From: Klebsormidium nitens
Taxonomy: Eukaryota > Plantae > Klebsormidiophyceae
Length of the DNA: 64,000 nucleotides
Direction of reading: 5' to 3'
Assembly (NCBI GenBank): GCA_000708835.1
Contig: DF237008.1
Location: 124,001 to 188,000, forward strand
Within the stretch, counting starts at the first letter, position 1. Every line of letters starts with the position of its first letter. The notes under the pieces are model-generated. The model saw only the letters and a list, made by a program, of their open reading frames with translations. It had not been told where the DNA came from and did no database searches. The position numbers were made by a program, and so were the translations under genes. Positions 1-64,000 of the stretch are shown piece by piece.

Positions 1-145
1 CTTACGACAATTTCTAGCCAACACCCACGTTAAAAGATGATCACAGAAAAGGAGGAATCCACAGCATTCAGATGCTTCCACCAAGAGCTAGTCTGTTCTG
101 TAGATGAGGCAGGTTTCATCACAAGGACTTTGCGTTCTGACTCAC

Positions 146-537
146 ACTTTGATATCGCCACCCGGGGAGCCCCGCTTGTTGATGTCCATCCCAAACATCC
201 CCTTGCGCAGCATATACGGGACTGCGACTGGAATCAGCCACACAGTCAGCAGAAAGCCAACTGAACTGAAGGCCAGATTGCCAAGGATGAACCTCTTGTC
301 CGCAGCATCAATGTCCAGCGTAGAGAAGAGGTACACTGCTGGCAGGAAGGATGCCAGGAAGAGGATGAGAACCTTGTGCGACTTGGGGAGGCCCCCTTCT
401 GCATAGTTCCTTGTTCTGGCTGGAGTCTCTTGCTGCTCGGATCCAGATACTGCCGGACCGCTAATAAACGACCTGGACTCTGGAGTCCTTCCCGGTTCCA
501 CCTTGCGATTGCGCAGCTGCCTGCCTGAGTCCGCCAT
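146..537 (-). CDS. GPT/ALG7: UDP-GlcNAc:dolichol-phosphate GlcNAc-1-P transferase, first coding exon (gene continues beyond the left edge)
   Basis: ORF 142..537 gives two hydrophobic segments then LIPVAVPYMLRKGMFGMDINKRGSPGGDIKV, matching plant GPT/DPAGT1 N-termini (…FGFDINKRGTPQGDIKVPE). GTGAG donor immediately after position 146. Confidence 0.85.
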
Positions 538-653
538 GGGTTTTATTGAAGATCTTCCCTGACCGCAGGCTCAACACCACAGCTCCGTTTGTTGCTTAAA
601 ATTATGGCCGATTATAACCTGCGCGGCTGTGCTTTCCTCTTCATGAATTTGCG

Positions 654-790
654 TGGGCCACCAAAGCCAAGGATCAAAGGCAAAGGCAAAGGCAAGGATC
701 TGCAATAAAACTTGAAGACAAAGCGTGGGCCATTGGCCATTGCATGGCCATTGTCCGCTAGCGAAAGGGGGAATCTTTTAATTAGGGTTT
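654..790. promoter_or_regulatory. Site II elements (TGGGCC at 654 and 726) plus telo-box (ATTAGGGTTT at 781-790) upstream of GPT
   Basis: Exact motif matches 120-250 bp upstream of the ATG at 537. The Site II/telo-box pairing is the known plant housekeeping promoter module. Confidence 0.5.
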
Positions 791-1996
791 TGCAGCTGGC
801 GCGACGGATTCGGAACCCTCCGAGTAGCTTGCTGTGCGGGTCGGGCGGCCGCGCCGCCGCGGCCGGCCGCCTCTGACGCCCGAAAACCAAACAAAACTCA
901 GACTCACTGAGTCGGACTGTGACAGCTAGTGTGATTGCCTAATTTGATCATGCACTTTGATTTGGTTAGGTAGCTAGACGTTCAAGACCCAAACAATTCC
1001 CATGTATGCCATGGAAGCCTGTGGCCCATGTGGCTACGGCGTTTGAAAAGAGAACATCATGACCATTTTACGATCAATCGTACACTGACCAACCATGTGC
1101 TGCTTGAAAATATAATATTTTAATATGAACCCGGCTCAATTCGAGCTTGAAGCTTGCCCGATTGTGCATGATGTATTGTATGGTTCAACGGTTTAATGAC
1201 AAAGCAAGTACTGACGTTGTTAATCATAGCGTCATCCCATGCTGGCGCAGGCATGCAGCCGCCAGCTCATAAGTATGCGAGCACTCGCGACTAACAATAT
1301 CACCGGTGAATCAAGGGGGTGGTTCTGCGACCACCACGCAGTCAGTACTTAGATGGCTGCATGCACGCGATTGACAAAGATGAACAGAGAATGCGCATTG
1401 GACGTCGACAGGACACACAAAACAAACCATGGATGACACAAAGAAACTTTACTTATAATCTTCAGCAGCAAAAGTCGGAGGGCCTTGAATACGGTTTTTG
1501 AGTTGTGGTGGCCGCACTGCTTCTGATTACAAGATTGATCCTGATGAATTGCCTAAGCGAACTCAGTCTCTTTCAATTCAGCAGTTTGTGCTCAACTTCC
1601 CAGGGTCTCAAGCAATCACCACCACCAAGGGCATCGGTTCTCGACCACCCATGCCAAACCTGATCAACTGTCAATGCCAGATTAAGCGTTGGAAGAGTCG
1701 CACTGTGAGCGTGACACACATGCAGCGGATCATACTACTAGTGACTGCTAAGTACTATTAGAGCCATTTGCCCGACCCAAAAGCTTTGGGGGTGGCTATG
1801 GCAATCGACTCCTTCTGGCCCCGACGCGTCCCTCTTGCGCCTCCTATACAAGCAGGCTTTTGTTTCCAATAGTAGCGAACAACTTGAGGCCCAAAATCGA
1901 TGCCACGAACAGTTTCGGAGACAGCTGGAAACCTTGGAACCACCATAACCTAACGGACTTGATCTCTGTAAAGCACCCCGTTTGCAGTTGAGGGAA

Positions 1997-7158
<5,162 letters not shown>

Positions 7159-7630
7159 CTAGTTTGCATCCTCTAACCTATTTCATACGGGGAGCATTTC
7201 CGCGCCCCAAAGAACCATGCCTTTGTTTTGGTCATGATTGCTAGCCAGATTTGAGCTTGCAGCCAAGCATTCTCACACCGGGATGTGTAAAGACAAGACA
7301 AGAACTGCCTCGAACATTCAATCTGTGAAGTCGAATATCTACAACAATACCTATGTAAAACGTCACGACCAGGTATCCACAGCGTGGTGCAATCCAGCAA
7401 GCCTCCCTGCACGACCTGCCCAACTTTCTCACGTCAATGAAAGATCTGAATCTTTGCACTTGCTACCGTGATTTCTCACGAGGCACGAGTCTCTGACGAC
7501 TGAGACCATTGCCACGCTTTCTTCAGAAAAAGCAAGCCAGGGAAGAAGCCATGAAGCGGTTGCAACTTGCAAGAAGACTGTTCAGACTGCTGCACACAAG
7601 CAAGCCTCGACACCTTTTGCACTTTTCCAA

Positions 7631-8129
7631 AGATATTTTGTGGCTGTTTCACTTTTGGGTAACGGTGAACCGGAGGGGAAACCGGCCACAAAAACAGTAC
7701 CGGCTCTTCGTACCGTCTTCCATATATAATGTATTTTGCCTGTTGATGCCACCCGGTGGAACTTCACCTGGGTCCTATGGCCAATGTCGTTCCCGGGGGT
7801 CTTGCCCTGGTCACTGAAAAAGTGGAAACTGATGGATATTTTCGAAAACCTGTCGCTTTTTCAGTTAAACTGACCGACATTGTTAAACGTATGGGTTTAC
7901 CGCTCGGGTGCTCGTCTCCAGGCCTCATCATCAGCAAGGCAAACCTTCAGAAAAGCGCAACCGCCCGACCCCAGTGACACCGGTCAGCCCTTAACCTAGC
8001 TAAAAACTATCTTCTCAGCGACAACTAGATCCAGATATTTTGAGGAGGAGAACCCTCAGAGGACGCACAGGCGAAAGCAGGCTTCAGAAGGTCACTTTCC
8101 TCTGCCAAACCCTGCAAACTAAAATATCT
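7631..8129. promoter_or_regulatory. Evening-element cluster (AAAATATCT): 7631-7639 (-), 8033-8041 (-), 8121-8129 (+)
   Basis: Three exact 9-mers, plus 8/9 matches at 7834 (GGATATTTT), 8219 (AAGATATCT) and 8401 (AAAGTATCT), between the ZTL and TOC1 start codons. Confidence 0.75.
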
Positions 8130-8465
8130 GGTCCAGAAAAGATGCTTTTGCCCGCAGCAGAAGTGCTTTGCAACCAACCCAGCAGCAACTGCACCAAGCT
8201 TGGCCCTTCGTTGACCTGAAGATATCTTTTGTGGCGGCTCTGTTGCTACGCCTTCTGCCAGTTCTGGAGAAGCGGTGATCTTTTGTTGGTCAGTCATAGC
8301 TGCCCGGCAGTGCAACCTCTTTTTGACTTCCTGGTTACAGAAGCCATGAACGAGAAGGGCGCATGCTGAAATGCTCCCATGTCAAAAGTTAGATGACAAG
8401 AAAGTATCTGGGGCTAAACACCTCCTTTGTCACGCTGTTGAAGGGGTGAGTGCAGTCACTCAAAG

Positions 8466-11400
8466 ATGGACGACAAGAGGTTTCACGATGTGACAACGTT
8501 CCACAGAAGCAGCGTCCACATTCTCCTTGCTGACAGGGACTTGCAGACAAGGAAAGAAGTGTTTGAGCTTTTACGCCGCTGCTCTTACAAAGGTGAGGGT
8601 TTGGGCGTCGCACACATTGACCTCATTTAGCTTCTGCGCTCTGTTGAGGGGGCCATGCTTTCGTCTTCTTTCCAGTCAAGGTTGTCAGGCACTGCACAAT
8701 TTTGAAGTTGTGAAGGTGCTCGCCTAGGCCTTCACTAATGCCAGGAAGACTAGGAATGCAGGGCCAAGGACCTTTTCCATGGCCCTTCTCGGTGTTAAAT
8801 TCGACTTCAGGGCCTTGCTAGATCAAAGGCAAAGACCATTGTATGCTGTAAAGGCTCAAGCTACTGGTACCCCCTTCTCACAAGGCAGAGTCAACTGCGA
8901 TCATTCTTCAAAGCCTGTGGATAGAAGACGGGGGATGGCACCAGCAACCACCGGAGGAAGTAGTGCCCGGCCACATTTGACCATGCTTTTCTCGGGCCTC
9001 GCAGTGACTGCAGTTGAGAGCGCCAAGCATGTGCTTGAGGTTTTGCGAGCTGGAGGACCAGCAGTGGATGTGATTCTGTCAGAGGTGGAATTCCCTCATG
9101 GGAAGGGCCTAAAGCTCCTGAAGCACATCATGAGGGAAGAGAAGTTGAAGCAGATTCCTGTCGTCAGTAAGTCTGGGCTTCCTCCTGTTAACGACTCTCA
9201 AAGCTCGTCATTTGGTCTCTACTGGATATAACATGTGTCTTTGGTCTATGAGGCTTCCCGCTAGATTGGTAGTGAGAAAAGAGTTTGCTGCTTTCTCAGC
9301 AGACATAGCAGTGCGAGGTTTTTTTGCGCTGACATCCTTTCTTCTCTGAGACTTCATGTGAAACTCTGAAGTGTCCAGTGAATCAGAGGTCAGATTATTG
9401 GCCCCTGATGTCATTTGTTTCCTGTCTGCTAGTGGCCTCCAAACAACAGCAAGGTCTTGACTCACCTCATACATGTTGGAATTAAAGTTTGGTGTGAAGC
9501 TGTAAGTTAGGTGCGCAACTCAACCTCCACCTTCACTGGGAGGTCCGGAAACCTGAGAGGTGAAAGATTGTTCTCTCCCCTGTTTCAGCTTCTTGGTTGG
9601 GACATGCCAAGAAACTTGTTGAACCGGAGATGAGACAGATTGCTTACCCCTGTGTCTTCCTGCAGTGATGTCACAAAGGGACGAGATGGCTCTGGTGGTC
9701 AAGTCTCTGCGGCTGGGGGCCGCAGACTACCTCGTCAAGCCTCTGAGGACCAATGAGCTGCTCAACCTGTGGACTCACATGTGGCGTCGGAGGAGAATGG
9801 TAAGCCTCTTGGTGTAAGAATCTATTGCAGAGAGGGCGAGATCAGTTGTAAGCTGTCTACAACACTGCTTGCTCAATTGACAGGGGCTATAGTCGGGCGC
9901 TGTCCTGTACTGGAACAGTGTGATTAGGCAGGCTTGAAAAGTGTTTTAGGAAGTCCCTAAAAAGAGGGACTCAGGGAAACCACTCCACCAACAAGGCATG
10001 TTGCAAATGATTCTCATCCCCTCAGCTTACTGCTTCTAGGCCCAAGTCTATCTATGCGGGTTGCAGCTTGCTTGGAAGAAAAGATCGTGGCTCCTCCCCT
10101 TCAAAAACTCTTCTCTCATTTGGTTGCGCATTCTGCAATTCCCGTTAAGAATGGGTGCGCCTCAGTGGAATGTGGCCCCTGACCAATGATTGCGACCAAA
10201 AGCTTTCTCTCATTTGCTCGCCCCTTTCTGCAATTGCAGTTGGGAATGGCTGACCGTCTCAGTGGCCACCCCAACATGAACGGCCCCCCCCTGGATCTCG
10301 CCTTCTCCAACACCAGTGACTCCAACAGCGGGAGCGTTGACATGCTGTCCAACGAGACCGTTGGGGAACGACGGACGCGGCTCGAGGGGCAGGTCAACGA
10401 GGACAATGAACGAGACCGAGAGGATTCAAGAGTGAGTGCTTTTTGAGGGCTCCAGGATTGCACTACTTCATTCTATCTGCTTCCACCAGCAGTGCTGGCC
10501 ATTCCTGAGTGCATGTTGCATTCCATGGGAGTGTGTGACACACTCCCATGGTTGACCAACGTTCTTGGGTTTCTTGCTGCAATAAATTTGGTGCTTTGTA
10601 TATCGTGCGTCTTTCACCTTATTCGGCAACCTTGATCTGATTGGGTTACTGGTTGCATCAGAGGCTTCGAGTGTGGGTTTTTTCCTTCAGCTCACAGGCT
10701 CTGATCATTGGCTCTTCCTGTGTTCAGCCGCAGATGTCCCCAGTCCTGTCTCTGTCATTGAAGCCCTCATCTGAGGGAGTAGAAATCAAGGCTAAAAGTG
10801 GTGAGTATCTCCTAGACCTCTCTGAGCCTCTCAGGGCCCCGTTGATCTGGCCAATGAGTGATTTGGCTGAAACAGTCCACACAGGGAATGCATCATGCAA
10901 CTTGTTCAAACAAGCCCTCAATCTTTGCTAATTGTCTTTTTGCCAGTCACGTCTCCTTCCCAAATCTGATATTTTAGCCTGGTTCAAGTTTCCCTGTGGG
11001 TAGCACACCTTTTCTGTGTAGTAGCCATAGTCATAGCCACATCGTTTGACCCCTTCGCCTGAGGCAGTTGCCTAATCTGGACCATCTTCAAAGTGTGATC
11101 CTCATCTCCCTCCCTCTTATCTGTGTCACATCAATTGTCTTTGCTGATCCGACTACTCCCTCCTCTCTTTTCCAGGCTATGAGATGCTACCCCTCTCCCG
11201 CAAACCTTCCTACGGCTCACCAGCAAAGTTCCGCACCCCTCCTGCCCCACCTCCCAATAACTCTCTGTTCGGCCACACCCCCAAACGGATGAGGGGAGGA
11301 GAGATCGAGAGCAGGGGGTTCAGTTCCTCTGCCCGAGAAGCCCCCGAGCAGACGAGCGGAGAGAGCCAGCCTCCCTTCCACCAACCCCCCCAGCTCCACA

Positions 11401-12827
11401 AGTTTGTGCCGTCGTCGGGTTGGCATCCGAACGGTGCCCAGCACGCCCCCCAGACGGGCAGCAGCAGCACCCCCCACAGGAGCGCAACCGCTGAGGGGGT
11501 CCCTGCCTGGGCAGCTCCCCGAGTCAGCCAGCAACCCCCGGCGCAAGAGCACTTTTCTCGGGGGGCGCTGGTGCACTCCCACGGTCAGGAAATGCAGCAG
11601 AGGGGCCACAACGTGGAGAGGAGGGACAGTCTGCCGACCCCCCCAGAATACGGAAGGACGCGGCACGTAGGGGCGAGCTCGAACGCCGGAAACTCTGCAC
11701 CTCCTCCCGAGTACCACAGGTCAGCGTTCCAGGGGGATGCTCGGAGGGGGACAGAGGGGGGGGAGGGCTCCTGGCAGAATAGTCACCGCCCCCCCTACTT
11801 TCCAGAGCCACAGTTCGCGGGGATGGTTCCGAGCAACATGGGGGCGATGGCACAGCTTCCCCCCCACTTTTACATGCCTCCTCACGTTCAGGGGGGTGGC
11901 CGTGAGTCCAGCAAAGCAGATTACAGCTCGGGGGGGAGCGGAAGGGACCACAGCCCCCCCACAGTTACACCCCCCCGGGAAGAGCGGTCACAGAGTTTTG
12001 GCGAGGCCGCCTCGGGGATGTTCGGGATGCCCCCTCAGATGCAGAACGGGATGCCCCCCCAGATCCCCAACGGAATGGCCTCCAACGGAATCCCCAATGG
12101 AATGGCCCCCCAGCTGCCAAACGGAATGCAGCTGCCCTCCGATCTGCTGATGAACCCGCACCTCGCGATGTTCAACCTCCCCCCCGGGATGATGCCCCCG
12201 ATGCCGCTCCCCCCAGGAATGCCCCCGGGCCTCGCGGCCGGCCTCATGGGCCAGATGCAGTTCTCCCCCTTCTTCCAGAACATGCTCAACCCGCACCTCA
12301 TCCGCCCCCCCGTTCAGAGAGTCCCCACTCCGCCTCCCCCCCCAAACGCCCAGCCTCAGAGCAAGCCCCCCCAGGTTCGAAGCGCGAGGTTTAGCCCCCC
12401 TCCACCCACAACAGGGGGGCCAGTGATCGGTGTCTCAGTAGGGGGGCCGCCGGCCCCCATGTGGCCGTTGCTCCAGGCGGGGGTGGACCGGAAGATGGAC
12501 CAGGCCGAGAGGCGCGAGGCGGCGCTGAGCAAGTTCCGGCAGAAGCGGAAGGACCGGTGCTTCGCGAAGAAGATCCGGTACGCGAGCCGGAAGAAGCTGG
12601 CCGAGGCGCGGCCGCGCATCAAGGGCCAGTTCGTGCGTCAAAAGGAGGGGGGTGCCCCCGGGGGGGGTGGCGACGAAGAAGAACTAGAGGAGGAGGAAGA
12701 AGAGGAGGAGGAGGACGTTGACGAGGAGGAGGAAGACGAGAACAAAGGCGCGCAGCTGCCGGACATCTCGGGCTCGCTGAACGGGAGTAACGACAGCCAG
12801 TCGGCGTTGAATATCGAGAGCCGGTAG
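8466..12827 (+). CDS. TOC1: TIMING OF CAB EXPRESSION 1 / PRR1-type pseudo-response regulator with CCT domain; exons 8466-8592, 9005-9166, 9666-9799, 10240-10431, 10728-10800, 11176-12827
   Basis: [14 protein letters not shown]…LRRCSYK|VTAVESAK…[10 protein letters not shown]…IPVV|MMSQRDE…[29 protein letters not shown]|LGMA carries the TOC1-clade signature. C-terminal [42 protein letters not shown] is a CCT domain. Exon 5 is less certain. Confidence 0.92.
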
Positions 12828-14435
12828 CGGGGTGGCGGGCTCGCTGCTGTATGATTGGGGGAGTGTCCCTGAAGCGCAGGGGCGCTGCGGGTGTTGCTTC
12901 GGTCGTGATGCCACGCGGCCGACTTGTCAAGAAGTGGGGGGGTGAATCGAGGCTCGTCCCCGCGGCTAGTCTGACCTCCGTTGCATAGAAGAAGATTGTC
13001 GATAGCCGGAGCTTGACTGCAATAGCACAGAACCCTGACGTTCTGGAAGGTCACCGTCAAGGGTATGGAGAAGGGAAGGAGCTCGAAAGCATTCTTGCTG
13101 AGGTCTTAGTAAATGTAAGATAAGCAAGCACCTGGTTTTATTCTTACGAGCACATTTGCTTTGGTATTTGACTTTTTGTCGGCTGCCCTCTCTTGGCAAT
13201 TTGCAAGGTTTGTGCACAATATAAGTCAGCTTTAGGAGCTGAATAGAATGAAAACCACTTTTACGATTTGAACAGTGACAGCTCTGCAACCGATTTTTGT
13301 CAGTGTCCTTGTATTTATCGTCTTTGGAGAAGACTTTGTCTACCTAATACAGACCCTTGCCGTTCATTATCCATTATTGCTCCGTTTCATAAATGTCTTG
13401 CCCTCATTGCACTTGTCGTTGCTGTCTGGTCACTTGATGGTCATGGCGCCTCGTGTATGTTACATGACCTGCAAGATTTTGGAATTGACAAAGTAACTGG
13501 CCTTTAAACTGGATAACCTGATTCTCATCAAATGTTTGCGGCTTGCATATATGCACGTTTGTCAAAGTCCGTTCGAGACGTACGTCACTGGTACATCAAT
13601 TACGCGATGATCTGTGCGTGCGAAACGCCTCGAGCTTATATTGGTCATGCATGCTAGTTGTCGGATCTGGTCACGTACTAACAGCTGTACATATCTATAA
13701 TTAATACATACATGATATCGACTTGGCCGGCGCCGTGACGGCATTTTTCTTTGAACATCAATATGAAGAAATTATAATCGAAGTTCGTGATCGGATGTCA
13801 TGAATTCAAGTTTCTAGATCGATGCAGTATATACCGTACGTACGTGCACACATGCATGTGCTTACATGTAAAATCACCATGCATATGCCATGCGTGTCCA
13901 TGTACCTTGCGTTGCATGTACTTGTGTCTTACTCAACTGCAATTGAAGGCGCGGCCAAATGTATTTCAGAACGCATTGCATGTGATGTGCGAGATTATCA
14001 AGTTTTATATGTTACTAGTGAAAGTATCTTTGGTCGCGCTGATTGGTCACCAGGGATAAGGTCCGTTGCATGGTCTATCTTCAATGCGAATCTTCATGCA
14101 CGGCCGACCAACTTCAGTTTGAGACCTAGTGGCCTCATCAAGGAAGCGGGCTCAACCTTCATGCAACCTTTGCATCAACTGTGAAGGCTGCGCTCTTTAA
14201 AGGAGACCTTCTTCAAGGAGCTGTTAATTCAGAATCTCAAGCCAATGGATTTGCGCACCAAGACTGCATACAAGGGACGACAGGACAGGAACACAAGCAC
14301 GCTTTTCCTACCGGCGATCCCTGACTATTACTTAAAGCAATTGTACAGCTGTGCAATGAAGTATGCTTCAACTCGAACCTCCAACTCCTGATACATCTGA
14401 GCGACCAGAGTCGTCAGTTGGGGCCTTCGTAACTC

Positions 14436-17400
14436 TCAACCTTTTCGTTTCGTGTATGAAAGGTATGGGTCTTGTACCGCAGTCAAGACGTCCGGTCGGT
14501 CCTGTTGCTTGAAAGTCAAGCACCGCCGAATGAAGTCCTGCAGAGTATGCAAAGAAACAGGTCAAGCGTTGCCGTTGAGGATCATAAGAACGTACTATCT
14601 CCACGAGAATGCATCGGACTCTCTGATCCTTGTTTTCGGCTGGGCAAGAGGAACACCACATAGCCTGCAAACCGCAAAGCACAGACTCTGGTCACGAGCT
14701 GCACTCAACGATTTGGGGACAATTCTCGAGCATATCGCCGAACTAAGCACAATCGAAGACTTGCATCTTCCTTGTAGAGATGACTGCTCTACAGACAAAT
14801 CACAGATTGATGGCAGAAACACGGCTATAATTCCGCCAAGGCCCGTTCGTCGCCCTACCTTAGCCTCGCTTGACACCGCGGGCTTGGTCGGGAACTCCAC
14901 AGGGGGCGCGCGCAGGATGGTGTCATTGCGCAGCATGGCCTCCTGCGATTGGTCGTCGCCGAACGGCCGTTTTCCGTACAGCATCTGGTACAAGATCACG
15001 CCCGCGGCCCACACGTCCACCTTGGAGGAGATCAGAGGGGGCTGCGTGCCGCGCTCGAAGCACTCGGGGGGAAGATACCTGGGGACAGGATTGTAAAGGT
15101 TTGTAAGTTTGTGGGTTTGTGAGTTCTTTTCCTAAAAACTTTTAAGACTCGGGAGAAAGCTCCCGGACGCTGAAAGCACTCCGCGGAGATGACATTAGCG
15201 GTGGCTGGTTGTCACACTCGAAAACGCTCGGAGGAGGATACCTGGGGACAGGGTTTCAGGAGTTGAAGGTTTCAGAAACTCAAGGGCCCATGTTCAAAAG
15301 ACTGAGGAGAAAATATGAGGACCTGGGTTAATGGAAGGGGGGCTGGCGAACCTGGAAAGAAGGTCTTGGGACTGAGAAGAACGCTCATGATATTTTCCGT
15401 CGAGCGCTTTAAGGAGGATTCTGCGTACGTTCCTATTTGCATACGTTCTTTGGCTGGCTATAAGTTGCCTTAACGCTACACGAGATAGGGCGTCATACTT
15501 TGCAAGTCGGGCAAGCCAAGGTTCTAGGCGGAACCATGGGAGGTTGAAGCACTCTTATCAAAGTTGTACGACAGAAGGCACGTTGGCGGTGGTTATATTG
15601 GAGAATGCTTGTTCACTCATTACATCCCCTAAAGGAGCTCTTCGATCTTTCCACGTTCGTAATTAAATCCCAGCTTGCCCTTACTGATTCGCTCTAGCTT
15701 CAGAGAAGTCGCCGCAACAGAATCCGGAATAGACCTCCAGTAGTCACCGAACCTGACCGCGAGTCCTTCTCTTGACGCAGATTCCTCACCAGTACGTCCC
15801 CGCGCCCTGTGACGTCAGCTCCATCCCCTGGCTGGCCCCCTCATCCTCCATGATCTTGCTTAACCCAAAGTCAGTTATCTTAACCTCGCCCATGGCGTCA
15901 AACAGGATGTTCCCCGGCTTCAGGTCGTAGTGGATAACCCGGTGCTGTGGCTGGTTAAGATACGCTAACCCGGCGAAGATCTGGACTGCCAGGCAGCGCG
16001 CCTCGCGCTCGGGCAGGAACGGCGTCGCCTTGAGAACGGAGTCCAAGTCCTTGCCTGCGGAGGGAAAAATTGGGTTTATTATAAACCCTAAAACTTTGAA
16101 AAGATGGTCAGGTTACGTTTCTTCGGGAAGTATGTGGGTCAGCATTCAGCAGTCCGGTGGAATAGCAACCAAGGCTAGAGTACAGGTCGCTCTCAGCTCG
16201 GAGTCCAAGTTCTTGCCTGCGGAGGGAGTTGTGTTTCGCCATAGTTTGTGATCAGAAAGTCAGCAGACCACATGAGCTTTTGAAGTTTCAGAAGCCGCTA
16301 GTAAAAAAGCCTGCAACATGCTGCATCAGATACTTATCAGCAGGGTTGGCATCTTTTGAAAACATTTGCAGCAACATCAGAGGTCAGAATCTCCCAGCTT
16401 TCTCATCACAAAGGAGCTCACCGTCACAGTATTCGGGGACGGTGCAGAAGGTGTTGTTATCGACCTTAAGATTGGCATCACCCATCGGACAATCTCTAAC
16501 GTGCGTCTCTAAGGTGTGTGTTTTTTTGTTTTTGTAGAGAAGATTTCAACACTTGCGAGCACGCTGACGGATTGAAGCATCCCACCACAGCAAATCAGAG
16601 AAACACAGGAACCTAAAACACTAGAGTTCTCAATGCACCACCGCAGTATGTAAGGACGGTGCAAAAGTTGTTGTGGTCTTAGGATCCGTAGTCCATGACT
16701 AAGACTCCCAGTACCTTGTCGCATGAGGGCATTCGGACACCTCACAATCACCCTGACACCTTAAGCACCCTGCAATAACCAATGAACAAACAATGAGCAG
16801 AACATTAAAAACACCCAAATCTTTGACGCACCGTCGCAGTACTCGAGGACGGTGCAGAAGGTGTTGTTGTCGATCTCGAAGATGCCGAGCAGTCGCACGA
16901 TGCGCGCGTGGTCCAGCTTCTTGTGGATCTCGTACTCGCGGATCGCGTGCCGCACGTAGCTCTGCTTCTTCTCCTCGCTCCACGCAGGGTTCAGCTGGTG
17001 CAGCTTGCACGCCACGTGCCGGTACTCGATCAGGTCGAACGCCTGCAGGAGATAAGATGCAAAGGATTCTGAAATTGGCTCGTATAGATTTTCACGACTT
17101 CGGGTTTCGAAGCTCAAAATTACACTTTCCTTTCGAGGATCCAGATATTTGGAAAGTCTTTGACTCGGAAAGTCGGTTCAGCTGGTGCAGGCTTGCACGC
17201 AACGTGCAGGTACTCAACCAAAGCAAACGCCTAAGAGGAGTCGACAGTCAGACTTTTAGAATCTGTCCGTTCAAAAATCAAGACTTGGGGGCATTGGATT
17301 TCGCTTCAGGTGCACGCAACGTGCCAGTACTCGACAAGGTCAGACCCCTGGAAAGGATGGAGACACAGGGTTTGAAAGCATGCACATGTATATAAGCTAG

Positions 17401-20400
17401 GCCTTTGGAGCCCTGGATCGGCACTTTGAAATTTGGAGGCCAAGGATGTGCGGACTGGAGAGAACATAATCTTATAGGTCCACGGATGAGAGGACAACTG
17501 TGGACCTGCAAGGTCTTGTCCTCCGCAACCAGGCCCGTAAAACCGTTACCTCCAAAAACAAACCTTGAATCATCTAGTTGCTTGGTCGATCCCCTTCTTG
17601 TAGACCTCGCTGAATCCGCCCTTACTTAAACCCAAGAAAAAACGCGACACTCGCAAAAGGTTCCCGCTCTAGTGGCTGCATACCCACCTTGTAGACCTCG
17701 CTGATTCCGCCCTTACTCAAACCCAAGACTAAAGCAATCCCTGCAAGAGTTCCCCGCTCTAGTTGCCGAATGCCCACCTTGTAGACCTCGCTGAAGCCGC
17801 CCTTCCCGAGCAGGTTGAGCAGCGCGTAGCGCTTGTTCAGGATCTGGAAGTGGTTGAAGCGCGACGCGTCCTCGTCGCGGATCCGCTTCATCTCCCGGAT
17901 GTGGCTGCTCTTCTCCGACTTGAACCGCTCCTGGTCCCGTAGAACACCGTCTTCGTCCTGGGGAGAAGTGTTCAGAATGAGTGCTTTGCATGTGGGGGAG
18001 CAAGTCTGGTCGGATTGAGGAGGGTAATGCGGTGAGAAAGCTTTTCGTGAAGCTGCAAAAGTAGAGATGTGGCTGCTCGTCTCCACATTGAACCGCTCCT
18101 AGTCGCGCAGTGAAACGTCTTCGTCCTGGCGGAAAATGGTTAAGATTTGATTCTATTTTGAGAAAGCCCGCATTTGAGGTGCAAATACTTCAGACTTCGC
18201 TGCTCTTCTCTACCTTGAAGCGCTCGGGCTGGTCTTGAAAAGAGACAAACCTGGTGGCTTTGCATTCGAGAGATTCAGTCTGAAGCTTCCTCGGCAGCTT
18301 CTTGTAATTCAGAAGAACGCCCAAACGCCCACAAAGACGAACATCAAAGAAGCTACGCCCCCACCGTTTTGAGCTCGAGCAGGCGCAGCTTCTAGATCGC
18401 TCACGCAGAACCGTCACACCAGTGAGCAGTTGAATTGGGAACAAACGTGAGAGGTAAACCGAAACAACGTCGCGCATCGCGCAAGCTACGCGCACGAGCA
18501 CCCACGTTTTTGAGCGCGAGCACCCACCATTTCGAGCGCGAGTGGCCACCACTGTGAGCGAGAGCGTCCATCCGTTTTCGAGCGCAAGCGCTCGCGTTCG
18601 GAAGCACGAACACCCACCAGTTAAGCGCGAGCGCCCATCCGTTTCGAGCTCGAGCGCCCAACTCTCTGAGCGCGAGCACCCACCCATTCAAAGCGCGAGC
18701 GCCCTCCATTCCGAGCCCGAGCACCCACCTTTTTGAGCGCGAGCAGGCGCAGCTTGTAGATCTCCTCCGTGGCCAGCACCTCGTCCTCGGACGCGCTCGT
18801 GCTCGCGCCGTCCGCGTCCGGAGAGCCCTTCTCTGCAAAGAGAAAAAAGAGCTAGAGTTAGGAACACCGTAGACTATTCCAACCAAGATAGTAAGAGTCT
18901 GTTTACAGGCTTTACTGTCTTGTTGTGTCGAAAGTGTAAGCATGTTGCAAGAGCGACAAAGCTCCTGTGCTCACGCCGTCCGCGTCTGGAGAGCTCTTCT
19001 CTGTCAAGATGGAAAGAATTGGAATTAGGGCACCCCGTTTACTCCTTCAACCAGGATTCTTAGGTTTCCAGTTATAATCTGAAAACAAGCTCTACAGTCT
19101 GAGGTCTTTGTAGGGATGTCGTAAGCTCTGCTGCTCGCTGCGGACGTCCGGCGAACCCTTCCAAGCCGGGACGGAAATAATAGAGTGACGAGTCGACGCC
19201 TGTGACATTTGCGACAAAATTCTTGGAGAACCGGAAGCTGAACAGCTTGATAGAAGAGGGTTTGACAATTAGAGGGTTCACCGAGAATACGATCGGTGCT
19301 GGCGCCGTTCAGAAACTCGAAGCCCCACTCTGCGAGAATACTTCAACCAGCTTGAAGACTTGCCGAACTCACATCCGACTCCTTGAGCTTGAATTCCTTC
19401 AGCTTGATTGTGCAAGCTCATAAATCTCAGCAGATCTTAGATTGGACTCTAATGCAAGAATCGTGAGAGTACCTTTCTTCTTGAGCTGCTTCCTGCGCGC
19501 CTCAATCTGCGCGCGCTGCTCCACGATCGCCAGCTGGCGCGCGGACAGGTCCTTGAACACCTGCCCGTCCTGCCAGACCTCCGTAATCACAGTACCCGCC
19601 CTGCACATATCCATCTTTTTCAGAATCCGCCTCCCCTGAACGGCTTCGTCCAAAACGCAACAACATGTTCACCGGCTTCCGCCGCCGCGTCATGAGCCCC
19701 TTCCAGCCCGAGGTCGTCTCCTCGCTGACGTCACTCGCCCAGGAGTTCGCGCTCTTTGTCAAGTGAGCGCATCGAAACGCTGCATCTTCCTTAGTAGGAG
19801 TCGAGCCAACCGAAGCTCTGGGTTTCACCTCTTTGACCGCTGAGATGCTCACAGGATGATACAATCGAGTTGGATGACACCAACTAATGGAAATCTGATT
19901 CTTTTTTGATGGATCTGAGCGAAGTCGTACAACAGCCAGGGATTTGCATGGCAGTAGGTGATGAAGTCAGGTGATTTCCGATTTGGTTACGGAGCAACGA
20001 GTGGCTGACAGCGGACGCCTCAGGCCATCAGCGCACCAGCACTTTGTGGATCCGGTTTCCCGCTGGATACGCTGGCTGGGATTCAGGCGGCCGGAACAGA
20101 GTCAATGCGTTGAACGCTCTCAACAAGGGAAGCCGGCGCTCACTGCGAGAAAAGGACAATTCAACAAGAAGGAAACAAAGAAATGAAAGGGGACCGGCGC
20201 TCATAACCTGCAAGCTCCCGCCGAACTTGGCCGGTCTGCGATGTCTTTTGCTCCACGTCCGAAAACTTGGGCATTAACTCGGCGAAGGCTGAAGCTCTAC
20301 TTGAGGAAGTTTGTTTATGACGGCAGGCGCGAACCAAGCTCCGAGCTCACCTGATCCATTTGACGTCCCCCAGTCGCACGGAGTCCTCTCGCAACCGTTG

Positions 20401-23400
20401 CCGTGCTTCCAAACGCTCCCCCCGGGCTGCGTCGATCAGCAGGTCCGACACCAGCTTGAGTCGCTGCGAGCAAAGAAACCTAAACTTTTGGAGCTGATTT
20501 AACTTCGTGCTCGGGAGAATGTGCACAATGCTGCCAGCTTTTGGCCGGGGACTGCGTCCAAAAGTTCCACTCGTTTGGATCACCATTGTAGCAATCCACT
20601 TTCCAGTGGTGATCGAAATGCTTCTCCTGTCGCGTGCAGTTCCAAGGATGTTTAAATGCATCTAGCTTTTGGCCGGCGAGTTGGCCTGGCCCAAGAATTT
20701 GGACCAATCATTGGCCCCTTAACGTCTCAATGGCATTCGGAACCAGTTTTCCGGTCAGCAAGCGGTAAAAAGCTCACGAAACCCACCTTCTTCTCCCTGT
20801 TTGCCTCCCGCTCTTTAAGTTCCCTCAACTCCTGCAGCAGGAAGCATGACGGAAGTGTGAAGTGCGTTGGTACGTCACAATGCAATGAAAGCCACGACTG
20901 AGCGGTCTTTACCAGCCCAAGCCCCAAAAGCACAACGCCTCTTCTGTCTTGGTGAGATCACCATGCTCAATGTGAGAGTGTACGACAGGTGTACTCCACA
21001 GCTGCTTCAAGAAAGGACGCTAGACGGGAACGGGGCGGTTGCCGTTAGCAAATCTTTCGAACAAGCAGACGAAAAGCATTCCACCGTCGTGGGACTCCAC
21101 CTCGAACAAAGCTACGCTGTTCTGCGACTCTTTCACGTTTTGCGAGCGCTCTTCCACGCGCTTTGCCTCCTACCATCATGGACCCACTCCAATCGAGGCT
21201 TTCAAAAGGTTCAGCTCGTATCCCACATATTCAAATATTGTAATGCTACGTATAAGCCACCAATGATCGTACCATACATGCGGCTGCGCCTAGATTGTGC
21301 ATGGGGCGGCAGCAACTTAAGTACGGCCGGGAACCTTCATTGAATGGTCCCACACAATCAGACCGCTGCCTCACCCCGCGCCTGGCCTAATTGCTAAGAA
21401 GGCTTTACTCAAAGAACGATCTCCTCACATTCTGCAGGCGGTTGTTTGCGCGCTCCGCCTCCTCGGCCCCCTCCCTTACTCGCGCCAGCTCCTCCTCCAA
21501 GCTCCGGCTTGAAGCGGCAGCCGTCGTCAGGTCTGCCTGCTTGTGGGACGAGAGATGAATGAGCGCAGACTCGGGCCAGGCCGGCTTTTGTAGATTTCGC
21601 CGGCTTCGCTCGGAGTATTCATTTGAAACGGTGATTGCTTCAAGAAGTAAACATCAGAACCCCACCCAGGGCTCTGCCACTCGGCATGCGCCAGCAAGGG
21701 GAGTGAACACATGTTTGCAGATCAGATAGAGTGCTCATACCAGGCGGAATCGATACCACTGACTAACCACACACCCAACGGAGCCAGTACGGGTGTAAGG
21801 AAAAGCGACTTCAGAAATGTCTTTTAGCGGAACCCCGACAGGATCCTAGTTGACCGAGTGCGATGCTGTGAACAACAAAGCCCCGCAGTTAAGCCCAAAA
21901 CAAGTTGGATTAAGGAGCAAGCCAGCCTAATATTGAAAGGTGCACAAGCTACAAACTCGTGAAGTTGCTTACCTCGAGCTGGAAACACTTTTCCTTCAGC
22001 TTCGTCTCCATCTCATGGAACCGAACCTGCAGGACAGTGACCCGACGTTGTGGCAACGAATGAAGAAGCACAAACAAGCGCATTCAGGCGTCAAACATCC
22101 GACTGTAAACGAGTCGCCTATCCATCTGCATAAGATCATCGGGGAAAGCGTAGATGGCTTTACGACTTCCAGGATTTTGTTAGCGTTACTGAAGGTTTCA
22201 TCAAGATCAGGCCTATGTATTCCTCTTAGTACAACCAGCCCGCTCCTTGCTTCCTGTCTCAATATTGCCATCGACTGAAAGCTAGCAGTCAGTGATGACG
22301 ACGTCAGACTTGCGTCGAGCGCCAGCATGCATCCAATTTCATCAGCATCAAATCTCCGTTGATAGGAGGACTCTACTCGAAGACACAGCACTAGCTGAAA
22401 GTTACTGTCAGAATCATACCTCCGTTTGGACCTCCTGTTCGATTGACTGCCTCCGTCGAAGCTGTGGCACTTCACCATTCATGTCCTCAACCTGCAGGCA
22501 GGAAGCTTTCTATCAGGGGGTGTCATTCTGATCGATTCTAAAACCCCAACCAAGGATTGGACGCTTTTGTCATGTTTTTTTTGGCATCTCAGATCGCTTC
22601 TGACTTTGATAGTGTGATCCATTGAAAGGGGCGAAAGACATGCTATCACATCGGGATGTAGGGAAGGGCCTACGGACAGTAGAGTGTTTGGGAGGGCTGC
22701 CTTGTTAACACCATGTAGTGCAGTGGCTTTTGATAGCAAGCCACCAACTAATGTGTGAAAGGTCAGTATGCCAGCTTGCTCAGCAGCTGATACCCAAGCC
22801 CGGAACCCATCCACCGCTTCAGTGAGTATAGGCTCTCCTGTGCCGATTTGGATGAGGCCGTGAGGTTCAAGAGAATGGCATCATAACAGCCGCAAGAGGA
22901 ACTAATAGAAAATCTCAACGTGTCACAAAGTGGGTAAGTTTCGTAAGGAGTCCGATCAAAACAGACTGCTCCCATCATGGCACCATATGACACTACGAGC
23001 ATCAATGGTAGCTTTCAAGAGGTTACTGGTAGTGGAACAAGCTTTGTGTTTTGGTCAGCCTTACCGGAAGGAAGTAGTTGTTGATCGTGCCACTCCGCTT
23101 GTTGGCGCCCTTGTCCGTCCCCGACATGTTTCGGATGAGGGGCGAGGAGGCCCCCGGAACTTTGGGCCCCTTCTTAGCGCCGTTGCTGGCAGCGGACCTT
23201 CCCCTCTTGGTGCCTACCTTGACCTGAGCCTGAGGCTCCGATAGCCTCAGCTTGTGCTTGTGAGAGAACTGCAGAACGAACACCGTTTTATGCTGCGAGC
23301 AGGCAGAACAGTCTTTCCCTTGAATTTGATCATGACGGCCTGAGTGTGACTGGATCTGAAGGGTTCAAGCATTACTGGTGCGCACTATGACGCTTATTCT

Positions 23401-24340
23401 TGTCGCTGTAAATTGCCCTTTGTTGCATTGCAATGATGAGCGCTTCCGTTCTGCCCTACTATTGTCATCCCTAACAATTGTCCTAGTTTGGAATGTTTAC
23501 CGAAGCCACCGGCAGAGGTTTCACAGCAATTGTTTCAGAGTGGTTGGTTGAACTTCAGGAAAGGCTTTGTCTTCTCATACCGCATTACTGCATGCTTTAC
23601 CAGGAGTCCAGCGTTCTTTGCACGTAGTATTCGACTTACCTCGCTTGGTGTCTCTTCCGCATTGTCAAAGCTCTTCCGCTTTCGCGGGTTGGCCTCATGG
23701 ATAGAGAACTGTTCGGCGGCCTGCAGCCAGTTCCACAGACAGGATGAGAGCCCACCCTCAGGATGCAATGCTTCACCATCCCTTTCCTGCCATGTACAAG
23801 CAGGACCGGCAACTACATTCTAAGCTTCCACGAATGTCTCAGGACTGTTGGCTTGGCTAACCATAAATTTCAACTGTGTGGGTGCCTAAGGACCCAAGCG
23901 GACAATAGTCCGCAAGCTCAGCAACACGTCGATCATGAATTAGTTGTACAGAACTGGGAGGGTCCAACAAATCCTGAACACAGCTGATCCAAATGAAACA
24001 AAGGAAAGTTCTATCACACGGGTGTCGTGCGTCAATTGCCACCACATTGGCATCTCTCAGTCTGCCCCAACAGAGCGCCTTTGTTCAGATCTTCCAGTAT
24101 GCTTACATCCTCCTCGGAATCAGAATTGGTGGACGCTTCATCAACCCTGGCAGGTGACTGCTGCCCAGCCGCGCCTTCCCACATGGTGCTCAGATCTTTG
24201 ACAGTGGGAGACCCCTTGCTGGTCTCAACAGGCGACGGGTGCCCCATCATGCGCGCCTCCAGCAGCCGCATCTTTGTGTTGGAATTGGAGTTGGAGGAGA
24301 GCTTCTCCAGCAGCTCAGACGTGTTGCTCTCCTCCGCCAT
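14436..24340 (-). CDS. TSL/TLK: Tousled-like serine/threonine kinase, about 15 exons (24107-24340, ~23640-23721, ~23064-23226, ~22424-22494, ~21972-22028, ~21428-21538, ~20785-20838, ~20350-20465, ~19472-19599, 18729-18832, 17778-17957, 16832-17042, 15790-16054, 14859-15078, 14436-14537)
   Basis: N-terminal [11 protein letters not shown], coiled-coil exons, then [59 protein letters not shown]|[34 protein letters not shown]…stop at 14436. N-terminal exon boundaries are approximate. Confidence 0.93.
15215..19010 (-). repeat. Intronic diverged duplications of TLK exon-intron junctions ('exon echoes')
   Basis: Copies at ~15215-15252, 16199-16227, 16420-16480, 16637-16685, 17176-17232, 17310-17352, 17596-17635, 17686-17725, 18083-18130, 18205-18245, 18366-18405 and 18968-19006, each matching the adjacent exon end and splice site. 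Confidence 0.9.
18499..18745 (-). repeat. ~22-bp minisatellite, about 11 units, consensus (minus strand) CTCGCGCTCAAAAAG|GTGGGTG
   Basis: The unit equals the last ~15 nt of TLK exon 18729-18832 plus the first 7 intron nt; repeats are directly visible. Confidence 0.85.
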
Positions 24341-25172
24341 GGCTGATGACGCCTATTCGCACTAAAGCCTTCACTAGAGCCTTCACTAGAACCTAGACCC
24401 GAGCCTTGCCTTAGAGCTTTCACTTGTGCCTTGCAGAGTAAGCTTTGGTGTTCACACGAGAACCTTTGCCCACTTTCTGTCCCTTCCAAGGACTTTGAAC
24501 AAGAACAACCCTTTCTTGCAAGTGATGTTGCGCTTTGTTCTCAAAAATCCGGATTCACATTCTCCTGTGCCATAAAACACGTAATCTCATTACCACTTCT
24601 CTTCCGCCAATTATGAGTAATTGTACTCATTGAGGGCCCAAGTTTCCTTGCTTTGGGCTTGCAGCAGACCGTACGGTAGACAGCGACCTACTGAACCATA
24701 CGTGCACACAGCCCGTTAAGCGTACTTAGTGTCTCCTCAGCTAAAGCTCCAACTTATGGGCATGTGCGAAGCACCACCTACTTGCTGAAATTCTTTGCAC
24801 ATGGTCTCAATACAATCATCGCATGGTGCGTGGCACAAGAGCTTTTAGTGTGACAAAAAAAGGGAGACCGTAGCTTACGAGGATAAGGTATCTTTGACGT
24901 CTCTTTTACTTGATGAAACGCACCAGCTTGTGCAACGGAACGGTGGCATAGGACGTTGGCAGGCGCATTGCAAAAGGGGAGCTGCGATTCTGGAGGTGCC
25001 TTTGCTGAAGGCTGTGATTCTGAAACATGAAGTGTCTGCTGTCACTGATTCGCAGCATGCACTAGGTATAAATTCAGCAAAGGCATGCAGAAGATGTTGC
25101 AATTGGTCATGCATGATGCAGTACCTACCGGTATAGGTATCTGGCGCGCGCTGCATGCGCGCATAATATTTT

Positions 25173-25209
25173 TTTCCCGCGCTAAGTATGCAGCGGGTGT
25201 TTAGGGTTT
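25173..25209. promoter_or_regulatory. E2F-type site (TTTCCCGC, 25173-25180) and telo-box (TAGGGTTT, 25202-25209) in the TLK / RBBP6-like divergent intergenic region
   Basis: Exact consensus matches in the 1.5-kb spacer between two divergently oriented starts (24340 -, 25840 +). Confidence 0.45.
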
Positions 25210-25839
25210 ACGGAGCCTGAGCCTTGAGAGCGCGACCAAACCAGTTTTTACACCCCAACGTGCTGTTGACGTGGCATTCAGAACCGCTATCGACTCTAGT
25301 CTGCCACTGCTGGAATGAAGTTCTGCTTTATCGACGGTTCTAAGGCGTTGAGAGTCGGACTGAGACTCTGTGCCGAACCAGAACTCAGCTACTTCGCTGC
25401 ATGCTGGGGTAGCATGACCACGTCAAGGTGCATACCTGCTGCTATTTTTTACCCGGTATGGTACGGTACCGTCCTCCAGAAGCAACACATCACTGATCAG
25501 CTTGTCATTTTGCAGCTCTGTCAGCATGTTGAGACTCGAGAGAAGGCCGGGAAGAAGGGCGTAGCGCTAGGAGCTTGGTAGAGAGGAAGCAATGTCGATC
25601 TAGGGCATTGGCGTTTCAGAGCAGTTGGGCGAAGGCTGAAAGCGCTGCAGCAGGACGGATTTTTGGAGCGTCGTGACAGGCGCCCTCATTTGTAGTCATC
25701 TGCTGGAAGGAGTCGCTAAGGAAGTCAGCCTTTTCGTTTAGAGGACCCCTTCATTCTGAACAGCATTGAAGTGGAGGAGGTCACAGGGAGTCAGCAGATG
25801 GTGTAGTGCTTGCTATGTAGGTATTTAGGGGTTTGAGAG

Positions 25840-28800
25840 ATGGCCGTCCACTTCAAGTTCAAGAGTGCCCGGGAATTCGATAAACTGGACATCGAAGGAC
25901 CATTCATCACTGTGTCCTCCTTGAAAGACAAGATAATTGAAGCAAAAAGTCTGGGAAAGGGTGCTGACTTCGATCTTGTTCTGACCAACAATCAAACCGG
26001 GGAAGGTGAGCGGTTGCTTGTGCTCCTCTTTGGTTGCTGATGGGGCCTTTGTTCTCACTCAGAAAGTTTTATCTGAGAAGCTTTCGGAGCGTTCTCTGTA
26101 ATCATTTTGCGTCTCAGTTTCCACGTCTTCCCTCTATGTTTGCAGTTCTGTTATGGGTTTGCAAGTGCATGCGGTTACTTAAGTTCTTGAATCTGTGATG
26201 CGTCCTGACTCAACCAGGCTCATCCCAGTCGCCTTCTTGTGCAGAGTACATCGACGAAGGTTTTCTGGTTCCAAAGAATACGTCCATCATTGTTAAAAGG
26301 GTCCCTGCAACGCGGCCAAGGGCGACTTTGCAGGCTGTTCGGAAAACAGAGTAGGTTATATCCCTATCCAGATTGTTTGGACTCCGTCAGGCGCACTTTA
26401 TTATATATGCAACTTGGACATATTGTAACACTTCCACGCCGACCATTACCAGCTCACTTGTCTCTCAGCATTATAATTCATGATATCGATGCCGTTCTTG
26501 GGGGAGTACCCCTGTGCAAGCCGCTCTCTGTTACAGATGCTCACATGTGCATCGGTTTGCTGCTTGCGATGGGTAGTGATTGGCTGATCAAACGGAAGGG
26601 ATGAAGGAACAGCAAGAGCATGTTTTTGATCCAGTGCGTGCTGTTCTGCAGAACCGGAGGGACAAATGCGCCAGATTTTCAGAACACTGAAAACAAACCC
26701 GGTCAGGTGCTTCAGGTACAGTGCAGCATTCTTTTCTTTGCTCCCGTCTTCTTGGAGAAGGCTGAATCGCAGCAGGCTTTGCCGCAGCTTCGGCTTTTTC
26801 CTTATGCAGTGCTCTTTGTCAGCCGAAAAGCCTCACTGCTGAAAATTCTGGCATCTTGCAAGGTTGTCTGAATTGACCAATTTCTTTTCTTCTTTTTAGG
26901 GTTTCACTGCTGATCCCGACCTTTTGTTGGTTGAGCAGGTGGATGACTTTGGCGCCGACTTGGCTCCACAGGCAGGGGTCGCTCAAGCCAACGCTGATGA
27001 GGAGTCGAAGTTGCAAGCTGCGGTGATTGGAACAGCAACAGATTGGCAGCAGTAAGTCAAGCGCAGCCTTGGAGCTTTGGGGACTGCAGATTATGACAAG
27101 CTGTTTCTCAGAGGTTTCAACCAACACTCTTTCACAGGTCGTTCGTATGCATTTGCCTTCAAGATTTCATGATCACTTTTGTGAACTGCTTGCTCTAGCA
27201 TAACATTCTTGCTGACTCTCGTTAAACTCTTGTTGCAGGCAAAATCAGCAAGTTCCTGGTAGAGGTGGACGTGGCTTTGGACGAGGCACCTTTGCTGGCA
27301 GAGGTGCTGGGGGACGAGGTGGATACAGTAAGTTATGGCAACTTTAACATTGGAAGCAGTTGCCCTTGTGGGTGTGCACTTGCCTGTTTGCATTGCCTGT
27401 TTGCTTTTCTGTCTATTAATCGCGCTGATTTTGGAGTCTCCTGCAACAAAGGCTGACGTAGAGCATCATTGCTTTGCGAGATCTATGTGATATTACAGCA
27501 TGTTGTCTGCATATTAGATGGCTGTGCAGACATGGGAAACGCCCTTGACCCAAGGCTCCAATATCTCAATCAAGGCCTGATTGCGAACTGATTACTTTCT
27601 TTCGTTCTGCTTACAGACCCTACGTATTCTCGGGGGCCTCCCCCGCCCGGTTACGTCTGCCACAGATGCGGCATCAAGGGGCACTGGATTCAGGAGTGCC
27701 CTACGAATGGCGACCCCGACCTCGACAATAAGCGGAGGGCTCTGAAGCCTCCCGTAGGGATTCCCAAGAGCATGTTGGCGACCGCCGAGGAGGGTAGCTA
27801 CCTGCTTCCGAGCGGGGAGTTTGCAAAGCTCCGTCCAGACGAGTGAGTGTACTTGACCCTCTTGCTCGTGTCGGGACCAGTTCGGCTGCTCTGGGATGCA
27901 AAAGATAGCAGGGAGGTTCGGAGTGCTATTCAAGGTCCGAACGAGTTTGGTAGCGTGCACTGGTTCTTAGAGATGCTATCTGGACCCTACTGAAACAGGG
28001 CGAGGAATGTCATTGTTTTGTTGACAACTGCTTGGGTGGTGAGGGTTAGTGGAGGAAGTTCTGTAGATCGCTGGTGATAAAATCCCCGTTCGCAGACTGG
28101 AGGATCGTCCTGCTCTTCTCTCAGAGATGCTCAGCAACTGATGACACGGTCGTTTCGCTTCCAGGTTCGAGTTTGCGAAGCATGCTGCGAGGCTGATGGC
28201 GAACCGGCCAACAGTCCGCGCAATTCCCCCCGAGTTCCAGTGTCCCCTCTGTGGCGGCTTGTTCAGGGATGCCGTCATAGTCCCTTGCTGCAGCGAGAGC
28301 TTTTGCGACCAATGTAAGCCCCTCCAAACATAGTGTCTGTGTTAGATAGTGTTTGCTCACACATGCACTTTGAAGGATGCTGTTCAGTTCGGCCGGATAC
28401 GCCTAGCCAAGCTTATCAAGTTTCATTTGGACTCTGAATCGTAAACTGGCATGAAGGATCAATCTAACATAAAATACGAGGCTGCTTCAGACTACTCGCT
28501 GTTTGAGGTGCTCTTTTCGCTTAACCCTTTTGGTTCTTGATTTTTCTTGCACTTGATAAAGTTCTTCTTCTGTCTGATAATTCATGCATTTGGAAAAGCT
28601 CCATCCAGAGGTTTACATGGCATAGAAAGAAAGAAGCGGCCCTACAGCTTGTAATCTGCCTTGTTTTGCATAAGTACTTTGGTTAGACCAATCAGGCTGC
28701 CATTGGGGCAAGCACGAATCGCTCTTCCGCTCTTCTGATTCTTTAACATTTTTGCAGGCATCCGTGATGAGCTCGCGAAGAACGGAAAGTGCCCCAGCTG

Positions 28801-31800
28801 TGGATCGGACCAGATCACGAATGACGACCTCCTTGCCAATAAGAATCTCAGGAAGCAGATTGAGCGCTTCAAGAGCGAGCAGCAGGCCACAGCTACCACT
28901 AGCAGCGCAGACAAGCAAGCGGCAGGTGGGTCAAGTGTGACAGTCAGGGGTACCATTGCAACTTCGTTGTCCTTTTTCTTATTGAGAGCCTTGCAGAGGC
29001 ATCGTGGCGCTTTGTCTGTTTGTTACATTCGTATGTTTCGGGGGCGAGATTGATAGGGAGCATCTGTGTCGATGTTTGTCTGTTTGTTGCATTCGTATTT
29101 TTCGGGGGGCGAGATTGATACGGAGTATCGGTGTCGGTGCTTCATCATAGTGCAGCTTTTGAAGCAAGGCTTTCGTTTGGGTTTCGCATCAAGGGACTGA
29201 CCAGGTACTGACCAGAAATGACCATTCTGGTTCACAATGTTTTAAAGCTTCAGCTGGATACCTGTCTGGGTCATCCTTTCTTTGCGGGAGGAGTGCTAGG
29301 AGAGGACGGAGACTTCATCCGCGACTCTCTTGTGGAGATTTGACCACCCTGTTGTCAGTTGCAGGCGTGGACGTCAGCGTCGCCCAGAGTGCGCCCAAGT
29401 CGCCCAGCCCCCTGCCCCGTCTCCCCGAAGATCTGCAGACCCGCAACTCCAGTGGTGCTGAGAGCTCGGCCCATGTCATGGCCGCAGACTTGCAAGAGAA
29501 GGCCGGAGGACAGTCTAAAGCAGACGGTTCTGAGAGGGTACTTTCTGATAGGGCAGCTGGCGGGGTAGAAGTAGGATCAGAGGCAGTAAAGGCGCACGAG
29601 CGCGCTCGCTCTCCCCTGTCTGAATCTGAACTGCAAAGGGCCCGCTTTTCCGGAGGGCCACCCTTGCATAAGGAAATGGCAGATGCTATGGTCGCCAGGG
29701 CAGGCGATTGGTCAGGTATATATGCGTTGTCCATATTCCCGCGTTTTGTTTGCCGTGCACAGGTTGCATGTTTGCAGGGTGAGGTGTCTGGCCGGCTTTC
29801 TGAGCCACGGAAGCGTAATGAGAAGGGTGTACATCGCACCCCTGCACAGGGCCGTTGCACAGTATTTCGGTTCTACAGTAGCTAATAGATGCAACTATAC
29901 ATAGCTCCGAGCAACTGCGTATACGAGTTGTTTTTCCTAACTTTCTGGAATGTCTGCTGGTATCTAGCGGAGTGGTTTCTGATTATGGCTGCTGATCATT
30001 CTCTTCATATCGTACTATTCATCATTTGGCAGCACTCATGTTACGGTTGCAAGGGGGTGTTGAAGTTTGGAGTAACTATGATTGACCCGGTTGGAAGGAA
30101 CAACGCAAATAAAGTTTGATGAAGTTTGGATAGTATTCTGCGAATCGGGGTTTGGTCTTTCGTTCTTGTGATGCTTATGCTTGTAATCTTTCCCAACACC
30201 GGAGGATTTTGCAGCTCCAGACTCGAGCAGCCTAGACACAGGGTAGCTCTACTTAGGACATAGGTTACGCTGAAGCGTTCAGCACTGCTAACAGATTGTG
30301 ACGAGTGCTCTGGTTTGGAACAACTCTTTAGATATGACTGGCGGCGCAGGCGGTCTACCCTATGGAGGAGTGGCCATTAACAAGGCAAGGATGAAGGTCA
30401 GTGTTTTCCCTCCCACTCTGCAATGTCTGCTATATATAAAGTCGGGCTCGCTCTTTCCTTCCCATTGGACAAAATGTTACTATTCGTTCTCTTACAGCTC
30501 TTTCTTGAGATGAATGTGGTGGCACGTTCGTTACGCTGGCCTCCCTTTAGTCTAGGCACTGGCCTTCCCTTAGTCTAGGTCATTGGCCTTCCCTTACAAT
30601 GCTTAGACGACCACCCAGAAAGTTGATTCATATGCACGTCTTGAGATGGCCTGTCGCGTGTTTGCTGAGTCATTACAGTACGGCTGCAAAAGCGAGCCGG
30701 CCTGCCCTCACGCTCCTTGCTTCAAGTCATATCGTTGTCTTAATGGCTGGAGCTGCCTTGCTGACGTCACCCTTCTCATCTGTCGCTTTGCTGACGTCAC
30801 TACCTCGCTCGTTGCCTCAGGAGCTCCAGGAGCAGCACCGGTGCCTCATCTGCGGGTCGCCCGACCACCTGACGGCCGACTGTCCCGAGCACCCGACGCC
30901 GGACTTCCCACCCAGGGTCATGCCCGACCAGCCGCCGAGACCTTACGGAGGCCCCGATTTTGGTATGTGTTCTTGCAGTTCCATCTTTCGTTGACGACTT
31001 TGCTCTTCGAATGTATCTCTTGCATAATGGTTCCAATAAGCCGGCTCTCCATTTGGCTACAAAGAGAATCAAAGGGGGAGTTCCCCTTGAGGACACGATT
31101 ACTTTTCTGCTCAAAAGATGCACGACCCAAGGTCCGGCCGTTCCCGTCTGCGTCTTCGTTTTGTTGCGCATAAGAAAGTTGGTTTCGGAGGCATCCCGAC
31201 TCTCACAAAAATGTTTCACCCATTATTGTTTCTGGACCCTTTTGAAATGAGTGGTGCTTCTGCCGTTTCCGCGGGGATTCGGTCCAACTCCTTCGCCAAA
31301 TCCATCAAAACCTCAAGCGTGTATTCCTCTGGCCCACTTGGCCTTCTTGTTGTATGGAAAACGACTCTGCCAAGTTCGACCCCTATTCTGGATCGCTTTC
31401 AAGGCTGCGTTACTCTCCCAATATCCAGCGTTTGCCCGTTGAAGCAGGTCATTGACCAGATACCTCACCCTTCGACCTGGCCTTTCCTTGGAAAATAATG
31501 AACGATGTTTCACTGGTCGGCAGTCTTAAATCTGCCGCTTATATTATCTCCTTATAACAGACTGTCCGGTAATTTCAGACCGTAAACCCCAGGGAATTAC
31601 CAATTCTGCTGAGCACTCCATCCAACGGTATTGCCTAGTGACCAACTTCGCTTCTCTGCACGACTGATTGGTCGTTTCCATCTGTGACGTAAACAGGCCC
31701 CTACCCCGGCCCCGACTTCTACCCCCCTCCCCACAACGGGTTCTTCCCCGGGCCTCAGCCGTTCCCCCCCCGACCTTTCGGGGGACCGCCGGTCCGTGGA

Positions 31801-33536
31801 CCTGACGGCTTTTTCTGCGATGGCCCGGTGAACCCCGCTTGGCGGCCACCCATTCACGGCAGGGGGATCCCTCCATACGGAGGACCTGAGCCGTTTTACC
31901 CTCCTGGACCTGGCATTGAGTGAGTACTTGTAGACAGCCGGTCCTGATTGCCTCTTTGGACAGCAATCTCTCTTTCTCGAGGTGCGAGAGCAACACGTCT
32001 GATCGCTTGAAAGGAATACAAATCTCTTGGTGTGAGACGGAGTGCGGTTGTATGCAAGGTTCGAGATGAACAGCCGTTAAAAGGAAACGGGAAAGAGTCG
32101 TTTGGTTAGTTTACATTTCGTCACTGACACTGCCGTTTTCTTGTGCAGCGCGTTCCCTCGACCCGGGATGCCCATTCTCAGCAGGGAGGACTTTGAGCGA
32201 AAGCGGGAGGAGGCGGCTCGGCTAATGCGGGAGTCAAAGAAGCGCGTTGAGAGGTGCGGTCATTTCCTCCTCGTATCTTCTTTAGTTGAGTGTCCAAATC
32301 TCGACACAGCCGGCATCCAGAAATCTTTACTGCTTTAGACCTCTGGCATGGATCGCCCTCTCAATGATACAGGAATTGTCGGTTGGAAAAGATCTTCGGT
32401 GTCAAGGCAACTTATCTGAAGGCTGAGGCATACACACTTGAAGGGCGGAAGTTGCCACAATTGAAACTGGACATATCGTACCTCTTCGTTGCCGGTTGCG
32501 ACCTACTAATAACGTAGAAAAGGTCATGTTCATTCATTATCTGCAAGGGCGCATGCTAACCTACTTTTGCTGTCCGCGTTTTGCAGGGAGGACGATTCAG
32601 ACTCCAGTGAGAAGTCGCACAAACATAAGAAGCGGGACAAAGACGAGAAGAAGGTGGGTCGTCGCTTACAACACCGATGGGGTTTCAGTCACACAGGAGC
32701 GGGGTACATAGTTCCACACAGAAAATGCTTGTGTACTCGGTATACTCGCTGCATTGAGATGGCTTTGTAATGCCGCATTTTGCATCTGGCTAAGAACGAG
32801 TTCTGCGCTTCGGCAATGGTTCCCAGGAAGATCAAAGACGTCTTCCCGGTTTCGACCTCGGTGCAACTTGCTGGCTCTTTCGTACTATGTTGGATCGCAA
32901 TAAATTCCTGAGTGTTTATCTGAAACGCGGATGCTCCGTTTGCAGCATAAGAAGAGTCGCCGCGATGAGCGGCACAAGTCGCGAGAGCGCACCAGAGAAG
33001 CGGAAGATGTCGAAGACGGGGCGGAGGAAAAGTCTTCGCGACGCCGGGACAAGTATCGGGAACCAGAGCCGTCCAGTCGGTATGACGGAGGCGTTGCAAA
33101 AGAGCGGCCGAAGTCGAGTAAAGAGGAGCGGAGGAGAGAGAAGAGCTCTGTGCCCGAAGACAAAGGACGAACAGCAAAGTATAGACCTGACCCGACCAGA
33201 CGTTACCCAGAAGATGATCATTGGACACCCGATGACGAACATGCGCATAGGTCGTCGAGATCCCGTCAAAATGAGTCGAAGCATATGGACGGTGCGCAGC
33301 TTCAGGATTCAACGAAGCATGGCGTGTTTTCGAGGCTGCGGTATGCGGATCCAGATGAAACGGAAAGGTCAACTCGCTCCAGAAAGACGCACAGGTCTAG
33401 GTCGCCTGGTGCGCACGACGAGAATAGTAGGCAAAGGAGAACTGACGGCCGCCATGTGTATGAGAGGGAATATTCTGCTAAGAGGAGGAAGGATGAGCCG
33501 GCCGCTGTAGAGGACGACGACAGATGGATTGCCTAA
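25840..33536 (+). CDS. RBBP6-like: DWNN domain / CCHC zinc knuckle / RING E3 ligase (RBBP6/Mpe1/PQT3-like), about 14 exons
   Basis: MAVHFKFKSAREFD…DFDLVLTNNQTGE|EYIDEGFLVPKNTSIIVKRVP (DWNN); RGG exon ~27238-27328; GYVCHRCGIKGHWIQECPTNGDP (~27617-27842); EFQCPLCGGLFRDAVIVPCCSESFCDQ|CIRDEL…KCPSC (RING); Lys/Arg/Asp/Glu-rich last exon 32946-33536. Confidence 0.9.
28990..29135. repeat. Intronic tandem duplication, ~66 bp x2
   Basis: tttgtctgtttgtt(a/g)cattcgtat(g/t)ttt…gggggcgagattgata(g/c)ggag occurs twice in tandem. Confidence 0.8.
30534..30597. repeat. Intronic tandem repeat, ~22 bp x3
   Basis: ctggcct(t)ccctt(t)agtctagg unit repeated. Confidence 0.7.
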
Positions 33537-36005
33537 CTCGAAGCTTGGTTCCACCGGCACCGCGGCTCCGGCCAGATGTTTCATTACATCTACTTGAAGA
33601 ATTGTACGTTGCATGATCGTTCATCGGGTCGCGGTTCATAGTAGGGGCCCGAAGGTTGCGCACGGTGTCATGGTAGGGTTTGACTTTGAATCAGATACTG
33701 CGATAATCTTGTGAGGTCTTTATCAGACGTAAGCTCTAGACCCACAGCTCAGCATAGCTCGCTTTAATCAACCAGGCCTACGATTCAGTGTCATCACTGC
33801 TCATGAGTCTGCATCATGGGTGACCATGACATTTACCCCTCAGGGTGCTTTCTTCGAAGGCACCAGCACTCTTGGAAGAACTTGTAGCTCTCGTAGTTGG
33901 CTACCAGACCGCATGTCTGACAAATTGCAGGATAGTGGGGTTTTTTGGAGTTGTGTGTAGAATAGTAACTAGACGATATCAATGTGGATTAGAACGTTCA
34001 ATACTGATATTTGAGCAACTCGAATGACCGGATTGATCAACTTCGTTTGCAATGATTACGACTTATTGCTTGGAAAATCCAGCAAATGAATACGTTGAAA
34101 AGCATATATATGTGGCACTCAAGCATGAGACCGTTCCAAGACATGCTATGAGATTGCATGCACGAGGAGCGTGATCCTCGCAGGATCTTTAGGGATATTC
34201 ATATATGCAGAGGGTGGTTTATAGGCTATGGAGCCGTGGAAGCTTCCAGAAGGTCGCTTCAGACCATCAAGATGCAGGCTGGTGACGTAACAGAAACGTT
34301 ACGGGGTGTCGCGACCTACTTCGACGGGAAGAAAGCCGAAGATCGAAGACGAAGATTTAGAATAACCATTAGAAATAGGTAGATTATTAGTGTGCTGCAG
34401 ATAGCGTAGCAGTCTGTAATGTTTGTTTGAATAAAGTAGATAATGACGACAAATCGAGGGCTGCTTTTCGACAGAGATCTAGGAATTAGAAATTATCGAA
34501 CTTATAGAGTGATTCCCGGACTATAAATTGGGCGGAATCCGAACTCGAAGCTCATAACTTGAATGAGAAGTTATCGGAAAGCTAATTCTGACTTAGCCAA
34601 AATCCCAGCGCCTCTTCAGCTGCGAGCGAATTTTTATATGGGTGTTAGCCCGTAGGTGTATTGTTGAGCGGGTGCCACCTCTTGATAATTCACAATAGCT
34701 AGTTCGCGGTCAAAATGCGATCCGAATCAAGCATGTGCGAAGCATGATGGCATATGTTGCAACCATGATCTGCAGGCAGCCACTTATCATCCCGTGCGTA
34801 CGAGGACTCTGGCATGCATGTGCGAACATCCGAAAACTGCATCGAGAATCACATGATGTAGGTCGACCATGCATATATGCATGCGGCCCCTAGGCTCAAT
34901 TAGGCTATAGTGCCCGACAATGTTGTGCCAGACCAGAGGAGTCCAACTTAACGAGGGCCTCAGTGGGTGCTCGACCACATTGCATTATCACGATGTAGAC
35001 TGCAATGCATTGCATGATACGCGTGCGTGCATGTGATCGGTCGACCATGCCCTCTCATCAACTTAGTCTAGTAGAGAGTTGGCACCAGCACGGAGTCTCA
35101 TTGATGTGTTCGCCAGCGTGGCGGGCGCGGGGGAGGCCTGACCATGGCCCGTCGCGCATTTCTTATAGTCTAGAATAGCATCATGAAGTAAGCTTTGGCT
35201 TGCACCTTGCTGGACCACTCTTTCACGAGATTCGGACTCTACGACAATTAGTATTATAGTATAGAGTCCAGGGAAGTCGTTTCATTTTAGCTCTACATGT
35301 GCGATTCAGCTTCGGGGATTCAACGCCAGACATGGTTCACATTCGGCCTCACGGGACGGCTCATGCCATCTCAAATGTTCAAAGTTAGATCCCGGGTACA
35401 TTGAACATCCTGCACCGATGGACTCTGGCATTGAGGACCGTCTTCTAAGCCACTAAGCCATAAATGCAAGAATTCAAAAGCTTGGTTCCTTCTCCGATGG
35501 TTGCCGCAAAGAAGAGCTGAATGCTATGGCGTCCTCTATTCGCCTTTGAAAGCTCACGCACAGTCTCTATCACAATGGCGTCTCTGAGGTGTCGATACTA
35601 GCGGAGAAGAAAGTTCAAAGATAGTGGCTCCTGCAGAATTTCAAATAGAGTCCCTTCCAAGAGTACAAGAGTCGACTATTAGAGTCGGCATTTTGGTTCT
35701 GCTTTCAAGGGTAGGATCAAGCCAGGTGGTTCGCTCGATCAGTGGCTAGGCGCTGGCCAGAGGGGCCCCAGAGGGCGCAGACGCCAGCCAAAAAGTTGGC
35801 GCGCGCATTGAAATCGTAAGCGGGCGGAATCGTCGTATCCAACTGTCCACAAGGTCAAAACAAGTTGGCTAGGTCCCACTAGGACGACGTTCTTCAGAAT
35901 TTTCCTCAATCTTTTGTGTCGTCTGATCGACCGGTGAAGTCGAAGGCCAAAGAATTGCATTTGAGCTGGTAAATAGGGCCACTTCGTCCCACTGATGGCA
36001 CCTGA

Positions 36006-36140
36006 GGGCTCCACCGCCCGGGGGCGTTGACGGGGCGTTGACCCCTCGTTGACCCGGATGATAGTGGGTGCGACTGGTTGCCGATAGTCGGACCATATAG
36101 AGGTCTACAAATTTGGGTGGACGCCCCCGCGGTGGAGCCC
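36006..36140. repeat. ~20-bp GC-rich inverted repeat enclosing three CGTTGAC motifs
   Basis: gggctccaccgc(cc)gggggcgt at 36006-36027 is the reverse complement of acgcccccgcggtggagccc at 36121-36140. CGTTGAC occurs at 36025, 36036 and 36047. Confidence 0.7.
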
Positions 36141-37477
36141 ATACGGCCTGCTCGCTACTGGAGGCTACATATTTTGGCTGGGCGTAGCTTGGGCGCCCTC
36201 TTTTGCTGGCTAGCTAGTCGCTGTCCCGTCGCTGTCCGCGTGCGGCGGCGCGCGCGCGGCCTCGGTCACGGTGGCGCCCCGGCCTCCGGCCAAGGGTTTG
36301 GAGGTGGGCGCAAGGGTTTTGGGCGCTGGACAATTATGCAGAAAAGAGGACGGCGATTATGTTGTCGGACTGCTCATTAAGTGCCAAGTGGCAGCTACCA
36401 ATTTGCAAAAGGTTCGTAGCTAAGGTTGGCGCCTCACTGTTCACATGTGGTGAGCTTTGAGGAGCCCGATAAGAAACCATATAAGATCAAGAAATTGTAT
36501 GCTTTTGAAGCTAGGCGGTCCTCTGTTTGACTGCAGCGCTTGCAGCTTTTCCTGTCTCCTACTGGCTACGTTGAAGCCACGCTAGCTGTAGTGGTTCAAC
36601 GGGAGGCAATCTCGAAGGTCAGAAATGTATCCTTATTCTGGCATTGCAATCAGATGAAGAAGTAACCTTAGATCCTTTGAGCTTCTGAACATGAGAGGAT
36701 AGGATGATTGGAATGAGGGGTTTGTCATGCCGAATGCAAGAACGATCAACGAGAAGTCGTGGTTTTGTCCTAATTTTTGGGTATGCATGTCAAGTGTGTG
36801 TCTGTTGCTTTAGATCCTATGTATTCATGGTTGACTTGCATAGAAGTGTGTTCAAAGAAGGCAGCTTAGCAGATCAAGCTTCTCTTCTTGCATTGCGACC
36901 AGCTCTTTATCAGCTTTTGCCTGGACACGAAGGGGCATCTTTGGGCTCACTAAGCACATTACAAATGAAAGTCTTACACAAACAGTCTGAATCTGCAGAA
37001 ACCCTAAACTAGCTCCCGATTGTAACAAACAAGGCAGATCACAGGTGAAATGCTGATTGAGCTCTCCCAGTCTAGTCACGTCACAAAAATTCCTGTATCG
37101 GATATCGCCTCTAGTAAGGAGCCATTGAGAAGCTTGCAAAGGGTGGTACAAGCGACGCTGTGCAGTATGTCACTCACATCAGCCTTCTGGTTCTGCAGGC
37201 GCTGCAAAAAAACAATTTCAGCAAGGGTTCTTTTCATCGATTGGTGCTCAAAGACACCAAAGAGCGTCTACAACATTCAGCAAGAGCTGGAGACAATGCA
37301 CAAGAAAGTAACAGAATTTACGGAAAGTGGCAGCGATTTGAGACGTTTTCAGTCAGCCACATTTGGGAAACAGTGGTGCTAATTTGACCCTGGGCGCTGA
37401 ATCAAGTCATGCACTCGATCCCAATTGCCCTCTGCATTTTGTAGAGGCACTTCATTGTCCTTATTGAGCTAGCCAGG

Positions 37478-40400
37478 ATGTCTGAGAAGCAGCGTCAGCA
37501 GAGTAGGGACGAAGCGGGAATCCAGCTGTCATCTCTTATCCCCTCAACCACGAGCCCCTCCAATGATGAGCCTCACACAACTCACCGAAAGCATGTGCGT
37601 GAGGAGAATGGGGACAACCACGCTGCGTCATCAAGAGGAGATAAATCTAATCTCGAAAGAAGCAATTCTCACCGGCACCGAAGTCAGCCAGCAGAGAATG
37701 GTTACAAGCATGTGAACGGGCACAAACACGCACCGGGGGAGGACCTAGAAGAGTTTGAGATTGTGGAGGAAGCGGTCGGGAGCCAGTCTGAAGAGAATGG
37801 AAGCCGAGCCAGGATATCGAATGTTACGCTGGCATTGGCGAGCATGGTGGCCAGTGGGGTGCAATTTGGGTGGGCGTTGCAATTGTCTTTGCTGACTCCG
37901 TATGTCCAGGTGAGGCGCTCTAAATGAGCAGCTGCTTTCGTGGCCACACGTTTTGATCAGCCGCTTTCGTCATCCGTGCAAACTAAGAAGGCTGCAGAAA
38001 ACATATCTTGAGGCTTTCGCTCCATTCAGTGTCACAATCCTTGTGACGAGTCAACCCCGTCTTGCTTCAATCAATCTCACAAAGTAATCAAGACCGTCAG
38101 TGTCTAAATCAAATACTTTCCATGAAGACTTGTCAACGGTCACGCTTCTCAGTGCCGCTGCTCAGCCGCTAACCATGCTTCACCTTCTTCAACGACCAGA
38201 TTTGGTCTCCTTTGCCCTGATGATCAAGCTATGAGCGTACTTCCGACTATCCATCCAGGAACTTGGCATTCCCCATGCCTGGGCTTCTTTCATCTGGCTG
38301 TGCGGGCCTATCTCAGGCCTGGTCGTGCAACCGTGCATTGGCATCTGGAGCGATAACTGCACACACAAGTGGGGTCGTCGGAGGCCATTTATCCTTGGGG
38401 GAGCGGTTCTGGTTGCCATAGCGGTGAGCAGCACACACTGTTTCTTTTGATATGGTGGTGTTATCTTCCTGTGAGAGAGCTTCAAGGACAAGGGGTGCAA
38501 CATGAGATGGGATAAGTCGCCAACGTACATCAAGAGCCCAGAAGAAAGTTGGTGCCCTTTTCGCTGAATGATTGAGATTTGATTGCTCTGGTGGAATATG
38601 TTATCACTCAGCAATTCCGAAGACACATCACATGTTACATGAATTGAAAGATCCACTCAACGAACTACGAGGTGACTGGCTTCGGTTCAATGGATTGGGA
38701 CCATGAACCATGGAGCTGGCGTCCGCTATCGCAAATCAACATGCTCTTCTGTCATCGCTGGCTGTAGGTGTTGGTGATTGGCTTCTCGGCAGACATGGGC
38801 TACCTGCTCGGGGACAAGCTGGTAGACGACGGGCGGCCTCGGTACGGCGCGTGTACAGTGTTCATCATTGGGTTCTGGATCTTGGACCTCGCCAATAATG
38901 CAGTTCAGGTGAGCCCAGTGCGGATCATGACCGAAACTTCCCCCGAATCTGGGAAGTGAGGGATTCACTCGGAAGCGGGGTCCCTCGAATTCGATTTGGT
39001 GTGATAAACCCATGCCCAAAAGTTGTTTCCGCACGTATCCACACTGGTGCAGCCTCGACAGCTTGTTCTGGACTACTTTCGAAGACGGGGTACGCTTTTG
39101 GCTCTTCTCATAACCAGCAAGTCTGCTAATGTTGCACCGCTATGGTTCCGATTACTGCGACTATAGTCACTATTTCGTTTCGGCTGACCCTTAACTCATC
39201 TGTTTGGGAAGAAGTCTGTACGTTCTGGCCTGCAAATCCATTTATCTCTAGAAGTCGCGAACGCATGAATAATACCTGGCATGAAACTTCTACCTGGCTA
39301 AGAAAGACAGAGAATCCCCAATCGGGGTATTCAAGCGCTTAGCACACGAACCCGCCCTAGCCCACAAGCTCACTCCAGGCTTAACAATATCGTTTCAATG
39401 AGTTGAGACCTTCTTCTTTTCAGGGCCCTGTCCGCGCGTTGGTCGCAGACCTGTCCTCTGCCGAGCAGCGGAACATTGGCAACGCCTTCTTTTCCATGTG
39501 GATGGCGATGGGAAACGTCCTGGGCTACTCGACAGGCGCAACCGGCCAATGGCATCTGTGAGCTCCCAATCTAGCTCTTCTTGCGCTCGAGTTTCTTCTA
39601 GGTTCTCCATATTCTTCTCCGGAACGAAAGTGACGCGGGTGATACTTGTCTTGCCTCTTGGCGCATTTTAGAGGCTGCTGTGACAGAGTGCAGGGCTAGA
39701 GTTCAATTTTGAAATTTCGACTCAGCTTTCCTTATGGATCTTCCGTCGTTCGTCTTTAGAGACGCTGTCGGTGTTGGTACCGATGTCGAAGAACAGACGG
39801 CCGTGTCATCCAATCGAGACATCTCGACACTACGTGCAACCCAAGTTTTCCAAGCGCGTTCTGAGCTGCCAAAAGGGTCGTTCCAGTGAAGCAGCAAATT
39901 ATTTCCAACCACTTTCCTTCCAACGGCCAGGGCGTTAGCTGTTCAAACCCCCGCTTCTTTCGCCTGACGTCGTAAGCCTTTGTATTGCAGCTGGTTTCCT
40001 TTCCTGAACACCGCAGCCTGCGGAACGCCCTGCGCCAACCTCAAAGCTGCCTTCCTTATCGCCGTGGTGAGCTATGGAATCATCGTTTGTCGGTGGCAGA
40101 ATGCATCGAACGGCTCAGCACGGACCGGAGGTCATGGTGTTACAAATCTGCCAGTCCCTTGCCGCAGTCAACTAAACGTCTTGGCGCTTCGATGACGAGA
40201 GAATCTGATGTCGGACAAAAGCAGCGAAAGTCCGTCTCTATGCAGCTCGCATTTCAACATCACCGTTTCTGAAACAAGCCCTTTTGTTCCTTGTCTTCTT
40301 CCACTTTGCAGACCAATCGTGATTTAGAACAACAGTTGTCCTCGTCTGCAGTTTTTCCTGGCGTTTTGTACATTAGTAACCCTACTGACCGCCCAAGAGA

Positions 40401-43400
40401 AGCAGTTCATCCCCTCGGTGGACAAGCCCGAGGGCGTGTCGCTCCTCGAGCTCCCGCGCAAGCCCTCCCGCGACCTTAGTCACAGCCCGGTTCGCTCCCC
40501 CCGGCACCGAAAACCCGCTCAGTACACAATTGTTGACGACGACACTCTCGAAGATTCAGATACGGATAGGGAACAAGCTCGCGACAGTCGCGCAAACGGG
40601 GGGATGGATTTGGGGGTGCGTTCAGCGGGGACGCATGGGAGCGGGAAAAACGGATTGCGGGCGGTCGTGGACGATTTGCAGGCGGGGCTGCGAGAGCTGC
40701 CGACGTCGATGCGGAGTGTCATGGTTGTCATGGCGCTGACCTGGGTGAGCACCTTGACACCAGAAATTTCATGGTGTGGCGCATGGCAATGCTTGTTTGG
40801 TGCTGCTCTCATCAAGGCATCCCAAAGCGACGCAGCGGTTGCAACCGGAGGGGAAATGTATTTCGTAGACCATCCTGATCACATCCTGACCCATTTTAGC
40901 CCATTCCCTTCCGGGTAAGATGTTCGGCCAATTTTCAGACCTCCACATCTGAACGCTCCCATTCCTGCGATTGAAACATAAGAACCAAAGCTACACAGTG
41001 CATTCCATCCTGCGAAAGCATCGGCATAGTCTGGGATTCGGCGAGGCTTACGATTTGTAAAAGTGATGTATTTTGAGACGCCTAAGAGATGGGTTGTATA
41101 TAGCCCTATGGATCAAGCCAAAGCAAACTTATTGAGTATTACATTCTTTTTTGTCTTGTTCTTTTTTCTATACCCATCTCCTCTTTTCTTAATAACCCAT
41201 CAAGCGGGCTCTGTCATTGCAATTGTATACACCTCCTGTACTACACTGCGCCAGGTTGATTTAAAAAAGATTATTGCGTACTCGTCTGTGGCTCGAACGA
41301 ACGACTGGCCTCCTCTTTGTTTCGCTCCCGGATTTAAAACTGCTCCTTGACGTCGGCCTCCAATGTTGCCGAATCCTCCGCGTTTTACAAGTGTCTGCTG
41401 TCCAACATGCACTCCCTTTTGTGAGCACCTTCAAGCAATTGTTCACTACCCTCTCTTTCCGCCAATTAGCCTGGTTGCCGTTTCTACTGTTGGACACGAA
41501 CTCGAACAATATTGTATTTCCGCATGCTACTCGCTTTTGAGTACGCTTAACCCTTGACTCTCATTTCCTCTCTTCCCTTCAGTTGGCCTGGTTCCCGTTT
41601 CTGCTATTCGACACGGACTGGATGGGCCGCGAAGTGTACCAAGGGTCGCCCCAGGGCAACAAGGCGCTGGCCAACCTATACCAGCTGGGAGTGCGGGAAG
41701 GCGCGCTCGGCCTGCTACTGCAGTCGGTGAGCAGAAATGCCACCCAGGTCGTTTCCGGGCTATCGTTGCTCTCTCCCAGTCTCCAGGGGACAACTTCCGC
41801 TCCTCCCTGTTCCCGATACGATCTTCAGTCGAGACGCCTCGAGACAAAGCAAAACATCGTTCATTCAAACAAAGCTCCATCCAAAGTTATCTCTCTGCGC
41901 TTCCTAGATCGTGTCTGGGCTGTCGTTCCTGTTCATCGCCCTCTATTTTTAAGGACTGTTTCCGCTGCGGTATTCTCCAAATCTGCTCCTCACTTCTGGA
42001 CGCCTCCAGACAAAGCAATCAAGAGACTCACAAACAGAACTCTGTCAATGTCATCTGCCTCCGCTCCTCAGGTTGTGTCCGGGTTAGCGTCGCTGTTCAT
42101 CGCCCTTTGTTTTCAAGAGACCATTTCGCTGCCGTGCTCTTCAGATTTGCTCCTCACTTCTGGCCGCTCAGACTCGAAGCAAGAACAAACTTACAAGTAA
42201 TGATTCTCCATCCAACTTCATCCTTCAATTTCCAGGTCGTGTCCGGGTTAGCGTCCCTGTTCATCGACCCGCTGTGCCGGTGGCTCGGCAAAGTGCAGGT
42301 GTTGATGGGCGAACGCGCCATCACCCATGAAGTCACTCTGACTGACGTCCGAATCCTGACAGAACATGTTATGCGCTTCCGCAGGTCGTGTGTGGGCTGT
42401 CCTCCGTAATCATCGACTCCGAGTCTCCAAAGGGACTACTTCCGCTCCTCCCTTCATCAGGTACAACCTCCAGTTCGGAAGCCGAGAGAAAGCAACCAAC
42501 AGACACAAAAACAATTGTTTCAATCAACTTTCTGTCCGGTCCGCTCCTCAGGTTGTGTCCGGGTTAGCGTCCCTGTTCATCGACCCGCTGTGCCGGTGGC
42601 TCGGCTCCAGCCGGGTGTGGGCGCTGGGCAACGTCCTGCTCTTCTTCTTCATGGCCGCCACGGCAGTCGTCACGCGCGCGGCAACGACACTGATCCCCGT
42701 TTCGGGGGGGGAGGGGTATGAGCATCCGTCCTGGGTGCGGGGGGCGGCCGTGACGATCTTCGCGTGCCTGGGGGCCCCCTTGGCGGTGAGTTTACCCCCC
42801 ACTTGGGGGACTTTTCATCCAAACTCTGACTCTTAAGCTCACGGTCTGCACAGAGATGGATACCTGAAGGCAGAACGCCATTCCGTTCTGACGATCTGGG
42901 GCGCGAATGTGCAGAAGCGTGTGGGTGTCACAGCCCCTTGCATATCTGCTCGTTGAAAGCGTGTGGGACCATTTCTGACGTTTCGTTTGTTGAAAGCTTT
43001 TGAACCCTCCGTCGAAGCATTGCGTTTTCAGTAAGGCAAGCTTACTCTCGAAATCGAAACACAGTTGCGTGCCGTGTTCAGTCGGCGTTTTCGCAACAGC
43101 GGTTTTGACGAAGAGCATAGAAAACATGCCCAGATGCTTCCATAGGCTATGACCTGGCATTGCAAACTTGCTTCTCCTTCCTCCTTTTTTACTAGGAGAA
43201 AGTGCAGAGTCTGAGCAACCCGTTTTTGATGAAACATGTATAGTGGAGCGTCGTTTATGCATCCTTCCCGCTGGACAGTCGCGATTGGCCTGCGTAATTC
43301 TCTAACCTTGATCCAAAACCCGAGAACTTTCGCTGCGCTGGAAGAGAATGTCGTAAAATCAAGCGTAACTTGGACAGCGGAACTGAAGGTAACGATATCG

Positions 43401-46400
43401 CTGAGTCTTGAAGAGCAATGCTGTAAGCTAGCAATCCTCACTTCTGGATGCCAACTCTGATTTCCTTCCATTCCCTGGGCAATGGGCGAGGATGTTAGTC
43501 GTCTGAGTTCAAGGACTCATGGATATGATCCGGCTTGCTGACGCCAAAGAGATGAACCTATCCTCATAAAAGGCCTCCTTATCAGGCTCTGATTATCACG
43601 CAACTTTCTACAACCATGGTGCGCTGTCTTGCAAATCGCTTGCTTGGACTCCCAGACAGCGTGCTTGAGCAGATCTTGAAGCCTCTGGTGGCCTGCTCTT
43701 CGCATTGTCGCTACCTTCGACGTCCCTTCGAAACTCTTTCCGCAGGGAATCCGATGCAATTTATGTTGTGAGCCCTTTTTGAGATTCGACTAAAGTCAGA
43801 CGACGCTCGTTTCGTCCCCCGTTCCGCAGATGACAAATAGTACAGCATCGCAAAAAACATATTTTGTATGGATCTGCAAAGTAGTTTCTCGTCTGAATCG
43901 AGCTCTTTCGATGAGCCAGTACTGGGTTTGAAGGACTGCACCTGTCGACAGCAACGCCTTGGCGTAGCCTGGAAACGCGTCGCAACTGTTGGTTGACTGT
44001 CTGATATTGAAAGTATCCTCACGCTATTGTCCAATCTTCTTTTTATCATTCACACGTGTATCGAAGTTCACAGAACCGGTCAAGCGGCAAAGCTGCTTCG
44101 TTGCGTCCTGGTGCTGCGGGCTGCAATGCCGGTCCGCCAATCATCGGACACTTTGATGTCAGCCACGGCGGTTGGCGTTCGGTTGGTTCTGGGTGTGCAA
44201 ATCAGACCACCGGTTGGCGTTCGGTTGGTTCTGGGTGTGCAAATCAGACCACGGGTTGTAAGTGAATGCAAGCATCCGTTTGCGTGACAGCTTCCTTATC
44301 CTGCCTGCCTTTTGCTCCGAGTCTTTGTAAACCTGGGCCCCGGCTCAAGGTTACGACACCCGCTTGCTTGCATTCGTGACGGCCGGGGGATCACATGTCC
44401 ATGGCTTGGGATTTCTTTTGACATATGTTTCCTAACACTGTGTTGTGTTTACCTGCTAAGGCGTTCCTTTTTGCAGACAACCTCTAAGAAAGCGCAAGCA
44501 AGTTTATGGCAATTTGTTGATGTGCGAAGGTCATAGCGAGAGATATCGAGAAGTGTCCGCTTTCGGCACCTGTTGTGAGGAGGCAGTGACGACTCAAGCT
44601 GGGATTCGCACTTGGCCCAACAGTATACAGGAGCGAGACGCGATGCGCCATTCAGCAAATGGACCTTTGAGCAAGTCAAACCTATTCTGACACTCCGCTT
44701 CTGTGTCAAACTTGGATTTCTCGCCGCTGATTATACAAGGCTGATCCATTACTTGTTGATTGCTTGTTGAAGCAAAAGCTTTCAGAAGCGACAGAACCCA
44801 AATGACCTTAGCAAGCCTTCGGCGACAGCATTTGATAAAGCACTTTTTTATACGAATGCGAGTTCTTGGAGCGAAGTCCAAAAGAGTCACTGCTTTCTGA
44901 GGAGCACACTGATGGGGAGGGATGGGGAGGCTGTGAGGAGTACTAGCTGGGATCGCATTCGTATGTCCTAGTTACTGTAGCACTGCCCGATGCCTCAACT
45001 TTTGCACCTTCTGTGAACATTTCTGTCTTGATTAGCAGTGTGACCGACTTTCAACGCGCTTACTGCGTCTGCTTTACTTTGCTACTCTGACGTACATATG
45101 TCGTCAACGCAGAAACCAGTAAGCTGCTGCTGAGAACTGCGGACATTGATCAAATCGTGCATGGATTTGAACTTCGGGGATGACAGCGCTTGCGTGCGCT
45201 TCTTCCAGTATGTCGCCGTTGAATCCGCATCCGTCGGCCCTTATTTACACGTTAGCTTTCTCGTGACGTCTCTCTGGAGACGCATCATTGGAAGGTTGTC
45301 TGCATTGGATCCAGTCCGACCTGGTTTGTTTGTCGTTCAGGCAATCAACAAAAAACCGGAGGCCTCGGAATGCGGCATAGAAGCAGGCCGCTTTTGGCGT
45401 CTTTCTTGTGAAGGCAGTGACGAGTTGACCTGGGCATTGCACTTAGCCCATCGGTTCACCGGGGCAAGTCGCGATGCCTCATTGAGCGTATTTATCTGGT
45501 GCAAGTCAAACCTACTCTTGACACTCCGCTCCTACGCCAAATTTGAAGTTTTTGCCGCTGATTTGCTGGCTCCTTCCACTACTTGACCTGAGAGAATGCT
45601 TTCCAGCAGAGGCAGGATCTGAATGACCTAGCACGCCTGTGCGGCAGCATTCATTCCAGCGGTTTCGCATCCGGATCGAATCCCTTGGGCGAAGTTTACT
45701 AGCTCTCTTTGCTTTCTGAGGAGCACACAAATTGAAAAGGCTGTGAGGACTGCTGGCTGGGTTCAGAATCGTGCCCAGTTTTCGCGGCAGTTGCCGATGC
45801 CTCAACTTTTGCACTTTTTGTGAACGTTCCTCCCACGAATATCAATCGCGAACCACTTTGAATGCGCCTACTGCGTTTGCTATGTGTTCTGCTATTCCGA
45901 CTTTCACTTGTCACCGACGCAGGGGACCTGTAAGGTCAGAGAACCGCGGACCGTGTCTTCGTCGCACAGGGATTCGAAGACTGATTTAGATGGTGAAAGC
46001 GCTCGCATACGCGCCTTGGTTTTCTGTCGCTGTTTTTGGTTTGCATTGTTTGCCTGCCTTTCATCATACGGACAGCCCTTTTCAGAGTTTTTTTGAGCCG
46101 GAATGGTGGGATCATTGGCAAGCAGGTAACCCGACCTCCTTTGAGCTGTCATCCCACCGGACCGAGGCCAGAAAGACCCCTTGAGAGGTTTCAGTCACAT
46201 AGCGGACGCCATGCTTACTTTCGCCTTCAAAGGGCGTCTGCAGACGGCCAATTCAGCCGTCAGTGTCCTACTGAAACGAGTGTGTCGCCTGGGCCTAGCA
46301 TCGAAACGGAATCGCATGCACCATTTGAGCGCGTGCGTCGCCATTGGGGCATGGTATCCAGATAGCTTTCTGTTTGAAGGCCCTTCAATGATGTCGCCAT

Positions 46401-47386
46401 GACGAACAAAGATCTGGGTTTTACAAGCCGATGCCCAGCCGCATCGATGAGCTCATCCAGCTGAGGCGATAGCGTATAAAAGTTTCGTTTTGATCTGTTA
46501 TTTGTGACACCCTCTGTCTCCTCTTATATGTGAGGTGTAGTGCCTCAGAAACTTTCTCACGTCTCATACGGCACTGCGTGCTTTCTGCAGGTGACGTTCA
46601 GCGTGCCGTTTTCCCTAACGGCGGAGGTGACGGCCGGATCCGGCGGCGGCCAAGGCCTGGCGGTCGGCATCCTCAACCTCGCAATCGTGCTGCCGCAGGT
46701 GAGCTGGCAACCGGCAAGCGTTTGTTAACTTGACTAGAAGTTAACACACCCTTCGTGCTCCCAAGGTGTATTAAAAGCCCCAAAGGGTGGTTTGTACGCA
46801 GCTTGGACTTCACTGTTCCCGGGTGTTCCTTGCCAAATTGAGGCCGCCATAAATGAGCATTTGAATAGGTTGGGTGTCTATTCTTTGCGCTCCGGTTTAT
46901 GAGCAAGGTGCCGAGGTGGTTATGAATAGGATAAGCCTCGCCCTTCGGCTATAACCTCCCTTGAGGCACGCTTCTGTCTTGGAATAGAATTATACCCATC
47001 TTTCAAGTCTGGTGGTCCAGACAGTCTGCTCAGGGCAACTGCCAAACCGTGATTGCCGCTTTCCGCTAATGCGGATCCTTTGCCACCTCAGAAACCTTGG
47101 AGGGCCGTCTGTCCCGATCAAGATCTTTCCTATTGTGAGCGTTCTCTTGACCCCTTCGAAAGAACAGAGACCTCGACTTTAAGACAGAACATTGCTTTCG
47201 TTTTTGCAGGTGGTTGTTTCGCTGGGTTCCGGCCCGTGGGACGCGTTGTTTGGGGGCGGGAACGAGCCGGCGTTCGTTGCGGGGGCTCTGTTTGCGCTAG
47301 CAGGTGCCGTCGTAGCCATTTTGAGACTGCCCAGAACTAGAAGTCAAGACAGACCGCCGGATTTTGTTGCTCACGGATTCCCATGA
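37478..47386 (+). CDS. SUT: Sucrose/H+ symporter (SUT/SUC family, SUT2-like); exons 37478-37909, 38259-38423, 38768-38908, 39424-39557, 39991-40066, 40352-40744, 41583-41726, 42552-42785, 46591-46698, 47210-47386
   Basis: [18 protein letters not shown]|[34 protein letters not shown]…[20 protein letters not shown]|[50 protein letters not shown]. Every junction GT-AG and in frame. Confidence 0.95.
41210..41294 (+). pseudogene. nad4: Mitochondrial nad4 fragment (NUMT) inside SUT intron 6
   Basis: Translates [28 protein letters not shown], a conserved mitochondrial ND4 motif. It is preceded by ~150 bp of AT-rich sequence unlike the flanks. Confidence 0.85.
41740..42610 (+). repeat. Six-unit ~160-bp tandem array of the SUT exon-8 acceptor and exon start, filling intron 7
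   Basis: AG|GTxGTxTCCGGGxTAxCG-like starts at 41748, 41908, 42072, 42236, 42385 and 42552 (the functional exon). Confidence 0.9.
44169..44254. repeat. Perfect ~42-bp tandem duplication in SUT intron 8
   Basis: cggttggcgttcggttggttctgggtgtgcaaatcagaccac occurs twice. Confidence 0.9.
44560..45900. repeat. Diverged ~830-bp direct duplication in SUT intron 8
   Basis: gcaagtcaaaccta…gacactccgct at 44671 and 45501; gctttctgaggagcacac and gatgcctcaacttttgcac also recur at the same offset. Confidence 0.75.
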
Positions 47387-50300
47387 AAAACAGCCCATCT
47401 GCGCACGCTTCTCGAATAAACCCAAATGACATGTCGAGTTGCGAAAAGCTCTGGTCGACATCCACGTGGCATAACATCTGATGACGTCGTTCCTGTTTGA
47501 ACGCGTGATGTAGCGTTCTCGTTTTTTTTTGGTTCACCTTTGGCAGCGGTTGTCCTCTTGGCTTGAGGCAGAATGAATGGTCAGCTTATGAAACTATGAT
47601 CTACTGGGCAGACCAATAGGGGGAATCAAACGCCGAACAATTTGAGGAGCTGTCCACTATTGATTGGACAGCTCGAGCTTAGAGGCTGAGCCCGTGATTG
47701 TCGGCTGCCGCCTTCTTGTTACGTAGCCTCTATGAACTGATCGTTTGGCTTCTTTTCGTTGCCTTTTCTGGAAAAACTATAGCAACTTTATTGGACGTCG
47801 AGACTGCCATGTCTAGAGCACCCTCAGTCCAGCCCCGCTGTGCGCCGTGGCAAGCAGGGTAGGGTAGATCTCTTTAGAATCGAACTTTGTCTACGCTCCA
47901 AGGCGAGGCTGTCGGCGTTTATCATAGCGCGGAAGCTCATGTCATGTTTGGTTTCCTGCAAACGGGTGTTTGGACTGCAAGAGGACGTCGTTGAGGTGCT
48001 TGCCGTTCCGGCAGTGATTTGAGAGGTGACCTTTTTCTTTTCATTATGACCTTTGAAGCAGTAGCGATGACGATCCTAATCTGAGGCATTCACTCAGAAG
48101 CGGTTAGGTTTCAGACGCTGCACGCTGTCCGAATTTGGAAATGATTCAACGGGCATGTTGGAGCTCACAAGGTCTGCTCCTCTGCCGCTTTCCCCTTGCT
48201 GGCCCATCCTCCCTTGCAAACACGTTACCCCCTGCCTACTGACTTAGAGTGTAGATTGATGCTTTTGAGGAAAAAAGAGTTGACAGATGCTTTTCACGGA
48301 AAAGGTGCTATTGTAGCGTTGCTTTGTTGGAGCTGTCAATCTATTTATGCTCAAAGTGTGCACTCCGTCAAACCTGCCCATCTGTCCGGACTTTGACTTA
48401 GAAATGGAAGACTGGGCCATTGATGTTCTGAGCTTAGCCATTGGATGAAACACGGACTTTCATCAGAAGAGATTGACATGGTCGAGGCGGCATGGTTTGG
48501 CGAAAAATGCAATACGTTGCTGGCTTGATGTGTTAATTCTTGAGTTTCGAAATTTTGGAAGGTGAAGTCATAACGGGATGCTTCCTTGAAAGACGAAAGG
48601 GCACCTTACCACCATTTAAACAGGCATGTAGGACCGATTGCAGGCCACACACTAGTCGGCCCCCGCTTCGATTCACCCCGGCTGTTTGAGTTGACTGCGA
48701 ATCTTGGTCAAGAATACCAAGGGCGGACCCTGGCCAGCCGCAGGATTTTGAGTTCAACAAGTCCGCTTGTCTAAAATCATGCCCCGTCGTCCAGAACCTT
48801 TCTGAAACGTTACGACGTTGAGCTGGGAGGATCGAACTCTCGCTGGGCATCACTTCGTGGAGTGCCCATCAAACGCAGCATCATCAGTTCGACTGAGGCT
48901 CCCTCTTCGCATGACGGTTCTGGTATCATCATCTTCTTTCAGCCGGTACTTAAAAATGCTGCAAAGAGATCGTTCTGTCCAGTCATTCGTTGTCCTACTC
49001 AGCCCAATGAAGAAAGCAGGTTACGCTCTTTTTTTGCTGCTCCGTCATTCACTCCCTGTGTTCCAAGCTTTGCGGTGTATAAGCTTATACCTCAACGTGC
49101 ACGTATCATGCAATTGGGGTTAGCCGCCTCAAGTTTGAGTTCGATGAGGCGCTTGTGTGACTCCCGTTGGCAACTCATAACAGCCTGTTCAATCAAGAGG
49201 CCGACGACAACCGCTGGGCTGATCTGGCCGAAGCATCCTACTTCTTGCTGCCTATTGCCTCCCATATGCTTGCACGATAAGACAGGAAAAGAAAGTAAGG
49301 GTCTGCTTTGAGGGGAGGCGTCTCATCGACAATTTACGACTGGTTTATCAAACATCTCTACGACTGGTGAGAAAGCTTGGGGTTTCGTGCAACGCGGTTC
49401 TCTGAAGCTTCAGGCTTCCAACAAGTTGCATCTTTTTGATTCGGTGTGTCTGGCAGGCAGCGCAGGACGGTTGTCGATTACTTTCAGAGGTCTTTGTCCT
49501 CTTGGGTTCGGCAGATGGTGTGGCGTCCTTAGCAACATGCATCTCAAGTAGATATATAGATACCAAAGCCTTCGTTTGGCGGTGCATCTGGATCCCGGGC
49601 TGAAGTGCGAGAAAGAACTTCGGATGTGTGGTTTCTTGTGAAGCGAGAGAGTTGCAACCCTCAGACAGGGAGGTTCTTGACATGACGAGCACAGCCGCCG
49701 GAAGCCAGTCGCCGTTGAGATTGAGGTTGAGAAGTCAACACGGAGATCTCGGGTGAAGTTCGGCTTGAAGCCTCCCGTGGGAAGGTGAAGTTGCTGCGAA
49801 AGGAAGGAGCTCGCTTTCGATTGGGGTAAAAAGTAAAAGCTTACAAGAGAGCTCTCTTTCCCTCGCTCGTTTTTGAAGCACCTGTAGAGTGCGCTGTTCC
49901 GGGGGCGGTGAGGAAGTAAGAGCTGGAAAGGATGATCCAAGTGCGATCCGACTGCTCCCGATGCCTCAATCACTGGCAGTCTTATTGTTCAAGTGGACCC
50001 CGTAGGATACGTCCAGCCATACATATTGGAGTCGCTGTCAGAAATGTAATTGGAGGCGGATGTTCCAGCAACCCAGTCACGTATGAACTAGGTGGAGCAA
50101 CGCTGTCCATGGCCGCTAAAGACTCGTTCTCGCTGACTATCCTCAATTTGTGTCCTCTGCTTTGAGGGCAGAGTCTGCTGTTGAGGACGAACTTCTCGAA
50201 GGTGTGCGTGCTGATCAGAATACTTCAAAAGATGACTGGTGTGGACTCTGGACTTGCAAACTGGTAGTGCAGACCGGCAGAGTGGGCAAAGCTATGACAC

Positions 50301-52269
50301 CATTTTGCCAAATTTACGGTGTGCCTTCGGATGAGTTCTGCCCTAGATTCCAATCACGAGATTGTAAGACACGCCCGCGCGTTGATTCTCTTATGCGTTG
50401 GTCTATCTGCAGTGAAGCTTTGCTGACAGCTTTTCAGACGCTTGAGCGTTCCGTCCCAAGCTACCACACAAAGCACCTCCTTCTTTGCTCGACAATTAAG
50501 ATGATGAGTAAAACCGTCACTCCTGGATACACAAGATTTATTCTTCCGTTTTCCTCGCTGTCCTTTTTACCAAGGCTACGGTTCTTCGGTTACGTGAGGG
50601 CGATCGCAATCGCTCGCCAAACTTTCTGCTCTCTCTGCCGCCAGCCATTGAAGAGGCGATGTGGAGATCAGGTGGGCTAGCAAATTTGGGCCCAGAAAGA
50701 TCTTGACCCAGATCTTGTCTCTGATGCCTCGAAACTTCACAAGTGCTTGTCATTCACCGGCTTCGCAAGTGACTACGTTTAAGGCGCCCCGCTATGAACA
50801 TCAGTTCTGATGAAGCGATTCCTCTAGTCAAATACTTCCGTTGGCACCCACTGCTCGATGCCTGATTCCCCCAAGTCATCCGATTCAATGGAGCTTTATT
50901 GTGGCAGATTCAGACCAAGTGTTGCAGTATCTGAAAGCTAGCTTCCCGCGGTCTGTATCTTAGGAAAAGCGTGTTGCATTTCAAAATCGTGTTCAGGTGC
51001 GTTGCGAGGGTTGATTGTGCATTTAATCCGGGGGATCAGACTGCGGGAAGGATTGTTTTTGATGGCTCGGGCCAGATTGCCAATCTACTGAATTCGCTTG
51101 TCAAGTTCCTAGTCGCAATTGCAGATTCACAGTTGACATCCGTAACGACGCCACAAAGTCTGCCGTCTCTCGCCCTAGCCAGTGACCCTCTGCGGGGTAA
51201 TCCACCTTTGGAGGAAGCTGGTTGCGGTATTAATCGATGCTCAGAAGCTGCCAGCTAGTAAGAGCAGCAAAAGCTGCATGGGTCCACGCTTCTGAAGGAG
51301 TGCATCGCGACTCGGACTCACTTTTATAATCTGTCATTCACTGCGGCCAGCACTTATTTCAATCGGTTTGCATTTGTTGCAGCCGCAGGAACCCAAATGG
51401 TACCAACTGCCCGAAAGCCTTCTTCGTCTAGAGGTTGTGATGACATTCTCGCCTGACATGAATGTGGTTCATATCAACCAGATACTGCGCATGTCATGCT
51501 TGAATTCAGCACATTCAAACGCCTCCAAATGACATCTTACAGTTCGTGTCCGCAGCGTCTGGAGCAGCTTGCCTCCGAAACTCCCTGCAAGTTGTGCAAA
51601 CCTGTGCCGGGAGCAGCGTCCTATCATTGTACGCCGAAAGGCAGGTCCTTGCCCCCCAGAATCATTCTGAGATAAGCGTATCTCCTTACGGTACCCGTTG
51701 ACTTCTGGCTAACCTGCAAAGCAGTACTGGGGCACCCTGATACAACTACCTGTGAGAATCAGATGGTGTACCGGGCGACAATCAGTTTGTCAGATGTCAA
51801 AACAGTCCTCAACGTTTCTGAAACCTCTCTCAGTATGGCTGAATGGTCCTCGTTGGACGAGGGACGTATCCGGGATGCGAGTCGTTTTTCTCCTCAGCGA
51901 ACTCACCTGGTCTGTTGTCCTCAGCCTGGTGTCTTTCGGCGGAAAGGCAATGAGGGCCTTGAAAGAGTGGGCACGACGACAATGCCCACTCTCAGCGCTG
52001 AAGCCATTCCGCTCATGATGTGATGCGCTGACAGACTTGCCCTTTGTCATTCCCAACAAGATTGGTAGAAGGCACGAAGTGATCAATTGCAAGAGGGATT
52101 CGTCATCGGATGCAAAGCGACGCAGTCGCGGTCTCAACTTAAAGAGCGCCGCGCAATGAAACCGAGTGACTGTCACCATCTACTTGTACCACAGATCGAC
52201 TCCCAAAGCTTTGTTCTGATTCTCGATCACGCTGGAAAGGATTCCGTAGCCCGTTTGTGCGGGTTGACG

Positions 52270-55200
52270 TCCACTTGAGCTAGCTTGATGTGGCGAAGGA
52301 AGCCGTTCACAAACTTCGCGGAGGCCGAGATTGTTTACGTTTTTCTGGTTTGCGTACACTTGGCATTGACGAGCTTGGGCGCACATCTAGGCCCATGCTG
52401 AAACTCAGGTTCCATGGTCACCACCGAGCCATGAACCTCACTTTGGGATCTTGTGACAGCCACGAAACTTTTCTATGAAAGCGGGTTTCAGGACTCTTAC
52501 CGGACACCCTTTACAACATTTAAGGGGTCTTCGGTTTCGGCTTGTCTTTGTTGCCTGGCAGTTCGCAGACGCACGACGGACAGGGGCACTGTGCGTCGTT
52601 GCACGATTGTTGGTTGGTGTTCGTACCTGCACCTGGAGCTCTTCTGAAACGCTCTTCGTTTGATTGACTTGACCGCGGACATGTTCGACGCGTTGTTTTC
52701 AATTTTTCCCGAGCACACCTTTAGCCGGCAGGTTTTTGCAACGCCATATCTGCTGAATAAATTGAGCGTATCGGCGGGCTGTGGAATTAATCCTGCTGGG
52801 AGGAAAGCTCTAGACCATCGCTTTTCAAACCCGATAAATTTTGAGGCTGGACAAATTTGTGCATCTAGGCTGTGGCAAAGATTGCCAAACGGCGACACGT
52901 GGACCTTTCAGGCTACTCGACGTCGTCATTGTTTCTGAGAACCTGTCACCAACTTGAGAACCAGTCCGTCCCAATGGATAAATAGCATCCTATCGTCCAC
53001 CATCCAGTCCGGTATGAATGAAGCGAGAGTTAAAGGTGTAAAGACGGTCAATGTTTTGATCCAGTTCGTTCCCAGGTTATTTATCTGTGCTTAAGTTGAG
53101 TTCAAAGAGCGCAAGATACTTTCTTCTTTGGGAGGTTTCCGGAAAGGCGGCGATGAGGAACAAGAAGCATGGGCGAAAGCTCAAGCACTGAACTCTCTGG
53201 GACATCCCTGCCGAGCCTCCCATTCTGGGCTAACTCTCTGCCTTAATCGCGGTTGCGCCCTCTAGTTTTCGCTCGAGGAAGAATCCTTAAGCATGCTCCT
53301 GCCGTAAGACAGTGCTCCAAGAGACAGCCGTGTTGCGGCATTCCTCGCCCCGACAAACATTCTGCTGACTTCTGAAGACTTTTTTGATTATCTTGTATAC
53401 GCTGTTGGCCAGTCTCCAAAGCCGCCGCTTTCCACGCTCCGCCCGCAAGATTCAGGCTTCGTGCAACTTAGCAATCGGCCGTGAGGACCAAGAGCTTGTG
53501 ACGAGGTTTCGTTTTTGACATGCCGCCATTTCATACAACATCCGATGCCGCTCTCTACCTTGTGAAAACCTTGTGAATGAAGGTCAGCGCGCCGTTGTTT
53601 GCTGAGACACGCCTGGCTGCGACCGATTTTTGTAAAGCTTCGCATCAGCGCGCCTGCAAGGCGTTACGTACTTGTAACACGCTCTGATAGGCTCTTGCTC
53701 GCGTCTTTGTATCCTCAAGCGTCACCGCAGACTTAGATGATGGAAGAGTAGTGCCTGCGCGCCATGCGTGCGTCAGTTGATCGTTAGACCTTCTTTTTGC
53801 AGACCCGAAAGTTCGCTAGCGGGACGGTGGGTCTAGCCCTATCGAGGTAATCTTCCGTGAAAACTTGAGCTTCAAACATTTGCAGCGCTTTTGGAAGACA
53901 ATGCGGAAACCGGCAATGGGCTGCCGAAAATGCCCGCCCAGTCGACCAACTTGACACCTCCATCCGGTGCTTCTTGCTTTCTGCATCCGTTTAGTACCAG
54001 CTAGTGCGAGTCGCTCGTATGGGCATCTCAGCGGTAGCTATTTCAATTCACACCTCCGAATTCGTATGGAGTGGCATCGCCTTTCATTGATTGTGGTGAG
54101 CTTTGGGCTGCGCCTCGTCCCACTCTCTCGACTCATCTGTGCATGCCCTTGGGTGCTCATACAGTCCATTGCGCACTGCTTTTCTTGCACTCAGATTGGT
54201 TTCACGGCCTCAAATCCTGTGGGAATGCATGTTTGTGCTTGCGAAGTCGCCTGTATTCCTCTTTGGCGCTTTCGGTGACAAATCCATGGGGCCGTGAGGA
54301 GCGAAAGCGTTGGGTAATGCGGCTGGCCCAGGAGCGTACGAGACCGGCGTCCGAAATGCCCAGAACGTTCTTATGTGTACCACTAAGAACTACTTGACAC
54401 TGAAGGAGCCTGCCTCTCAACAGAATGACCTCTTTGAGGTCATCCCGTTCATAAACGGCCGAACTGCATTGGCAGAGTCGCCCTTTGACTGGCATACCAA
54501 GACTGGTTGAAGGCGGGAGGTGATAAACGACAAGCTGGATTCGGATCATAGGATGCAAACCCAAGCAGTTGCGTCATCCAATATGAGAATGCTGCGCGTT
54601 GCATTGAGTGACAGCCGTGTCGAGTTCCTTGTACTATAAAAAAGACAGCAAAGCTTTGGTCTAAGTTTCAGGCTCGAAAGACCCCCGTAGCTCGTTCGTG
54701 CCGAGTTGATGTTCCTTAGAGCTCTTATGGAGCTAGCTTGACGTGGCAAAGAACCCGTTCACAAAGCTAGCGCATTTTCGTTGTTCTCGTTGTCCTGCCA
54801 CTGGCATTGAAGAGCGCGCTTGGGTGCCCACGCCCAAGCATCCGACTAGCCATGTTCACCACCGAGCCATTACCCTTACTCGAAGGTTGAATCCCGTGAC
54901 CGCCTTGAATTTGCTCTGTTAAGCGAGTTACAGGCGTCCATCAAGTTTTAATGAGGGGCCTTAAAGGAGTCTTCGGTTCTGACCTGGTTTTTGCCGCCTC
55001 GCAATCGGTAACGTGCGTCGAACATGATCGTTTTTTGATAGTTGGACCACCTGGCCGTGCCCTTCTGGAAACACTTCTTTAACTGTCCTTCATTGCGGAC
55101 GTCATCTGCGAAGCGTCGTTGCTTCCTTGGACATTCTCGAGCACACTTTTGTTTTTGCAGAGCCATACTTGCCTACTGAATTGAGCTGATGCCGAATCCT

Positions 55201-57240
55201 ACTACAAGAAAAATACAAGGCCATCGCTTTTTTAACCCGTATTGTCGAAGCCGGTCAACCCTGTGCTTGTGATAAAGCTTGCCTTAAACGGCGAAACGCG
55301 GAGCTTTTAGGCTACTTCGACGTCGTCAACGTCTTTGAGAGCCTGTCACTGACCTGAGAACAAGTGCCTTTGACTGGATCACAGCTTTCTGTCAGGAAGT
55401 GGTCCAACATCCAGTCCGGTAAGATTGCAAGCAACCGTGTGACAGGTGTGAAATTGATGATTTCTCCAGTCCAATCGTTGAAGATTGCCTATCTGTTCAT
55501 GATTCGGCGTTCAGAAAGCGCGGATGCTTCCTTCTTTGCGAGTTTCTCTTCCAAGGCGTCTGCGAAGACCAAGAAGCCTTATGGGCAAAAGGTCATTAAA
55601 ATGCTCATGTACCGAACAACTGCTCATGAGCCTCGCACTCTGGGCTGCGTTGCTACCTTCCGATTGCGTCTCCCTTTAGCTCGCAAGCGATCCTTCCAAC
55701 AAGCTCCCTTCGTAAACGGTGCTACGCTGAACAGCCTTGTTGCCGTTTTCTTCGCCCCGGCGGACGTTCTGCTAAGCGCTGAACAACTTATGGGATCCCG
55801 CAAACGCTGCTCGCCAGTCTTCAACGCCGCCGCTTTCGACGCTCCGCCCGCAAGGTCAAGGCCTCGTGCAGCTTATCAGATCGGCCGTGAGGACCACGAG
55901 CTTGTGACGAGGTTCCCCCCTTCACATGAATTCTCGTGTAGCATCCGATGCCGTTCTGTACTTCGTGGATAATTTTAGAAGAGGGTCAGCCAATGTCTGC
56001 TGAGACACGCCTGGCTGCGACCGATTCTCGTAAGCTTTCGCACTAGTTGAAAGGCGTCACGTACTTGCAGACACGCTCTAATATGCTGCGTGAGCACTCC
56101 AGCGCTGTGGCCCATTTCTAAGGATGGGTCGATGACGTCAGCATGCTCGCGTCTTTCTATCCTCAAGCGCAACCGCAGAATCAGGTGGTGGGAGAATAAT
56201 GCCTGCGCGCTTTGCGTGTGTCAGTTGACTGGTCGGACTTTCCTTTCGCAGACCCAAAAGTGCGCGGAAAGCGGAACGGTGGGCCTAGCCTTATCAAGGT
56301 AACCTTCCATGAAAACTTGAGCTTCAACATCAGCAGCGCTTTCAGAAAGCAATGCGGAAACCGAAAATGGGCTGCCCAAAACGGGCCCACCCAAGTGTCC
56401 TACTCGACCCCTCCATCCGATGCTTCTTGTTTCTGCATCCGTTGATTACCAGCTGATGTGAGTCACGCTCGTATGGGCTTCCCGGCGTTAACAGATGCTT
56501 TTTAGACCTCAGATTTGGTACTGAAACGGCATCGGCTTTAATTTACCGGGCTTGATTGTTGTGGCCTGATACTCTCCGGGCTGCCTCGGGCCACCCTTCT
56601 CAATTCATCTGTGCTTGTGTTCTGTGCACCTACATTCGATTGCGTACTCCTTTCTAGTGCAATCCAATTAATTTCATGGCCTCAGATTCGTGTGGAAAAT
56701 GCATTTTTGTGCTTGCGAAGTTGTCTGTAGTCCCTTTGACGCTTTCGGTAATCTTTGGGGCCGTGAGGAGCAAAGGCGCTGGGTTCTGCGGCTGGCCCAG
56801 GAGCGTGTGTGACGCATCCAAAATGCCCAGAACATTCTTACGTGCGCCACTATTTGGATTGCGTCACTTTTTCAACACTGGAGGAGCATGCGTATGTTGG
56901 CACAGTTCCAATGGGCATTTTGCTTTCCTTTGAGGAATCTTTGAACTAGCGGCAATGAAGAACGAGAAGCATGGGCAAAACCTCAAATAATGCTCATGTC
57001 CTGGAAGTCTGGTTGAGCCTCCCTGTCTGGCTGCCTCTCTCCCTTAGCTACAACTGGGCCCGCGCCCTAGTTTAGATTCGTCGAAAGATTCCCTTCAGAA
57101 CACGCTTCTCATGTAAGACGATGCTTTACGCAGGAATCAGGGCCTGGTTGCGGCTTTCTTCGCCGCGGCAGACGTTTCGCTGAGCCCTGAATTACAACTT
57201 GTTGTCAATAGCATACGCTGCTGGCCAGTCTATCGTTGTG
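52270..57240. repeat. Decayed ~2.45-kb tandem duplication with a further partial copy; family unidentified
   Basis: gagctagcttga(t/c)gtggc at 52277 and 54730; gcagaccc(g/a)aaagt at ~53800 and ~56248; ggccgtgaggagc at ~54290 and ~56759. Segment ~53120-53410 recurs at ~56930-57235. Roughly 70-80% identity by eye. Confidence 0.75.
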
Positions 57241-60200
57241 CTTCCTACTTTTCGCGAATACTCCCCACTCACGGTGTTAACCGTATATAGTCTCTGCTAA
57301 GGAAAGCAGGCAGCTTACAAGTTGCCACTTTTTCGTGGAAGCACCTGCAACGCGTCACCTGGAAGGGGCCCGAAAGCGTCTTTTCCAGCGGAGTGCGATC
57401 ATCTCACTTTGTAGTAGCCCAGCATAACTTACTCAATCTTTCACGTCGACGACGCCTTCTGTTTCCGATGACGTCGAGAGTGATCGAAGCTGGCCTAGAC
57501 TTGGAGAGCGCTTGTTTCCAAGCAAGTCTTTGGTCCGACATGCAACCTGATCCGGGAAGAATAACAAATCAGCCCAACTGACTTGGTGAGCAAACGACCG
57601 CTCCTTGTTATTTTCAAGCGAGGATTGCGTCTCGAGCTAGAGGGGTTCTAGTCTATTCCTCCATTCAGCTTGACAGCTTCGTGCGGTTTGCTCTATGAAA
57701 GGCGATGAGCAGGAGTAAGCTGGGACTGGAGTCCTAAAAGACGCAGAAGCTTGCTTTGATGCCTTACTTGATTTCAATAGATTGAGAACGTTTCAGATTC
57801 TGGGTGCAGTTTCGGGCCATTGGCAAACTTCGTGCTGCGTGGATTCGCGCTTTTCCGTTTTGGCCCGCAGTACTTCCTCGTGCAAAAGGTTTGACTGTTA
57901 AAATTTTGACAAAGAAATGAGTGCTCTGATGAAGGTCGGAGGTTGCAACCCAGAGAAAACGAACTTCACTTTTGGGCGCGCGCTCACGTCTTTTCTGCTG
58001 CCGAACTCTTTGCAAATGCAAGGCCGTGAAAGTTCTTCGCTGGCCGAAAAGCCAGTCAAGTCGCTTCTTCAGAGCACCTGACGCCTTCATGGTCTGCTGC
58101 CTCTTCCCTCCATCTGTTACATGCGGACATTTTGGCTCTGCTCACGGTTAACTCGTGGAGTAATGCGATGCCGTTGAGTTGCATCTTTTGCGCCTCACAT
58201 AGCAAACCTTCTTTGATGCGGAGTTTTCGAATTGGATATGAAATTTGTGACCACAGATCTTCAGGCTAAGGTCATGAAGGGCGGGTCCTGGTGGGTTCGC
58301 ATTGAGATCCTGCTTTCATAAACCATAGATTCAAATTTTTCGATTTTTGCGCCGATTGAGGCTTATTATCTTCACCATGTACAGACGGGTTCCTCAATGG
58401 GAATCTCTGAGAACATCTGAAAGCTCTTGCTTGCGGCGCTTCCCTTCCTCACTTTCAGAATGATCAGGAATCTCGTGCACATTCTATCGGGACTTTCCAC
58501 TCAGTAAAAGCATAACACCTGTTCCATATTGCCATGCAGACTGTAAAGTCAGGATCTAAAAGCTGTAACAACTCGATCATTCGCATAGCGCCGCTGTCTT
58601 GGAGGCAGTGAGGATCAAAATCAGAATGGGAGGGGTGATCCATGTGATGCTCTATTGTACCGATGCCCCACAGGCTTCTTCAAACAAACCCAATATCTCT
58701 GAACTTGCCCGCTGTATCAGGATAGTGGTTCGAGGTTCAAAGTCCGCTTTCCCCTCGTTGCATGTGCTTTTAGCCTTGTTCTCCACTGTCAAGCCCATAA
58801 GTTGCTGACTGCTAAGTATACACTTCGCACTCATTCCAAGATAAAAGGATTGATGGCAGTGCTCAAGAGCTGTCGGATACTTGGTTTTGCTGGATTCTCC
58901 AAGTATGTCTCTTCCTGGTAGCAGTCTCCGAAAGCAGCTTTCAACAGTCCGCCCAAAAGTTCTAGATCTCGCATAGCTTAGCTGGTCGGCCATGAGGACC
59001 AAAAGCTTGTGACACGGATACCCCTTTCAAGGGCTGAATGGTATCGGATCCGAAGCCGTTTTGCAATGTCGACTCTTACTCGTCGCATCACGGATTTGTG
59101 GACGAGGATCTGCGGTCGGTTGCGCTTTCGCTCGGGATGGAGCCCCTCTCTTGGCTGGCCTCCTGAGAAAAGAGTCGGCCAGAGACGAGTTCACTCTCGC
59201 TAGTGACAGTCGTTTCCCTCGTTTAATGACGTGGGATGAAACAACTGACGATTCTCATGCGTTCAACATTGATGTCATCTACACTGATCTTTCAAACAGA
59301 TTGAGTTGACATCAAGTCACCATTGCCATTACTAGCATCTGAAATCTCGAAATATCTGGAACCTCGGCGGTAACATGATAGTTTACAACAAAGAGAAGTG
59401 GCATCGATTGCAACTGGGCCTGACCGTCGTGTATTGATTTCGAGACATTTCGTGATTGTTTCGCAGCTCATTCTTACCGAACCCTGCCGTGTGAAACACT
59501 ATCTCGCTCTTTCTCCTAAACTTGTTTGTCTCGTGTGCTACAATTTGCATTCTGGATGGTAGCAATGAGTCCCTTTCTTTGGGCCATCCGCCCACAAAGT
59601 GTCAATGCCTAGAATGCTACCTGACTCGCTTCTCTGGAGAACTTTTTTCCCTTTCGGTGTGCTACGCAAGCTGCCTGCACGCTTTGTCTCTTCTCTATCC
59701 CTAACCATGTGATTGCAACTTCGGCATACGTCTTAGTCTTTGAGGCAACCACTACGTTTGTTGAAATTGCTCCTAAGGAGAGGCCGTGCATGCTTCATCT
59801 GCAGTGCATCATCAGACTTCCGAGCTGGCCTGCAGACGTACCGATCGAGTCACCCCACTCAGATGTTTCCGCCCAAATGTTTAGCAAGGCCGAGCCTATA
59901 CTTCTTTTCCGGTTGTTTATACAACTTCCTTGTTTCGACGGTGCCCGTGTAGTTCGTGCAAACTGGTGAAATTCGACATAAGAATTTGATACGCTCGAAT
60001 CGTTAAACAACGTTTAGTCTGTCCATCTGTAAGAGTTTGTCTTGAAGATATGCTTCAAGGTTCTGGAGCGTCCGTGGCGCAGATCTTAGGGTCTAAAATT
60101 TTGTCTTCCAGAAGTGTGTAGATTTGCAAGGAGATACCGGCGATCGACAGAAACAGGGTGGCAGACGGGAGAACTACCAGTGCACAGTGGTCATAGCTCT

Positions 60201-63200
60201 TGGAGAATTGTAGCTTAACCAGTCCGGAAGCATCCAAAGAAAAGACCATGGCTTCAAGCTCCCGTCATTTCTCCGTATTTTCTGCGCGTTTTGTTCCAAG
60301 AAGCGGCATGCTGCAGCTTGATAATCTCGGCCGTGGGCGACTTGACACCTTGCCTGGTCAACTTCTCGAGCCGACCCTGTTGCTTTTGCGAACTAAACAG
60401 CCCCCACGGCGGAAGGCTTTTGGCTGCCTAGGCAGCCAATTTGTCTGCTTTGCTAAATTCGAGTCCAAACCGAGCGGACAATCATGCGTTCATCTTTTCC
60501 CGAGTCACATGCACGCTCAACGATTGCAAGACGTTTTCTAGAGCTGCATCTCCAAGCACGAGCACGCTCGCATTTGAGCAATCATCGAGCTCCAGGTCTA
60601 ACTTGGATTGCTTAGGAGGCTGTGACGGAGGAAACGCGTTGGTCTTATATGCACCAGAGGTAGGGTTATTTGATTGTTTCGGCTGATGCCTCCGCTTTCT
60701 ATAGAACCCAGCAGAGTTTACATAACGGTGGATGTAGATTTTTTTCACTTGAAGCTCGAGCCTGAAACGCAGCCACGGAATCGTAGCCCTTAAAAACATG
60801 TTAGGTATTCTGAATGCACAATAGACAAGTCCTCTGAGGTTTTGAATCCCGTTTCCCGTTTGATTGTATGGCAGGTCCGTCTTTCATTGAAAATGAGGTG
60901 AACTTGTATCAGTTCTACTACGCCGAATGTGTCGTCTTTCTTCCAACCGCAAGCTGTCAAAGTGTTCCACATCAATGAAGCCTTCTTTTTGACCAAATAT
61001 GAGACTTGGGTCGCCACGGCGCTATGTCAAGAGGATTCTCTGTTAGAGTTCTGGGCGTTAGTGGGGGGTTCACAATATGTTGTTGCCTAGAAAGATTTGC
61101 AAGTGATGGGAAGCGGATAGAAAGTTTTGCTTCTGAACCAACAGAATTGCAAAGTGCACGTGAGACAGTAATATAACACACAAGGAAACTTTCGAGGCCT
61201 CTTGCGACAGGCTTTTTCAATTCTCTCTTTCCAAGGTTGAAGGCAATGAACGAACCGGCACGGTAAAGTGGAAGTCCAGACGCAATTTTGGTTCAGTGCC
61301 TCCGATGCCTCACCGTTCAAGAGCGCAATTAGCGTAACCTTGTACGTTGGAAGTTGCCAATCTCGCTTTCGCATCATTTATGCAGCCGGCCCGGTTGCGA
61401 GCATCTGAAGAACTTCAGTGAACACAGCGGAAAATTTGGTCGCTGTTCTCGGGGTGATGCCAGCTTGGCTGTGGCCACTTCATGGGTCTCCGCACCGAAA
61501 GACTTTACAGATTTTATTCTCTCTAAATGCTGAGTCCTGCGCATGCCCACGTCTCTCTATCGTCCAGCCTAGATTAGTGACGGCCGGTTAACATAATGGT
61601 GCCTGCACGCTCTGCTTTCGACGCTCGTTTACTCTCTATAACGGAGTTGTTCGTTCCTGAAATGCAGTGCCAAGCCGTAACCTTTTCGTTGGACACTTGA
61701 CCTTCGAGTTCAAAAGTTACACCTGTCGTCAATTTCAGCAGCCCTTTCCGAAATCGATTGGGCTGCTCAAAGTGGCCCGCCCATGTGGCTGAATCGCCGC
61801 TTCTATCCCATATTCCTTCTTGCTTTTGAATATTTTCCACAAATTTTAGTAGCGACTATCTTTCTAAGGCCCGCAGCCTCGGGTGCGGGCCCAAGGCAGG
61901 GCAATGAGGATAATCATTTCAGGAACGTCTCCGTCTCGATTGCAGATGGAGAACACCATCGACACGTGGTCCGATGCCGTTTGCTCATTTGGGCCCCTTA
62001 ACAAGAAATTGGGCTGAGAAGAAGTAGGTAGTCCTGGTGTGGCATGAGGTTTATTTAACGGTTCCGCTGTTTTGACCGACAAACCAGCAACCTATTCCAG
62101 ATTGAGCGCATTTTCTGGTTGGTCCTCTAGCTTAGTCGCTTTGAACTCTCAGATATGCGACGAGCAAATCAGATTTTCTTGTTTTACGACCTTTTGGTGG
62201 CGATGCGTCGATCCTTTACTCGGATCAGACTTAGATGGCAGAGAGTTGCGATTGGGCCCCGAATCTGCGTTGGCGAGTAGCTCGTGCCCTGAAATCTCTA
62301 AAATCTGCTCGTTGAAAAAGGCGAGATCGTGTATGTTAGACGGGCTTTTGTTTTTTGCGTCCTTTCCATGTACTCTATCCCTTTCCGCAAGCCCAAAAGG
62401 TCTTATAACCGAATGTAACAGCTTGTAAAACCACCTAATGGCTTGATTCGTAAGGGTCCCGCCTTTTACTACTGGTGGGCTCTGGTGGGCCTGCCTCATA
62501 CGTTTGCGTTCGTTTATCAAGGGGCCGTGCGGATGAAGCTGAGAAAAGTAACAGTCCAGCACCTTCCTGAAAGCCAAGAACCACTCCAAGTGCATGCGTG
62601 CGTCCCAACCTCTTCAGTGATGAATTGTAGAAGCATCATGCTCCACTGTTTTCATGGTCTGTAGAACCTTATCGAGCTCATGGCCGACGATTCAAGGATT
62701 CGGCCACACTTTAGCCCTGTGGCCCAGCTTCCACTGGTCATGTTAGATCAGCAGAATGCTTGCAAACCGAGTTTGGTCCTGGTCCCAGAAGTCGAACACG
62801 CTTTTGACTGCTTTTTCTTTGAAGTCGTTGGAAGCAGCAACAAGTGGCTTCGTTTTAGAGAGAGCTTGATTCCCAAGACCTTTGTCCAAGCGTCCTGATG
62901 CGGAGAATAGATTCGAATACAACCCGCTTGAGTTTTTAAACGGCCGTATTGTATAAAATTGGCCTCTCGGTCCGGATGAGCGTAGTTTCTCTTCTCTTAA
63001 GCTTGCTAAGAGCTTTCTGGGCGCTCTCTGGAAGGCAATGAAAATGTGATGGCTGGGACTGGACTTCCAGACCAGAAGGAGTTGGAACGATCTGATCATG
63101 CCTTACTCGAATATGCAAAAGTGACCCGCGGCAGTTGAGACTTCTGCAAACCCTCGAAGACGGTTGAGCCGGGGGCAACTTTCGCAGTGTTCCGTCCGAT

Positions 63201-63426
63201 TGTAAGTTTATGTACCAACCTCTTGCGAACACTCTTACTTGGACAATTAGAACAACACAAGTGCACCACCATACAGGAGGTTGAAAAGGAAAGGAGAACT
63301 TTTATGCTTAGTCGACTGCTTCTTCTTTGAAATTGTCCTGACTGTGAGGTCATGAAAGTTCTTTGCTGGCCAAAGAGTCAGTTGGATCAATTAGGTCTGG
63401 CCTTGCCTGACGCCTCAAAAATTGCG

Positions 63427-63597
63427 TTATTGTTTGTAGGCGCTGTTGGGAAATTAGCACAAATAGGGCTTCATGCTTAGTTGCCAGATGCTATGGAGGG
63501 ACCCACTCCGGTTTCTGCACTCCTTCTTGCTGCCACAACGGTGACTGCAGGTGTAACCTGAATTGCCGGCGCGCTGTTCCCCCTTATTCGAACAAGC
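63427..63597 (+). pseudogene. nad5: Degenerate mitochondrial nad5 fragment (NUMT)
   Basis: [45 protein letters not shown](frameshift)-RCSPLFEQA versus ND5 consensus [39 protein letters not shown]…IARCSPLFE. Confidence 0.9.
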
Positions 63598-63847
63598 ATT
63601 TGTTTCTGTTCGTCTGCCTAATGTTTGCATACTCAGCCGTGTTTCAACGTTGATCAAAAGTACTTGGCAGAGTCCTCGTCTGATCAGTGTTGGTGTAGGT
63701 GGTTTCGGTGTCTCCCGGGCATCTCACGCCTATCATTGGTCAGCGATAGTCAGCCAAATACGTATAACCCTGCTCTTCTTACAGCACGTTGTTGCTTCAG
63801 CTCAAAGGAACAGCTCGCTGTCTAGTTCAATGAACCGCCCCTAGTAC

Positions 63848-63973
63848 TCAAAAGCGGAACCTTGAAGACTGGGTGAAAGCATCCCAGGAAGCGGCACCGG
63901 CGTCGTGAAAAGCGAAGTTGCCTCGCATCTCGCGAAGGAGTTCCTCAAACACCGTCTCCGGAACACTGACGTC
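63848..63973 (-). CDS. Possible terminal exon of an unidentified gene entering from the right edge
   Basis: Polypyrimidine tract and CAG acceptor, then open phase-0 reading DVSVPETVFEELLREMRGNFAFHDAGAASWDAFTQSSRFRF*. No family recognised. Confidence 0.3.
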   Translation of the reverse strand, partial: DVSVPETVFEELLREMRGNFAFHDAGAASWDAFTQSSRFRF

Positions 63974-64000
63974 CTGCACGAGAGAAGGAGCAGGAATCTG

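What the first reader, a model, noticed from the sequence alone, without database searches (positions are those of the whole stretch)
7631..8129. Three perfect evening elements in the shared ZTL-TOC1 spacer
Seen: AAAATATCT or its reverse complement occurs exactly at 7631, 8033 and 8121, with three more 8/9 matches. With equal base frequencies about 0.01 hits are expected in 1.3 kb. I noticed no other perfect copy in the window (not an exhaustive scan). Known: the evening element is bound by CCA1/LHY (repression) and RVE8-type (activation) MYBs in the Arabidopsis TOC1 promoter. Inference: the CCA1-TOC1 transcriptional loop is cis-encoded here, and the same elements may impose an evening rhythm on the ZTL-family gene. 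That would be FKF1-like, since Arabidopsis ZTL mRNA is largely constitutive.
Basis: partly seen in the sequence, partly recalled or inferred. Interest (0 to 1): 0.75.

Follow-up and report, generated by a model that had tools for sequence, protein, structure and literature searches.

The report
Conserved evening elements upstream of algal TOC1
The clock gene TOC1 of the alga Klebsormidium nitens has three perfect copies of the plant "evening element" just upstream, and related algae keep them while the surrounding DNA has diverged beyond alignment, so they are almost certainly real clock switches of a known kind; nothing shows that they also control the neighbouring ZTL gene.

Summary
AAAATATCT occurs exactly at 7631(-), 8033(-) and 8121(+). 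These are the only copies in the 64-kb window. About 0.0065 are expected in the 1361-bp spacer (P about 5e-8). The copies are not part of a larger repeat.

The window is Klebsormidium nitens. The flanking genes are the published KfZTL (kfl00059_0220, minus strand) and KfTOC1 (kfl00059_0230, plus strand).

Orthologous loci from two Klebsormidium-like clades keep the sites at fixed distances from the TOC1 start codon. Across the whole two-gene locus, the only non-coding DNA still alignable between clades is 8094-8139. It holds the invariant blocks CTTTCCTCTG and AAAATATCTGGTC (site D). The other sites show turnover, but every lineage keeps three good sites.

Published RNA-seq shows KfTOC1 peaking at dusk (phase 12, p=1e-13, more than 100-fold). 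The best reading is that these are functional CCA1/RVE-type MYB sites gating TOC1. Such sites are already known in Arabidopsis and Ostreococcus, and I found a similar cluster upstream of Marchantia TOC1.

The sites are anchored to TOC1. One lineage tolerates a 1.85-kb insertion between them and ZTL. Marchantia FKF has no proximal evening element.

This is a new member of a known kind, of moderate interest.

The parts
8121..8133 (+). Evening element site D: AAAATATCT inside the invariant block AAAATATCTGGTC, 345 bp upstream of the TOC1 ATG.
   Evidence: Exact match. Identical in all five aligned orthologous spacers (A1). It is the longest k-mer shared by all upstream regions. It lies in the only non-coding HSP between K. 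nitens and clade B across the whole locus.
8095..8104 (+). Conserved block CTTTCCTCTG of unknown role, 17 bp upstream of site D. It may be a partner site or a transcription-start region.
   Evidence: Invariant in all five spacers, at -371 to -422 from the TOC1 ATG. I recognised no known motif in it.
8033..8041 (-). Evening element site C, 433 bp upstream of the TOC1 ATG. With site D it forms an 11-nt inverted pair, AAAATATCTGG.
   Evidence: Exact in K. nitens and L001. Clade B keeps the 8-mer core as CAAATATCT at the same relative position, -455 to -494. The inverted pair is I5.
7834..7842 (-). Site B: the degenerate copy AAAATATCC in K. nitens and L001, but an exact evening element in clade B.
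   Evidence: One-mismatch hit. It shares GATATTTTC plus TCGCTTTT 12-13 nt further on with clade B's exact site. Its position is -631 to -761 from the TOC1 ATG.
7631..7639 (-). Evening element site A, 835 bp from the TOC1 ATG and 527 bp from the ZTL ATG. It is exact only in the K. nitens/L001 clade.
   Evidence: It sits in a block conserved between K. nitens and L001. No exact counterpart exists in clade B.
7105..8465 (.). The 1361-bp spacer, measured ATG to ATG, between the divergent genes KfZTL and KfTOC1.
   Evidence: Start codons are at 7104 (minus strand) and 8466 (plus strand). The same head-to-head layout occurs in L001, L004, L005 and L006, and in L015+L002 if those two contigs are joined. 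No Rfam family matches.
8466..12827 (+). KfTOC1 (kfl00059_0230). Six coding segments lie at about 8466-8592, 9004-9165, 9665-9808, 10240-10431, 10725-10823 and 11175-12827.
   Evidence: tblastn of P0001 against the window. Pfam Response_reg and CCT hits on single exons. Named in the Linde 2017 supplement.
1997..7104 (-). KfZTL (kfl00059_0220), a LOV-F-box-Kelch protein. The LOV exon 1 is 6757-7104 and the Kelch exon lies within 1997-3097.
   Evidence: Translation, Pfam PAS, F-box and Kelch hits, the KfZTL alignment in the Linde 2017 supplement, and about 75% identity to MpFKF and other ZTL-family proteins.

Best explanation
The three exact evening elements, plus one degenerate fourth site, are real cis-regulatory sites in the promoter region of KfTOC1. 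The most likely mechanism is the one known from Arabidopsis and Ostreococcus. The dawn-expressed SHAQKYF-type MYB KfCCA1 binds AAAATATCT and keeps TOC1 off in the morning. The LCL/RVE-clade MYB KfRVE probably uses the same sites to activate transcription in the afternoon. The result is the sharp dusk peak of KfTOC1 mRNA.

Shown here: the sites exist, they are far beyond chance, they are under purifying selection, they sit at fixed distances from the TOC1 ATG, and TOC1 mRNA peaks at dusk.

Inferred: which proteins bind, the sign of the regulation, and that the rhythm is clock-driven rather than light-driven.

The sites belong primarily to TOC1. Any effect on the divergent ZTL gene is open and, on present evidence, less likely than not.
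For: 1. Statistics. Three exact copies lie within 499 bp and none elsewhere in 64 kb. The expected number in the spacer is 0.0065, giving P about 5e-8.

2. Conservation in a close relative. L001 (TOC1 81% identical) has the same four sites, in the same orientation and spacing, in a spacer that is only 62% identical overall.

3. Conservation in a more distant clade. In L002/L003, L004 and L005-L007 (TOC1 last exon about 53-57% identical, introns not alignable) there are three sites at matching distances from the TOC1 ATG: D at -345 to -396, C at -433 to -494 and B at -631 to -761.

4. Unbiased tests. Of the 11 9-mers shared by three upstream regions, 8 overlap evening elements. In the five-way alignment the only long invariant runs are CTTTCCTCTG and AAAATATCTGGTC. 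blastn of the whole 11-kb two-gene locus between K. nitens and L004 returns exons plus a single non-coding HSP, 8094-8139.

5. Turnover with constant number. Site A is exact only in clade A. Site B is exact only in clade B. Site C is weakened to the 8-mer core in clade B. Each lineage still keeps three sites with at least the 8-mer core.

6. Expression. In Ferrari 2019, Supplementary Data 6, kfl00059_0230 has rhythm p = 1.15e-13 and phase 12. TPM is about 1-3 at L1-L5, 215-289 at L11 and about 10 at D7.

7. Trans factors. K. nitens has one CCA1-clade MYB (kfl00255_0190) and one LCL-clade RVE (kfl00237_0160). Genes of the CCA1/LHY/RVE family peak at the end of night or start of day in all species studied.

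8. Precedent. CCA1 represses TOC1 through an evening element in Arabidopsis and Ostreococcus, and RVE8 uses the same element to activate. Marchantia MpTOC1 has three evening-element cores within 950 bp upstream.
Against: - No binding, reporter or mutation data exist for this alga.
- The expression data are from light-dark cycles only, so the dusk peak could be light-driven.
- Transcription start sites are unknown. Sites C and D could lie in the 5' UTR, in which case conservation might partly reflect an RNA feature.
- The invariant flank (CTGGTC) and the neighbouring CTTTCCTCTG block are not part of the canonical element. They could mean a different or composite factor.
- The genome-wide frequency of the element in K. 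nitens promoters could not be measured. Only 64 kb, plus about 100 kb from relatives, was available as background.
- The relatives are unnamed metagenome and SRA assemblies, so their divergence is judged from the sequences alone.
Confidence: 0.75

Rival explanations
1. Shared bidirectional clock enhancer. The same evening elements also drive the divergent KfZTL gene, so the F-box photoreceptor and its presumed substrate TOC1 are transcribed together at dusk. That would be FKF1-like rather than ZTL-like behaviour.
For: - The head-to-head arrangement with a spacer of 1.36-1.48 kb is kept in both Klebsormidium-like clades.
- Site A is closer to the ZTL ATG (527 bp) than to the TOC1 ATG (835 bp).
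- By established knowledge from Arabidopsis promoters, evening elements work in either orientation.
Against: - Site distances are conserved to the TOC1 ATG but vary to the ZTL ATG: site D lies 1000-1115 bp away, and about 2940 bp away in the L002+L015 lineage.
- Site A, the ZTL-nearest one, is the least conserved.
- One lineage carries a 1846-bp insertion between the element cluster and the ZTL-proximal 400 bp.
- No relative has any evening element, even the 7-mer core, in the ZTL-proximal 400-700 bp, and L015 has none in 16 kb.
- MpFKF has no evening element within 4.8 kb upstream.
- KfZTL expression data were not retrievable.
Confidence: 0.3
2. The conserved AAAATATCT-containing blocks are bound by a factor other than CCA1/RVE. 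Candidates are another MYB-related or GARP protein, or a composite site with the CTTTCCTCTG block. The resemblance to the evening element would then be only partial.
For: - The invariant block extends beyond the canonical 9-mer (AAAATATCTGGTC) and is paired with an invariant CTTTCCTCTG 17 bp away.
- Two of the three exact sites share the extension AAAATATCTGG.
Against: - The part common to all four site positions and all lineages is exactly the canonical element or its 8-mer core. The flanks differ between sites A, B, C and D.
- The target gene and its dusk phase are the textbook context of the element.
- No LUX-binding site, G-box, CCA1-binding site or TCP site is conserved in the spacer.
Confidence: 0.1
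3. Chance or compositional artefact, or remnants of a repeat or transposon, with no regulatory role.
For: Only the general point that short A/T-rich words recur in promoters. The genome-wide background for this alga was not available.
Against: - P is about 5e-8 under local composition.
- There are no other copies in the other 62.6 kb of the window.
- The sites are not embedded in a larger repeat.
- They are conserved in position and orientation in relatives whose introns and the rest of the spacer are no longer alignable.
Confidence: 0.02

Closest known systems
Evening element in the Arabidopsis TOC1/PRR1 promoter (CCA1/LHY repression, RVE8/LCL activation)
   Same: The 9-mer AAAATATCT is identical. 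The target gene is the same (a TOC1-clade PRR). The mRNA phase is the same (dusk). The alga has both a CCA1-clade and an LCL/RVE-clade MYB.
   Different: There are three exact sites plus one degenerate site within 500 bp, in mixed orientation. From memory, unchecked here, the Arabidopsis TOC1 promoter is described with a single canonical element. The spacer is shared with a divergent ZTL-family gene. An invariant flanking extension and a CTTTCCTCTG partner block are present. Binding is untested.
Evening element of the Ostreococcus tauri TOC1 promoter (Corellou et al. 2009)
   Same: It is an algal TOC1 whose promoter element is bound by CCA1 and is needed for circadian TOC1 expression, as reported in PMC3130137 and PMC11539686. 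This shows that the CCA1-element-TOC1 link predates land plants.
   Different: Ostreococcus is a chlorophyte with a two-gene clock and no ZTL. Klebsormidium is a streptophyte with most land-plant clock genes. I did not inspect the Ostreococcus sequence itself.
Evening-element cluster upstream of Marchantia polymorpha MpTOC1 (seen here in L014)
   Same: Two exact 9-mers and one 8-mer core lie within 950 bp upstream of a TOC1-clade gene. No other 8-mer core occurs in the 16 kb fetched.
   Different: The cluster lies 1.5-2.4 kb upstream of the ATG. MpFKF is not adjacent. Marchantia lacks a CCA1-clade gene. There is no sequence homology with the Klebsormidium spacer beyond the motif.
Genetic linkage of clock genes (CCA1-PRR9, RVE4-PRR7; Michael 2022, PMC9516744)
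   Same: It is the same idea, that physically linked clock partners form stable regulatory units with evening-element or G-box cross-regulation.
   Different: That paper does not mention Klebsormidium or a ZTL-TOC1 pair (0 occurrences of 'Klebsormidium'). Here the pair is an F-box protein and its presumed substrate, not a MYB and a PRR.

Membership tests
Evening element (EE) cis-motif | Sequence AAAATATCT (core AATATCT), in either orientation | tested here: met
   Three exact 9-mers at 7631, 8033 and 8121, and one 8/9 copy at 7834.
Evening element (EE) cis-motif | Located upstream of a gene whose mRNA peaks in the evening | tested here: met
   The sites lie 345-835 bp upstream of the KfTOC1 ATG. 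kfl00059_0230 has phase 12, p = 1.15e-13, with its peak at L11-D1. The data are from light-dark cycles only, and the transcription start site is unknown.
Evening element (EE) cis-motif | Over-represented and evolutionarily constrained relative to surrounding non-coding DNA | tested here: met
   P is about 5e-8. Site D is invariant in five spacers, and it lies in the only non-coding HSP between the clades.
Evening element (EE) cis-motif | Bound by CCA1/LHY/RVE SHAQKYF-type MYB proteins | not testable with these tools
   KfCCA1 and KfRVE exist. No binding data exist.
Evening element (EE) cis-motif | Required for evening-phased, clock-controlled transcription | not testable with these tools
   This needs reporter mutagenesis and free-running conditions.
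TOC1-clade pseudo-response regulator (the flanking plus-strand gene) | N-terminal receiver-like domain plus C-terminal CCT motif, grouping with TOC1/PRR1 rather than PRR3/5/7/9 | tested here: met
   Pfam Response_reg and CCT hits on single exons. The best named hits outside Klebsormidium are mostly APRR1/TOC1 or PRR1. The gene is placed in the TOC1 clade as KfTOC1 by Linde 2017. I built no tree of my own.
ZTL/FKF1/LKP2 family (the flanking minus-strand gene) | LOV domain, F-box and Kelch repeats in one protein | tested here: met
   The LOV exon (PAS fold, E = 6e-4, below the Pfam cut-off) matches the published KfZTL alignment. There is a weak F-box hit and a strong Kelch hit (E = 1e-60). The Kelch exon is about 75% identical to MpFKF and other ZTL-family proteins.
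Bidirectional promoter | Two divergent genes whose start sites are close (usually under 1 kb) and which share regulatory elements and are co-expressed | tested here: inconclusive
   The genes are divergent, with 1361 bp from ATG to ATG, and the arrangement is conserved. Transcription start sites are unknown and KfZTL expression was not retrievable. The sites are anchored to TOC1, and an insertion is tolerated on the ZTL side.

The most novel reading that the evidence does not exclude
The conserved evening-element cluster is a shared, bidirectional clock enhancer. It co-transcribes the blue-light F-box receptor ZTL and its degradation substrate TOC1 at dusk. This would give an ancient 'substrate plus degrader' cassette in the streptophyte ancestor, later dispersed in land plants. 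The head-to-head pairing would then be selected for co-regulation, which would explain its retention in both Klebsormidium-like clades.
Probability: 0.25. Interest if true: 0.6.

Novelty: new member of a known kind. Interest (0 to 1): 0.4.

Why it matters
The CCA1-evening element-TOC1 link is the founding loop of the plant clock. It has been shown in Arabidopsis and in the chlorophyte Ostreococcus.

Finding the element in multiple selectively maintained copies upstream of TOC1 in a streptophyte alga fills the gap between those two. A comparable cluster lies upstream of Marchantia TOC1. Together these argue that the cis-logic, and not just the genes, was inherited continuously.

None of the five papers in the searched library that mention both Klebsormidium and the evening element, as far as I read them, reports these sites. 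Full-text searches for the two locus identifiers returned no paper.

The finding also gives four defined sites and a compact 1.4-kb divergent spacer. That is a ready-made test object for asking whether a clock photoreceptor and its substrate are co-regulated.

Tried and rejected
- **Metagenome scan.** The search for related loci with P0001 was swamped by a poly-Glu pattern. It returned only an unrelated CCT protein (L008) and a bacterial response regulator from a gut-metagenome contig (L009). Neither was analysed further, apart from L008's inclusion in the exon and motif scan and the inclusion of both, with every other fetched locus, in the subject set of the insertion-copy blastn.
- **Translocation reading.** I first read L002/L003 as a lineage where ZTL had moved away from TOC1. 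I rejected this when L015, the ZTL contig from the same sample, was found to overlap the start of L002 by 55 bp at 100% identity. The difference is a 1846-bp insertion, not a translocation. The join rests on an assembly-graph overlap and is an assumption.
- **More distant ZTL first exons.** L010-L013 have too little upstream DNA, come from unknown organisms and carry no TOC1 exon. The single evening element in L012 carries no weight.
- **Negative scans.** Rfam and the bacterial promoter/terminator scan found nothing. The latter is irrelevant for a eukaryote.
- **Symmetric motif.** GC(G/T)GAAATGCTCCC lies about 97 bp upstream of both ATGs in K. nitens, but it is absent from all relatives, so I treat it as chance.
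- **KfZTL, KfCCA1 and KfRVE expression.** These rows are not in the truncated stored copy of the supplement. Searches for the locus ids in the paper library returned nothing.
- **Diphasiastrum TOC1.** The look-up failed.
- **Spliced models.** Exons were searched one by one by reference, and exon positions were mapped with the database protein P0001.

Full report
**Observation**

AAAATATCT or its reverse complement occurs exactly at 7631-7639 (-), 8033-8041 (-) and 8121-8129 (+). There is no other copy in the 64,000-base window. Dinucleotide shuffles of the window give a mean of 0.38 copies, and none of 100 shuffles reaches three.

A first-order Markov model of the spacer's own composition (GC 0.49) expects 0.0065 copies in its 1361 bp. 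That gives P(>=3) = 4.5e-8.

Allowing one mismatch, 8 of the 19 hits in the window fall between 7631 and 8409. Beyond the three exact sites there are four further positions, not three: 7834, 8004, 8219/8220 and 8401.

The copies share at most 13 nt of flank (AGATATTTTG[T/A]GG), so they are not pieces of a duplicated segment or a transposon. The other 9-mers that occur three times within 500 bp in this window all lie in repeat arrays or in TOC1's own coding sequence.

**What flanks the sites**

The window is Klebsormidium nitens. The 547-aa ORF at 11184-12827 is 100% identical to the C-terminal part of P0001, the 779-aa 'pseudo-response regulator 1 [Klebsormidium nitens]'.

Mapping P0001 back to the window gives six coding segments, starting with an ATG at 8466. 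Single exons hit Pfam Response_reg and CCT.

On the minus strand, the exon at 6757-7104 encodes a LOV N-terminus (…[22 protein letters not shown]…). An F-box-like piece and a strong Kelch exon (1997-3097, E = 1e-60) lie downstream.

Both N-termini match the KfTOC1 and KfZTL rows of the alignments in Linde et al. 2017 (PMC5638080). That paper lists them as kfl00059_0230 (TOC1 clade) and kfl00059_0220 (ZTL). It also records that K. nitens has one CCA1-clade MYB, one LCL/RVE-clade MYB, one TOC1 and one ZTL-family gene.

So the two genes are divergent neighbours, with 1361 bp between their start codons.

**Related loci**

Exon-level ORFs from public assemblies led to orthologous loci.

- **Clade A.** L001 (Logan SRR23617307; TOC1 last exon 81% identical) has ZTL exon 1 and TOC1 exon 1 head to head, 1370 bp apart. 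It has exact evening elements at 3659(-), 4047(-) and 4135(+), and AAAATATCC at 3860(-). This is the same four sites, orientations and spacings as the window, although the spacers are only 62% identical.
- **Clade B.** This more distant group comprises L004 (a 172-kb JGI contig), L005-L007 (Logan SRR14092358-60) and L002/L003 (JGI). Its TOC1 last exon is about 53-57% identical to K. nitens, and its receiver exons are 88-98% identical. The head-to-head layout is kept, with spacers of 1458-1475 bp. There are three sites: an exact one at -355 to -396 from the TOC1 ATG, CAAATATCT (8-mer core intact) at -455 to -494, and an exact one at -721 to -761.

**Is this constraint or just relatedness?**

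Three unbiased checks all point to constraint.

1. Of the 11 9-mers shared by the upstream regions of K. nitens, L001 and L002, eight overlap evening elements. The longest shared word is AAAATATCTGGTC. Shuffled L002 shares 2.5 such 9-mers on average.
2. In a five-way alignment, the only long invariant runs are CTTTCCTCTG (window 8095-8104) and AAAATATCTGGTC (8121-8133).
3. A sensitive blastn of the whole two-gene locus of K. nitens against L004 returns the exons of both genes plus one non-coding HSP, 8094-8139. Introns and the rest of the spacer no longer align.

The other sites show turnover.

- Site A (7631) is exact only in clade A.
- Site B (7834) is degenerate in clade A but exact in clade B. 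Homology is supported by the shared GATATTTTC…TCGCTTTT context.
- Site C (8033) is exact in clade A and reduced to the 8-mer core in clade B.

Each lineage therefore keeps three sites with at least the 8-mer core. This is the pattern expected for selection on a cluster of transcription-factor sites.

No G-box, LUX-binding site, CCA1-binding site, TCP site or telo-box is conserved in the spacer. No Rfam family matches.

**Expression**

In Supplementary Data 6 of Ferrari et al. 2019 (PMC6374488; 12 h light/12 h dark, sampled every 2 h in triplicate), kfl00059_0230 has rhythm p = 1.15e-13 and phase 12. TPM is about 1-3 at L1-L5, 27-53 at L7, 215-289 at L11, 203-252 at D1 and about 10 at D7.

That is a sharp dusk peak of more than 100-fold, with near-silence in the morning. 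It is what morning repression through evening elements predicts. The same paper states that genes of the CCA1/LHY/RVE family peak at the end of night or start of day in all species studied.

The rows for KfZTL, KfCCA1 and KfRVE are not in the truncated copy held.

**Mechanism**

The best-supported reading is the classical one. KfCCA1 binds the elements and represses KfTOC1 after dawn. KfRVE probably activates through the same sites later in the day.

The literature supports this for other species.

- CCA1 represses TOC1 via the evening element in Arabidopsis and Ostreococcus (PMC3130137, PMC11539686).
- CCA1 binds the PRR1/5/7/9 promoters via the element (PMC9516744).
- RVE8 uses the same element to activate evening genes (PMC5638080).

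The Marchantia MpTOC1 locus (L014) also carries two exact elements and one 8-mer core within 950 bp, 1.5-2.4 kb upstream of its ATG. No other 8-mer core occurs in the 16 kb fetched, where 0.045 exact 9-mers and 0.15 8-mer cores are expected in the 3 kb upstream.

Binding, the sign of regulation and clock (as opposed to light) control are inferred for K. nitens, not shown.

**The ZTL side**

I found no support for it.

- Site positions are conserved relative to the TOC1 ATG and drift relative to the ZTL ATG.
- The ZTL-nearest site, A, is the least conserved.
- The ZTL-proximal 400-700 bp of every relative lacks even the 7-mer core.
- In the organism of L002/L003, the ZTL contig L015 overlaps the start of L002 by 55 bp at 100% identity. 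Joining them gives a 3334-bp spacer. A 1846-bp, 42% GC insertion lies between the ZTL-proximal about 400 bp and the element cluster. All three sites remain on the TOC1 side. The join is an assumption based on an assembly-graph overlap.
[quoted passage not shown] Yet its locus L016 has no evening element within 4.8 kb upstream.

None of this excludes bidirectional action, because evening elements can act at a distance and in either orientation. I put it at about 0.25-0.3.

**Comparison with what is known, and novelty**

The element, its target gene and the phase are the textbook case. The link is already established in both a chlorophyte and angiosperms, so its presence in a streptophyte alga is expected rather than surprising.

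What is new here:

- the sites themselves in K. nitens. Among the five papers in the library that mention both Klebsormidium and the evening element, none, as far as I read them, describes these sites, and full-text searches for the two locus ids returned nothing;
- the four-position cluster, with one invariant site, turnover at the others, and an unexplained invariant partner block CTTTCCTCTG;
- its location in a conserved divergent spacer shared with the ZTL-family gene.

I class this as a new member of a known kind and score interest at 0.4. The head-to-head gene pair was also noted separately by the scan on this same window (s1-285417). I confirmed the pairing and its conservation in relatives.

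Noticed in passing
window 8095-8104: CTTTCCTCTG lies 17 bp upstream of evening-element site D. It is invariant in all five Klebsormidium-like spacers, at -371 to -422 from the TOC1 ATG. I recognised no known motif in it. It could be a partner site or the TOC1 start region. In Marchantia, CTTTCCTC follows one MpTOC1 evening element by 4 nt (L014, about 4528), which may be coincidence.
   Followed up: partly
L002:1-1561 plus L015:56-340: A 1846-bp insertion (GC 42%) sits in the ZTL-TOC1 spacer of one clade-B organism, in place of 41 bp in L004 (9435-9475). It has no terminal inverted repeats, no evening elements and no other copy in the held sequences. GTACCTACCT occurs near both junctions. The contig join rests on a 55-bp, 100% end overlap.
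   Followed up: partly
L014:3582-4536 (Marchantia polymorpha MpTOC1 upstream): Two exact evening elements and one 8-mer core lie within 950 bp, 1.5-2.4 kb upstream of the MpTOC1 ATG. No other 8-mer core occurs in the 16 kb fetched. Marchantia lacks a CCA1-clade gene, so these would be RVE targets.
   Followed up: partly
L016 (Marchantia polymorpha MpFKF locus): There is no evening element within 4.8 kb upstream of the MpFKF ATG. The only copy is at L016:1149, beyond a neighbouring gene. The largest contig listed for MpFKF (30,125,287 bp) has the same length as the MpTOC1 record AP031353.1. The two genes may therefore share a chromosome, but they are not adjacent.
   Followed up: no
window 7190-7203 and 8365-8378: GC(G/T)GAAATGCTCCC occurs in sense orientation about 97-100 bp upstream of both the ZTL and the TOC1 start codons in K. 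nitens. It is absent at these positions in L001, L004 and L005, so it is probably chance.
   Followed up: yes
window 8031-8041 and 8121-8131: Sites C and D form a perfect 11-nt inverted pair (AAAATATCTGG) separated by 79 nt. The start-to-start spacing of 88-101 bp is kept in all relatives.
   Followed up: partly
L012:385 (ENA ERZ1034429 contig, GC 39%): A distant ZTL-like first exon (45% identical) from an unknown organism has one exact evening element about 1.2 kb upstream and no TOC1 exon nearby. It is a single hit in A/T-rich DNA and carries no weight.
   Followed up: no
window 16000-19000 and 41000-43000: Most 9-mers that recur three or more times within 500 bp in this window fall in these two regions. 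They match the intronic repeat arrays noted by other first-stage findings (TLK and SUT introns).
   Followed up: no
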